Below, one piece after another: positions 1-64,000 of a stretch of 64,000 nucleotides of DNA. Positions within the stretch are counted from its first letter, which is position 1. Every line of letters starts with the position of its first letter. The DNA comes from Kofleriaceae bacterium (GTDB taxonomy: Bacteria > Myxococcota_A > Polyangia > Haliangiales > Haliangiaceae): assembly GCA_048500355.1 (NCBI GenBank), contig JASNYD010000006.1, positions 416,211-480,210 of the forward strand, written 5' to 3'. Both the position numbers and the translations under genes were made by a program. The notes beneath the pieces are model-generated. The model was not told where the DNA came from. It ran no database searches and worked only from the letters and a program-made list of their open reading frames with translations.

Positions 1-769
1 GCGGCGCGAGCGGCGCGACCGCGGCCCGCGCGCCGACGCCGCCCTCTCCGCTCGCCCCGAGCAAGGCGCCGAAGGCGCCGCGTCGACGAGCCCCGCACCC
101 GCACCCGCACCCGCTCCCGCTCCCGCTGCCGCTCCCGAGCCCGCACCCGCACCCGCTGCCGCTCCCGAGCCCGCACCCGCACCCGCACCCGCTCTCGCTG
201 CCGCTCCCGAGCCCGCACCCGCTCCCGCTCCCGCGGCGGTCGCGGCCGCTCTCTCCGCTCGCCCTGAGCAAGGCGCCGCAGGCGCCGCGCCGAAGGGCCC
301 CGCACCCGCACCCGCTCCCGCTGCCGCTCCCGAGCCCGCACCCGCTCCCGCTGCCGCTCCCGAGCCCGCACCCGCACCCGCTCCCGCGGCGGTCGCGGCC
401 GCTCTCTCCGCTCGCCCTGAGCAAGGCGCCGCAGGCGCCGCGTCGAAGGGCCCCGCACCCGCCGCGCCCGAGCCCGCCGTGCCCGAGCCCGTCGAGCCCG
501 CCGTGGCCGGCCCGATCGACACCACCGAGTCGATCCCGCACGCCGTGGCTCGCCCCGAGACCACCACCTCGCGCGTGCCGGTGGTCGCCGCGCCCGACGC
601 GGTCACCACCCGGGTCGAGGTGCCTCCCGAGCTCCAGCCGGCGGCGCCGCCGCCAGCAGCCGCCGCCACCAGCGAGCCCGCGCCGGCCGTCGCCAGCGAG
701 CCCGCGCCGCCCGCCGCCGCCGAGCCCGCGCCGCCCCCACCCGACGCGGTCGACGACGGCTGGGACTGA
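1..769 (+). CDS. 3' part of a Pro/Ala-rich tandem-repeat protein; the 5' end lies outside the window
   Basis: The frame is open from base 2 to the TGA at 767-769. It translates to repeated ALSARPEQGAxGAA..PAPAPAPAAAPEPAPAP units followed by a unique C-terminus ending DAVDDGWD. GC3 is high. The 479..769 ORF in the track is the tail of this frame. Confidence 0.55.
   Translation, partial: RRERRDRGPRADAALSARPEQGAEGAASTSPAPAPAPAPAPAAAPEPAPAPAAAPEPAPAPAPALAAAPEPAPAPAPAAVAAALSARPEQGAAGAAPKGPAPAPAPAAAPEPAPAPAAAPEPAPAPAPAAVAAALSARPEQGAAGAASKGPAPAAPEPAVPEPVEPAVAGPIDTTESIPHAVARPETTTSRVPVVAAPDAVTTRVEVPPELQPAAPPPAAAATSEPAPAVASEPAPPAAAEPAPPPPDAVDDGWD
44..470 (+). repeat. In-frame tandem DNA repeat (units of about 207 and 153 bp, with a nested sub-repeat of about 36 bp encoding AAAPEPAPAP)
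   Basis: The motif ctctccgctcgcc(c/t)(c/t)gagcaaggcgccg recurs at 44, 251 and 404. The units are near-identical, with variable numbers of the cccgcacccgctcccgctgccgctcccgagcccgca sub-unit. Confidence 0.8.
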
Positions 770-834
770 TCCGGCGCGCCGGCCGCCCCGACGTCCCCCT
801 TGTCGATCCGCACGACCTGGGGGACGCTCGGGGC

Positions 835-1113
835 ATGGACTCTCCGGCCGCGATGCTGCTCCTGGTCGCGTTCCTGGCCCCGGCCGCGGCGGTGTTCGTC
901 GTCGCCTACCGCCACGCCCTCCGGAGCTGGCTGGCCGCGCCCGCGATCGAGCTGCCGGTCGCCGTCGTCGCGAGCCACCGCGACGTGCCGCGCCGCCGCG
1001 ACCTCGGTCGCCGCTTCCACGCCGCGGCCATCGCCACCGCCTTCGCCTCGGTGTTCGTGATGGGCCTCATCGCCGTCGCCATGGTGGTGACCGCGCTGGT
1101 CGCCGCCGCCTGA
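835..1113 (+). CDS. Small hypothetical membrane protein (92 aa)
   Basis: Very high GC3. There are two predicted TM segments (LLLVAFLAPAAAVFVVAY and FASVFVMGLIAVAMVVTALVAAA). I recognised no homology. Confidence 0.45.
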   Translation: MDSPAAMLLLVAFLAPAAAVFVVAYRHALRSWLAAPAIELPVAVVASHRDVPRRRDLGRRFHAAAIATAFASVFVMGLIAVAMVVTALVAAA

Positions 1114-1189
1114 CCACGGTCGCGCGCGCCGCGCGCCGCGCGTCGCCGACGGCGATCGCGCCGGCGATCCCACCGGCGACGATGATAGA

Positions 1190-2686
1190 GTGCGCGCCAT
1201 GCGCACCACGATCACGCTCATCGCGCTGGCCTCCGGCCTCGCCGTCGCCGGCTGCAAGGGCAAGGGCAAGGACCAGGACCAGGACACGCCGGCCGGAGGC
1301 GGCGCGGCGACCGCCAGCGGCGCCGGCACCGCCAGCGGCTCGAGCGCCGGCTCCGCCAGCGGCCCGGGCGCAGGCGCACCGGGCGGCGACGCGCCGCTGC
1401 CCCCGGCGGTCGCCGTCGACGAGGCCGGCGCCCGCGCGCTGGTCGAGGCCTGGCTGGCCGCCCAGAACGGCGGCGACTTCGCCGCCTACGAGGCCCTCTA
1501 CGCCGACAAGCTCGAGGGCATCAAGCGGGTGGGCGCCCGCACCTGGCGGTTCGATCGCGCCGGCTGGCTGGCCGATCGCAAGCGCATGTTCAAGAACCCG
1601 ATGACCGTCACCGCCCGCGACGTCGTCATCCGCGGCGGCGGCGTCGCCGCCACCGTCGAGCTGATCCAGGGCTTCAAGCAGGGCAAGTTCGCCGACGAGG
1701 GCCCCAAGCGCCTCGTGCTGGTGAAGGGCAAGGGCGGCTTCCAGATCGCCCGCGAGGAGATGCTGCGCTCGGAGGTCGCCGGCGCCGCGCCGGCGGTCGC
1801 CGCCGGCAGCGCCTACCTCGTCGTCACGATCGACCAGAAGCCGCACGTGGTGATCGCCGCCGACGCCAACCCGGCGTGGGGCACCGGCCGGGTGCGCGGC
1901 CCGTTCGAGGACGTGCACAAGCTGGCCACCATGGACGCGCCGAAGGCGCCGGCGGCCGCCACCTGGGGCAGCCGCGTGCTCGCGGTGCACGACGCCGCCG
2001 GCAAGATGTGCGACGCCACCGTCGGCGCCCTCAAGCTGGCGGCAGGCGGCACGCCACACTTCGGCGAGGTCCAGATGTGGGATGGCGACGAGGCCATGAG
2101 CGAGGACGGCCGGGTGTGGACACCGGCCGAGCGCGCCGGCGCGGTGTGGCACATGTCGAGCCCGTACCTCGTCGCCGAGCTCACGGTGAACGGCGGCTGC
2201 GTGCCGGTGATGGCCACCGATCCGGCGACCCCCGTCGCCGCCTACGGCCAGGCCGGCGCCCCGACCGACGCCGCGACCGCGATCGACGCCTTCCGCAAGC
2301 TGCCCGCCTACCGCGACCTGCAGCGCGACTTCACCAGCAACTACGACGGCAAGGGGGAGTGGGCGCCCTCGCCGCAGGTCACCGCGTTCATCGGCACCGC
2401 CGGCCGCTACCTCGTGGTCTCGGCCGCCGAGGGCTCCGGCTGCGGCGACTTCCTCGGCCAGCTCGCGGTCGTGTTCGAGGACCGCGGCGGCGCGCTGGTC
2501 CCGCTGCCGCTGCCCGACGGCTTCCTCCGCGTCGCGCTCCTCGCCGACACCGACGGCGACGGCGCGGTCGAGGCCTTCGGCACCCTCGAGGACTACCGGC
2601 AGGTCGCGGGCCAGTTCGAGGTCGGCGCCGCGGGCTGGACCCAGCTCGCCGAGGTCTCGTTCCCCAACAACGACTGCGGCTGCTGA
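1190..2686 (+). CDS. Lipoprotein with an NTF2/SnoaL-like (DUF4440-like) domain
   Basis: Signal peptide with lipobox LAVAGC, then a Gly/Ala/Ser-rich linker. The motif ALVEAWLAAQNGGDFAAYEALYAD is typical of NTF2-like folds. Codon bias is good. Confidence 0.6.
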   Translation: MRAMRTTITLIALASGLAVAGCKGKGKDQDQDTPAGGGAATASGAGTASGSSAGSASGPGAGAPGGDAPLPPAVAVDEAGARALVEAWLAAQNGGDFAAYEALYADKLEGIKRVGARTWRFDRAGWLADRKRMFKNPMTVTARDVVIRGGGVAATVELIQGFKQGKFADEGPKRLVLVKGKGGFQIAREEMLRSEVAGAAPAVAAGSAYLVVTIDQKPHVVIAADANPAWGTGRVRGPFEDVHKLATMDAPKAPAAATWGSRVLAVHDAAGKMCDATVGALKLAAGGTPHFGEVQMWDGDEAMSEDGRVWTPAERAGAVWHMSSPYLVAELTVNGGCVPVMATDPATPVAAYGQAGAPTDAATAIDAFRKLPAYRDLQRDFTSNYDGKGEWAPSPQVTAFIGTAGRYLVVSAAEGSGCGDFLGQLAVVFEDRGGALVPLPLPDGFLRVALLADTDGDGAVEAFGTLEDYRQVAGQFEVGAAGWTQLAEVSFPNNDCGC

Positions 2687-2811
2687 CCGCGCGGCCGTCG
2701 CGACGCGCAGATCTTTCGCGTCACCGTGCGCAAACGGACCGCACGGGGACGGGCTTCCGCGGACGACCGCGCGCCCCCAGACTGCCCGAGGTCCTCGCAC
2801 CCGGAGTCTCC

Positions 2812-3699
2812 ATGCGCCGCAGTCCGTTCCTCGTCGCCGCCGTCCTCGTCGTCGCCCCCGTCACGCTCGCCGCGTGCGGCGACGACCACGCCCACGATCC
2901 CGACCACGTCGACGCCGCGCCGGCGATCGACGCCCCGACCACCCAGCCGGTGACCCTGGCCTTCGCCGCCGAGGTCGGCGGCGCCGCCTTCGCCTGCGGC
3001 CAGAGCTACAGCGGGATCGGGACCACCAGCGCCACCTACGTCGGCACCGACTTCCGCTTCTACGTCCACGACGTCCGCCTCACCGGCCCCGGCGGCGAGG
3101 TCCCGCTCACGCTCGACGTGAACGAGTGGCAGACCGCCGAGGGCCTCGCGCTCCTCGACTTCGAGGACGGCGCCACCGGCTGCCAGACCGGCACCGCCGC
3201 AACCCACACCGCCCTCACCGGCACGGTCCCGACCGGCACCTACACCGGCATCGCGTTCAAGGTCGGCGTGCCGTTCGCGCAGAACCACCTCGACGCCACC
3301 ACCGCGCAGGCGCCGCTCAACGTCCCGGCGATGTTCTGGGCGTGGAGCTCCGGGTACAAGTTCCTCAAGGCCGACGGCACCGTCGACGGCGCCGGCTTCA
3401 ACCTCCACCTGGGCTCGACGGGGTGCGGCACGACCGGCGCCACGCCGCCGTCGGCGCCGTGCGCCAACCCCAACGTCATCGAGGTGGCGCTCACCGGCTA
3501 CACCCCGGGGACCAGCACGGTCGTCGCCGACGTGGCGCGGGTGCTCGCCGGCGTCGACGTCACCGTCAACACCCCGCAGACCGCGCCCGGCTGCATGTCG
3601 TTCCCGGGCGACCCCGAGTGCGAGACGATCCTGCCGCGCCTCGGCCTGCCCTACGCCAGCAACCCGGCCCTGCCCCAGGCCTTCTTCACCGTCGAGTGA
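2812..3699 (+). CDS. Metallo-mystery pair four-Cys motif lipoprotein (MbnP-like, MXAN_0976 type)
   Basis: Lipoprotein signal MRRSPFLVAAVLVVAPVTLAAC with several conserved Cys. It lies immediately upstream (2-nt gap) of a di-haem peroxidase-like gene, the arrangement described for MbnP/MbnH pairs. Confidence 0.6.
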   Translation: MRRSPFLVAAVLVVAPVTLAACGDDHAHDPDHVDAAPAIDAPTTQPVTLAFAAEVGGAAFACGQSYSGIGTTSATYVGTDFRFYVHDVRLTGPGGEVPLTLDVNEWQTAEGLALLDFEDGATGCQTGTAATHTALTGTVPTGTYTGIAFKVGVPFAQNHLDATTAQAPLNVPAMFWAWSSGYKFLKADGTVDGAGFNLHLGSTGCGTTGATPPSAPCANPNVIEVALTGYTPGTSTVVADVARVLAGVDVTVNTPQTAPGCMSFPGDPECETILPRLGLPYASNPALPQAFFTVE

Positions 3700-3701
3700 G
3701 C

Positions 3702-4910
3702 GTGCGCCCCGCCACGCTCGTCCCGACCTGGGCCCCCGCGGCGTGGCTCGCCGCGCTGGCGCTCGCCGCGGCCTGCGGCAGCGACCACGGCGGCGAGGCC
3801 GACGCGGCGGGCGGCGACGGCGGGCTGGACGCCGCGACCGACGCCGGCGTCACGCCGTGGCCGTTCGAGCTGCCGCCCGGGTTCCCCACGCCGCGCCGGC
3901 CGCCGGGTCAGCGGCTGACACCCGAGCTGGCCGATCTCGGCCGCCACCTGTTCTACGACGTGCGGCTGTCCGGCAACGGGACCCAGGCCTGCGCGTCGTG
4001 CCACGCCCAGTCCCTGGCCTTCACCGACGGCCTGGTGGTGCCGTCGGGATCGACCGGCGAGGTCCTGCGCCGCAACTCGATGAGCCTCACCAACGTCGCC
4101 TACAACCCGACCCAGACCTGGGCCAACCACCTGCTGGTCCACCTGGAGCAGCAGGCGCCGGTGCCGATGTTCGGCGAGAACCCGGTCGAGCTCGGCATCA
4201 CCGGCCACGAGGAGGAGGTGCTGGCCCGCCTGCGCGCCGATCCGCGCTACCAGGAGCTGCACGCTCGGGCCTTCCCCGGGGCCACCGGGCCGCTCGAGCT
4301 GGGCGAGATCGTGCAGGCCCTGGCCGCCTTCCAGCGCCGGCTGATCTCCGGCCGCTCGTCGTACGACCGCGAGCACAACGGCGAGCCGGGCGCGATGTCG
4401 GCGGCGGCGCTGCGCGGCGAGGCGATGTTCTTCTCCGAGACCCTCGAGTGCCACCACTGCCACGGCAGCTTCAACCTCACGATCGCCGTCGACCACGCCG
4501 GCCTCGCCGCGCCCAACCCGGCGTTCTTCAACACCGGCCTCTACAACGTCGGCGGCACCAGCGCCTACCCGCCCCACGACGAGGGGCTGTACGAGCTGAC
4601 CCGGGTCGCGACCGATCGCGGGCGCTTCCGGCCGCCCACCCTGCGCAACGTCGCGGTCACGGCGCCGTACATGCACGACGGCAGCATCGCGACGCTCGAC
4701 GAGGTGATCCGGACCTACGAGCGCGGCGGCCGCCTCGTCGTCGACGGCCCGTTCGCCGGCGACGGCCGCGAGAACCTCTACAAGAGCCCGTTCGTCGCCG
4801 GCTTCACCCTGACCGATGACGAGCGCGCCGACCTGCGGGCGTTCCTCGAGGCGCTGACCGACGACGCCTTCCTCACCGACCCGACCCTGGCCGATCCGTT
4901 CGCGCCGTGA
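3702..4910 (+). CDS. Di-haem cytochrome c peroxidase family enzyme (MbnH-like, MXAN_0977 family)
   Basis: Signal peptide and two CxxCH motifs (CASCHAQ and CHHCHGS). The GTG start at 3702 lies directly after the upstream TGA at 3697-3699. This is the CCP/MauG-like architecture. Confidence 0.75.
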   Translation: MRPATLVPTWAPAAWLAALALAAACGSDHGGEADAAGGDGGLDAATDAGVTPWPFELPPGFPTPRRPPGQRLTPELADLGRHLFYDVRLSGNGTQACASCHAQSLAFTDGLVVPSGSTGEVLRRNSMSLTNVAYNPTQTWANHLLVHLEQQAPVPMFGENPVELGITGHEEEVLARLRADPRYQELHARAFPGATGPLELGEIVQALAAFQRRLISGRSSYDREHNGEPGAMSAAALRGEAMFFSETLECHHCHGSFNLTIAVDHAGLAAPNPAFFNTGLYNVGGTSAYPPHDEGLYELTRVATDRGRFRPPTLRNVAVTAPYMHDGSIATLDEVIRTYERGGRLVVDGPFAGDGRENLYKSPFVAGFTLTDDERADLRAFLEALTDDAFLTDPTLADPFAP

Positions 4911-4994
4911 GCTGGCACGGCGGCGGGGCGGCGGCGGCGGCAGCGCACCGCGAGGTCCGGGCACCGCGCCGGGGCGGCGGTGTACGATCGCGCC

Positions 4995-6287
4995 ATGGTG
5001 CGCCCCCACCGGCTCCTCGCCCTCGCTCTCCCGCTCGTCCTCGGGGCGACCGCTTGCGGCGCCGGCGGCGGTGGTGCCCCGGACGGCGGCGACGGCGACG
5101 GCGACGGCGGCGGCCGGCCGCACCCGCTCTACCCCGCGCTCGATCTCGACACCCTGCCCGGCGGCGGCGGCGGCGCGATCGGCCCCTACCAGCCGCCGGC
5201 GCCGCCGACCACCAGCCGCAGCGTCACGATCACCAGCGCCGGCGCCCAGGCCGGCCGCGACCTGCTCGCCGCCTGCCAGGTCGCCGGCACCGCCGTCACC
5301 GTGCCCGACGCCGCCGGGCGCCTCGGCGTGGTCAACCTCGGCGACGTCACCGACTGCGACGTCGCGCTCGGCGCCGAGGTGGTGATCGACCTCCTCGTCG
5401 TCGGCAGCCTGCCCGGCCCGATGGAGGCGCCGGCCCATCGCCTGCGCCTCCGCGGCGGCCAGCTCGGCAGCGTGATGGTGGCGCCGCGCAGCCGCGATCT
5501 GATCTTCGACGGCGTGGCCATCAACAACGCGGTGCGGCCGCCCGCCGACCGCAGCGGCACCGGGATCTACCTCATCGACGACCCCGCCGACCCCGCGGCC
5601 GGCTTCGTCGACCGGATCGCGGTGGTCGGCTCGTTCGTGCGCATGGTCGCCACCACCCCCACCGGCGGCGGCGACACCGACGGCTGCGCCTACCTGGCCG
5701 GTCGCGCCCGCAACGTGCTGTTCGCCGGCAACAACATCGTCACCGCCGGCAACCGCAACTCGTGGGGCTTCCGCATCGGCGGCGGCGACAACACGCTCCT
5801 GGTCGACAACAGCGTGCGGGTCTCGTTCCACAAGCTGGTGCGCATGAACGACGCCCCGGTCGACTACGTCTACGTCAAGGGCGGGACCTGGATGCGCGAG
5901 GCCGGGGTCACCGCCGGCGGGCTCGAGCTCAACGACGCGTTCGCCCAGCTCGGCGACCTCGGCACCGATCGCGTCTTCATCCACGATCCGGCGGTCTACC
6001 TGCGCTCGGCCGAGCCGGTGTCGTTCGGCGCCTCGACCGGCCCCGGCCAGGCCGGCCGCTCGTGGGAGGCGCGGCGCATCGCCTGGCACGCGCGCAGCCC
6101 GGCGGTGATCAGCGACGCCCGCCTCCAGGACCTCGCCGCCGGCTGCGTCGCCACCGCCACCTGCGACTACGGCGCGGGCACCCACAGCTACGTCCACGAC
6201 GACGGCGTGGCCTTCCCGCCCAGCCCGTGGCGCGACCTGCCGGCCTTCGCCGACGACGATCCCGACCACCTGCCGATCGCGCCCTGA
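4995..6287 (+). CDS. Lipoprotein with a right-handed beta-helix (pectate-lyase-like) domain
   Basis: Lipobox LGATAC and a Gly/Asp-rich linker. Repetitive N/G-rich beta-helix-like segments are present (NVLFAGNNIVTAGNRNSWGFRIGGGDNTLLVDNS). Confidence 0.6.
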   Translation: MVRPHRLLALALPLVLGATACGAGGGGAPDGGDGDGDGGGRPHPLYPALDLDTLPGGGGGAIGPYQPPAPPTTSRSVTITSAGAQAGRDLLAACQVAGTAVTVPDAAGRLGVVNLGDVTDCDVALGAEVVIDLLVVGSLPGPMEAPAHRLRLRGGQLGSVMVAPRSRDLIFDGVAINNAVRPPADRSGTGIYLIDDPADPAAGFVDRIAVVGSFVRMVATTPTGGGDTDGCAYLAGRARNVLFAGNNIVTAGNRNSWGFRIGGGDNTLLVDNSVRVSFHKLVRMNDAPVDYVYVKGGTWMREAGVTAGGLELNDAFAQLGDLGTDRVFIHDPAVYLRSAEPVSFGASTGPGQAGRSWEARRIAWHARSPAVISDARLQDLAAGCVATATCDYGAGTHSYVHDDGVAFPPSPWRDLPAFADDDPDHLPIAP

Positions 6288-6375
6288 CCCGCGCCAGGGC
6301 ACGGCCTCGGCGATCGCGGCGCGAGGTCCGGGGCCACCGTGGCGGCCGCCGACGTAGTACCCTGGCGGTGACGAC

Positions 6376-8307
6376 GTGAGCCGCTTCACCGACGACGATC
6401 TCCACCTCTTCAACGAGGGCACCCACTACCGGCTGTACCGGAAGCTGGGGGCCCACCCCGCCGCCGGCGGCGGCGTCGACTTCGCGGTGTGGGCCCCCAA
6501 CGCCACCCACGTCGACGTCATCGGCGACTGGAACGGCTGGCTGGGCGGCACGCCGCTGGCGCCGCGCGGCAGCTCGGGGATCTGGGAGGGCCACGCGCCG
6601 CGCGCCGCCGCCGACCACCGCTACAAGCTGCGCCTCACGACCGCCGACGGCCAGCGCCTCGACAAGGCCGACCCGTACGCGGTCTTCGCCGAGGTCCCGC
6701 CGGCGACCGGCTCGATCGTGTGGGCCGGCGAGCACGCCTGGGGCGACGGGGCGTGGATGGCCGAGCGCGCCCATCGCGCCCGCCTCGACCAGCCGTGGTC
6801 GATCTACGAGGTCCACCTCGGCTCGTGGATGCGCGAGCACGGCCACCACGGCCGCGCCCTGGGCTACGTCGAGCTCGGCCACCGCCTGGCCGAGCACGCC
6901 GGCCGCCTCGGCTTCACCCACGTCGAGCTGATGCCGGTGATGGAGCACCCGTTCTACGGCTCGTGGGGCTACCAGGTCACCGGCTACTTCGCGGCGACCA
7001 GCCGCTACGGCCGGCCCGAGGAGCTGATGGCGCTGGTCGACACCCTGCACCAGGCCGGGCTGGGCGTGATCCTCGACTGGGTGCCGGCCCACTTCCCCAC
7101 CGACGGCCATGGCCTGGGCTGGTTCGACGGCACCCACCTGTTCGAGCACGCCGACCCGCGGCGCGGCTTCCACCCCGACTGGACCAGCTTCATCTTCAAC
7201 TTCGCGCGCCACGAGGTGCGCAGCTTCCTCATCTCGAGCGCCTTCTCCTGGCTCGATCGCTTCCACGTCGACGGCCTGCGCGTCGACGGCGTGGCCTCGA
7301 TGCTCTACCGCGACTACTCGCGGCAGCCCGGGGAGTGGGTGGCCGACGTCGACGGCTCCAACCACGACCGCGACGCGATCCGCTTCCTGCAGCAGCTCAA
7401 CACCGCGGTCTACGGCGCGTTCCCCGACGTGCAGATGATCGCCGAGGAGTCGACGGCGTGGGGCGGGGTATCGCGCCCACCCGAGCACGGCGGCCTCGGC
7501 TTCGGCATGAAGTGGGACATGGGCTGGATGCACGACACCCTCGAGTACCTGCGACGCGAGCCGGTCCACCGCCGCTGGCACCACGAGCAGCTCACGTTCC
7601 GCGCCATCTACGCCGAGCACGAGAACTTCGTCCTGCCGCTGTCCCACGACGAGGTCGTCCACGGCAAGGGCTCGCTCCTGGCCAAGCTGCCCGGCGACGC
7701 CTGGCAGCGCCACGCCAACCTGCGCTTGCTCTACGGCTACCAGTGGTCGCTGCCGGGCAAGAAGCTCCTGTTCATGGGCGGCGAGCTGGCCTGCCCCGGC
7801 GAGTGGAACCACGACGACGTCCTCGACTGGGGCGGCGCCGGCGAGCCGCTGCGCGCCGGCGTCCTGGCCTGGGTCCGCGACGTCAACGCGATCTACCGCC
7901 GTCACCCCGCGCTCCACCGCCGCGACTGCCAGCCCGGCGCGCTCGAGTGGCTGGTCGCCGACGATCGCGACAACTCGATCCTGGTCTACCTGCGCCACGG
8001 CGACGGCGACGACCCGCCGGTGATCGTCGCCTGCAACTTCACGCCGGTCCCGCGCCACGGCTACCGCGTCGGCGTGCCGCGGGCCGGCACCTGGCGCGAG
8101 ATCCTCAACTCCGACGCCCCGCTCTACGGCGGCTCCGGCGTCGGCAACCTGGGCGCGGTCACCGCCAGCGCCGAGCCCTGGCACGGCCGCCCGGCCGCGC
8201 TCGCGCTCACCGTGCCGCCGCTGGGCTGCGTCTACCTGGCGTGGGAGCCGGCGGCGAGCGTCGACGACCGCGCGGCGGACGGCGGCGCCGGCGGAGCCGC
8301 GCGGTGA
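6376..8307 (+). CDS. glgB: 1,4-alpha-glucan branching enzyme (GH13)
   Basis: The GlgB N-terminal and catalytic motifs are clear (FAVWAPNA.., GLRVDGVASMLY, HDEVVHGKGS). GTG start. Confidence 0.9.
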   Translation: MSRFTDDDLHLFNEGTHYRLYRKLGAHPAAGGGVDFAVWAPNATHVDVIGDWNGWLGGTPLAPRGSSGIWEGHAPRAAADHRYKLRLTTADGQRLDKADPYAVFAEVPPATGSIVWAGEHAWGDGAWMAERAHRARLDQPWSIYEVHLGSWMREHGHHGRALGYVELGHRLAEHAGRLGFTHVELMPVMEHPFYGSWGYQVTGYFAATSRYGRPEELMALVDTLHQAGLGVILDWVPAHFPTDGHGLGWFDGTHLFEHADPRRGFHPDWTSFIFNFARHEVRSFLISSAFSWLDRFHVDGLRVDGVASMLYRDYSRQPGEWVADVDGSNHDRDAIRFLQQLNTAVYGAFPDVQMIAEESTAWGGVSRPPEHGGLGFGMKWDMGWMHDTLEYLRREPVHRRWHHEQLTFRAIYAEHENFVLPLSHDEVVHGKGSLLAKLPGDAWQRHANLRLLYGYQWSLPGKKLLFMGGELACPGEWNHDDVLDWGGAGEPLRAGVLAWVRDVNAIYRRHPALHRRDCQPGALEWLVADDRDNSILVYLRHGDGDDPPVIVACNFTPVPRHGYRVGVPRAGTWREILNSDAPLYGGSGVGNLGAVTASAEPWHGRPAALALTVPPLGCVYLAWEPAASVDDRAADGGAGGAAR

Positions 8308-10733
8308 GCGCCGGCGATCAACGCTGGGTCTGCGTCCACGGCCACTTCTACCAGCCGCCGCGCGAGAACCCGTGGCTCGACGCCATCGAGCCCCAGCCCA
8401 GCGCCGCGCCCTACCCCGACTGGAACCAGCGCATCACCGCCGAGTGCTACCGGCCCAACGCCAGCGCCCGCATCGTCGACGCCCACGGCCAGATCCTGGG
8501 CATCGTCGACAACTACGCCCACATGAGCTTCAACGTCGGCCCCACGCTCATGGCCTGGCTCGAGCGGGAGGCGCCCGACGTCCACGACGCGCTGATCGAG
8601 TCCGACCGCGCCAGCCGCGCCCGCTTCAGCGGCCACGGCGCGGCCATGGCCCAGGCCTACAACCACCTCATCATGCCGCTGGCGACGCGGCGCGATCAGG
8701 TCACGCAGGTGCGATGGGGCGTGCGCGACTTCCGCCACCGCTTCGGCCGCAAGCCGCTCGGCATGTGGCTCCCCGAGTGCGCGGTCTCGACCGAGACCCT
8801 CGAGGTGCTGGCCGCCGAGGGCCTCGCCTACACCGTGCTCGCGCCGTACCAGGCGGCGCGGGTGCGGCCGCCGGGCGGCACCTGGCACGAGGTCAGCGCC
8901 GCCGAGCCGGGGCGGGTCTACCGCTGCCCGCTGCCGTCGGGGCGCGCCATCGACCTGTTCTTCTACGACGGCGAGCTGTCGCGGGCGGTCGCCTTCGACA
9001 AGCTGCTCGCCGACGGCGCCCAGCTCGCGGCCCGCCTGGCCGGCGCCGGCGGCAAGGGCGCGGCCGTGCTCTCGCACATCGCCACCGACGGCGAGACCTA
9101 CGGCCACCACCACCGCTACGGCGACATGGCGCTGGCCTGGGCGCTGGTGTCGATCGAGAAGGGCGACCACGCCGGCGCGCGGCTGACCGTCTACGAGCAG
9201 TACCGCGCCCGCTTCCCCGCCACCTGGGAGGTCGAGATCCGCGACGAGACGGCGTGGAGCTGCGCCCACGGCATCGATCGCTGGCGCGAGGACTGCGGCT
9301 GCAACGGCGGCGGTCACCCCGGCTGGAACCAGGCCTGGCGCCGCCCCCTGCGCGACGCCCTCGACTGGCTGCGCGATCGCGCCGCCGACGTGCTCGAGGC
9401 CGCGAGCAAGGGCCTGTTCGCCGATCCGTGGCAGGCCCGCGACGACTATGTGGAGGTCGTGCTCGAGCGGGACCGCGCCGACGACTTCCTGCGCCGCCAC
9501 GCCGGCCGGCCGCTGCACGGCGACGAGCGGGTGCGGGCGCTCGAGCTGATGGAGCTGGCCCGCCACGCGATGCTCATGTACACGAGCTGCGGCTGGTTCT
9601 TCGACGACCTTTCGGGGATCGAGACCGTCCAGATCCTGCAGTACGCGGCGCGGGTGTGCGAGCTGTGCGAGCGGCTCGAGCCCGGGCGGCGGGTCGAGGA
9701 CGCCTTCGTCGACCGCCTGGCCGGCGCCCGCTCCAACCTGGTCGGCGCCGGCGACGGCCGCCAGGTCTGGCGCGAGCGGGTGGTGTCGGCGCGGGTCGAC
9801 CTGCCCAAGGTCGTCGCCCACTGGGCCACCCTGCAGGTGCTGGCCGACGGCGAGGCCGCCGCCGAGGACGTCTACTGCTACCGGGTGACGCCGCGCGCGC
9901 TGACCCGGCGGCGCACCGGGAAGGCCCGGCTCATCGCCGGCATCGCCCGGGTGGCGTCGCAGGTCACCGGCGAGACCACCGAGCTGGCGTTCGCGGTGGT
10001 CCACGCCGGCGAGCACCACCTGGTGGGCGGGGTGCGCCGCGCCGACGACGCCGCAGCCTGGGACGCCTTCGCCGCCGAGCTGGTCGACGCCTTCCTCGGC
10101 GCCGATCTCCTCGCCACCCAGCGCGTGCTCGATCGTGGCTTCGGCGGCGCCACCTTCTCGCTCGGCTCCCTGTTCGCGCGCGAGCGTGGCGCCGTGCTCG
10201 AGCGCATCCTGGCCGCCGAGCTGCGCGACGCCGATCAGGTCTACCAGCGCCTCTACGACGAGCACGGCCCGCTCCTGCGCTACCTGGTGCGCCACGACCT
10301 GCCGGTGCCCGGGCCGTTCGCCAACGCCGCCGAGCAGGTGCTGCGCCGCCGCATCCTGGCCGCGCTCGAGCGCCCGGTGCCGAGCTTCGACGAGGTACGG
10401 GCGACGATCGCCGAGGCAGCGCAGGTCCGGGTCGATCTCGACACCCCGGCCATCGCCTACGCCGCCGGCCTGGCCCTGCGCCGGATGATCGATCACCTGG
10501 CGGCCGCGCCCGAGGATCCGGTGCCGCTCGAGCGTCTGGCCCGCCTGGCCGGGGTCGCCGCCGGCATGCGATCCCCCGTCGACCTGTGGGACGCGCAGAA
10601 CGCGGCCTGGCGCCTCCGCCGCGAGCGGCTGCCGGCGTGGCGGGCCCGGGCCGCGGGCGGCGACGCCGCCGCCGAGCAGATGGTGCGCGCGTTCACCCTG
10701 CTGGCCCAGGCGCTCCGCGTCGCCGTCGAGTAG
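8304..10733 (+). CDS. Glycoside hydrolase family 57 protein (alpha-glucan processing, with a DUF3536-type C-terminal extension)
   Basis: The GH57 N-terminal signature WVCVHGHFYQPPRENPW is present. The GTG start overlaps the glgB stop (GTGA), which suggests translational coupling. Confidence 0.85.
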   Translation: MSAGDQRWVCVHGHFYQPPRENPWLDAIEPQPSAAPYPDWNQRITAECYRPNASARIVDAHGQILGIVDNYAHMSFNVGPTLMAWLEREAPDVHDALIESDRASRARFSGHGAAMAQAYNHLIMPLATRRDQVTQVRWGVRDFRHRFGRKPLGMWLPECAVSTETLEVLAAEGLAYTVLAPYQAARVRPPGGTWHEVSAAEPGRVYRCPLPSGRAIDLFFYDGELSRAVAFDKLLADGAQLAARLAGAGGKGAAVLSHIATDGETYGHHHRYGDMALAWALVSIEKGDHAGARLTVYEQYRARFPATWEVEIRDETAWSCAHGIDRWREDCGCNGGGHPGWNQAWRRPLRDALDWLRDRAADVLEAASKGLFADPWQARDDYVEVVLERDRADDFLRRHAGRPLHGDERVRALELMELARHAMLMYTSCGWFFDDLSGIETVQILQYAARVCELCERLEPGRRVEDAFVDRLAGARSNLVGAGDGRQVWRERVVSARVDLPKVVAHWATLQVLADGEAAAEDVYCYRVTPRALTRRRTGKARLIAGIARVASQVTGETTELAFAVVHAGEHHLVGGVRRADDAAAWDAFAAELVDAFLGADLLATQRVLDRGFGGATFSLGSLFARERGAVLERILAAELRDADQVYQRLYDEHGPLLRYLVRHDLPVPGPFANAAEQVLRRRILAALERPVPSFDEVRATIAEAAQVRVDLDTPAIAYAAGLALRRMIDHLAAAPEDPVPLERLARLAGVAAGMRSPVDLWDAQNAAWRLRRERLPAWRARAAGGDAAAEQMVRAFTLLAQALRVAVE

Positions 10734-10742
10734 AGTCCGGCC

Positions 10743-11849
10743 GTGGTCATCATCCACGTGCTGTCCTCGTTCGGCGTCGGCGGTCAGGAGCGGGTGGCGC
10801 TCGACCTGGCGGCGTCGCAGGTGCGGCGCGGCCACCGCGTGACCGCGGTGTCGCTGGCGCCGGCGCCCGACGGCCCGCTCGCCGCCGAGTTCCGCGCCGC
10901 CGGCGCCGAGGTGCTGCGGGTGGCCAAGGGCCCGGGCACCGACGCCAGCCTGGTGCCGCGCCTCGCCCTCGCCTTCCGCTGGCGCAAGGCCGACGTCGTC
11001 CACACCCACAACCCGCTGCCGCTCATCTACGGGGCGCCGGCCGCCCGCGTCGCCGGCGCCGCCGCCATCCACACCAAGCACGGCATCAACCCCGGCTCGC
11101 GCGCCCAGCGCTTCGTGCGCCGGCAGGCCGCCAAGCTGGTCAGCTCGTTCGTCGCGGTGTCACCGGTGACGGCGCAGCAGGCGCGCACCCTGGGCGACGT
11201 GTCGGAGCACCGGCTGGTGGTCATCCCCAACGGCATCCGCCTCGATCAGTTCGGCCCCGATCCGGCGGCGCGGGCCGCGATCCGCGCCGAGCTCGGCATC
11301 GCCGACGACGCGATCGTGGTCGGCACCGTCGGTCGCCTCGACGAATTCAAGAACCAGACCCTGCTCCTGGCCGCGATCGCGCCGCTGCTCGGGCCGCGGG
11401 TCCAGGTCGTCTTCGTCGGCGACGGCCCGACCCGGGCCGAGCTCGAGCGCGCGGTCGCCGCGCTGCCCGACCCGTCGCGGGCCCACGTCCTCGGACGGCG
11501 CATGGACGTGCCGCGCCTCCTGCCCGCGTTCGACGTGTTCTGCCTGTCGTCGAAGAGCGAGGGCCTGCCGCTGGTCGTGCCCGAGGCCATGGCCAGCGGC
11601 CTGCCGGTGGTGTCGACCGCGGTCGGCGGCATCCCGGGCGTGGTCGACGACGGCGCGACCGGCCGCCTCACCGCCGTCGACGAGGGCGAGCTGCGGGCCG
11701 CCCTGCGCGCGCTGATCGACGATCCGGCGCGGGCGCGGGCGATGGGCGAGCGGGCCCGCGCGGTCGCGCTCGAGCGCTACTCGGCGGAGCGCATGACCGA
11801 CGACTACCTGCTCCTGTACGAGCGCGCCGTGAAGCACCAGCGGCGCTGA
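10743..11849 (+). CDS. Glycosyltransferase family 4 (GT-B fold)
   Basis: GT4 motifs are present (GGQERVALDLA, and EGLPLVVPEAMASGLPVV, which matches the E-x7-E region). Confidence 0.85.
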   Translation: MVIIHVLSSFGVGGQERVALDLAASQVRRGHRVTAVSLAPAPDGPLAAEFRAAGAEVLRVAKGPGTDASLVPRLALAFRWRKADVVHTHNPLPLIYGAPAARVAGAAAIHTKHGINPGSRAQRFVRRQAAKLVSSFVAVSPVTAQQARTLGDVSEHRLVVIPNGIRLDQFGPDPAARAAIRAELGIADDAIVVGTVGRLDEFKNQTLLLAAIAPLLGPRVQVVFVGDGPTRAELERAVAALPDPSRAHVLGRRMDVPRLLPAFDVFCLSSKSEGLPLVVPEAMASGLPVVSTAVGGIPGVVDDGATGRLTAVDEGELRAALRALIDDPARARAMGERARAVALERYSAERMTDDYLLLYERAVKHQRR

Positions 11850-11885
11850 CCGCCGCCGGGCAGCGGCGGCGCGGGCGCACCACGT

Positions 11886-13346
11886 TCAGCAGCCGTCCTG
11901 GGGACCGATCGTCACCGCCGCCGGCGGCGCGGCGCGACAGGCGCCGGCGAGCGTGCCGGTGACCTCGGGGACGTGGACGCCGGCCCCGGCCTCGGGCGCG
12001 CCGACGCAGGCCGCGGTGATCGGCGCCTGCGGATCGTCGGGGAGGTGGTCGTAGCCCGACGCCTGGCCGACGACGCCGCCGGTCTCGGTCACCGGCAGGG
12101 ACGGCGTCGAGCTGCCGCCGTCGCTCGCGTACCAGAGGTTGTGCGAGAACGTGAACGAGGCGGCGTCGGTGCCGCCGCCGACGTTGACCGCGGTCGAGAG
12201 CGACGCCGCCGCGAAGACGAAGGTGTTGGCGAGGACGCGGCCGTTCGCCGCCGGCTCGAAGGTGTAGCCGCCGCCGCTGGCGGTCTCCTGCAGGATGCGC
12301 ACGTTCCAGCGCTGGCGACCGCGGACCAGGTTGTGGGCGGCCAGGCAGTCGATGCAGCCCACGAAGGCGAACGGCGTGGCGGTGTCCCCGAGGCCGGTGA
12401 TGACGTTGGCGAAGACCCGGATCCGGCGGGCCTCGGCGTTGGGCGCCGAGGTCGACAGCGGCGGCCGGAACAGGTCGAGATCGGTCGAGCCGCCGAGGTT
12501 GACGGCGCGCGGCCCGGTGATCGCGATGCGATTCTGCCGGACGTCGACGTCGGTGGAGCCGCCCTTGGCCTGGACCGCGGTGCTCATCGCGCCGGCGAAG
12601 GTGTTGCGCGCGACGACGCTGCGGTGGCAGCCGACGTGATCGATCCCCGAGCCGCCGGCGCCGCAGCGCTCGATGCGGCTGTCGAGGACGTGGAGGTCGT
12701 TGACCCCCGAGACCTTGATGCAGTCGTTGTTGCCGCCGGTGCCGACGTCGTGGACGTGGAGGTCGCGCAGGACGACGTGGTGCGCGGCGGTGTCGTCGGC
12801 GAAGTCGCCGCCATCGTCGACGTTGAGGCCGTTGGCGGTCTGCCCGGTGACCTCGAGGTCGTGGACCACGACGTAGGCCGGGCGCACCAGGTGCAGCGCC
12901 TGGCCCGCGCCGCGCAGCACCGGCCGCGGCTGACCGGGCTCGCCGCCGATCCAGATCGGGGCGGTCGCGGTCCCGCGCAGGCCGGCGACGTACTGGCCGC
13001 TGGTGTGCTCGCCGGGGCCGAGGCGGATCGCGGTGCCCGGCGTCGCCGCCGCCGCCGCCTGCTGGATCGTCGCGAACGGCCGGCCGACCGAGCCGTCGCC
13101 GCCGCCGCCGGCGCCCGCCGCGACGTGCAGCAGCCGGGTCGGCACGAGGCCGTCGGCGAAGCTCGCCGGGGCGTCGCACGCCGGCGTGCCGTCGGGGGCG
13201 TCGATCGCGCCGCCGTCGCCGCCGCCGCCGCCGTCGCCGCCCCCACCGTCCCCGTCACCCGGCGACGGCTCACCGCCACAGCCGAACGCGAGCGACAGCA
13301 CGAGCACGAGCGCGACCGGGAGCGCGACGGCCGGGGTCCACCTCAT
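11886..13346 (-). CDS. Lipoprotein with a right-handed beta-helix / pectin-lyase-fold domain
   Basis: Signal with lipobox LAFGC, a poly-Gly/Asp linker and beta-helix-like repeats (NGLNVDDGGDFADD, GNNDCIKVSGVNDLHV). The start was chosen at the internal Met that precedes the signal peptide. Confidence 0.6.
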   Translation of the reverse strand: MRWTPAVALPVALVLVLSLAFGCGGEPSPGDGDGGGGDGGGGGDGGAIDAPDGTPACDAPASFADGLVPTRLLHVAAGAGGGGDGSVGRPFATIQQAAAAATPGTAIRLGPGEHTSGQYVAGLRGTATAPIWIGGEPGQPRPVLRGAGQALHLVRPAYVVVHDLEVTGQTANGLNVDDGGDFADDTAAHHVVLRDLHVHDVGTGGNNDCIKVSGVNDLHVLDSRIERCGAGGSGIDHVGCHRSVVARNTFAGAMSTAVQAKGGSTDVDVRQNRIAITGPRAVNLGGSTDLDLFRPPLSTSAPNAEARRIRVFANVITGLGDTATPFAFVGCIDCLAAHNLVRGRQRWNVRILQETASGGGYTFEPAANGRVLANTFVFAAASLSTAVNVGGGTDAASFTFSHNLWYASDGGSSTPSLPVTETGGVVGQASGYDHLPDDPQAPITAACVGAPEAGAGVHVPEVTGTLAGACRAAPPAAVTIGPQDGC

Positions 13347-13383
13347 GGGACGACTGTACCGGCGCAGCGCCGCCGGCGGGGCG

Positions 13384-14106
13384 TCAACCGGCGTCGGCGG
13401 GGCCGGGGCCGGCCGACGGGTGGCCCAGCGCACACAGGGGCACCGCGGCCGGCACGGTGGCGAGGACGGCGGCGAGCTCGGGATCCCGGTCGGGCGGCGC
13501 GCCCTCGGTGACGGCGTAGAACTCGCGCAGGAAGGCGGCGATGATCGCGCCGTCGAGGGTCGGCGGCGCCGGCTCGTCGACGAACGCGATCAGGACCAGG
13601 CCGCGATCGCGGGGCTCGCCGCCGACCAGGCGCGGCTGGACGTAGGGGTGGTCGACGACGCGCGCACCCCACCGCTGGAAGCGCCCGAGCCGCGCCCACG
13701 CCTCGTCGGCCTCGGCTGGCGGGCAGCGCCGCGGATCGATGACCTCGGCGAACAGCGCGCGCGCGCCCGCCAGCTCGGCGCGGACGCCGTCGAGGAGGCC
13801 GCGGGCGAGGCCCCGCCGGCGCGCCGCCGGCGCGACCACCAGGTAGGTGAGGATCGCGCACCCGCTGGCCGGGTAGCGCTCGCAGACGATGCCGCCGTCG
13901 AGGCGGGCACCGGCCGCGTCGTCGAGCTCGGCGCCGGCGAGCACGATCGCGAGCTGGTAGGGCGGCGCCGGCGCGAACAGCCGCGCGTGCCAGGTCGCCA
14001 GCGCCTCGCGCTGCCGCGGCGCGAACGCCGGCACGTAGAGCTCGTCGTGGAAGCGCAGGAGGAGCGGCGCCTGCGCCGGATCGCGGATCGTGACGCGCTC
14101 GCTCAT
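13384..14106 (-). CDS. GNAT-family acetyltransferase-like protein
   Basis: GNAT core-like segment (LTYLVVAPAARRRGLARGLL). Coding bias is good. Confidence 0.55.
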   Translation of the reverse strand: MSERVTIRDPAQAPLLLRFHDELYVPAFAPRQREALATWHARLFAPAPPYQLAIVLAGAELDDAAGARLDGGIVCERYPASGCAILTYLVVAPAARRRGLARGLLDGVRAELAGARALFAEVIDPRRCPPAEADEAWARLGRFQRWGARVVDHPYVQPRLVGGEPRDRGLVLIAFVDEPAPPTLDGAIIAAFLREFYAVTEGAPPDRDPELAAVLATVPAAVPLCALGHPSAGPGPADAG

Positions 14107-15631
14107 TGGTCCACCCTCCGGTCGTGGCCGCCAAGAAGTTGCGCGCGCGATCCGGTAAGCGGAGGGTGACGCTCAGTTCCTCCAGCGCCCCTTCGAGGAC
14201 GGCCCTGCTCGCTGGCCGCTCGACGGCCCTCGTGAGACCTGCCGCCTCGAAGGGCGTGGGGGGACCTAACCGACAACAGGGTGTTGCGCCCCGACGGCGA
14301 CGTCGCGGAGCGCCTGTCAATGAGCGTTCGGTTGGTCCCTCTCGCGTTGGCGGACGCACCCACGAAGGAGCGTCCATGCGGTTCTGCGTAGGTCTCGACT
14401 GGGCATCGCGCGAGCACGCCGTCTGTGCGATCGACGACAAGGGCGCCATCAAGGCGCACTTCACCGTCGAGCACTCGGCGGAGGGCATGGCGAAGCTGGC
14501 GGCGCAGCTGCGCAAGCTGGCGGCGCCCGAGGAGCTGGCGATCGCGATCGAGCGCCCCACCGGGCTGGTCGTCGACACGCTGGTCGAGGGTGGCTTCAAG
14601 GTGGTGCCGATCCATCCCAACGTGGTCAAGGCCTCGCGCCCCCGTTACTCGGCGGCGCAGGGCAAGTCCGACCTCGGCGACGCGTATCTGCTCGCCGACC
14701 TGCTGCGCACCGACGGGCACCGCTTCCGGGTGCTGACGCCGCAGTCCGACGAGACCAAGGCGCTGCGCGGGCTGGTACGGCTGCGCGACGACCTGGTCGG
14801 GCAGCGGGTCGGCATGGCCAACCAGCTGCGCAACCTGCTCGAGCAGTTCTGGCCCGGCGCGGCGGCGATCTTCGCCGACGTCGACTCGCCGATCGCGCTC
14901 GAGTTCCTCGAGCGCTACCCGACGCCGCAGGCCGCGGTCGGACTGGGCGAGAAGCGCCTCGCCGCGTTCCTGGCGCGCCATGCGTACTGCGGTCGACGCT
15001 CGGCTGCCGAGTTGCTCGAGCGCCTGCGCGGCGCACCCGTCGGCCACAACGGCGATCTCGAAGCCGAGGCCAAGGGCGAGTGCGTCCGCGCCCTTGTCGC
15101 GGTGCTCAAGCCGCTCGTGCTCCAGGTCCAGGTGCTCACCGCTGCCGTCGAACACGCGGTCACGGCGCACCCCGACGGCCTCGTCGTGACGTCGCTGTTC
15201 CGCAGCGGGCGCGTCTGCGCGGCGCAGATCCTCGCCGAGCTCGGTGACGACCGCGCCCGCTTCACGTCGGCCGAGCACCTGGCCGCCGAGGCCGGCGTCG
15301 CGCCCATCACCCGCGAATCCGGCAAGCGCCGCGCCGTCGGCTTTCGCTGGGCCTGCAACAAGCGCCTGCGCGCCGCGTTGACCTGCCTGGCCGACGCCTC
15401 GCGCCACACCTCGCCATGGGCCGCCGCGCTCTACCAGAGCGCCAAGGCTCGCGGCTGCGATCACCCGCACGCCATGCGCATCGTCGCGCGCGCCTGGTGC
15501 CGCGTGCTCTGGGCCTGCTGGCAGAAGCGCGTCGCCTACGACCCCGGCAAGCACGCCGCCGCGCTCAAGTTCACCCCTCGCATCGTCGGCAAGGAGGCCG
15601 CGTGACGCGAAAGAGGTTGACACAGGGTGTC
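14107..15631 (+). mobile_element. IS110-family insertion sequence, about 1.5 kb
   Basis: It carries a single DEDD-type transposase. A non-coding flank of about 270 bp with GC lower than the rest of the window and hairpins precedes the gene. The element fills exactly the gap between the GNAT start and the amidase stop. No terminal inverted repeats, as expected for IS110. Confidence 0.6.
14376..15605 (+). CDS. IS110-family transposase (DEDD recombinase)
   Basis: N-terminal MRFCVGLDWAS (the DEDD_Tnp_IS110 type). The C-terminal Transposase_20 motif is present (AAQILAELGDDRARFTSAEHLAAEAGVAPITRESGKR). A GGAG ribosome-binding site lies 7 nt upstream of the ATG. Confidence 0.9.
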   Translation: MRFCVGLDWASREHAVCAIDDKGAIKAHFTVEHSAEGMAKLAAQLRKLAAPEELAIAIERPTGLVVDTLVEGGFKVVPIHPNVVKASRPRYSAAQGKSDLGDAYLLADLLRTDGHRFRVLTPQSDETKALRGLVRLRDDLVGQRVGMANQLRNLLEQFWPGAAAIFADVDSPIALEFLERYPTPQAAVGLGEKRLAAFLARHAYCGRRSAAELLERLRGAPVGHNGDLEAEAKGECVRALVAVLKPLVLQVQVLTAAVEHAVTAHPDGLVVTSLFRSGRVCAAQILAELGDDRARFTSAEHLAAEAGVAPITRESGKRRAVGFRWACNKRLRAALTCLADASRHTSPWAAALYQSAKARGCDHPHAMRIVARAWCRVLWACWQKRVAYDPGKHAAALKFTPRIVGKEAA

Positions 15632-16561
15632 TCACGGCGCCACGACCGCGTCGGCGGGGCCGCGCAGGCCGAGGTCGGCGACCCGCGCCCGCACCAGGCC
15701 CATGAACCGCGGCCCCGGGTCGGGCTTGCGGTTGCGGTAGCCGGGGTCGAGCTCGACGAACCACGGCGTGCCCTCGAGGGCGCGCACCTCGTGGTGACCG
15801 ACCAGGAGCTCGATCGGGTGGCGGGCGGCGAGGTCGCGGACGAGCGCGGCGTTGGCCTCGACCTGGGCCGGGGTCAGCTTCCACCGATCCTCGTCGCCGA
15901 CGTTCTCGACGCCGATCGAGACGTGGTTGACGCCGATGGCGTGGCGGGCCATGCGGGTCTCGGGCATGAGGCGGTAGATCGTGCCGTCGCGATCGACGAG
16001 GAAGTGGGCCGAGACGTTGACGTCGCCGCCGCCGCGCAGCGTGCGGCGGCTGGCCTCGAGGCGGGGGCGGTCGAAGTAGGCCTTGGTGCCGCGCGCCGAG
16101 CCGCCGGCGGTGTAGTGGAGGACGATCATGCGCGGCGTGATCGAGGTGTCGACCGCGGCCGGATCGCTGTGGGCGCGGCGGTAGGCGAGCATGGCGGCGT
16201 CGCGCGCGGGCGGCCAGGCGATGGGCCAGTCGACGATCGTGGCGTGGGCGACGGGCGCGGCGTCGACGGTGGAGCCCGGGGCGCCGGCGTCGACGGGCGG
16301 CGCGAGGCCCAGCGCGACGTCCGCGGGCGCGGCCGAGCCGGCGCCGTCGCGGGTCGCCGGGGTGGCCGCAGGCGCGGTCGCCGCCGGCGGGTCGGCGGGG
16401 CCGCGCTCGGTGGCGCGGCTCGAGCAGGCCGCGGCCGCCGCCGCGAGGCTGGACAGGCACGCCAGGCGCGTCAGGCCAGCCCGGCAGGCGAGGAGACGGA
16501 CGACGCGCGCCACGCCGCGAAGGTAGCAGGTGGCGGCGGCGGCGCTCGCGCGCGCCGCCAC
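15632..16561 (-). CDS. N-acetylmuramoyl-L-alanine amidase (Amidase_2 / AmpD-like), secreted
   Basis: Amidase_2 motifs are present (MIVLHYTAGGS, HFLVDRDGTIY, HAIGVNHVSIGVE). An N-terminal signal is present; the start may be the internal GTG near 16513. Confidence 0.8.
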   Translation of the reverse strand: MAARASAAAATCYLRGVARVVRLLACRAGLTRLACLSSLAAAAAACSSRATERGPADPPAATAPAATPATRDGAGSAAPADVALGLAPPVDAGAPGSTVDAAPVAHATIVDWPIAWPPARDAAMLAYRRAHSDPAAVDTSITPRMIVLHYTAGGSARGTKAYFDRPRLEASRRTLRGGGDVNVSAHFLVDRDGTIYRLMPETRMARHAIGVNHVSIGVENVGDEDRWKLTPAQVEANAALVRDLAARHPIELLVGHHEVRALEGTPWFVELDPGYRNRKPDPGPRFMGLVRARVADLGLRGPADAVVAP

Positions 16562-16582
16562 CCGTCGGTCACGGCCGCTCGG

Positions 16583-19104
16583 TCAGCGCCAGAACGCCCA
16601 GCCCTTGCGCCGCGGCGGTGCGCCTGGACCGCCGCCGGGGCTGCCGGCGTCGGTGACGAGCGCGCGCAGGGCGGTCACGACCTCGGCCACCACGGTCGGC
16701 AGGTCGGCGGCGGCCAGCGCGCCGCGCAGCCGGTCGACCAGCGGGGCCAGCGCGCGCGCCAGCTCGTGGAGCCCGACGGTGCGGGCGTCCTCGAGCAGCT
16801 CGGCCAGGCGCGCCACCGGGAGCTGGGCGGCGGCCGCCGGCACCGCCGCGGTCGCGGCGCGCGCCAGCTCGTCGGCGAGGCCGCGCAGCCGCGCGAGGTA
16901 CGGCGCCGGGTCGAGGCCGGGGGCGGAGGCGGCGTCGGCCTTGGCCTCCTCGGCCTCGAACGCGCGCGCCTCGGCGCGCTTCTTCGCGTCGCGCACCGGC
17001 GACGGCGACGGCGGCGCGCCGGGGAGGCCGGGCGGTCCGAACGCCTGGCCGCGACCGTGGACGGCGCCCGGCGGCGCACCCGCGGGTGCGGACGGCGGCG
17101 CGCCCGGCGACGGCGGGGCGCCCCCGGCGGACCGGATGGACGGCGCCCTGGCCGGCATCGCCGCGGCGGACATCGCGTACGACAGCGCCACCGGGGGCGA
17201 CGGCGCGGCGACGGACGCCATGCCGCCCTCCCATCCGGCCGGGTGCTCGACCGGCTGCGTGATCACCTGCGGGTTGCCGCCGGGGTTGACGACCTGACGA
17301 TCGACCGCGACGAACGCGGTGAAGCGAGACAGCACGCGGTGGCGGAGCGAGACGTCGACGATGCGCTGCTCGAGCGCGGCGCGGTCGGGCGCGCCGGCGG
17401 CGTAGCGATCCTCGAGGTCGCGGAGATGCGCTCGCGCCCACGACTGGGCCAGCGCCGCGCCCGGGCGCGCCGAGTCGAGCGTGACCCGCTCCACGTACTC
17501 GGTGCCGGCGGGCAGGCGGCCGCGCACCTCGAGCACGGCGCCCGGACGAGGCCGGCCGCGCCAGCGCGCGCGCACGACCAGCGGCGCGCCGGCGAACACC
17601 GCCGGCAGCCGGTGCGGGGCCAGGGTGGACGGGTCGAGCTCCGCGCCGTGGAGCGAGACGTCGACCAGCACCGGGATGGCGACCCGCCGGTGGACCTTGT
17701 CCATGACCGCGTCGAGGCGGTCCTCGCTCTCGACCAGCTCGCAGGCCCCGCCGCCGGCGGCGGCCAGGCGACGCAGGAACGCGGCGTTCACGGCCTGGTC
17801 GATGCCGAGGGTGAACACGCGCACGCCGCCGAGGCGCGGAGCCAGCCGGCGCAGGATCTCGTCCTCGTTGCCGACCTGACCATCGGTCACCAGCACCAGG
17901 ACCCGGTCGCGCTCGCCGCCGCCGGCGAGCAGGCCGGCAGCCAGCTCGAGCGGTCGCGCCAGCTCGGTGCCACCGCGGGCGGCGACCCCGGCCAGGAACT
18001 CGACGGCGCGGAAGCGGTTGCGATCGCCGCCGCTGGCGAGCTGGGTGCCGAGCTCGCGGGGCGCCTCGATCGAGGTGTCGAAGGCGAGCACCGCGAAGCG
18101 GTCGCGCTCGCCGAGGGTGTCGACGATGCGGGCGGCGGCGCGGCGCGCCGCCACCATCTTCCAGCCGTCCATCGAGCCCGAGCGATCGAGCACGAGGACG
18201 AGGTCGCGGGGGAGGCCGGCGGCGGCGGCGCCCGCCGGCGGCACCAGCGTGACGGCGACGGTCGCGCCCTCGCCGTCGTCGTCGGGCGCCCACACCGCGG
18301 CGCTGCGCAGCGCGGCGTCGCCCACGGTCCAGCGCAGGATGAAGTCGCGGTCGAGGCGCTCGCCGGGACGGAGCTCGACGCGCCAGCCCGCGCCGTCGGC
18401 GACGGCGTGGACCTCGTGCAGGCTCGAGCGCAGGGCGGCGAGCGGCAGGCCGCCGCCGTCGACGGTGACCGCCAGGCTCAGGCGCACCGGGTTGGGGAAG
18501 CCGGGCAACCGCACCGGCGGCGAGATCCGGGAGGCGTCGGGCACGCGATCGGTGTCGGCGCTGGTGCCGGTGCCGGCCTGCTCGCCGTCGAGGGCGGCGC
18601 CCGGGATGTAGCGCGGCGCGACCACGAGCGGGAAGGCGAACGTGACCTCGCCGTCCTCGACCGGCAGCGGGCCGACGAGGTGCAGCGTGATGACCGCCAC
18701 GTCGTGCGGCATGAGGTTGCCGACCCGGAGCGTGAACACGCCCGGGCGATCCTCCTCGGCGATGGCGGCCCGCTGGCCGGCGGCGATGGCGCGATCGTAG
18801 GTGTCGCGGGCGCGGCCGCGCTCGTCGATGACGCCCTCGACCACGCGGCCGGCGACCTCCATGCGGAAGCGGTGCACGGCGGCGCGATCGGGCAGCGGGA
18901 AGATGTACGTGGCCTCGATCGGCGCGCCGGTCGCGTTGACGAAGGTCTGGCGGAGCTCGGTCGCGACCTCGAGGCCGGTGACCCGGGCCTCCACCGACAG
19001 CGCGGTCAGGGGCAGGAGCCCGCGCGGGGTCTCCAGGCAGCCGAGACCGCCGTCGCCGCGAGAGGGGTAGGTGAGCGTGGGCTCGATGGTGACGGGCAAG
19101 GGCA

Positions 19105-19108
<4 letters not shown>
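16583..19108 (-). CDS. VIT-domain plus von Willebrand factor A-domain protein with a Pro/Ala-rich C-terminal tail
   Basis: N-terminal VIT-like region (LPLTALSVEARVTGLEVATELRQTF), a vWA domain with a MIDAS motif (LVLVLDRSGSM) and a long low-complexity tail. The ATGATG start overlaps the upstream MerR stop (ATGA), and a GGAGG ribosome-binding site is present. Confidence 0.85.
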
Positions 19109-19812
<704 letters not shown>

Positions 19813-19821
19813 CCATCCACC

Positions 19822-19846
19822 ATGACACTGTCATATGACACTGTCA
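19822..19846. promoter_or_regulatory. Tandem dyad TGACAcTGTCA-ta-TGACAcTGTCA, a candidate MerR-type operator in the divergent promoter region
   Basis: Two copies of an 11-bp inverted repeat form a near-perfect 24-bp palindrome. It lies 10-35 bp upstream of the MerR GTG, in the only AT-rich stretch of the region. Confidence 0.45.
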
Positions 19847-19886
19847 ATAACAATTCTCACAACATCAAGAACTGAAAGGTAAAATG

Positions 19887-19937
19887 CGGTGGGTGGCACC
19901 CTCCACGTCCCCCTGCCCGGGCGGTGCCACCCACCGG
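19887..19937 (+). promoter_or_regulatory. Perfect 14-bp inverted repeat (cggtgggtggcacc ... ggtgccacccaccg) with a 23-nt loop, 5' of the 19956 gene
   Basis: A GC-rich stem-loop sits about 19 nt upstream of the ATG. It could be a leader structure or a protein-binding site. Confidence 0.4.
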
Positions 19938-19955
19938 TTGGTGTAGGATCTCGGG

Positions 19956-21146
19956 ATGCGCTCGCCGCTCGCCGCCCTCGCCGCCCTGCTCGTGGTCACC
20001 TCGCCGGTCATGGCGCAGCCGGGAGGCGCGCCACCGCCGGAGCCAGCGCCGGTTCCGGCGCCACCGCCGGTGGACGCGCAGGCGATCTATCAGCGGGCGT
20101 TCGCGGCGATGATCGCGGGCGACCTGGCGTCCGCGCGCGCCGGCTTCGCCGAGGTGACGGCGACCTCGCCCGACCCGGAGCTGCGGGCGGCAGCGCGCGA
20201 GCTCGGCCGCCTCGCCGACGAGCTCGCCGCGCGCCAGGCCCGGATCGTGTTCGGCGCCGCCACCGAGCCGACGCCGACGCCCACGCCCGCCCCCGGCCAC
20301 CACGACCACAAGGACGACCACGACGAGGGGCGCGCCGGCGTGATCGTCACGTCGACGCTGGCCTCCATCTACGCCGGCGCCGTCCTGTCCGACCTCGCGG
20401 ACACCGGCGACGCCCGCGCCATCACCGGCATCGTCGTCGCCACCACCGCCGCCGGCCTCGCGCTCAGCCTCTACGGCACCAAGGGCCGCACGATCACCGG
20501 CGGCACCGCCGAGGCCTACAGCCTCGGCATGATGATCGGCGCCGGCAACGGCCTGCTCCTCGCCGGACCGCTCGGCGCCGACACCTCGGAGCAGTGGAAC
20601 GTCACCGTGCTCGGCAGCATGGCGGTCGCCGCCGGCGCCGGCTTCTACTACGGCCACCGCCGCAACCCCACCCGCGGCCAGGTCTCGTTCTCCGGCACCA
20701 TGGCGACCATGGGCCTCGCCACCGTCGGCCTCGGCCTCATCATCATCCAGCCCGACATCGACGACTCGGACACGATCCTCCTCGCCATGGCCGGCGGCCT
20801 CGACGCCGGCGCCATCGGCGGCATGTACCTGGGGCGCGACCTGACCTGGTCGGCGGGCCGCGCCCGCCTGGTGTGGCTGGGCGCCCTCCTCGGCGGCATC
20901 CTCGGCGGCGCCACCGGCATCATGCTCTTCGCCGACGACGACGCCGGCGAGGACACCAACACCAAGGGCCGCATCACGGCCGCCCTCGCCCTCGGCGGCG
21001 CCTGGGGCGGCCTCTTCCTCGGCTCGCGCTTCACGCGCAACATGCGCCCCGACCCGCGCTTCCGCGTCGCCCCCGCCGCCACCACCCAGGTCGTGCCCAT
21101 GGCCGTGCCGCACGGCGGCGGCCTCGCCGTCACCGGCATCTTCTGA
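19956..21146 (+). CDS. Secreted/membrane protein with Gly-rich TM segments (hypothetical)
   Basis: Signal peptide, Pro/Ala-rich linker and a His-rich patch (HHDHKDDHDE). Multiple glycine-zipper-like TM segments. GC3 is good. Confidence 0.6.
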   Translation: MRSPLAALAALLVVTSPVMAQPGGAPPPEPAPVPAPPPVDAQAIYQRAFAAMIAGDLASARAGFAEVTATSPDPELRAAARELGRLADELAARQARIVFGAATEPTPTPTPAPGHHDHKDDHDEGRAGVIVTSTLASIYAGAVLSDLADTGDARAITGIVVATTAAGLALSLYGTKGRTITGGTAEAYSLGMMIGAGNGLLLAGPLGADTSEQWNVTVLGSMAVAAGAGFYYGHRRNPTRGQVSFSGTMATMGLATVGLGLIIIQPDIDDSDTILLAMAGGLDAGAIGGMYLGRDLTWSAGRARLVWLGALLGGILGGATGIMLFADDDAGEDTNTKGRITAALALGGAWGGLFLGSRFTRNMRPDPRFRVAPAATTQVVPMAVPHGGGLAVTGIF

Positions 21147-21172
21147 ACTGACCCGGCGTCGCGCCCCGCCCG

Positions 21173-22105
21173 TCAGCGCTTGCGCAGCGCCGTGAGGTGG
21201 CGCGCGGCCTCGGCGCGGATCACCTCCGCCAGCAACCCCAGCTCGCGCCCGCGCGCCGACGACATCCGCCACACCAGCCCGACGTCGCGGCCCGGCGCCG
21301 GCGCCAGCTTCGCGCTGGCCACGCCGGTGCCCCGGCCGGCCAGGACCGCGGCCGACATCTCGGGCAGGAGCGTCACCCCCTGCCCGCTCGCCACCATCTG
21401 CACCAGCGTCGGCAGGCTGGTCGCGCGCAGCTCCGCCACCTCGTGCGAGCCGGCGTGGCTGCACACCGCCAGCGCCTGATCGCGCAGGCAGTGCCCGTCC
21501 TCCAGCAGGAGCACGTCCTCGCCCGCCAGGTCGTCCTCGCGCACCCGCGCCCGCCGCGCCAGCTCGTGGGCCAGCGGCGCCGCCAGGAGGAAGTGCTCGC
21601 GGTAGAGCTGGATCGCCGCCAGATCGCCCGGCACCGGCAGCGCCAGCACCCCGGCGTCGAGCCGGCCGTCGTCGAGCTGGGCGAGGACACGGGCGGTCTG
21701 CTCCTCGCGCAGGATCAGGCGCAGCTCCGGGTACGCCGCCCGTACCGCCGGCAGCACCACCGGCAGGAGGTAGGGCGCGATCGTGGGGATCACGCCGAGG
21801 CGCAGCGTGCCCGACAGCGGCTGGGCCGCCGTCCGCGCCACCTCGGCGATGGCAGCCGCGCTGGCCAGCGTCGCCCGCGCCCGCGCCACGATCTCGGTGC
21901 CGGCCGCGGTCACCAGCACCTTGCGACGGTCGCGCTCGAAGAGCTGGACGCCGAGCGTCTCCTCGAGCTGGGCGATCTGCGCCGACAGCGCCGGCTGGGT
22001 CACCATGCACGCCTCGGCCGCGCGGCGGAAGCTGCGATGGTCGGCGACCGCGACCATGTACTCGAGCTGGCGGAGCGTGAAGCCGACCTTCATGAGGATA
22101 GACAC
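21173..22105 (-). CDS. oxyR: LysR-family hydrogen peroxide sensor/regulator OxyR
   Basis: The OxyR redox-Cys region is conserved (VLLLEDGHCLRDQALAVCSH; compare E. coli LEDGHCLRDQAMGFCF). The LysR helix-turn-helix lies at the N-terminus; the real start is probably the Met at 22093. Confidence 0.85.
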   Translation of the reverse strand: MSILMKVGFTLRQLEYMVAVADHRSFRRAAEACMVTQPALSAQIAQLEETLGVQLFERDRRKVLVTAAGTEIVARARATLASAAAIAEVARTAAQPLSGTLRLGVIPTIAPYLLPVVLPAVRAAYPELRLILREEQTARVLAQLDDGRLDAGVLALPVPGDLAAIQLYREHFLLAAPLAHELARRARVREDDLAGEDVLLLEDGHCLRDQALAVCSHAGSHEVAELRATSLPTLVQMVASGQGVTLLPEMSAAVLAGRGTGVASAKLAPAPGRDVGLVWRMSSARGRELGLLAEVIRAEAARHLTALRKR

Positions 22106-22217
22106 ATCCTATCATAGGAGACCCGTTCTTCACTCCACGTTATCAGCGCCTCCGCCGCGGCCGCGCGCCGAGCCCCCCCGGCGCCGGCCGACCGCCGCTG
22201 CGTGCTATGACCGGCGC

Positions 22218-23294
22218 ATGTCGCTCCGCCTCGCGCTCGCCGTGCTCCCCGCCCTCCTCCTCGCCGGCTGCCGCGGGGGCGCGGCGCCGACCGCCGGCGG
22301 CGGCACCGCGGCGCCGGCGAGCGGGTCGGCCGCACCCGCCGCGCGCACCCCGGCGGCGGTGCCCGCGGACTACGCCGCGGCCCGGGCCCGCACCGAGCGC
22401 GAGGGCCGCGCGGCGCTGACCCTCCTCCTCGACGGCGACCTGGCCGAGCTCCACGCCTGGTTCCAGCCCGCGCTCGCCGAGCTGGCCTCGATCGAGCTCC
22501 TCACCCAGGTCCGCGCCCAGCTCACCGCCGCCGGGCCGGTCACCCGCGGGCCCGAGGCGGTCTTCCTCACGCCCGCCGCGCGCGGCTACCTCGGCGACCT
22601 CGTGACCGCGAGCGGCACCGTCACCGCCAGCATGGCGCTCGACGACGCCGGCAAGCTCGCGGGCCTGACCTTCGTGCCCCGGCCGCCGCTGCCGCCCGAC
22701 CCCCACGCCGACCGCCCGCTGCGCGCGCGCCTGCGCCTACCCTTCGACGGCCAGTGGTTCGTGTTCTGGGGCGGACCCAGCGCCACGGTCAACTACCACG
22801 TGGTCGCCCCCGACCAGCGTCACGCCTACGACCTCGTGATCTGGAAGGACGGCGGCACCCACACCGGCGACGGCACCCGCAACGAGCAGTACCACTGCTG
22901 GGGTCAGCCGGTGCTGGCGCCGGCCGCCGGCACGGTCGTCGCCGTCGAGAACGGCCTGCCCGACAACCCGCCGGGCAAGATGGACGCGAGCGCCAAGGCC
23001 GGCAACCACGTCGTGCTCGATCTCGGCGACGGGGCCCACGCGCTCCTCGCCCACCTGCAACAGGGCTCGGTCGCGGTGCGGCTCGGCGATCGGGTCACCG
23101 CCGGCCAGCGGCTCGGCCTCACCGGCAACAGCGGCAACACCAGCGAGCCCCACCTGCACCTCCACCTCCAGGACGGCCCCACCCTGTTCCGCGGCGCCGG
23201 CCTGCCGGTGTGGTTCGACGACGCCTGCGTCGACGGTCAGCCGCCGGCGCGGGTCGCCCCGGTGCACGGCCAGTTCGTCGAGCACTGTCGCTGA
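22218..23294 (+). CDS. M23-family (LytM-like) peptidase lipoprotein
   Basis: Lipobox LLAGC and M23 motifs (HAYDLV, GNSGNTSEPHLHLHLQ). Confidence 0.8.
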   Translation: MSLRLALAVLPALLLAGCRGGAAPTAGGGTAAPASGSAAPAARTPAAVPADYAAARARTEREGRAALTLLLDGDLAELHAWFQPALAELASIELLTQVRAQLTAAGPVTRGPEAVFLTPAARGYLGDLVTASGTVTASMALDDAGKLAGLTFVPRPPLPPDPHADRPLRARLRLPFDGQWFVFWGGPSATVNYHVVAPDQRHAYDLVIWKDGGTHTGDGTRNEQYHCWGQPVLAPAAGTVVAVENGLPDNPPGKMDASAKAGNHVVLDLGDGAHALLAHLQQGSVAVRLGDRVTAGQRLGLTGNSGNTSEPHLHLHLQDGPTLFRGAGLPVWFDDACVDGQPPARVAPVHGQFVEHCR

Positions 23295-23331
23295 CGCCCG
23301 CCGCGCGTGGGCGCCGGCGCGGGCCCGCGCG

Positions 23332-24342
23332 TCAGCCGGCGCGCTCGTCCAGGTGCCGCCGCACCAGCCGCGCGCACCACGCGATCGCGCCGGTCGCCAG
23401 CAGCAAGAACACGACGAACAGCGGCAGGCCCTGGGCGCCGTCGAGCGTCGCCCGCCACTCGATGGCGTGGGCGCGATCGACCTCGCGCAGCGCCGCCACC
23501 GCGAGGAACAGCGCGACCGCGCCGACGGTGACCAGCCGTCGCCCCGCTCGCCCGCGCCCGCCGGCGAGCGCGACCATCCCGGCCGCGGTCACCGCCGCGC
23601 CGCTCCCCGCCAGCACCAGCCACGGCGTGGCCATCGCCGGCAGCTCGCCGGCGCGCCCGCCGACCGTCCCCACCGCCGCCGCCGCCGCCACCGCCAGGCC
23701 GGTCAGCCCGAGCCCGCCCAGGCGGCGCAGCTCGCCGCGTCCCGCCCGCGCCGCGGCCAGCCACGCCGCGCCGGTCGCGAACGCCACCGCCGCCAACCCC
23801 AGCCACAGCGCCAGACGGACGGCGATCACCGGGTCGCGGTGGACGACGCGACCGTCGCGGTAGTGCGCGACCCAGGTCTCGGCGCCGGCGGCGGCCAGGG
23901 TGTGCTCCTCGATCCACGACCACGCGACGAAGAGGAACGCGAGCAGGGCGGCGCCGCTCACCAGCCCCCGCCGCGCCCGCGACCACGCCTGCGCCCGCAC
24001 GCTCTTGCCCAGGTACAGCAGGTAGAAGCCGGCGATGAGCGCCGGCACGATCGCCATGAAGCGGTGCGACATGAGGAGCGTCGCCGTGTACACGCGGTGC
24101 TGGTAGAGGACCTGGATCAGCAGCAGCGGCGCCACCCCGGCGGTGATCGCCGCGCCGAGCGCGAACGGCAGCCAGTCGCGGGCCGCCGCCGCCACCGGAT
24201 CGTCGCCGCCGACGAGCGCCCGCGCCGTCGCCCACGCCGCCGCGCCCAGCACGAAGCCGACGAGCAGCGCGTGGGCGGCGAAGGTGAGCACGAGCAGGAG
24301 CACGTAGCCCCCCGGGCCGCCGAGGTCGGCGAACAGGCTCAT
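23332..24342 (-). CDS. Polytopic membrane protein, possibly a cytochrome bd subunit II-like partner of the upstream CydA-like gene
   Basis: About 8 predicted TM helices. Its ATG overlaps the upstream gene's stop (ATGA). The subunit II assignment is by position only. Confidence 0.5.
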   Translation of the reverse strand: MSLFADLGGPGGYVLLLVLTFAAHALLVGFVLGAAAWATARALVGGDDPVAAAARDWLPFALGAAITAGVAPLLLIQVLYQHRVYTATLLMSHRFMAIVPALIAGFYLLYLGKSVRAQAWSRARRGLVSGAALLAFLFVAWSWIEEHTLAAAGAETWVAHYRDGRVVHRDPVIAVRLALWLGLAAVAFATGAAWLAAARAGRGELRRLGGLGLTGLAVAAAAAVGTVGGRAGELPAMATPWLVLAGSGAAVTAAGMVALAGGRGRAGRRLVTVGAVALFLAVAALREVDRAHAIEWRATLDGAQGLPLFVVFLLLATGAIAWCARLVRRHLDERAG

Positions 24343-25814
24343 CGCGCACCCCCGCGCCCACCACCCGCGGCCTCGCCCGGCGGCCGCGGCCGCTCCGGCG
24401 CCGGCGCGGTGCCAGCCTCGTCGAGCCAGCGCGCGATCTGCGCCAGCGCCGTCGGGTCGTCGGACACCGGCCAGGCGGCCGGCGCGCCCGCCGCCTCCCA
24501 GCGGATGAGCTGGGCCACCGCCTCGACCTCGGTCGCCGGGCCGGCGAACGGCGGCATGAAGCCCTTGGTCTCCTGCAGGCGCGCGATCGCGATGCGGAGC
24601 TGCTCGAGCGACCAGGCGCCGCCGAGGTGGACCAGGCCGTTGGCGCCCTTCATCGTGTGGCAGGCCGCGCACTGCAGCCGCACCACGCGCGCGCCGAGGG
24701 CGAGCTGCGCCGTCGGGTAGCGCGCGGCGTCGCGCAGCGGGTACGGATCGCGCGCCACCGAGCCCTCGGCGCGCAGCCGCGCGACCTCGGCCGGCGCGAT
24801 GGCGTTGGAGTACAGGACCTGCCGGATCGTGAACGGCTTGCGCGCGCCCTCGCGCACGAACTCGCCGGCGGCGGTGGCGCCGAACGCCAGCGCCAGCAGG
24901 AGCGCCGCGGTCGCGCCGCTCACGTACAGGCGCCGCCACCAGATCCCGACGAGCGCGTAGGCGCCGATCAGCAGCGACGCCCCGGCGGCCAGCGCCAGGA
25001 ACATCGACATCGCCACGCTGCCCCCGGTCAGCCACGCCCGGCTGTCGGCGGGGATGACCGCCACGTACCACAGCCCCAGCGCCGGCATCGCCGCCATCGG
25101 CACCAGCAGGCGCGCGGCGCGGGCGAGGAGGGCGTGGCGCGCGGCGCGGTCCAGCTCCATCGTGTTGATGACGGCGATCGCGGCCAGCGCCCCCAGCGTG
25201 CTCGACACCGCGACCCGGTAGAGCAGCGACGGCCAGAAGCTGGGGTTGAAGAAGCCGGCCCACACGTCGCCCGAGGCCAGCCACGCCCCCGGGGTGAGCT
25301 GCCACGACAGGATGCCGTTGATCCAGAACAGGCTGCCGAACGACGCCAGCGCGTAGGTGGCGAGCAGGCGCAGGCGCACGCCGTCGGGCAGGCGCTCGCC
25401 GTAGCGCAGGAACATGTAGCCGGCGACGATCTCGACCGCGAAGCAGCACCACTCGATCGCCCAGATCCAGTGGAACTCGTCGACCATGAGCCCGATCGTG
25501 CGCGGCCCGACCTGGATCGTCGTCAACCACATCGCCACGCCGGTCAGGGCGCCGGTGACGAAGCTGACCAGCACCAGGTACTTGAAGAAGCTGTCGAGGA
25601 AGCGGCGAGCGTCGGGCACGCCGCGCCCGGCCAGCCACTGGAAGTACGTCATCAGGAACCCGCCGCCGATCGCGAACTGGGCGAGGAAGACGTGGAGGAT
25701 GCCGACCGCGCCGATGACCATGCCGCGCATCGCCGGACCGAAGTCGTTGACCGGGTAAGCGGTCGGCTCCATCCCCGCTGGGATGATGCCACCGCCGGCG
25801 CCGGCATGCGTCAT
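24339..25814 (-). CDS. Cytochrome bd oxidase subunit I (CydA) superfamily protein with a C-terminal mono-haem cytochrome c (CxxCH) domain
   Basis: Alignment by eye to E. coli CydA helices 1-4: ILHVFLAQFAIGGGFL against MYHFLFVPLTLGMAFL (His19 equivalent), GALTGVAMWLTTIQVG against GVATGLTMEFQFG, WAIEWCCFAVE against LAIEGLMAFFLE, and SLFWINGILSWQ against ALWILVANGWMQ. The C-terminus carries CAACH. Confidence 0.6.
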   Translation of the reverse strand: MTHAGAGGGIIPAGMEPTAYPVNDFGPAMRGMVIGAVGILHVFLAQFAIGGGFLMTYFQWLAGRGVPDARRFLDSFFKYLVLVSFVTGALTGVAMWLTTIQVGPRTIGLMVDEFHWIWAIEWCCFAVEIVAGYMFLRYGERLPDGVRLRLLATYALASFGSLFWINGILSWQLTPGAWLASGDVWAGFFNPSFWPSLLYRVAVSSTLGALAAIAVINTMELDRAARHALLARAARLLVPMAAMPALGLWYVAVIPADSRAWLTGGSVAMSMFLALAAGASLLIGAYALVGIWWRRLYVSGATAALLLALAFGATAAGEFVREGARKPFTIRQVLYSNAIAPAEVARLRAEGSVARDPYPLRDAARYPTAQLALGARVVRLQCAACHTMKGANGLVHLGGAWSLEQLRIAIARLQETKGFMPPFAGPATEVEAVAQLIRWEAAGAPAAWPVSDDPTALAQIARWLDEAGTAPAPERPRPPGEAAGGGRGGAR

Positions 25815-25858
25815 CGCGTCGCGGCGATCGGCCGGCCGCGGGCTCGCCCCGCCTTCGC

Positions 25859-27403
25859 TCAGGGCGCGAGGCGGGCGACGAAGGCGTCGGGCTTGGCCAG
25901 CTTCGCGCCCTCGGCCTGGACCGCGGTCGGCCCGCCGGGGACGAGGTCGAGCGTGAAGCGGTAGGCGCCCGAGACGTAGGGCGTGCCGTCGCGGCCGATG
26001 GCCACCGCCAGCCCGACGTCCTGATCCTTGGCCCCCCAGCGCCGGCTCCACACGTGGGTGCCGGCGGCGTCGAGCTTGAGGAAGAAGCCGTCCATGTAGC
26101 CGGCGGTCTTGAACGGGCCACCGCCGAGGTCGATCGTGGTCTCGAAGCCGCCCACGACCACCAGGTTGCCGGCGGCGTCGGCGGCGACGCCGAGCCCGAC
26201 GTCGGCGCGCTCGCCGCCGTAGGTCTTGACCCACAGGAGCTTGCCCTCGGGCGACAGCCGGGCCACGAACACGTCGGACTCGCCCTTCGACAGCACCGGC
26301 GTCCCCAGCACGTCGAGGTCCTTGTCGAACGAGCCGGTGATCACGACGTGGCCGGCGGGGTCGACGGCGAGCCCGCCCGCCCGCTCCTGGAACGGGTTGC
26401 CGAGGCGCACGCTCCACACGTGGTTGCCCACCGGATCGAAGCGGGCCACGAACAGGTCGTCGTCGCCGGCGCTCTTGTGGGTGGTGCCGCCGAGCGTGAT
26501 CGTGCCCTTGAAGCGGCCGAGGGCGTAGATGTTGCCGGCGGGGTCGACGGCGACGTGGCTCACCTCGTCGGGGTACTCGCCGCCGAGCTGGGTCACCCAC
26601 TCGACCTCGCCGCCGGCCCCGAGCTTGACCAGCGCCGCGTCGTCGCCGCCGCGCGAGGTCACGGTGGTCGCGCCCAGCGCCACCTCCTGGCCGAACGACA
26701 CCGCGACGATCCAGCCGCCGTCGCCGGCGGCGGCGATGGCGGTGGCGGCGTCGGAGGCCGGGCCGCCGGCGGTCCACAGCCACTGCACCTCGCCGGCGGG
26801 GTCGAGCCCGACCACGAACAGGTCGTCGGAGCCGGTCGCCTTGCCGCTCAACCCGCCGGCGGTGACCGTGCTCGAGAACAGCCCGGTGGCGGCGACGTTG
26901 CCCTTGTCGTCGACCGCGACCGCGTCGCCCCGCTCCTCGTGCTTGCCGCCGATCGTCGTCACCCAGCTCACCGCGCCGCTGGCGTCGAGCCGGGCGACGA
27001 AGGCGTCGCTCTTGCCGGCCGCGGTGCGCGCGCCGGCGCCGGCGAAGGTCGCGGCCTCCTCGAAGTCGCCCACCGCGTACACCGCGCCGTCGCCTCCGAC
27101 CGCGAGCCGCCGCACGATGTCGACCCGGGTGCCGCCGAGGCTCGTGACCCAGGCCACCGCGCCGGTGGCGCCCGGCGGCGACTCGGCCAGCGGTGGCAGC
27201 GGCCGCGGCGGCGGCGCCACCCGCGGCTCGGCCGGCGCCGCGCTGCCGGAGGCGCTGCCGGACCCGCTGCCGGCGCCGTCGCGCTCGACCTTGCCGGCCC
27301 CGGCCTTGCCGGCCGGCTCCTTCTTGCCGCAGGCGACGAGGGGAACGGCCAGGGTCAGCGCGACCGGGCCGACGAGGGCGAGCGAGACGAGGCGTGTGCG
27401 CAT
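25859..27403 (-). CDS. Lipoprotein with beta-propeller (SBBP-type) repeats
   Basis: Lipobox LVACG. Repeated units of the form G..VWS...G.....G..VAVD..GN.YV.G.F.G.....G. Confidence 0.65.
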   Translation of the reverse strand: MRTRLVSLALVGPVALTLAVPLVACGKKEPAGKAGAGKVERDGAGSGSGSASGSAAPAEPRVAPPPRPLPPLAESPPGATGAVAWVTSLGGTRVDIVRRLAVGGDGAVYAVGDFEEAATFAGAGARTAAGKSDAFVARLDASGAVSWVTTIGGKHEERGDAVAVDDKGNVAATGLFSSTVTAGGLSGKATGSDDLFVVGLDPAGEVQWLWTAGGPASDAATAIAAAGDGGWIVAVSFGQEVALGATTVTSRGGDDAALVKLGAGGEVEWVTQLGGEYPDEVSHVAVDPAGNIYALGRFKGTITLGGTTHKSAGDDDLFVARFDPVGNHVWSVRLGNPFQERAGGLAVDPAGHVVITGSFDKDLDVLGTPVLSKGESDVFVARLSPEGKLLWVKTYGGERADVGLGVAADAAGNLVVVGGFETTIDLGGGPFKTAGYMDGFFLKLDAAGTHVWSRRWGAKDQDVGLAVAIGRDGTPYVSGAYRFTLDLVPGGPTAVQAEGAKLAKPDAFVARLAP

Positions 27404-27531
27404 GGTTCCTCGGGAGACACCGCGAGAGCCCTGACGTTGTCATGGCATCGCCTCCCAGGGCAACGCGCACTTCGAGGGAACCGCCGCGGCGCCGCGTTGT
27501 CCAACTCGCCGCGGCAGGCTATCTCTCCCTC

Positions 27532-27738
27532 ATGCGCGTGGTCGGAGATGACGACGGCGTCGCGGCGCTCAAGGCGCTGGCCGCCGACAACCGTGACTAC
27601 CTGAAGTTCCTGATCACCGAGGCGCAGTCCAACAGCGACCACACCGCCTCCTTCCGCGCCGCCGACGACACCCGCTGGGTGGTCCGCTTCCACCCGGAGT
27701 CCGGCGAGCTCGAGGTGCGACGCGTCCCCGCGCCGTGA
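27532..27738 (+). CDS. Small hypothetical protein (68 aa)
   Basis: High GC3. Its stop overlaps the GTG of the downstream ORF. No homology recognised. Confidence 0.4.
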   Translation: MRVVGDDDGVAALKALAADNRDYLKFLITEAQSNSDHTASFRAADDTRWVVRFHPESGELEVRRVPAP

Positions 27739-27752
27739 CGTATGGTCGCACC

Positions 27753-37532: not shown

Positions 37533-38315
37533 TCAGCGGGGACCCGCGCCGGCGCGCCGGACCGGCGCCGGCGCCGCCGGGCGCGCCGGCGTCGCCACCC
37601 GGGTCCCGCGCCAGAACACCAGCGCGCCCACGGCCAGCATCGCGATCGAGAAGGCGCCGCACATCGCGCCCCAGAACCAGTAGGCCCCGCCCATGGCCTC
37701 GGCCATCTGCTGGGTGTCCGACGGCATGCGGCCCTGCGTGGTCTCGGCCCACTGCATGAACAGGTAGTCGCCGCGCGAGTACACCGACAGCGCGAGCTGC
37801 ACCGCCAGGAACAGGAGGGCGGCCTGGGCCAGGTGCGCGCCGCCGCGGATCGCGATCACGAGCGCGCCGGCGGCGAGCACGCCGGTGAACGCGGCGCCGA
37901 AGCCGTTGCGCACCACCAGCACCAGCGCCAGGGCCAGGACCGCGCCGAAGGCGCCCAGCGCGTAGCGGGCCCAGCGCCCGTCCTGCGCCGCCGCCATCAT
38001 GCCGGCGGCCGCCACCGCCGGTCCGCACAGGCCGCCCGCCGAGATGAAGGCCTTGGCCGCCGCCGAGCCCGGCACGGTGTGGACCGCGACCCCCGAGCCG
38101 TCCTGCCACATCTTGAACTCGATGAACTCGCTGCCGACCAGCATGGCGGCGACGCCGTGGCCGAGCTCGTGCACCAGGGTCGAGATCAGGATGAGCGGGT
38201 AGGCCAGGTAGTGACCGTGGGGCACCAGGTAGAGCCCGAGCGTGACCGCGGCGCTGGCCACCAGCACCCAGCGGGCCCGGGTCGACAGCGGCATCGGCGT
38301 GCGGTGGACGGCCAT
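37533..38315 (-). CDS. M50-family (site-2 protease-like) membrane metallopeptidase
   Basis: HELGH motif in a TM helix. Multiple TM segments. Confidence 0.75.
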   Translation of the reverse strand: MAVHRTPMPLSTRARWVLVASAAVTLGLYLVPHGHYLAYPLILISTLVHELGHGVAAMLVGSEFIEFKMWQDGSGVAVHTVPGSAAAKAFISAGGLCGPAVAAAGMMAAAQDGRWARYALGAFGAVLALALVLVVRNGFGAAFTGVLAAGALVIAIRGGAHLAQAALLFLAVQLALSVYSRGDYLFMQWAETTQGRMPSDTQQMAEAMGGAYWFWGAMCGAFSIAMLAVGALVFWRGTRVATPARPAAPAPVRRAGAGPR

Positions 38316-38404
38316 GCCCCAAGCCTACGCCATGACGACCGGTCGCGCCGGTGTCGCCGGCGCCGGTCGCGGCGGCGCGCCGCACCCGCGCGCGTGGCCG
38401 CGGG

Positions 38405-38980
38405 TCACAGGCAGGTCACGCTGTTGACCGCGGTGTGGCTGCAGTGGGTGTCGGGATCGGTCGAGGCCGCGGTCAGGTGGTAGATGCGACAGGCCAGCGT
38501 GTTGCCGGCGATGTCGCTGGCGTCGTAGGTCTCGGTGGCGTCGAGGCCGGGGCAGGCCGCCAGGCAGGCGGCGACCGAGGCGTAGGGCGGCACCGACTGG
38601 TCGCTGCACAGGGCGTCGGTGATGGCGCAGAAGCTCTCGCAGTTGGTGCCGCAGGTGCCGTCGCCGCCGGGGCCGGCGCGGGTGCAGGCGGTGGGGTCGC
38701 CCTCGGCGATCGCCGCCCAGTACGTCCGGCAGGCGATGGTCTGGCCGCCGCGATCGTCGGGCGCGCCCAGCTCCAGGGTCTCGCACGTCGCCCGGCAGGT
38801 CGAGACGTCGGAGAACTGCGCGACCGCGCCCTGGCAGTTGCGCATCACCAGCACGCAGTAGTCCTCGCAGGCGTTGGCGACCCGGTCGACCTCCGTCCCG
38901 CCACAGGCGAGCCCCGCGAGCGCGGCCCCGATCATGACCATGGTGCCGCCGACGAGTCCCCGGGTTCGCATCGCCTGCAT
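38405..38980 (-). CDS. Cys-rich lipoprotein (about 191 aa)
   Basis: Lipobox LAGLACGG and about 20 Cys. It is the 3' portion of the track ORF 38405..41182; the rest of that ORF is out of frame with the real photolyase gene. Confidence 0.55.
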   Translation of the reverse strand: MQAMRTRGLVGGTMVMIGAALAGLACGGTEVDRVANACEDYCVLVMRNCQGAVAQFSDVSTCRATCETLELGAPDDRGGQTIACRTYWAAIAEGDPTACTRAGPGGDGTCGTNCESFCAITDALCSDQSVPPYASVAACLAACPGLDATETYDASDIAGNTLACRIYHLTAASTDPDTHCSHTAVNSVTCL

Positions 38981-39042
38981 CGTAGGTGAGGCCGTGGCCG
39001 CCGGCAACCGACTGGCCGCCGCGGCGCCCGGGCGGCCCGGGA

Positions 39043-40584
<1,542 letters not shown>

Positions 40585-40614
40585 CCGGCTTCGACGGCGC
40601 CGGCGACGGGGCGG

Positions 40615-41295
40615 TTACGCCGCCCCGGCCGGGTGCAGGCCGTCGGCGGCGCGCCGCAGGGCGGCCGGCGCGTCGTCGATGACCACCGCGCCGTGGCCCG
40701 GCACGACCCGGGCCAGGCCGGGCCAGGCCGCGAGCCGGCGCAGGTGCGCGGCGTAGGCGGCGCGATCCTTCACGAGGAACCAGCGGGCGGTGCGCGTGAC
40801 CTTGGGCCCGCCGGTCGAGCCGATGAGCGCGACCACCCTGCCCTTCCAGCCCGGGAGTCGATCGGGGAGGTTCATGAACGCGTCGTTGAAGACCGCGGTC
40901 ACGGCGCCGTCGCCGTCGCGGTGGAGGAGGACCGCCTCCTCGGGGACGCCGTCGAGCACCTGCCAGGTCACGGCCTCGCCGCCGGGCAGGAGCGCGAGGT
41001 CGCCGTCGACCGCGACCCGGCGCGCCACCGCCGCCTGCGACGCCGCCGTCGTCACCACCCGCGCCGCGGGGTAGCGCGCCTTCCAGCGCGGGGCGTCCAT
41101 CGTGTGGTTGCGGCTGGGCACGACGATCCAGCCTACCGGCCCCAGCGCCTCGATCGCGGCCTGGGTCGCGTCGTCGCAGCACACGACGCTGTGCACCGCC
41201 AGGCTGCCGTCACCCAGGCGCAGCACCGTCATGCGGCGGCCGATGGGCAGGAGGTCGAGGCTGGCGTCGACGATCCACAGGCCGTCGGCCAGCAT
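40615..41295 (-). CDS. Hypothetical protein (possibly DUF4336 / MBL-fold-like)
   Basis: Coding bias is good from the Met at 41295. Upstream in-frame codons have low GC3, so I prefer the shorter start. The family assignment is tentative. Confidence 0.45.
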   Translation of the reverse strand: MLADGLWIVDASLDLLPIGRRMTVLRLGDGSLAVHSVVCCDDATQAAIEALGPVGWIVVPSRNHTMDAPRWKARYPAARVVTTAASQAAVARRVAVDGDLALLPGGEAVTWQVLDGVPEEAVLLHRDGDGAVTAVFNDAFMNLPDRLPGWKGRVVALIGSTGGPKVTRTARWFLVKDRAAYAAHLRRLAAWPGLARVVPGHGAVVIDDAPAALRRAADGLHPAGAA

Positions 41296-41312
41296 CGTGA
41301 GCGGTCCGTGCG

Positions 41313-44012
41313 ATGCTTGCCGCCATGAGTCCCGGGTGGCCATCCGGCTGCGATGCTCGCCGGATCGCGTTCGTCGCGCCAGCCGCGGCGGTCGCCTTGT
41401 GCGCGGCCGCCGCCCACCACCCGGCCGCCGCCGACGACGCCCGCGACCTGTTCGGCCTCGACGCGCCGGCCGACGCGCCGGCGACCTGCGCCGACGCCCG
41501 CGACCTGCCGTGCCCGGTCGACGACGCGCGGCCACCGGCGGCGTGGCGCACCCGGCTCCGCGCCACGTACCTCCTGCGCCTGCCCCTGGCCGCGGCCGAC
41601 CTCGACGCCGCCGCCGGCCTGGTGGTGGGCGCCGGCCGCGACGACGGCGGCCTCTACTACGCCGGCGCGACCTCGGCCGACAACCGCTGGCTGGTGGACG
41701 GCGCCGCCGTCGATTCGCCGCGGCTGGGCAACCTCGGCCTGCGGGTGCCGCTGGCGTTCGTCGACGAGGTGACGGTGACCACCGGCGGCTTCTCGGCCCG
41801 CGACCGGGCCGCGGTCGGCGCCGTGATCGAGGCCCGCCTGCGCGAGGGCGGCGACGACCATCGCGCCACCGCCAGCGCCTGGCTCGGCGCCGGCGCGCCG
41901 CCGCGGCTCACCGCGCCGGTGCGTGGCGAGTACCGCTCGTTCCAGGGCCGCCTCGCCGATCAGCGCGCGCTCGACCTGGCGCTCGTCGGCGACGGGCCGC
42001 TGCGCCGCGCCGGCGGCGCGCGCCTGTGGTACGCGGCCGGCGTCGCGCCGCGGCTGGCGGACGCCTCGCTGGTCCGCCACGCCTGGCGTCGCGCCGACGC
42101 CGACGGCGACCTGCGCCCCGACCGGCGGCCCGACGGCCTCCTGGTCCACGACCCGCTCGGCACCGCCCACCGCGACGCGCTGGCGTGGTCGGTGCCGGCG
42201 ATGCTGCGGCTGGGCGCGCGCGCCGCCCACCACGATCTGGCCGCCACCGCGCTGGTCACCGCCGCCGGCGACACCCGGTGGCGGGTCACCGCCGAGGAGG
42301 ACGCCGCCGGCGTCGATCGTCGCGACCTCGACGCCTCGCTGTCGGCGACCTGGCGCGGCACCTGGCCGCGCACCCGCGCCCGCGTCGTCGCGAGCTGGCT
42401 GCGCGCCGGCCGCGTCGAGTCGCCGCGCACCGCCGGCGGCCTCGCCCCCGATCTCGGCCTCGCCTACATCCCGCCGGCCGAGGCCACGACGACCGGCGCC
42501 GATCGCGCCGTCCGCGCCGGCTGCACCGATCAGGTCGCCGACGATCCGTACCCCGGCTTCGTCAACTGCCCGTTCCCCACCGGCTACTACCACGTCGGCG
42601 GCGTCGGCCAGCTCGGCGACGTGATCCAGGACCGGCCGGGCGTGGTGGCCGAGCTCGAGCGCGCCATCGGCGACCACACCATCACCGCCGGGGTGAGCGG
42701 CGAGGACGCCCGGGTCGTCCTCCGCACCCGCTACAGCGGCGGCTACCTCCGCCGCCAGCTCGGCCCCGAGGCCTACGTCGACTACCGCCTGGTGCGGGTC
42801 GGCTCCGGACCCGGCCTCGACGACGCCTGCGGCGACGTGGCGTGCGACTGGCTCGACGAGCACGAGCGCACGATCCGCACCCGCCACGTCGCGGCCTGGC
42901 TCGCCGACACCTGGCGACCGGGCGCCGCGATCGCCGTCGAGTACGGGGCGCGCGCCGAGGCCAGCCAGATCGGCGAGTCGGTGCGGGTCCGCGATCTGCT
43001 GCCGCGGCTGGGCGCGGCCTGGGACTTCCTCGGCGGCGGCCGCTCGCGCGCCTTCGTCGGCTGGGGCCGCTACGCCGCGGTGCTGCCCGCCGGCGCCGGC
43101 GAGCGCGTGTTCGCGGGGCCCACCGTCTACCAGCAGGCGACCTTCGGCCCGACCATGACCCACGCCCTCGCCGCCAGCGGCGACGTGCCGATCGCGCCCG
43201 ACCTGCGCGGCGTGCGCGTCGACGAGGCGCTGGCCGGCGTCGAGGTCGGCGCCGCCGACGTGGCGCGGCTGGGCGTGGTGGCGCGCCACCGCCACCTCGG
43301 CCGCGGGCTCGAGACCGTCGGCGGCGTGCTGACCGTGGTCGGCGCCGAGCCCGGCCAGGCCGCCGCCACCCGCGAGCTGATCGAGGTCGGCGTGACCGGC
43401 GAGACCTCGCCCGCCGCCGCCGTCACCGTGCGCGCCGGCTACGCCTGGTCGCGGCTGCGCGGCAACTGGGCCGGCCCCCACGATCCGGTCGACGGCTTCG
43501 GCCTCTACCTGTCGTCGGCGCTCGACGACGGCGCGATCAACGCCACCGGGCCCCTGCCCAACGACCAGCCCCACCGCTTCTTCGCCGAGGTCACCGGCCG
43601 CGGCCGCAAGGCCGGGTTCGACCTCGAGCTCGGGCTGCGCGCCGCCGCCACCTCGGGCCGGCCGCGCAGCGTGCGCACGATCGCCGGCCAGAGCTTCCTC
43701 CTGCCTCGCGGCGCCGCCGGGCGCCTGCCGACGGTGGCCCAGACCAGCGCCCGCCTGGCGGCGCGCCGCGGTCGCCTCACGGTCGGCCTCGACGTGCTCA
43801 ACGTGTTCGACCGCCGCGGCACCGTCGCCGTCGACGAGGTCCACGTCATCGACGCGCTCCTGCCCATCGACGGCGGCGACGCCGGCGATCTGATCTTCGC
43901 CAAGGACAACGTCTTCGAGTCGGAGCCGGCCCGGGTCAACCGTCGCCGCGGCGCGCCCAGCCGCTTCCAGGCGCCGCTGACCGCCGTGCTCGGCGTGCGC
44001 GTCGAGCTGTGA
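41313..44012 (+). CDS. TonB-dependent-receptor-like outer-membrane protein (plug-like domain plus a large beta-rich region)
   Basis: Plug-like segment GATSADNRWLVDGAAVDSPRLGN..AFVDEVTVTTGGFSARDRAAVGAVIEARL. GC3 is high along the whole + frame. The mirror ORF on the minus strand was rejected. Confidence 0.5.
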   Translation: MLAAMSPGWPSGCDARRIAFVAPAAAVALCAAAAHHPAAADDARDLFGLDAPADAPATCADARDLPCPVDDARPPAAWRTRLRATYLLRLPLAAADLDAAAGLVVGAGRDDGGLYYAGATSADNRWLVDGAAVDSPRLGNLGLRVPLAFVDEVTVTTGGFSARDRAAVGAVIEARLREGGDDHRATASAWLGAGAPPRLTAPVRGEYRSFQGRLADQRALDLALVGDGPLRRAGGARLWYAAGVAPRLADASLVRHAWRRADADGDLRPDRRPDGLLVHDPLGTAHRDALAWSVPAMLRLGARAAHHDLAATALVTAAGDTRWRVTAEEDAAGVDRRDLDASLSATWRGTWPRTRARVVASWLRAGRVESPRTAGGLAPDLGLAYIPPAEATTTGADRAVRAGCTDQVADDPYPGFVNCPFPTGYYHVGGVGQLGDVIQDRPGVVAELERAIGDHTITAGVSGEDARVVLRTRYSGGYLRRQLGPEAYVDYRLVRVGSGPGLDDACGDVACDWLDEHERTIRTRHVAAWLADTWRPGAAIAVEYGARAEASQIGESVRVRDLLPRLGAAWDFLGGGRSRAFVGWGRYAAVLPAGAGERVFAGPTVYQQATFGPTMTHALAASGDVPIAPDLRGVRVDEALAGVEVGAADVARLGVVARHRHLGRGLETVGGVLTVVGAEPGQAAATRELIEVGVTGETSPAAAVTVRAGYAWSRLRGNWAGPHDPVDGFGLYLSSALDDGAINATGPLPNDQPHRFFAEVTGRGRKAGFDLELGLRAAATSGRPRSVRTIAGQSFLLPRGAAGRLPTVAQTSARLAARRGRLTVGLDVLNVFDRRGTVAVDEVHVIDALLPIDGGDAGDLIFAKDNVFESEPARVNRRRGAPSRFQAPLTAVLGVRVEL

Positions 44013-44030
44013 GCCGCCGCCGGCGCGCGG

Positions 44031-45434
<1,404 letters not shown>

Positions 45435-45518
45435 GATGGGGGCGCGCACCTTGCCACGGGTGGGGCCGGCATACCAGCCGGACCCTCCGGAGGCGACCGG
45501 TGGCCTATCATCAGGGGC

Positions 45519-46838
45519 ATGCGGCGGCTCGCGCCCCTCCTCGCGCCCCTGGCGCTCGTCGCCGCGTGCGGCGACAACCTGCCCCAGGTCCACCGCCTCG
45601 ACATCGTCGGCCACACCGACCTGGGGGCGCGCGGCATGTACGCGGCGCTGGCGGTCGCCGGCGACACCGCCTACGTCGGCTCACGCAACGACAAGAAGGG
45701 CGTGCTCATCGTCGACCTCGCCGATCCGGCGCGGCCGACGGTGGTCGGCGAGCTCGGCCCGCCCGACGAGGGGCTGCCGGCGATGTCGTCGCGCGAGCTG
45801 CGCGCGGTGCCCGACCTCGACCTCCTGATCGTGCTCAACATGGTCTGCGGCGAGGAGCAGCACGGCTGCGCGCCGACCGGCGGCGAGGTCGAGAACTTCA
45901 AGCTCTACGACATCGCCGACCGGCGGGCGCCGCGCCTGGTCGCGACCATCCCGGTGACCGGCGACTTCCGCCGGCCGCGCAGCCCGCACGAGTTCTACCT
46001 GTGGCGCGACGGCGCGCGGGTGCTGCTGTTCGTGTCGGCGCCGCCGGGGCCGCCGGCGTTCGAGGTCATCGACCTCACCGATCCACGGGCGCCGGTGCGC
46101 ACGACGTGGGATCCGACCCAGGAGGGCGTGCGCCGGCTGTCCGGCGACTACATCCTGCACTCGGTGGGGGTGTCGGCCGACGGCAAGATCGCATACCTCT
46201 CGCACCTCCGCGCCGGCCTCCTGCTCGCCGACGTCTCGGCGCTGCCGGCGGTCCGGCTGCTCACGCCGCCCGACGCGGCGGTGACCTGGCCGCCCGCCGA
46301 GTTCGCCGGCCCGCACTCGGCGGTGCAGCTCCGCGGCCGCAACGTGCTGGTGCTGAGCGAGGAGGTCTACCCCAACCCGCTCGGCACCGGCTGCCCGTGG
46401 GGGCACGTCCGCACCGTCGACGCCTCCGATCCCGCGGCGCCGGTGCTGCTCGGCGAGTTCCGGCTGCCCGAGAACGATCCGGCCTTCTGCGCCGGCGGCG
46501 ACCACGACCGCGTCGCCTTCACCGCCCACAACATCACCACCACCCGCGACCTGGCCTTCGTCACCTGGTACTCGGGCGGCCTCCAGGTGATCGACGTCGA
46601 GGATCCGCGAGCGCCGGTGGGGCTGGCCGAGCTGCGGCCCGAGCCGGTGCCGGTGGTCGAGCACGAGGACCCGACCCTGGGCGGCCACCCGGTGCTGATG
46701 TGGAGCTACCCGGTGATCCAGGGCGGCCTCATCCACGTCGTCGACTCGCGCAACGGCCTCTACGTCCTGCGCTACCGCGGCCGCCACGAGGACCAGCTCT
46801 TCGAGGACCTGTTCGTCGAGGGCAACAGCAACCTGTGA
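45519..46838 (+). CDS. Lipoprotein with a beta-propeller (LVIVD-repeat-like) domain
   Basis: Lipobox LVAACG. Repeated hydrophobic-D motifs ([24 protein letters not shown]). Confidence 0.6.
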
Positions 46839-46916
46839 CGGGCGCCGGCGCGGTCGGGCCCGACGGGCCGGTCACGCCGGTCACGCCGGTCAGGGCGGTC
46901 AGGGCGGTCAGGCCGG

Positions 46917-47945
46917 TCAGGGCGCGAGCGTCGCCGCGGCGGGCTGGGCCTCGACGTCGGCGAGGTGGTCGACGTAGCCCGGCAGCGCATGCGGCAGCGG
47001 GTGGGCGTCGCAGGGCGTGGGCGTACCGAGGATGAAGGTGGAGGCCGGCGGGATGCCGGCCTCGGCGTAGGCGCAGACGTCGGTGGCGGCGTTGCCGTAG
47101 GCGCGGACGACGCGCAGCCCGGCGGCCTGGAGCGCGGTCAGGGCCTCGCGCTTGAACGCGCCGACGCCGTCGCGGCTCGGTCGGCCGTCGCGCAGGCGAT
47201 CGGGGGTGAACAGCGGCCCGAACGGGAAGCCGCCGGTCACCAGCCAGCGCCGGGTGCGCTCGCGCAGCGGGTACGGGCGGCCGGTGACGTAGACGACGAG
47301 GTAGCCCTTGTCGGCCCAGGCCCGGGCCACCGCGGCGGCGCCGGCGAAGGCCTCGGCGCCGCGCCCGAGCAGGTCGTCGAGCAGCTCGCCGTCGTCGATC
47401 GTGAGCGTGCCGTCGACGTCGAACACCACCGCCGGCGTGGCGCCGGGTAGCACCCAGACGCCACCCTCGGCGGCGCTGCCGTCGCCAGCGACCCGCATCC
47501 AGTAGCGGTGGTGCCCGGGTGGCAGCGCCGGCGCCTGGTAGCCGGCGCGGCCGTCGTCGTCGGTGCCGGTGCGGCCGAGGCGGCGGACCGCGCAGTCGGC
47601 GCCCGCCAGGTAGACGTCGACGTCCTCGCCCTCGAGGTCCTTCGAGACCTTGCCGTAGGCGAACTTGGCGACGAGCTCGGGCCGGGTCCGCGCTGGCACG
47701 ACGACGTCGCTGGCGACGTGGCGCGGCTCGCCCATGCGAGCGACGACGGCGCTGCGATCGTGGCGCCACGCCGCGCCGCTGGCGGTCGGGGGCGCGCAGG
47801 CCGGCGCCTCGCCCGGCCACGGCACGCGCGGCGCCGCCCGCTCGCGCTGGCAGCCGCCGGCGAGGACGAGCGCGGCGGCGAGGATGGCGGCCGCGGCGAG
47901 GGTGGCGAGCGTGGCGGTGGTGAGGGTCGAGGTGGGGCGGGTCAC
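46917..47945 (-). CDS. HAD-superfamily phosphatase-like lipoprotein (LNS2/App1-like, DxDGT motif)
   Basis: Lipobox LAGGC. The motif VVFDVDGTLT matches HAD motif I; downstream ..YVTGRP.. matches motif II. Confidence 0.55.
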   Translation of the reverse strand: MTRPTSTLTTATLATLAAAAILAAALVLAGGCQRERAAPRVPWPGEAPACAPPTASGAAWRHDRSAVVARMGEPRHVASDVVVPARTRPELVAKFAYGKVSKDLEGEDVDVYLAGADCAVRRLGRTGTDDDGRAGYQAPALPPGHHRYWMRVAGDGSAAEGGVWVLPGATPAVVFDVDGTLTIDDGELLDDLLGRGAEAFAGAAAVARAWADKGYLVVYVTGRPYPLRERTRRWLVTGGFPFGPLFTPDRLRDGRPSRDGVGAFKREALTALQAAGLRVVRAYGNAATDVCAYAEAGIPPASTFILGTPTPCDAHPLPHALPGYVDHLADVEAQPAAATLAP

Positions 47946-48059
47946 GGCGCGTCGGCGAGCGTACCGGTTCGGGCCCGGATCCGGGCTCGGGTTCGGATCG
48001 GAGTCGGGCTCGGATCGATCCGCTCACCCTGAGCCCTTCACCGACCGCGGTCGGAGCTC

Positions 48060-48345
48060 GCGGGAAACCGAACGGCCAGCAGCTGCGGCGGGCGGCCTCC
48101 GACACGCCGCGGCCCCGCGCCGACACGCCGCGGCCCCGCGCGACCGAACGGCGAGCCCATCTCTCCGCTCGGCCTGAGCCGCCCGAGCGCCAGCGAGGGC
48201 GTGTCGAAGGCCGACACGCCGCGGCCCCGCGCCGACACGCCGCGGCCCCGCGCGACCGAACGCCGAGCCCATCTCTCCGCTCGCCCTGAGCCGCCCGAGC
48301 GCCAGCGAGGGCGTGTCGAAGGCCGACACGCCGCGGCCCGCGCGA
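48060..48345. repeat. Intergenic tandem direct repeat: 2 x 112 bp plus partial units, with a nested 21-bp duplication (ccgacacgccgcggccccgcg)
   Basis: The units at 48099-48210 and 48211-48322 are near-identical. They share the ctctccgctcgccctgagc core with the repeat at 44-470. Confidence 0.8.
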
Positions 48346-48402
48346 GCGCCGGGAGCGAGTACGGCTCCGAGACCGACGGCGGGGGCCCGGCCTCGGACGG
48401 TG

Positions 48403-52869
<4,467 letters not shown>

Positions 52870-52893
52870 CGCACCGCGCCCGCGCCGCCGCGG

Positions 52894-53532
52894 CTACTCG
52901 CCCTTGCCGGGGCGGCCGGCGCCGAGCTTGCCGATGCGCGGATCCTCGCCCTTGTCGTCGTCACCGAACAGGCGGATGCGCTGGCCAGCGCGGTTGTGGC
53001 CGATGGCGTAGACCACGCCGGCGACGCCGGAGATGGGCAGCACCACCATCAGCACCGGCATGAGCAGGAACATGGGGACGATCTTGGCCACGATGCTGGC
53101 GACGATCAGGTACATCGCCGCCGCCGGGATGGTCTCGCGCCAGGCGCCGGCGTAGAGCCAGCCCAGGGGCCCGAAGAAGAACGACAGCCCGCCCGACACC
53201 AGCCACGACTTGTCCCCGACCTCGCGCGGCTTCGTCAGCTCGTGCTTGGCGTCGCTGGCCTTCTTGGCCAGCACCAGCGCGGTCTCGAGGTCGCCGCCGC
53301 GATCGCGCCCGCGCCCGCCCTCGGTCTCGCTCCCGCCCTTGCGCGCCTTGCCGGTGACGATCGCCGCCTGCCGCTCGCGCAGCTCGTCGCGCTCGGCCTG
53401 CTGGCGCGCCCGCTGCGCCCGCACCCGGGCCTCGGCCTCGGCCCGCACCCGACGCCGGGCGACGTCCTCGGCCTTGACCTCGGCCGCCAGCGCGTCCAGG
53501 CGGGCGCGCAGCTCGTCATCGTCGTCGGGCAC
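52894..53532 (-). CDS. Hypothetical membrane protein with an N-terminal charged coiled-coil
   Basis: GC3 is good. There are two C-terminal TM segments. The gene is immediately upstream of lhr in the same orientation. Confidence 0.55.
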   Translation of the reverse strand: MPDDDDELRARLDALAAEVKAEDVARRRVRAEAEARVRAQRARQQAERDELRERQAAIVTGKARKGGSETEGGRGRDRGGDLETALVLAKKASDAKHELTKPREVGDKSWLVSGGLSFFFGPLGWLYAGAWRETIPAAAMYLIVASIVAKIVPMFLLMPVLMVVLPISGVAGVVYAIGHNRAGQRIRLFGDDDKGEDPRIGKLGAGRPGKGE

Positions 53533-53558
53533 GGCCCGAACTATGGCATGATCTCTCC

Positions 53559-53900
53559 GTGCGCGTCGCCCGCCTCGCTCGCCTCGCCCTGGGCCTGTCG
53601 CTCGGCCTCGCCGGCGGCCTCGCCGGCTGCGGCGAGACCTCCGGCCCGCAGGGCCCCAGCGCGCCCCGCACCGCCGGCGAGCGCGCGCGCGCCGAGAAGG
53701 CGGCCTCGAGCGAGGAGCCGGTCGACGCCAAGGGCAAGAGGTGGGGTGGCTGGCGCTACCAGGGCAGCCGCGACGAGTGCTTCTTCGTGGTCAAGCGCCG
53801 CTGCTTCACCGAGCGCGAGGCCGCCTGCCGCGCCGCCAGGTGTGGCGCCAAGCGCTGCGTGGTCGAGGGCGGCGGCCCGGCCACGGTGCGCTGCCAGTAG
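53559..53900 (+). CDS. Small Cys-containing lipoprotein (113 aa)
   Basis: Lipobox LAGCG. Six Cys in the mature part. Confidence 0.5.
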   Translation: MRVARLARLALGLSLGLAGGLAGCGETSGPQGPSAPRTAGERARAEKAASSEEPVDAKGKRWGGWRYQGSRDECFFVVKRRCFTEREAACRAARCGAKRCVVEGGGPATVRCQ

Positions 53901-53909
53901 GAGCGCGGC

Positions 53910-54569
53910 GTGAAGCCGTGGATCGAGCTCGCGCGAGCCCCGGCGCCAGGCGGCGGCGAGCTGTCGCTCCACCGGCGCGACCGCGAGCTGGTGATCCGCG
54001 TCGACGGCCAGGAGCTGATGTCGAGCCGGCGCCACGCCTCGGAGGACCACCTGGCCGCGGTCGGCTGCGCCGGCGTCGGCGCCGGCCGGGTGCTGATCGG
54101 CGGCCTCGGCATGGGCTTCACCCTGCGCGCGGCGCTGGCGGCGCTGCCGGCCGGCGCCCGGCTCGTCGTCGCCGAGCTGAGCGCGGCGGTGGTGGCGTGG
54201 AACCGCGAGCTGCTCGGGCCCGAGGCGGCGGCGACGTTGCGCGATCCGCGGGTGCGGCTCGAGATCGCCGACGTCGCGGCGCTCCTGACCGAGCCCGGCG
54301 GCTACGACGCGATCCTGCTCGACGTCGACAACAGCCCCCACGCCCTGACCCAGCCCGCCAACCGCAGCCTGTACGCCGCCGCCGGCCTCGCCGCCGCCCA
54401 CCGCGCCCTGCGCCCGGGCGGCCGGCTGGCGGTGTGGTCGGCGGAGCGCGCCCCGCCCTTCTCCCGCCGCCTCACCGCCGCCGGCTTCGCGGTCGAGCTC
54501 CACGACGCGCGCGCCCACCGCGGGCGCGGGGCCACCCACACGATCTACGTCGGCCGCCGGCCGCGCTAG
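53910..54569 (+). CDS. Spermidine-synthase-like / class I SAM-methyltransferase-fold protein
   Basis: A VLIGGLGMGFT Gly-rich motif and DAILLDVDNSP, which is typical of polyamine aminopropyltransferase-like proteins. Confidence 0.6.
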   Translation: MKPWIELARAPAPGGGELSLHRRDRELVIRVDGQELMSSRRHASEDHLAAVGCAGVGAGRVLIGGLGMGFTLRAALAALPAGARLVVAELSAAVVAWNRELLGPEAAATLRDPRVRLEIADVAALLTEPGGYDAILLDVDNSPHALTQPANRSLYAAAGLAAAHRALRPGGRLAVWSAERAPPFSRRLTAAGFAVELHDARAHRGRGATHTIYVGRRPR

Positions 54570-54604
54570 CGCGGGCTGGCCGCGAGTCGGGCCCGCCGCC
54601 GGGC

Positions 54605-55657
54605 CTACGCCACGGCGCGCTTGCCGACGACCTTGGGGATGCGGACGCGCGGGCCGACGTGGACCGACAGCCGCTTGACGTTCTTGTAGAACTCGCCGTC
54701 GATGACCGGCTCGAGCAGCTCGTCGGTGGTGGCCTCGAGCACCATCGCCCGGCACGGCCGGTCGAGGACGGCGCGGCCGATCATCTCGTCGCCGCGCGCC
54801 ATGCGCGGCAGGTTGCGGGCCACCGCCAGCGGCGACGGCGTGCCGACGATGGCGTTGAGCAGGCCGGCCTGGTCGGCCTTGCCGAAGAACTTGAGCACGT
54901 TGCCCAGGTTGATCGACATCGAGGCGACGTGGATGCCGGTGTAGTCCTCGCCCGGCAGGATCATGCCGTCGAGGGTGATGCGGGCCCGGGTCGGGTTGAA
55001 GATGTGGTCGGCGTAGCGGGCGAAGCGACCCATGCCCGGGACGTGGCGCAGGGGCGTCATCGCCACCGGCATCGACATCAGGGTCCGGCCCACGACCTTC
55101 ATGATCGTGCGCGGGTTGGGATCGTGGTCCTCGTAGTACTTGGAGAAGAAGCGCTGGCCGACGCCACCGGCGGCCATCGCGAAGCCGTAGGTGCGGAACG
55201 GCCGCTCGCCGTCGGGGCCGACCTCGACGCCGTCGATCACCATCGAGTCGACCTCGGTCTCCTCGACGCGGTGCCCCGACTCGATCTTGGTGCGCAGCGT
55301 GGCGAGCAGCCCCTCGGCGTCGCCCTTGATGCCGACGTTGTTGGCGATGAAGTCGATCGTGCCGCCGTTGGTCGGCATGGTCAGCGGCATCGTCACCTGC
55401 TGGCCGGCGAACTCCTCCTCCTGCAGCACCTCCATGCCCATGCGCAGCATCCAGTGCAGGGCGCCGTCGCCGCCGTCCGCCACCCAGTAGCGCGCGCGCT
55501 TGCGCAGGAACTCGCGCAGCACCGGCTTGATCGACTCGAGCGTGTGCGTCTCGTGGACCTCGCCCATCGTGCCGACGATGGACTGCAGGCGGCGCGCGCG
55601 GTCCGGCTTGCCCTTGTTCTTGCGGCTGTTGGGGTTGGTGATGACGCCGATGTGCAT
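54605..55657 (-). CDS. Diacylglycerol-kinase-catalytic-domain lipid kinase (YegS/LCB5-like)
   Basis: N-terminal MHIGVITNPNS...ADGGDGALHW (GGDG motif). Confidence 0.7.
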   Translation of the reverse strand: MHIGVITNPNSRKNKGKPDRARRLQSIVGTMGEVHETHTLESIKPVLREFLRKRARYWVADGGDGALHWMLRMGMEVLQEEEFAGQQVTMPLTMPTNGGTIDFIANNVGIKGDAEGLLATLRTKIESGHRVEETEVDSMVIDGVEVGPDGERPFRTYGFAMAAGGVGQRFFSKYYEDHDPNPRTIMKVVGRTLMSMPVAMTPLRHVPGMGRFARYADHIFNPTRARITLDGMILPGEDYTGIHVASMSINLGNVLKFFGKADQAGLLNAIVGTPSPLAVARNLPRMARGDEMIGRAVLDRPCRAMVLEATTDELLEPVIDGEFYKNVKRLSVHVGPRVRIPKVVGKRAVA

Positions 55658-55822
55658 GGGGGTACTCCGTCTCGGACGCCCCCCCGGGTTGCAAGAACCG
55701 GGCGCATCGACGCGGTGCGTAAGCTACCGGAATCAAATGGCCGGACCACGCCCTCCCTGCGAAGCCGGTTACGCGCCGGCGGCGGGAGTGTGTAGGTCAC
55801 GTGGCGGCCCGATGAAGGCTGG

Positions 55823-57508
55823 TCAGCGCGGCACGAGCACCGTCACCGACGACGCCGGCAGCGGCACGCGGAACGCGTTGGTGGCCACCGGCGCGAGCGC
55901 GGCGTCGGGATCGATCGTCGCGGCGTCGCCGTCCAGCACCCAGCGGTCGGCGGCGACGAAGGTGCGCGGCGCGGCGACGCGCACGCCGGCGGTGAGCGGC
56001 ACCGTCGCCTTGTTGACGAGCACGATCACCTGGCGGGCGCCGTCGTCGTCGGAGGCGTAGGCCGTCACCCGCTCGACGTCGCTGGTCGTCGCCGCGACGC
56101 TGGTGGCGCCGAACCCGGCGCCCGCACCGTCGAAGCTGGTGAAGATCCGCAGCCCGGCCAGGGTGAAGCGCTCGCGCGCCGCCGGGCGCAGGAGCCAGAT
56201 CGTCGCCGCCGCCACCCCCTCGCGGCCGAAGACGCCGAGCACGTCGGCGGTCGCGAGCGCGCCGCTGACGTGGTCGCCGCCGCCGAAGTTCCACTCGGTG
56301 AAGGCCAGGCGCGTGCCCGGGTAGTGGGCGGCGAGGTCCTCGCGCAGGGACGGCAGGAGGCGGATGGGCGCGTCGAGGACGTCGTTGACGATCCAGGAGT
56401 CCTCGCGGTAGCCGGCGTCCCACAGCGAGCGCGGCGCCTGGACGCGGGCGGCCGCGCCCCGACCGTCGTCCACGTCCGTGATCCGGACACCGTCGCCGCG
56501 GGCCTCCGGGTACCAGTGGAGATCGAGGTAGTCGACCAGGCGGCGGCCGGCGGCGGTCTCGGCGGCGCGGAGCTCGTCCAGGAAGTGCGGGATGAAGCGG
56601 CGACCGCCGGCGTCGGGCGCGCCCTGCAGGGTGGTGTAGCCGGCGTAGCCGTAGCTGACGAAGCCCAGGACCTCGACCGCCGGCCACGCGTCCTTGACCG
56701 CCGCGGCGAAGCGGACGGTGCGCTCGACCAGCTCGCCGTAGGTCACCGGCGCCGGGTGGACCCGGGGGTGCGTGCTCGACCACAGGTCGGGCTCGTTGTC
56801 GAGCGACACCAGCACCCGGACGTCGCCCCAGGTCCGGCGCACGAAGTCGACGGCCTCGTCCTGGTAGACGGTGTCGTCGCCGAGGTCGGGGGTGGCCGCG
56901 AAGGGCGCGCCCTTGCGCGCGACGTTGGCGGCGAAGCGGGTGCTCAGGTAGTTGCTGCCCGAGTTCCGCACGTCGCCGACGCAGGCCGGCGGGCCCTGGC
57001 CGCCGTCGCCGAGATCGTCGTGGTCGGCGGCGACGTGATCGATGATGGGCACGGTGATGATGGCGGCGGTGCCGCGGGCGCGGGCGTCGTCGAGGAGCGC
57101 GCGGAAGGCGCTGGCCGGCGGCGACCCGGGCGCGCCGAGCAGGCCGTCGTTCTGGTGGCAGTAGTCCTCGCCGGCGTTCGACGCGTTGTTCTCCCAGTTG
57201 TACGCGGTCAGGCGGTTGCCGCCGGCGCGCACCAGCCGCGGCCGGTCGCGGGCCACGTCGGCGCCGCCGTTGAGGCCGTAGACGAGCGGCGAGATCGGCA
57301 GCCGCGCGGTGTCGGTGCGGACGTCGATCGCGACGTCGGCGGCGCCCGGATCGCCGGGCTCGACGATGGGCCCGAGCCCGCCGTCGCCCCCGCCGTCGCC
57401 GCCGTCCCCGCCGCCACAGCCGCCGAGCCCGACGCCGAGCCCGACGCCGAGCACGAGCGCGAGGGGGAGCGCGGCGGACGAAGGCGGGCGGAGGGCGGTG
57501 CGGCGCAC
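55823..57508 (-). CDS. Glycoside hydrolase family 44-like lipoprotein
   Basis: Lipobox LGGCGG. A GNRLTAYNWENNASNAG motif and FTEWNFGGGDH are characteristic of GH44. Confidence 0.65.
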   Translation of the reverse strand: MRRTALRPPSSAALPLALVLGVGLGVGLGGCGGGDGGDGGGDGGLGPIVEPGDPGAADVAIDVRTDTARLPISPLVYGLNGGADVARDRPRLVRAGGNRLTAYNWENNASNAGEDYCHQNDGLLGAPGSPPASAFRALLDDARARGTAAIITVPIIDHVAADHDDLGDGGQGPPACVGDVRNSGSNYLSTRFAANVARKGAPFAATPDLGDDTVYQDEAVDFVRRTWGDVRVLVSLDNEPDLWSSTHPRVHPAPVTYGELVERTVRFAAAVKDAWPAVEVLGFVSYGYAGYTTLQGAPDAGGRRFIPHFLDELRAAETAAGRRLVDYLDLHWYPEARGDGVRITDVDDGRGAAARVQAPRSLWDAGYREDSWIVNDVLDAPIRLLPSLREDLAAHYPGTRLAFTEWNFGGGDHVSGALATADVLGVFGREGVAAATIWLLRPAARERFTLAGLRIFTSFDGAGAGFGATSVAATTSDVERVTAYASDDDGARQVIVLVNKATVPLTAGVRVAAPRTFVAADRWVLDGDAATIDPDAALAPVATNAFRVPLPASSVTVLVPR

Positions 57509-57744
57509 CGGCCGAGGATACGCCCGATCGGGCTGCCCGGGCCCGCGCCCGCGCCGCCGCGAGACGGACCGTCGCCGCCCGCTCGTGCGGCCCGCCGCAC
57601 CCGCACCCGCGGCTGGCGCGCGCCTTGAATCGACCTGCGGGCAGGTGACGTTCGCTCGCGGATCCGCGCACGGCTTGCGTCGGCGCGCGACCGTCGCTGT
57701 TTGCCCTGCATGCCTTGCGCGCCGCGCGCCCCCGAGGAGGTCAG

Positions 57745-58707
57745 ATGCGCACCCGCACCTACGAGCCGATCGAGACCCGTTGCCCGACGGCGTGGACCAC
57801 CGCGTACCCGCCGGAGGACGAGCGGCTGCGGGCGCTCTACGGCAAGGCCAAGCACGAGCAGTGGGATGCCGACACCCTCGCCTGGGGCCAGGACGTCGAT
57901 CCCGAGCGCGAGAACTTCCCCGACCAGCAGATCCCGATCTACGGCACCGACCTGTGGGCCGGCCTCGACGGTCGGCAGCGCGCGACCCTGCGGCAGCACT
58001 CGACCTCGTGGATGCTCTCGCAGTTCCTCCACGGCGAGCAAGGCGCGCTGCTGGCGTCGTCGCAGGTGGTCGACACCGTGCCCTGGCTCGACGCCAAGCT
58101 CTACGGCGCGACCCAGGTGATGGACGAGGCCCGCCACGTCGAGGTCTACGAGCGCTACCTGCGGGAGAAGATCGAGCTCACCTACCCGGTCAACCCCGAG
58201 CTCAAGTCGCTGCTCCGGCACATCCTCGCCGACGAGCGCTGGGACGTGAAGTACCTGGGCATGCAGATCCTGGTCGAGGGCCTGGCGCTCGCCGCGTTCC
58301 AGTTCGTCCACGCCTTCACCAGCGAGCCGCTGCTCAAGGACCTCACCCACCACGTCATGCGCGACGAGGCCCGCCACGTCGCCTTCGGCGTGCTGTCGCT
58401 CGGCGACTACTACCGCACCGAGCTGTCCGAGGCCGAGCGCGACGAGCGGGTCCGCTTCACCTACGAGGCCTGCCGCCTGATGCGCGACCGCTTCCTGCAG
58501 CGCGAGGTGTGGCAGGAGCTGGGGCTGCCGGTCGAGCGCTGCGTCGAGCTGACCCTGTCGTCGCCGGCGATGACCGAGTTCCGCCGCCTCCTGTTCTCGC
58601 GCATCGTGCCCAACGTGAAGAAGCTGGGGCTGCTCACGCCCTGGCTGCGCGAGCGCTTCGGCGAGCTGGGGATCCTCGCGTTCGAGCACGGCGCCGCCGA
58701 CGCCTGA
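57745..58707 (+). CDS. Ferritin-like di-iron carboxylate protein (AurF/diiron-oxygenase-like)
   Basis: Two DEARH motifs (MDEARHVEVYE and RDEARHVAFG). A GAGGAGG ribosome-binding site lies 6 nt upstream. Confidence 0.65.
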   Translation: MRTRTYEPIETRCPTAWTTAYPPEDERLRALYGKAKHEQWDADTLAWGQDVDPERENFPDQQIPIYGTDLWAGLDGRQRATLRQHSTSWMLSQFLHGEQGALLASSQVVDTVPWLDAKLYGATQVMDEARHVEVYERYLREKIELTYPVNPELKSLLRHILADERWDVKYLGMQILVEGLALAAFQFVHAFTSEPLLKDLTHHVMRDEARHVAFGVLSLGDYYRTELSEAERDERVRFTYEACRLMRDRFLQREVWQELGLPVERCVELTLSSPAMTEFRRLLFSRIVPNVKKLGLLTPWLRERFGELGILAFEHGAADA

Positions 58708-58710
58708 CCC

Positions 58711-59583
58711 TCACGCCGCCAGCGCCGCCATCAGGCGGCGAGCGGCGGGGCCGAGGCGCGCGCCGGCGCGGTGGTAGAGGCGGGGGGTGAAGACGTGCTC
58801 GTGGCCGCGGGCGTAGGGCAGGACGCGCAGGGCGCCGCGGCGGAGCTCGGCCTGGCACAGGTGCTCGGGCAGCCAGCCGTAGCCGATGCCGGCGAGGATG
58901 GCGGCGCGCTTGGCGTGGAAGTCGTTGAGGTCGAAGCGGACCCGGCGCTCGGCGTGATCGGTGGGCAGCGCCAGCCGCGGATCGCCGCCGCGCACCGTCA
59001 CCAGCACGTGCTCCTCGAGCGCGCGATCGTCGAGCGGGCCCTTGCGGCGGGCCAGCGGGTGACCCCGGTGCGCCACCAGCCGGGCGCGCAGCGGCGCCAG
59101 GCGGGCGCCGACCACGCCGGGGGCGACCGCCGGCAGGACCGCCAGCATGAGATCGGCGTCGTCGCGCGCGAACGCGGCCTCGACCCCGCCCAGGAACTCG
59201 GAGCTGACGTGGAGCCGGGTGGGCGCGCCGGCGGCGACCAGCTCGCCCACCGCGCGCAGGATGGGCGCGTCGGAGCAGACCCCGTCGTAGACCACGCGCA
59301 GCGCCGGCTCCCAGCCGGTGCGCATCTCGACGCAGGCGGCGGCGAGGTCGGCCTCGGCGGCGAGCAGCCGCCGGCAGTGCTCGAGCACGCGCCGGCCGGC
59401 GGCGGTGAGCCGCAGCCGGTAGCCGCGGCGCTCGACCAGGTCGAGCTCGACCTGGCGCTCGAGCTGGCGCAGGGCGTAGAGCACCGCCGGGTGGCCCTTG
59501 CCCAGGGCCGCGGCCGCGCGCACCAGCGTGCCGTGGCGCTCCAGCGCGTCCAGGGCCCGCGCCTGGTCGAGGGTGATGTTCAT
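58711..59583 (-). CDS. LysR-family transcriptional regulator
   Basis: N-terminal LysR helix-turn-helix (LDALERHGTLVRAAAALGKGHPAVLYALRQLE). Divergent from hmgA. Confidence 0.8.
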   Translation of the reverse strand: MNITLDQARALDALERHGTLVRAAAALGKGHPAVLYALRQLERQVELDLVERRGYRLRLTAAGRRVLEHCRRLLAAEADLAAACVEMRTGWEPALRVVYDGVCSDAPILRAVGELVAAGAPTRLHVSSEFLGGVEAAFARDDADLMLAVLPAVAPGVVGARLAPLRARLVAHRGHPLARRKGPLDDRALEEHVLVTVRGGDPRLALPTDHAERRVRFDLNDFHAKRAAILAGIGYGWLPEHLCQAELRRGALRVLPYARGHEHVFTPRLYHRAGARLGPAARRLMAALAA

Positions 59584-59650
59584 TCTCCTGACAGTATATG
59601 CCGAGATTTTGTCCTATCTCCCGACAGGGGCGCCGCGCCACCGTCCGGCC

Positions 59651-60763
59651 ATGGACATCCCCTACGTCCGCGGCAAGGTCGCGGCCCAGGCCCACGTCGC
59701 CCTGCCCGAGGGCACGGTCGAGGAGGAGTACGCGCGCGACGGCTTCGCCGGCCGCTACGCCCACCTCTACCGCACCCGGGCGCCGGTGGCGTGGTCGCGC
59801 ATCGAGGGTCCGCTCCGGCCCCGCGCCTTCGACACCCGCGAGCTCCCGCGCCCGGCCGACTACCTCGGCCGCGCCACGCTGCTCGAGAACGCCGACCTCC
59901 GGCTCCACGTCGCCACCGTCGACGCGCCGATGCCGTACCTGTTCCGCAACGCCGACGGCGACGAGCTCCTGTTCGTCCACGCCGGCGCCGGCCGGCTCGA
60001 GACCGACTTCGGGCCCCTCGCCTACCGCGAGGGCGACTACCTGCTGGTGCCGCGCGGCACCGCCCACCGCCTGGTGCCGACCGCGGCCACCCGGCTGCTG
60101 ATCGTCGAGAGCGCCGGCGAGCTGCGGGTGCCCGAGCGCGGCCTGCTCGGCCAGCACGCGCTGTTCGACCCGGCGGTGATCGAGGTCCCGACCCCCAGCG
60201 GCCGCAGCACCCTGGCCGCCGACGCCGCCGGCGAGTGGCAGGTGGCGGTGCAGCGCGAGGGCGAGCTGACCCGCGTCTTCTACCGCCACGACCCGCTCGA
60301 CACCGTGGGCTGGAAGGGGACGCTGGCGCCGCTGCGCCTCAACGTCGCCGACATCCGCCCGGTGCTCAGCGAGCGTTACCACCTGCCGCCGACCGCCCAC
60401 GCCACGTTCGCGGCGCCCGCCGCCGTGGTCTGCACCTTCCTGCCCCGCCCGCTCGAGACCGGCGATCCGCAGGCCCTGCGCGTGCCCTTCTACCACGCCA
60501 ACATCGACTACGACGAGGTGCTGTTCTACCACCGCGGCCAGTTCTTCAGCCGCACCGGCATCGCGCCGGGGATGGTCACCTTCCACCCCCAGGGCATCCA
60601 CCACGGCCCGCAGCCGCGCGCCGCCGAGCGCGCCGCGACCGCCACCCGCACCGACGAGATCGCCGTGATGATCGACACCCGCCGCCCGCTGCGCCCGGCG
60701 GCGGCGGCCACGCCCATCGAGCGCCCCGACTACTGGAAGAGCTGGCAGGAGGAGAGCCCGTGA
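59651..60763 (+). CDS. hmgA: Homogentisate 1,2-dioxygenase
   Basis: HGD family motifs (LVPRGTAHR, FYHANIDYDEVLFYH, HPQGIHHGPQP). Confidence 0.85.
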   Translation: MDIPYVRGKVAAQAHVALPEGTVEEEYARDGFAGRYAHLYRTRAPVAWSRIEGPLRPRAFDTRELPRPADYLGRATLLENADLRLHVATVDAPMPYLFRNADGDELLFVHAGAGRLETDFGPLAYREGDYLLVPRGTAHRLVPTAATRLLIVESAGELRVPERGLLGQHALFDPAVIEVPTPSGRSTLAADAAGEWQVAVQREGELTRVFYRHDPLDTVGWKGTLAPLRLNVADIRPVLSERYHLPPTAHATFAAPAAVVCTFLPRPLETGDPQALRVPFYHANIDYDEVLFYHRGQFFSRTGIAPGMVTFHPQGIHHGPQPRAAERAATATRTDEIAVMIDTRRPLRPAAAATPIERPDYWKSWQEESP

Positions 60764-61860
60764 CCGCGACCGCGCCCCACGATCCGAGCGACACCAACCC
60801 CTGCGGCCTCGAGGGCATCGACTTCGTCGAGCTCGCCGGCCCCGACCCCGATCGCCTGCACCGCCTGCTGGTGGCGTTCGGCTTCTCGCGCACGATGACC
60901 CACCGCGAGCGGGCCGTCGACCTCTACCAGCAGGGCGACATCACCTTCCTGCTCCATCGCGACGATCGCGGCTTCGCCGCCCGCTTCGCCGCCGCGCACG
61001 GGCCGTGCATCCCGGCCATGGGCTGGCGGGTCGCCGACGCCGACGCCGCGGCCCAGCTCGCGGCCGCCCGCGGCGCCCGGCTGGTCGAGGGCGACCTCGC
61101 CCGCGGCAGCGAGGTCGTGCCCGCGGTCCAGGGCATCGGCGACAGCCTCCTCTACCTCGTCGACGGCTGGCGCAGCCCGCAGCGCTGGGCGCGCCTCGGC
61201 TTCGTGGCCCACCCGCGGCCGGTGCCGGTCGCCGACAAGGGCTTCCGCGCCATCGATCACCTCACCAACAACGTGCCGCGCGGCACCCGCGACCGCTGGG
61301 CCGACTTCTACCGCGGCGTCTTCGGCTTCACCGACGTCCGCTACTTCGACATCCGCGGCGCGCGCACCGGGCTGACCTCGTTCGCGCTGCGCTCGCCCGA
61401 CGGCTCGTTCTGCATCCCGATCAACGAAGGCGCCGGCGGCGGCGGGGAGGGCGCCGGGGAGGGCGCCGGCGCGCTGTCGCAGATCGACGAGTACCTCGTG
61501 CAGTACGGCGGGCCCGGCATCCAGCACCTGGCCTTCCTCACCGACGACATCCTGGGCTCGCTGCGCGCCCTCGACGGCACGCCGATCGAGACCCTCGACA
61601 TCGACGACGAGTACTACCGCACGGTCTTCGACCGCGTGCCCGGCGTGCGCGAGGACCGGGACGAGCTGCGCCGCCGCAACGTCCTGGTCGACGGCGACGC
61701 GCAGGGCTACCTGCTCCAGATCTTCACCCGCAACCTGATCGGCCCCATCTTCATCGAGATCATCCAGCGCCGCGATCACCACTCGTTCGGCGAGGGCAAC
61801 TTCGGCGCGCTCTTCCGGTCGATCGAGCGCGACCAGCAGCGCCGCGGCGTCTTCACCTGA
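60760..61860 (+). CDS. hppD: 4-hydroxyphenylpyruvate dioxygenase
   Basis: HPPD motifs (IDHLTNNV, GIQHLAFLTDDI, QIFTRNLIGPIFIEIIQRRDHHSFGEGNFGALFRSIE). The GTG start overlaps the hmgA stop (GTGA). Confidence 0.85.
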   Translation: MTATAPHDPSDTNPCGLEGIDFVELAGPDPDRLHRLLVAFGFSRTMTHRERAVDLYQQGDITFLLHRDDRGFAARFAAAHGPCIPAMGWRVADADAAAQLAAARGARLVEGDLARGSEVVPAVQGIGDSLLYLVDGWRSPQRWARLGFVAHPRPVPVADKGFRAIDHLTNNVPRGTRDRWADFYRGVFGFTDVRYFDIRGARTGLTSFALRSPDGSFCIPINEGAGGGGEGAGEGAGALSQIDEYLVQYGGPGIQHLAFLTDDILGSLRALDGTPIETLDIDDEYYRTVFDRVPGVREDRDELRRRNVLVDGDAQGYLLQIFTRNLIGPIFIEIIQRRDHHSFGEGNFGALFRSIERDQQRRGVFT

Positions 61861-61909
61861 CGCGGCGCGAGCGCTTGAGCCGGGGCCCGCGCCGGGTCAA
61901 GATCGCGGC

Positions 61910-62665
61910 GTGCGAGTCGCGATCTGGGTGCTCGTCGCCGGCGCGTTCCTGGCCAGCGTCGGCGTGTTCGTGCCGGCGGTGCGCGTCGAGCTCATGGGCC
62001 GCGCCGGCCAGCACGACGACTCGTTCTCGCTGTACCAGGTCGCCGACAGCCGCGACAGCGTGCGCGCGCTGCTCGCCCGCTACCAGGGCTCCACGGTCAA
62101 GCAGGTCGGCACCCGGGTCCTGGGCAAGGTCGCGCCTCGCCTGGGGGGCAAGACCCGATCGGGCGTCGACGACGTGCAGGCGGTGGCCGAGGCCCTCGAG
62201 GACATCTCGGACGACGACCTGCGCACGATCGGCACGGTCACCACGGTCACGCTGTGGACCCTGCTCGGGCTGTCCGCGGTCGTGATCGTGCTGGCCTTCC
62301 CGGTCAACGCCGGCACCCGCCGCCTCCGGATCGCCGGCGTCGTGGTCGCCGCCACCCTGGCCGCCGCCATCGGCGTCGCCATCCACCTGGTGCTGGCGCG
62401 GGTGGTGGCCGAGGCCCAGGTCGAGCTCGAGCCGGCGCTCGTCACCCTGCGCACCGCCGCCTACCTGATCCCGGGCGCGACCGTGGCCAGCCTGCTCGGC
62501 GCGATCGCGCTGGTCGCGACCTACGCCCGCGCCCGCCGCGAGCTGCGCCGCGTCGCCCGGGTCGGCCTGGGTGGCGCCTCGCCGGGTGCGCCGCCGCCGG
62601 GCGAGCCACCGCCGGGCGCGCCACCGCCGGGCGCGCCACCGCCGGGCCCCGTCAGCGGCCCGTGA
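61910..62665 (+). CDS. Hypothetical membrane protein with a C-terminal (GAPPP)n tail
   Basis: About 4 TM segments. The tail is a Pro-rich repeat (PGAPPPGEPPPGAPPPGAPPPGP). Confidence 0.5.
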   Translation: MRVAIWVLVAGAFLASVGVFVPAVRVELMGRAGQHDDSFSLYQVADSRDSVRALLARYQGSTVKQVGTRVLGKVAPRLGGKTRSGVDDVQAVAEALEDISDDDLRTIGTVTTVTLWTLLGLSAVVIVLAFPVNAGTRRLRIAGVVVAATLAAAIGVAIHLVLARVVAEAQVELEPALVTLRTAAYLIPGATVASLLGAIALVATYARARRELRRVARVGLGGASPGAPPPGEPPPGAPPPGAPPPGPVSGP

Positions 62666-63437
62666 AGCGCGGCTCGCGCTTCTCGAGCAGGGCGGCGATG
62701 CCCTCGGCGGCGTCGGCCGTGGCGACCGACTCCGCCTGGGCGAAGGACTCGAGGTAGGCGGCGCCGCGCGGGTCCCAGCCCAGGCCGCGGTAGAGCGCGC
62801 GCTTGGTCTCGCGCACCGCCGCCGGCGCGCTGGCCGCGATCGCGACCGCCAGCTCCATCGCCCGCGGCAGGACCTCGTCGGCCGGCACCGCCGCCGACAG
62901 GAGCCCGAGCCGCTCGGCCTCCTCGCCGTCGACCAGGCGGCCGGTGAACAGGAGCTCGGCGGCGCGCGACACGCCGACCAGCCGCGGCAGCAGGTAGCTG
63001 ATGGCCATGCCGGGGGCCAGCCCCAGGCGCGTGAAGTTGGCGCCGTACTTCGCGCCGCGCGCGCCGATGCGGAGGTCGCAGCACATGGCCAGGCCGAACC
63101 CGCCGCCGACGGCGTGGCCGTTGAGCGCGCCGATCACCGGCGGCGCCACGTCCAGGACCGACAGGAACGGCTGGTACATGGCGAAGCTCTTCTCGTGCGG
63201 GGCCTGCCCCGCCCCCTCCTCGCGCTGCAGGACCGACCTGAAGTCGGCGCCGGCCGAGAACGTCGCGCCGCTGCCGGTGATGACCAGGCAGCGCAGCTCG
63301 GCGACCGCGCGCGCGCGCGCCACCGCCTCGCCGAACGCGTCGAGCAGCTCCGGGGTCATGCTGTTGCGGTTGGCGGGGCGATCGAGGGTGATGACCCCGA
63401 TCGTGTCGTGGAGCTCGAAGCGGACGGCGGCGCTCAT
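62652..63437 (-). CDS. Enoyl-CoA hydratase/isomerase (crotonase) family protein
   Basis: The crotonase oxyanion-hole motifs are present (VITGSGATFSAGADF, ALNGHAVGGGFGLAMCCDLRI). Confidence 0.85.
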   Translation of the reverse strand: MSAAVRFELHDTIGVITLDRPANRNSMTPELLDAFGEAVARARAVAELRCLVITGSGATFSAGADFRSVLQREEGAGQAPHEKSFAMYQPFLSVLDVAPPVIGALNGHAVGGGFGLAMCCDLRIGARGAKYGANFTRLGLAPGMAISYLLPRLVGVSRAAELLFTGRLVDGEEAERLGLLSAAVPADEVLPRAMELAVAIAASAPAAVRETKRALYRGLGWDPRGAAYLESFAQAESVATADAAEGIAALLEKREPRFTGR

Positions 63438-63505
63438 CGGCGCCGAGGCTAGCAGGTCGCGCGCCGGCGAGGCGGCATCACCGCCCCGGGCGTCGGTCGG
63501 CGGCG

Positions 63506-64000
63506 TCAGTCCGCCGCCGGCACGCGGTACTCGACCTCCAGCCACTCGAGCTCCGGCTCGCGCTCGCCGTCGCTGGTCAGCTCGACCCGGTACTGCAGGT
63601 AGCGGCGGGGCTCGACCCCCGGCGGCGTCGCGCCGCTGCCGTCGGTGAGCGGCGCCGACCACGGCTCGGCCAGGCACTCGGCCGCCGCCGCGCACGTCCG
63701 CACCCGCACCGCCACCCCGCCGTCGGGCGGCACCCGGGCGCCGAACCGCACGGCGTCGAGCGCGGTCACGCCGTCGCCCAGGTCGCGGACCAGCGAGGTG
63801 TACGCGGCCGTCCGCGCCACCTGCTCGGGCCCGCCGGCCAGGTGCACCGCGAGCTGGACGTCCTGCAGCGTGCCGGTGTTGCCGGTGACGTTGTCGGTCA
63901 CCCGCACGGTCCAGGTGCCGGCCGCCGGCAGGTCCGCGAACTCGGTCGGCGTGTAGCGGAGCGCGCGCGTGCCGTTGCCACCGCTGTCCGAGTTGTCGCG
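63506..64000 (-). CDS. 3' part of a hypothetical protein (gene continues beyond the window end)
   Basis: The minus-strand frame is open to the window edge. GC3 is good. Confidence 0.4.
   Translation of the reverse strand, partial: RDNSDSGGNGTRALRYTPTEFADLPAAGTWTVRVTDNVTGNTGTLQDVQLAVHLAGGPEQVARTAAYTSLVRDLGDGVTALDAVRFGARVPPDGGVAVRVRTCAAAAECLAEPWSAPLTDGSGATPPGVEPRRYLQYRVELTSDGEREPELEWLEVEYRVPAAD

Follow-up and report, generated by a model that had tools for sequence, protein, structure and literature searches.

The window analysed here, a stretch of DNA of 64,000 nucleotides, holds three co-directional genes on the minus strand between positions 23332 and 27403, exactly where the sequence-only reading of this DNA had placed them; every feature given below lies on that strand. 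The central gene (24339-25772) encodes a CydA-like protein of 477 amino acids fused to a class-I cytochrome c, here called subunit A and of the OR-C1a type. A longer ATG start is possible at 25814; homologues begin MEPTAYPV. Its stop codon overlaps the start of the next gene in an ATGA, which had been pointed out before and is read directly from the sequence. This next gene (23332-24342) encodes the partner subunit A', an OR-C1b-like CydA' free of haem c, which had been described as small but has 336 amino acids and nine predicted helices. Upstream of subunit A, across a gap of 86 nt, lies the gene for an SBBP-repeat beta-propeller lipoprotein of 514 amino acids (25859-27403). An OxyR-like LysR regulator (21173-22105) provides context as a possible regulator, and its membership in the system is conjectural.

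Extent of the conserved unit

A narrow-pattern scan found relatives of the subunit A gene in at least 360 species genomes, so that it is not a chance reading; there are more than 1339 homologues of subunit A, and an exhaustive profile search retrieved 997 representative clusters. In each of the 75 related loci that offered sufficient sequence, the partner gene adjoins the subunit A gene; these loci come from Myxococcota and Planctomycetota and include cultured Polyangium. Across these two phyla the identity of subunit A is 60-87% and that of A' 30-69%, a contrast which points to A as the catalytic subunit, under the stronger constraint.

The lipoprotein has a lipobox (LVAC, Cys25), and its gene has the ribosome-binding site GAGGA. 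Among the profiles only the generic SBBP repeat passes (Pfam PF06739, E 1e-7); a Leptospira LipL53-type assignment (NF047494) was rejected at 116.6 bits, below the cut-off of 400. The locus had been read as a three-gene operon, in which the lipoprotein would serve as a periplasmic partner, be it a donor, a docking or an assembly factor. Indeed, it is co-directional with the pair across a short gap, with no convincing terminator between the genes, it would be periplasmic like the haem c domain, and closer relatives retain a homologue upstream. However, such an upstream homologue was found in just 8 of 80 loci, all from closer relatives (50-99% lipoprotein identity), and was adjacent in 4; in 4 of the 8, the lipoprotein and the pair are separated by 1.5-4 kb, a gap that at one locus (L002) holds an opposite-strand gene, kinase-like by eye. 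Clustering of neighbouring ORFs left the two-gene module alone as universal, and the lipoprotein has no redox motif. Given its presence upstream in only 8 of 80 loci we leave it out of the system: it is a lineage-specific neighbour outside the conserved module, the original unit was overstated, and a three-gene operon with the lipoprotein as functional partner is very improbable. We consider it probable, on sequence grounds, that the functional unit comprises two genes, encoding a membrane heterodimer of the cytochrome bd superfamily, OR-C type, that would bind haem.

Fold and conserved residues of subunit A

Subunit A matches the Pfam family Cyt_bd_oxida_I (PF01654) with an E-value of 1.2e-12 and 47.6 bits against a gathering cut-off of 26.2, over profile positions 10-224 of 418, which bears out the CydA likeness claimed for this gene. 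Its AF2 model (pLDDT 80) consists of eight membrane helices and then a C-terminal domain, and the top 20 PDB matches of this model in Foldseek were all bd oxidase subunits, CydA chains first (E 2e-5, probability 1.00), the bd-subunit fold being two four-helix bundles. The membrane domain spans residues 12-309 (24846-25739), with helices at residues 12-49, 55-88, 90-127, 130-159, 179-202, 209-239, 242-279 and 286-309, and the alternating Arg-rich loops, as read from the sequence, fit an N-out, C-out topology. Since the periplasmic loop between TM6 and TM7 is just a few residues long in the model, subunit A has no Q-loop; the Q-loop region was also unmatched in an hhalign comparison of a profile built from 106 family sequences with E. 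coli CydA (E 4.7e-5, E. coli residues 7-459). Helix 9 of CydA is absent, and its loss places the cytochrome c C-terminus in the periplasm.

By hhalign, residues H27, E107, E114, S147 and E308 of subunit A correspond to H19, E99, E107, S140 and E445 of E. coli CydA. His27, in GILHVFLAQF (25692-25694 for the histidine), is the equivalent of the axial ligand of an active-site haem; it is invariant among 34 orthologues, and 102 of the 106 representatives of the family have it. Glu107 and Glu114, in EWCCFAVE (25431-25454), are the equivalents of the glutamates that serve the proton channel and the haem site; at each of the two positions 102 of the 106 representatives have Glu, and there are six residues between them, the spacing reported for the non-qOR1 families (Murali, Gennis and Hemp 2021). 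Glu308, the equivalent of the ligand of the second active-site haem, lies at the periplasmic end of TM8 in GEFVREGARKP (24834-24866), which aligns to E. coli GWFVAEYGRQP and is conserved throughout (of 106 sequences, E304 in 100, R307 in 104, E308 in 100, R311 in 102 and P313 in all). The mapped residues are thus kept in 100-106 of the 106 wider-family representatives, and the conservation of haem-ligand positions on which the original proposal hung does hold among the orthologues. The other segments it had named, GALTGVAMWLTTIQVG and the longer AIEWCCFAVE, were likewise found in subunit A, as was the CAACH described below.

The quinol-side features look very different. The segment NPSFWPSLLYR at the start of TM5 (25215-25247), whose NP motif aligns with E. 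coli N177-P178, puts Tyr185 at the position of His186. The loss of this histidine had been recognised, but with the arginine as its replacement; when the family profile is aligned with E. coli CydA, the arginine turns out to be the next residue, Arg186. Position 185 is mostly Phe or aliphatic across the 106 representatives, and Arg186 is found in 105 of them. No conserved Met was seen at the Met393 position among these 106 sequences in the family alignment and by hhalign against E. coli CydA. Therefore, the Q-loop and the His186 and Met393 ligands that mark the quinol-oxidising bd class (qOR1-4a) are lacking from subunit A, and with them, we expect, haem b558 and quinol oxidation.

Beyond a linker (residues 312-324, pLDDT below 50) follows the periplasmic class-I cytochrome c domain that had been proposed from its CxxCH, at residues 327-453 (24414-24794), matching Pfam Cytochrome_CBB3 (PF13442) at 27.6 bits against a cut-off of 27 and, in a PDB profile search, cytochromes c6 and c551 (E 1e-4). 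CAACH occupies residues 368-372 (24657-24671) and the distal Met406 lies at 24555-24557; the CxxCH is present in about 100 and the Met in 95 of the 106 representatives. As judged from these residues, subunit A keeps the oxygen-reducing core of CydA and has lost its quinol-oxidising parts, namely the Q-loop and the His and Met ligands of haem b558.

The partner subunit and the place of the pair in the bd superfamily

The overlapping gene had been suggested to encode an analogue of subunit II, and in its position it does correspond to one, but by sequence A' is a CydA paralogue and not a CydB. It has the predicted bd-subunit fold, matches OR-C1a by hhalign (E 1.5e-4) and gave no match to CydB (PF02322) in a Pfam profile search, and it is taken as CydA-derived since it also keeps the equivalents of both His19 and Glu445. 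The former is His24 (24271-24273) in helix 1; the latter is Glu287, in Arg286-Glu287-x-x-Arg290 (RExxR; 23473-23487) at the end of helix 8. An invariant Arg is found as well, close to where helix 5 begins. In contrast, AIE of subunit A is AIV in the partner, and both channel glutamates are lost. We thus classify A', from its sequence features, as a divergent, haem-c-free CydA' of the OR-C1b type, which is probably not catalytic because the channel glutamates are missing, and which may bind haem of its own because His and Glu are retained at the ligand positions.

The OR-C family was defined from sequences in 2021 as part of the bd superfamily, and its CydA has no quinol site, comprises eight helices and ends in a periplasmic extension with CxxCH (Murali, Gennis and Hemp 2021). 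Subunit A shares all three features. It keeps the His19, Glu99 and Glu107 equivalents with the six-residue spacing, and has the Ser/Thr-type S140 position (Ser147), while Tyr185 provides the aromatic residue that OR-C has in place of H186. Against the OR-C1a reference residues H24, V77, W80, E105, E112, S145 and F183 (Table S6, Murali, Gennis and Hemp 2021), V79, W82, E107, E114, S147 and Y185 of subunit A stand at a constant offset of two, and H27, the equivalent of H24, is the sole exception. Profile-search relatives (E 1e-44 to 1e-125) carry 1, 2, 3 or 8 CxxCH motifs, as published for OR-C1a, and Myxococcota as well as Planctomycetota appear in the tabulated distribution of OR-C (Murali, Gennis and Hemp 2021). 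Many OR-C1b entries of Table S7 in the same study are haem-free 'hypothetical proteins' beside OR-C1a; the partner, likewise, is an adjacent cydA paralogue without channel glutamates, although nine helices are predicted for it and the paper states eight, which counts against the match. On the published feature list, the residue mapping and the gene pairing, the pair is a member of an already catalogued class, and the novelty that had been assumed for it does not hold. Our analysis adds the family-wide conservation of the Glu445-type ExxRExxRKP motif and of the invariant Arg beside the lost His186, as well as the presence in the partner of the same ligand positions as in subunit A. In Table S6, E445 is given as missing from OR-C1a, whereas we find its equivalent conserved both there (E308) and in the partner (E287). 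The clade of the window also differs from most of the family in having Gln32, His101, Arg133 and Gln158 instead of His, Val, His and Met, Arg133 standing at the His126 equivalent.

Compared with canonical CydAB (E. coli bd-I, PDB 6RKO/6RX4; Geobacillus, 5DOQ), the pair has the bd-subunit fold in both subunits, the active-site haem ligands and proton-channel residues in subunit A, and the same gene order, the large catalytic subunit before its partner. However, subunit A has no Q-loop, His186 or Met393 and carries its cytochrome c domain in place of helix 9, and the second subunit is derived from CydA, retaining His and Glu. No cydX-like small gene was noticed on general inspection of the ORF lists. 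The closest parallel for the partner is CydAA' (qOR4a/qOR4b) of Caldivirga maquilingensis and other Archaea, in which the second subunit is likewise a duplicated CydA that kept His19 and lost Glu99 and Glu107; the archaeal CydA' lacks the conserved Glu445 position that our partner has, and there is no haem c. The quinol site and haem b558 are still there in the archaeal CydA, for which O2 reduction with quinol has been shown (Murali, Gennis and Hemp 2021). Nitrospirota and Nitrospinota have OR-N 'bd-like oxidases', which are also CydA homologues without a quinol site and presumed to be cytochrome c-fed, yet they have 10-14 helices, retain His186, have no fused haem c and lie in operons with other redox subunits.

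Candidate functions of the pair

Haem content, electron donor and substrate are inferred here; what the analysis established is the homology, the fold, the conserved motifs, the predicted topology and the pairing of the genes. The suggestion that periplasmic cytochromes, and not quinol, supply the electrons is probably right, as the His186 ligand and the Q-loop are missing, and it matches the description of OR-C. Electrons would pass from periplasmic c-type cytochromes through the fused haem c to the active-site haems, which, held by His27 and Glu308, would reduce O2 to water. Protons would be drawn from the cytoplasm through the channel equivalents Glu107, Glu114 and Ser147, and turnover would thereby contribute to the membrane potential without pumping. 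A' would take the place of CydB in the heterodimer while descending from CydA. A cytochrome c-fed, bd-type O2 reductase is, by this analogy, the most likely function, and we hold it with moderate confidence. Cytochrome c-driven O2 reduction by OR-C is a prediction in the original paper as well (Murali, Gennis and Hemp 2021), O2 reduction being an extrapolation because it is drawn from canonical bd oxidases, and we found no experiment on, or purified example of, any OR-C enzyme in the searchable literature. Against this function stand the absence of haem b558, with a route and distance from haem c to the active site that the model does not define, and, in the clade of the window, Arg133 in place of His126 together with the three other unusual positions.

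The earlier remark that the protein may not reduce O2 at all is compatible with the sequence, and the pair could instead be a non-catalytic module for electron transfer or haem handling, passing electrons along or across the membrane, with haems in A and A' and no terminal reductase. The His and Glu ligand equivalents are kept in both subunits, as is the invariant Arg close to where helix 5 begins, and neither haem b558 nor the quinol site is left. However, subunit A retains the two channel glutamates and Ser147 almost without exception, residues with no obvious role in a pure electron relay, and every ligand position is close to the periplasmic side, making transmembrane electron transfer unlikely; we regard such a module as improbable.

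The same architecture might also serve a substrate other than respiratory O2, as a periplasm-fed scavenger of O2, H2O2 or NO under oxidative stress, possibly under OxyR control. Peroxidase or catalase-like roles, and roles in NO tolerance, have been reported for canonical bd oxidases. The regulator gene lies 1.2 kb downstream of the pair; its product contains the GHCLRDQALAVC motif and matches NCBIfam OxyR (NF008361) with an E-value of 1.7e-85 and 287 bits, under the cut-off of 329 and ahead of the next family at 183 bits. In 23 of 80 loci an OxyR homologue follows downstream of the pair at a distance of 0.2-5 kb; in several of them it is the immediate neighbour, and the genes in between differ from locus to locus. 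Moreover, many OR-C carriers in the lists of Murali and co-workers are anaerobes, as their names read, for which O2 respiration would not be an obvious role. However, the OxyR linkage is confined to Myxococcota, where it could be inherited gene order, and is absent from the Planctomycetota and Polyangium loci; inspection by eye of the region upstream of the operon revealed no OxyR-box-like AT-rich site, and subunit A still has the proton-channel glutamates that typify O2 reductases. A scavenging role is possible, though we think it unlikely.

To a similarly limited degree we entertain a pseudo-symmetric double CydA with a haem-binding partner, because the helix 1 His, the helix 5 Arg and the RExxR of A' sit at positions invariant in the catalytic subunit. 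Its haem or haems might replace b558 as a relay from haem c or form a second ligand-binding site, and in Haliangiales-type Myxococcota the complex might perhaps be a member of the OxyR regulon, scavenging O2 or peroxide with electrons from cytochrome c. If true, such a heterodimer would represent a haem arrangement absent from any solved bd oxidase.

The bd superfamily is one of three known superfamilies of O2 reductases. The clade described here is well populated and strongly conserved, and the cultured Polyangium strains within it make the enzyme accessible to experiment. If the pair is a cytochrome c:O2 oxidoreductase, bd-type chemistry would not be limited to quinol oxidation, and a copper-free terminal oxidase would be added to the respiratory chains of these aerobes.

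Gene organisation and co-conservation

Three genes run in the same direction on the minus strand of the window, the G+C content of which is approximately 76%. A lipoprotein gene (514 aa, 27403-25859), whose lipobox reads LVAC and whose ribosome-binding site is GAGGA, is followed by the middle gene, encoding a CydA-like subunit with a fused cytochrome c (subunit A; 477 aa, 25772-24339), whose start was set by its homologues at the Met of MEPTAYPV rather than at the ATG at 25814. The ATG of the downstream partner gene (A'; 336 aa, 24342-23332) shares ATGA with the upstream TGA. Scans of the locus gave neither an Rfam family nor a sigma-70-like promoter, and no terminator that was convincing.

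To survey relatives, a pattern scan was run on one genome per GTDB species, which found them in 360 species, and 80 loci were fetched. The Myxococcota among these comprise Kofleriaceae, Haliangiales, Polyangium fumosum DSM 14668, P. jinanense SDU13 and other Polyangium isolates, the remainder being Planctomycetota and one Eiseniibacteriota. The pairing is obligate: the partner lies directly downstream of A in 75 of the 80 loci (tblastn), the other five contigs ending too early, and in P. jinanense both genes are intact. Identity across loci is 60-87% for A and 30-69% for the partner, and a similar asymmetry has been reported for cydA versus cydB. The sequence-only reading had grouped all three genes into one operon, lipoprotein included. 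This explanation is weakened by the co-conservation data, since a homologue of the SBBP beta-propeller lipoprotein lies upstream in just 8/80 loci, all of them closer relatives; four of these have it directly next to the pair and four at a distance of 1.5-4 kb, and in one of the latter (L002) an opposite-strand gene, protein-kinase-like by eye, occupies the gap. In all-against-all clustering of neighbouring ORFs, the two-gene module alone was universal. The unit is therefore two genes, with the lipoprotein a lineage-specific neighbour. The same clustering found no redox partner, Ccm or CydDC gene as a recurrent neighbour, and a scan covering 15 of the neighbouring ORFs in the window found none.

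Several features of the surroundings were also recorded. A 10.4 kb part of the window is 98.6% identical to a contig of the uncultured myxobacterial-type MAG 'delta proteobacterium PRO4'; this contig (L001) is collinear with the window, but has ~190 additional nt directly after the partner stop codon (window 23305-23332), the point at which two more contigs stop. A metagenome contig (L082, 98.5% identical) departs from the window past ~27809, beyond which it has radical SAM/SPASM and MopE genes in place of a HEAT-cyclophilin gene (27735-29954, plus strand; 739 aa, with HEAT repeats, a C-terminal cyclophilin-type peptidyl-prolyl isomerase domain and, by eye, an N-terminal lipoprotein-like signal). 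A 68-aa gene (27535-27738, plus strand), divergent from the lipoprotein gene, was gene-called too in three near-identical contigs (L082-L084). Elsewhere lie an IS110-family transposase (14106-15605, plus strand; DEDD_Tnp_IS110 and Transposase_20) and, at 16583-19834 (minus), 19105-19812 (minus) and 34633-37527 (plus), two large VIT/vWA-type proteins and a MerR-like gene. One VIT/vWA-type protein has a proprotein-convertase P-domain (Pfam) and the other was recognised by eye only; the MerR-like gene, likewise recognised just by eye and containing a long (Asp-Ala)n repeat, lies across the ORF frame of the first protein.

Fold and conserved residues of subunit A

The middle gene had been read as coding for a CydA-like protein with a fused cytochrome c, and Pfam domains, an AlphaFold2 model and Foldseek all bear this out. 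The match to the Pfam CydA-family profile Cyt_bd_oxida_I is significant (E 1.2e-12, 47.6 bits, gathering score 26.2; profile positions 10-224 of 418), and residues 370-435 of the 491-aa form, which starts at the upstream ATG, match Cytochrome_CBB3. The AlphaFold2 model, built from a 34-sequence alignment (mean pLDDT 80), has eight transmembrane helices (12-49, 55-88, 90-127, 130-159, 179-202, 209-239, 242-279 and 286-309), followed by a poorly modelled linker and a small helical domain (327-453). The best 20 Foldseek matches of this model in the PDB were all cytochrome bd oxidase subunits, with CydA chains leading (E 2e-5). A sequence-profile search of the PDB returned cytochrome c6 only; it took Pfam, together with a broader profile and a comparison of folds, to reach the solved bd oxidases. 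The alternating Arg-rich loops of A predict an N-out, C-out topology, which would place the CAACH domain in the periplasm.

Residues were mapped by aligning a 106-sequence wider-family profile to E. coli CydA with hhalign (E 4.7e-5, collinear over E. coli residues 7-459; cydA and cydB taken from NC_000913); shallow orthologue-only alignments gave non-significant scores in the correct register. The active-site haem ligand His19 corresponds to His27 of A, kept in 102/106 representatives, Glu99 and Glu107 to Glu107 and Glu114 (102/106 each; six residues separate them in A, seven in E. coli), Ser140 to Ser147 (Ser or Thr in 105/106), Asn177-Pro178 to Asn176-Pro177, and Thr187 to Arg186 (105/106). 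At the end of helix 8, GEFVREGARKP (24834-24866, minus strand) aligns with GWFVAEYGRQP, so that Glu308 (100/106) equals Glu445. The active-site haem-ligand positions are conserved in relatives of A. Also well kept are Gly74, Gly78 and Trp82 (105/106 each), Glu304 (100/106), Arg307 (104/106), Arg311 (102/106), Pro313 (106/106), CxxCH (~100/106) and Met406 (95/106). It had been proposed that Arg replaces His186; there is indeed no His there, but the Arg was off by one, the aligned residue being Tyr185, with loss of the b558 ligand. The E. coli Q-loop of ~150 residues has no counterpart in A. By this mapping A keeps the ligands for two active-site haems and the proton channel. It has lost the haem b558 His and the quinol-oxidising loop, and no Met is conserved where E. 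coli has Met393. Met255 was considered as the Met393 equivalent but dropped, since the family does not conserve it.

Table S6 of Murali, Gennis and Hemp (bioRxiv 10.1101/2021.01.16.426971) gives Glu445 as absent in OR-C1a, the CydA-type subunit of their haem-c-fused OR-C branch. ExxRExxRKP at the end of helix 8 is, however, nearly invariant in the OR-C1a-like family, and RExxR is kept in the partner too (23473-23487, minus strand); contrary to that table, the alignments suggest that the Glu445 equivalent is retained. The window's clade (Myxococcota/Planctomycetota) departs from the family majority at four positions: Gln32 (His in 82/106 representatives), His101 (Val in 74/106), Arg133 (His in 82/106, equivalent to E. 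coli His126) and Gln158 (Met in 99/106, equivalent to E. coli Met151). These may mark a distinct OR-C subclade.

The partner subunit

The partner matched nothing in Pfam or NCBIfam and nothing credible in a PDB sequence-profile search, a repeat search with its profile returned unannotated orthologues only, and those homologues listed that carry a name from their source are all called 'hypothetical protein'. Aligned by hhalign to a diverse OR-C1a membrane profile, it gave E 1.5e-4 over 275 collinear columns, pairing its His24 with His27 of A and its Arg286-Glu287-x-x-Arg290 with Arg307-Glu308-x-x-Arg311. Comparisons with E. coli CydB gave no match. The partner, earlier suggested as a subunit II (CydB) analogue, is thus, judged by profile homology, a CydA paralogue and not CydB. 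Among 159 orthologues, Gln77, Arg176, Arg286 and Arg290 are invariant, His147 is kept in 158, His24 in 157 and Glu287 in 156, and CxxCH occurs in none. In the cultured P. jinanense SDU13, His147 is replaced by Tyr (WTENYLL; locus L050, ~9390-10474). As the partner has AIV where A has AIE, both channel glutamates are lost, which is the 'b-type' state of Murali et al. (bioRxiv 10.1101/2021.01.16.426971). They report that OR-C cydA is adjoined by a cydA paralogue, OR-C1b, and many OR-C1b proteins in their Table S7 are haem-c-free, annotated 'hypothetical' and adjacent to OR-C1a. The sole discrepancy is that nine helices are predicted in the partner, against eight stated for OR-C1b; predicted helix 9, gone from A, is kept in the partner.

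Family membership and proposed mechanism

The bd superfamily comprises qOR, OR-C and OR-N (Murali, Gennis and Hemp, bioRxiv 10.1101/2021.01.16.426971). According to the same authors, OR-C CydA typically has eight helices, lacks a quinol site and carries haem c on a C-terminal extension in the periplasm; His19, Glu99 and Glu107 are conserved, His126 poorly so, Ser140 is sometimes Thr, and OR-C is present in Myxococcota and Planctomycetota. Against their OR-C1a reference residues H24, E105, E112, S145, F183, V77 and W80, A has H27, E107, E114, S147, Y185, V79 and W82. When the orthologue profile was run exhaustively with HMMER against 1.84 billion cluster representatives, it matched 997 clusters at E <=1e-3 and 237 at E <=1e-30. 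Full-length relatives carry 1, 2, 3 or 8 CxxCH motifs, the first near residue 365, which matches the pattern in their Table S7. Judged by these published features and reference residues, A fits the OR-C family, and the locus is a further member of a family already described from sequence. The literature searched names OR-C only as a phylogenetic class, and no paper characterising a member was found.

The best supported mechanism, which we hold to be somewhat more probable than not, is an A/A' heterodimer fed by cytochrome c and reducing O2. In the scheme we infer for its haems, electron donor and substrate, the fused haem c of A would take electrons from periplasmic cytochromes and hand them on to the haem pair at His27/Glu308, the place at which O2 would be reduced, with cytoplasmic protons reaching the site via Glu114, Glu107 and Ser147. 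A rival explanation, held to be less likely, is that A/A' is an electron-transfer module without catalysis.

In another, also less likely, rival view A/A' would scavenge O2, H2O2 or NO in connection with stress. Among the other neighbours the most frequent is a LysR gene: 23/80 loci, all Myxococcota (L012, L022, L032, L044 and 19 more), have one 0.2-5 kb downstream of the two-gene unit, often immediately after the partner, and the genes in between vary. In the window it lies on the same strand as the pair (21173-22105, minus), 1.2 kb downstream of the partner, and an oppositely oriented M23 peptidase gene (22218-23294, plus) separates the two. The best NCBIfam match of its product is OxyR (E 1.7e-85, 287 bits), under the equivalog cut-off of 329 and well over the next family, and its sequence includes GHCLRDQALAVC, known as the redox-cysteine motif of OxyR. 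This neighbour hints faintly at an oxidative-stress link for the pair; the linkage could equally be inherited gene order.

The locus points to a large and conserved clade, some of whose carriers are in culture, where the OR-C hypothesis could be put to the test, and it refines the residue signature of the family.
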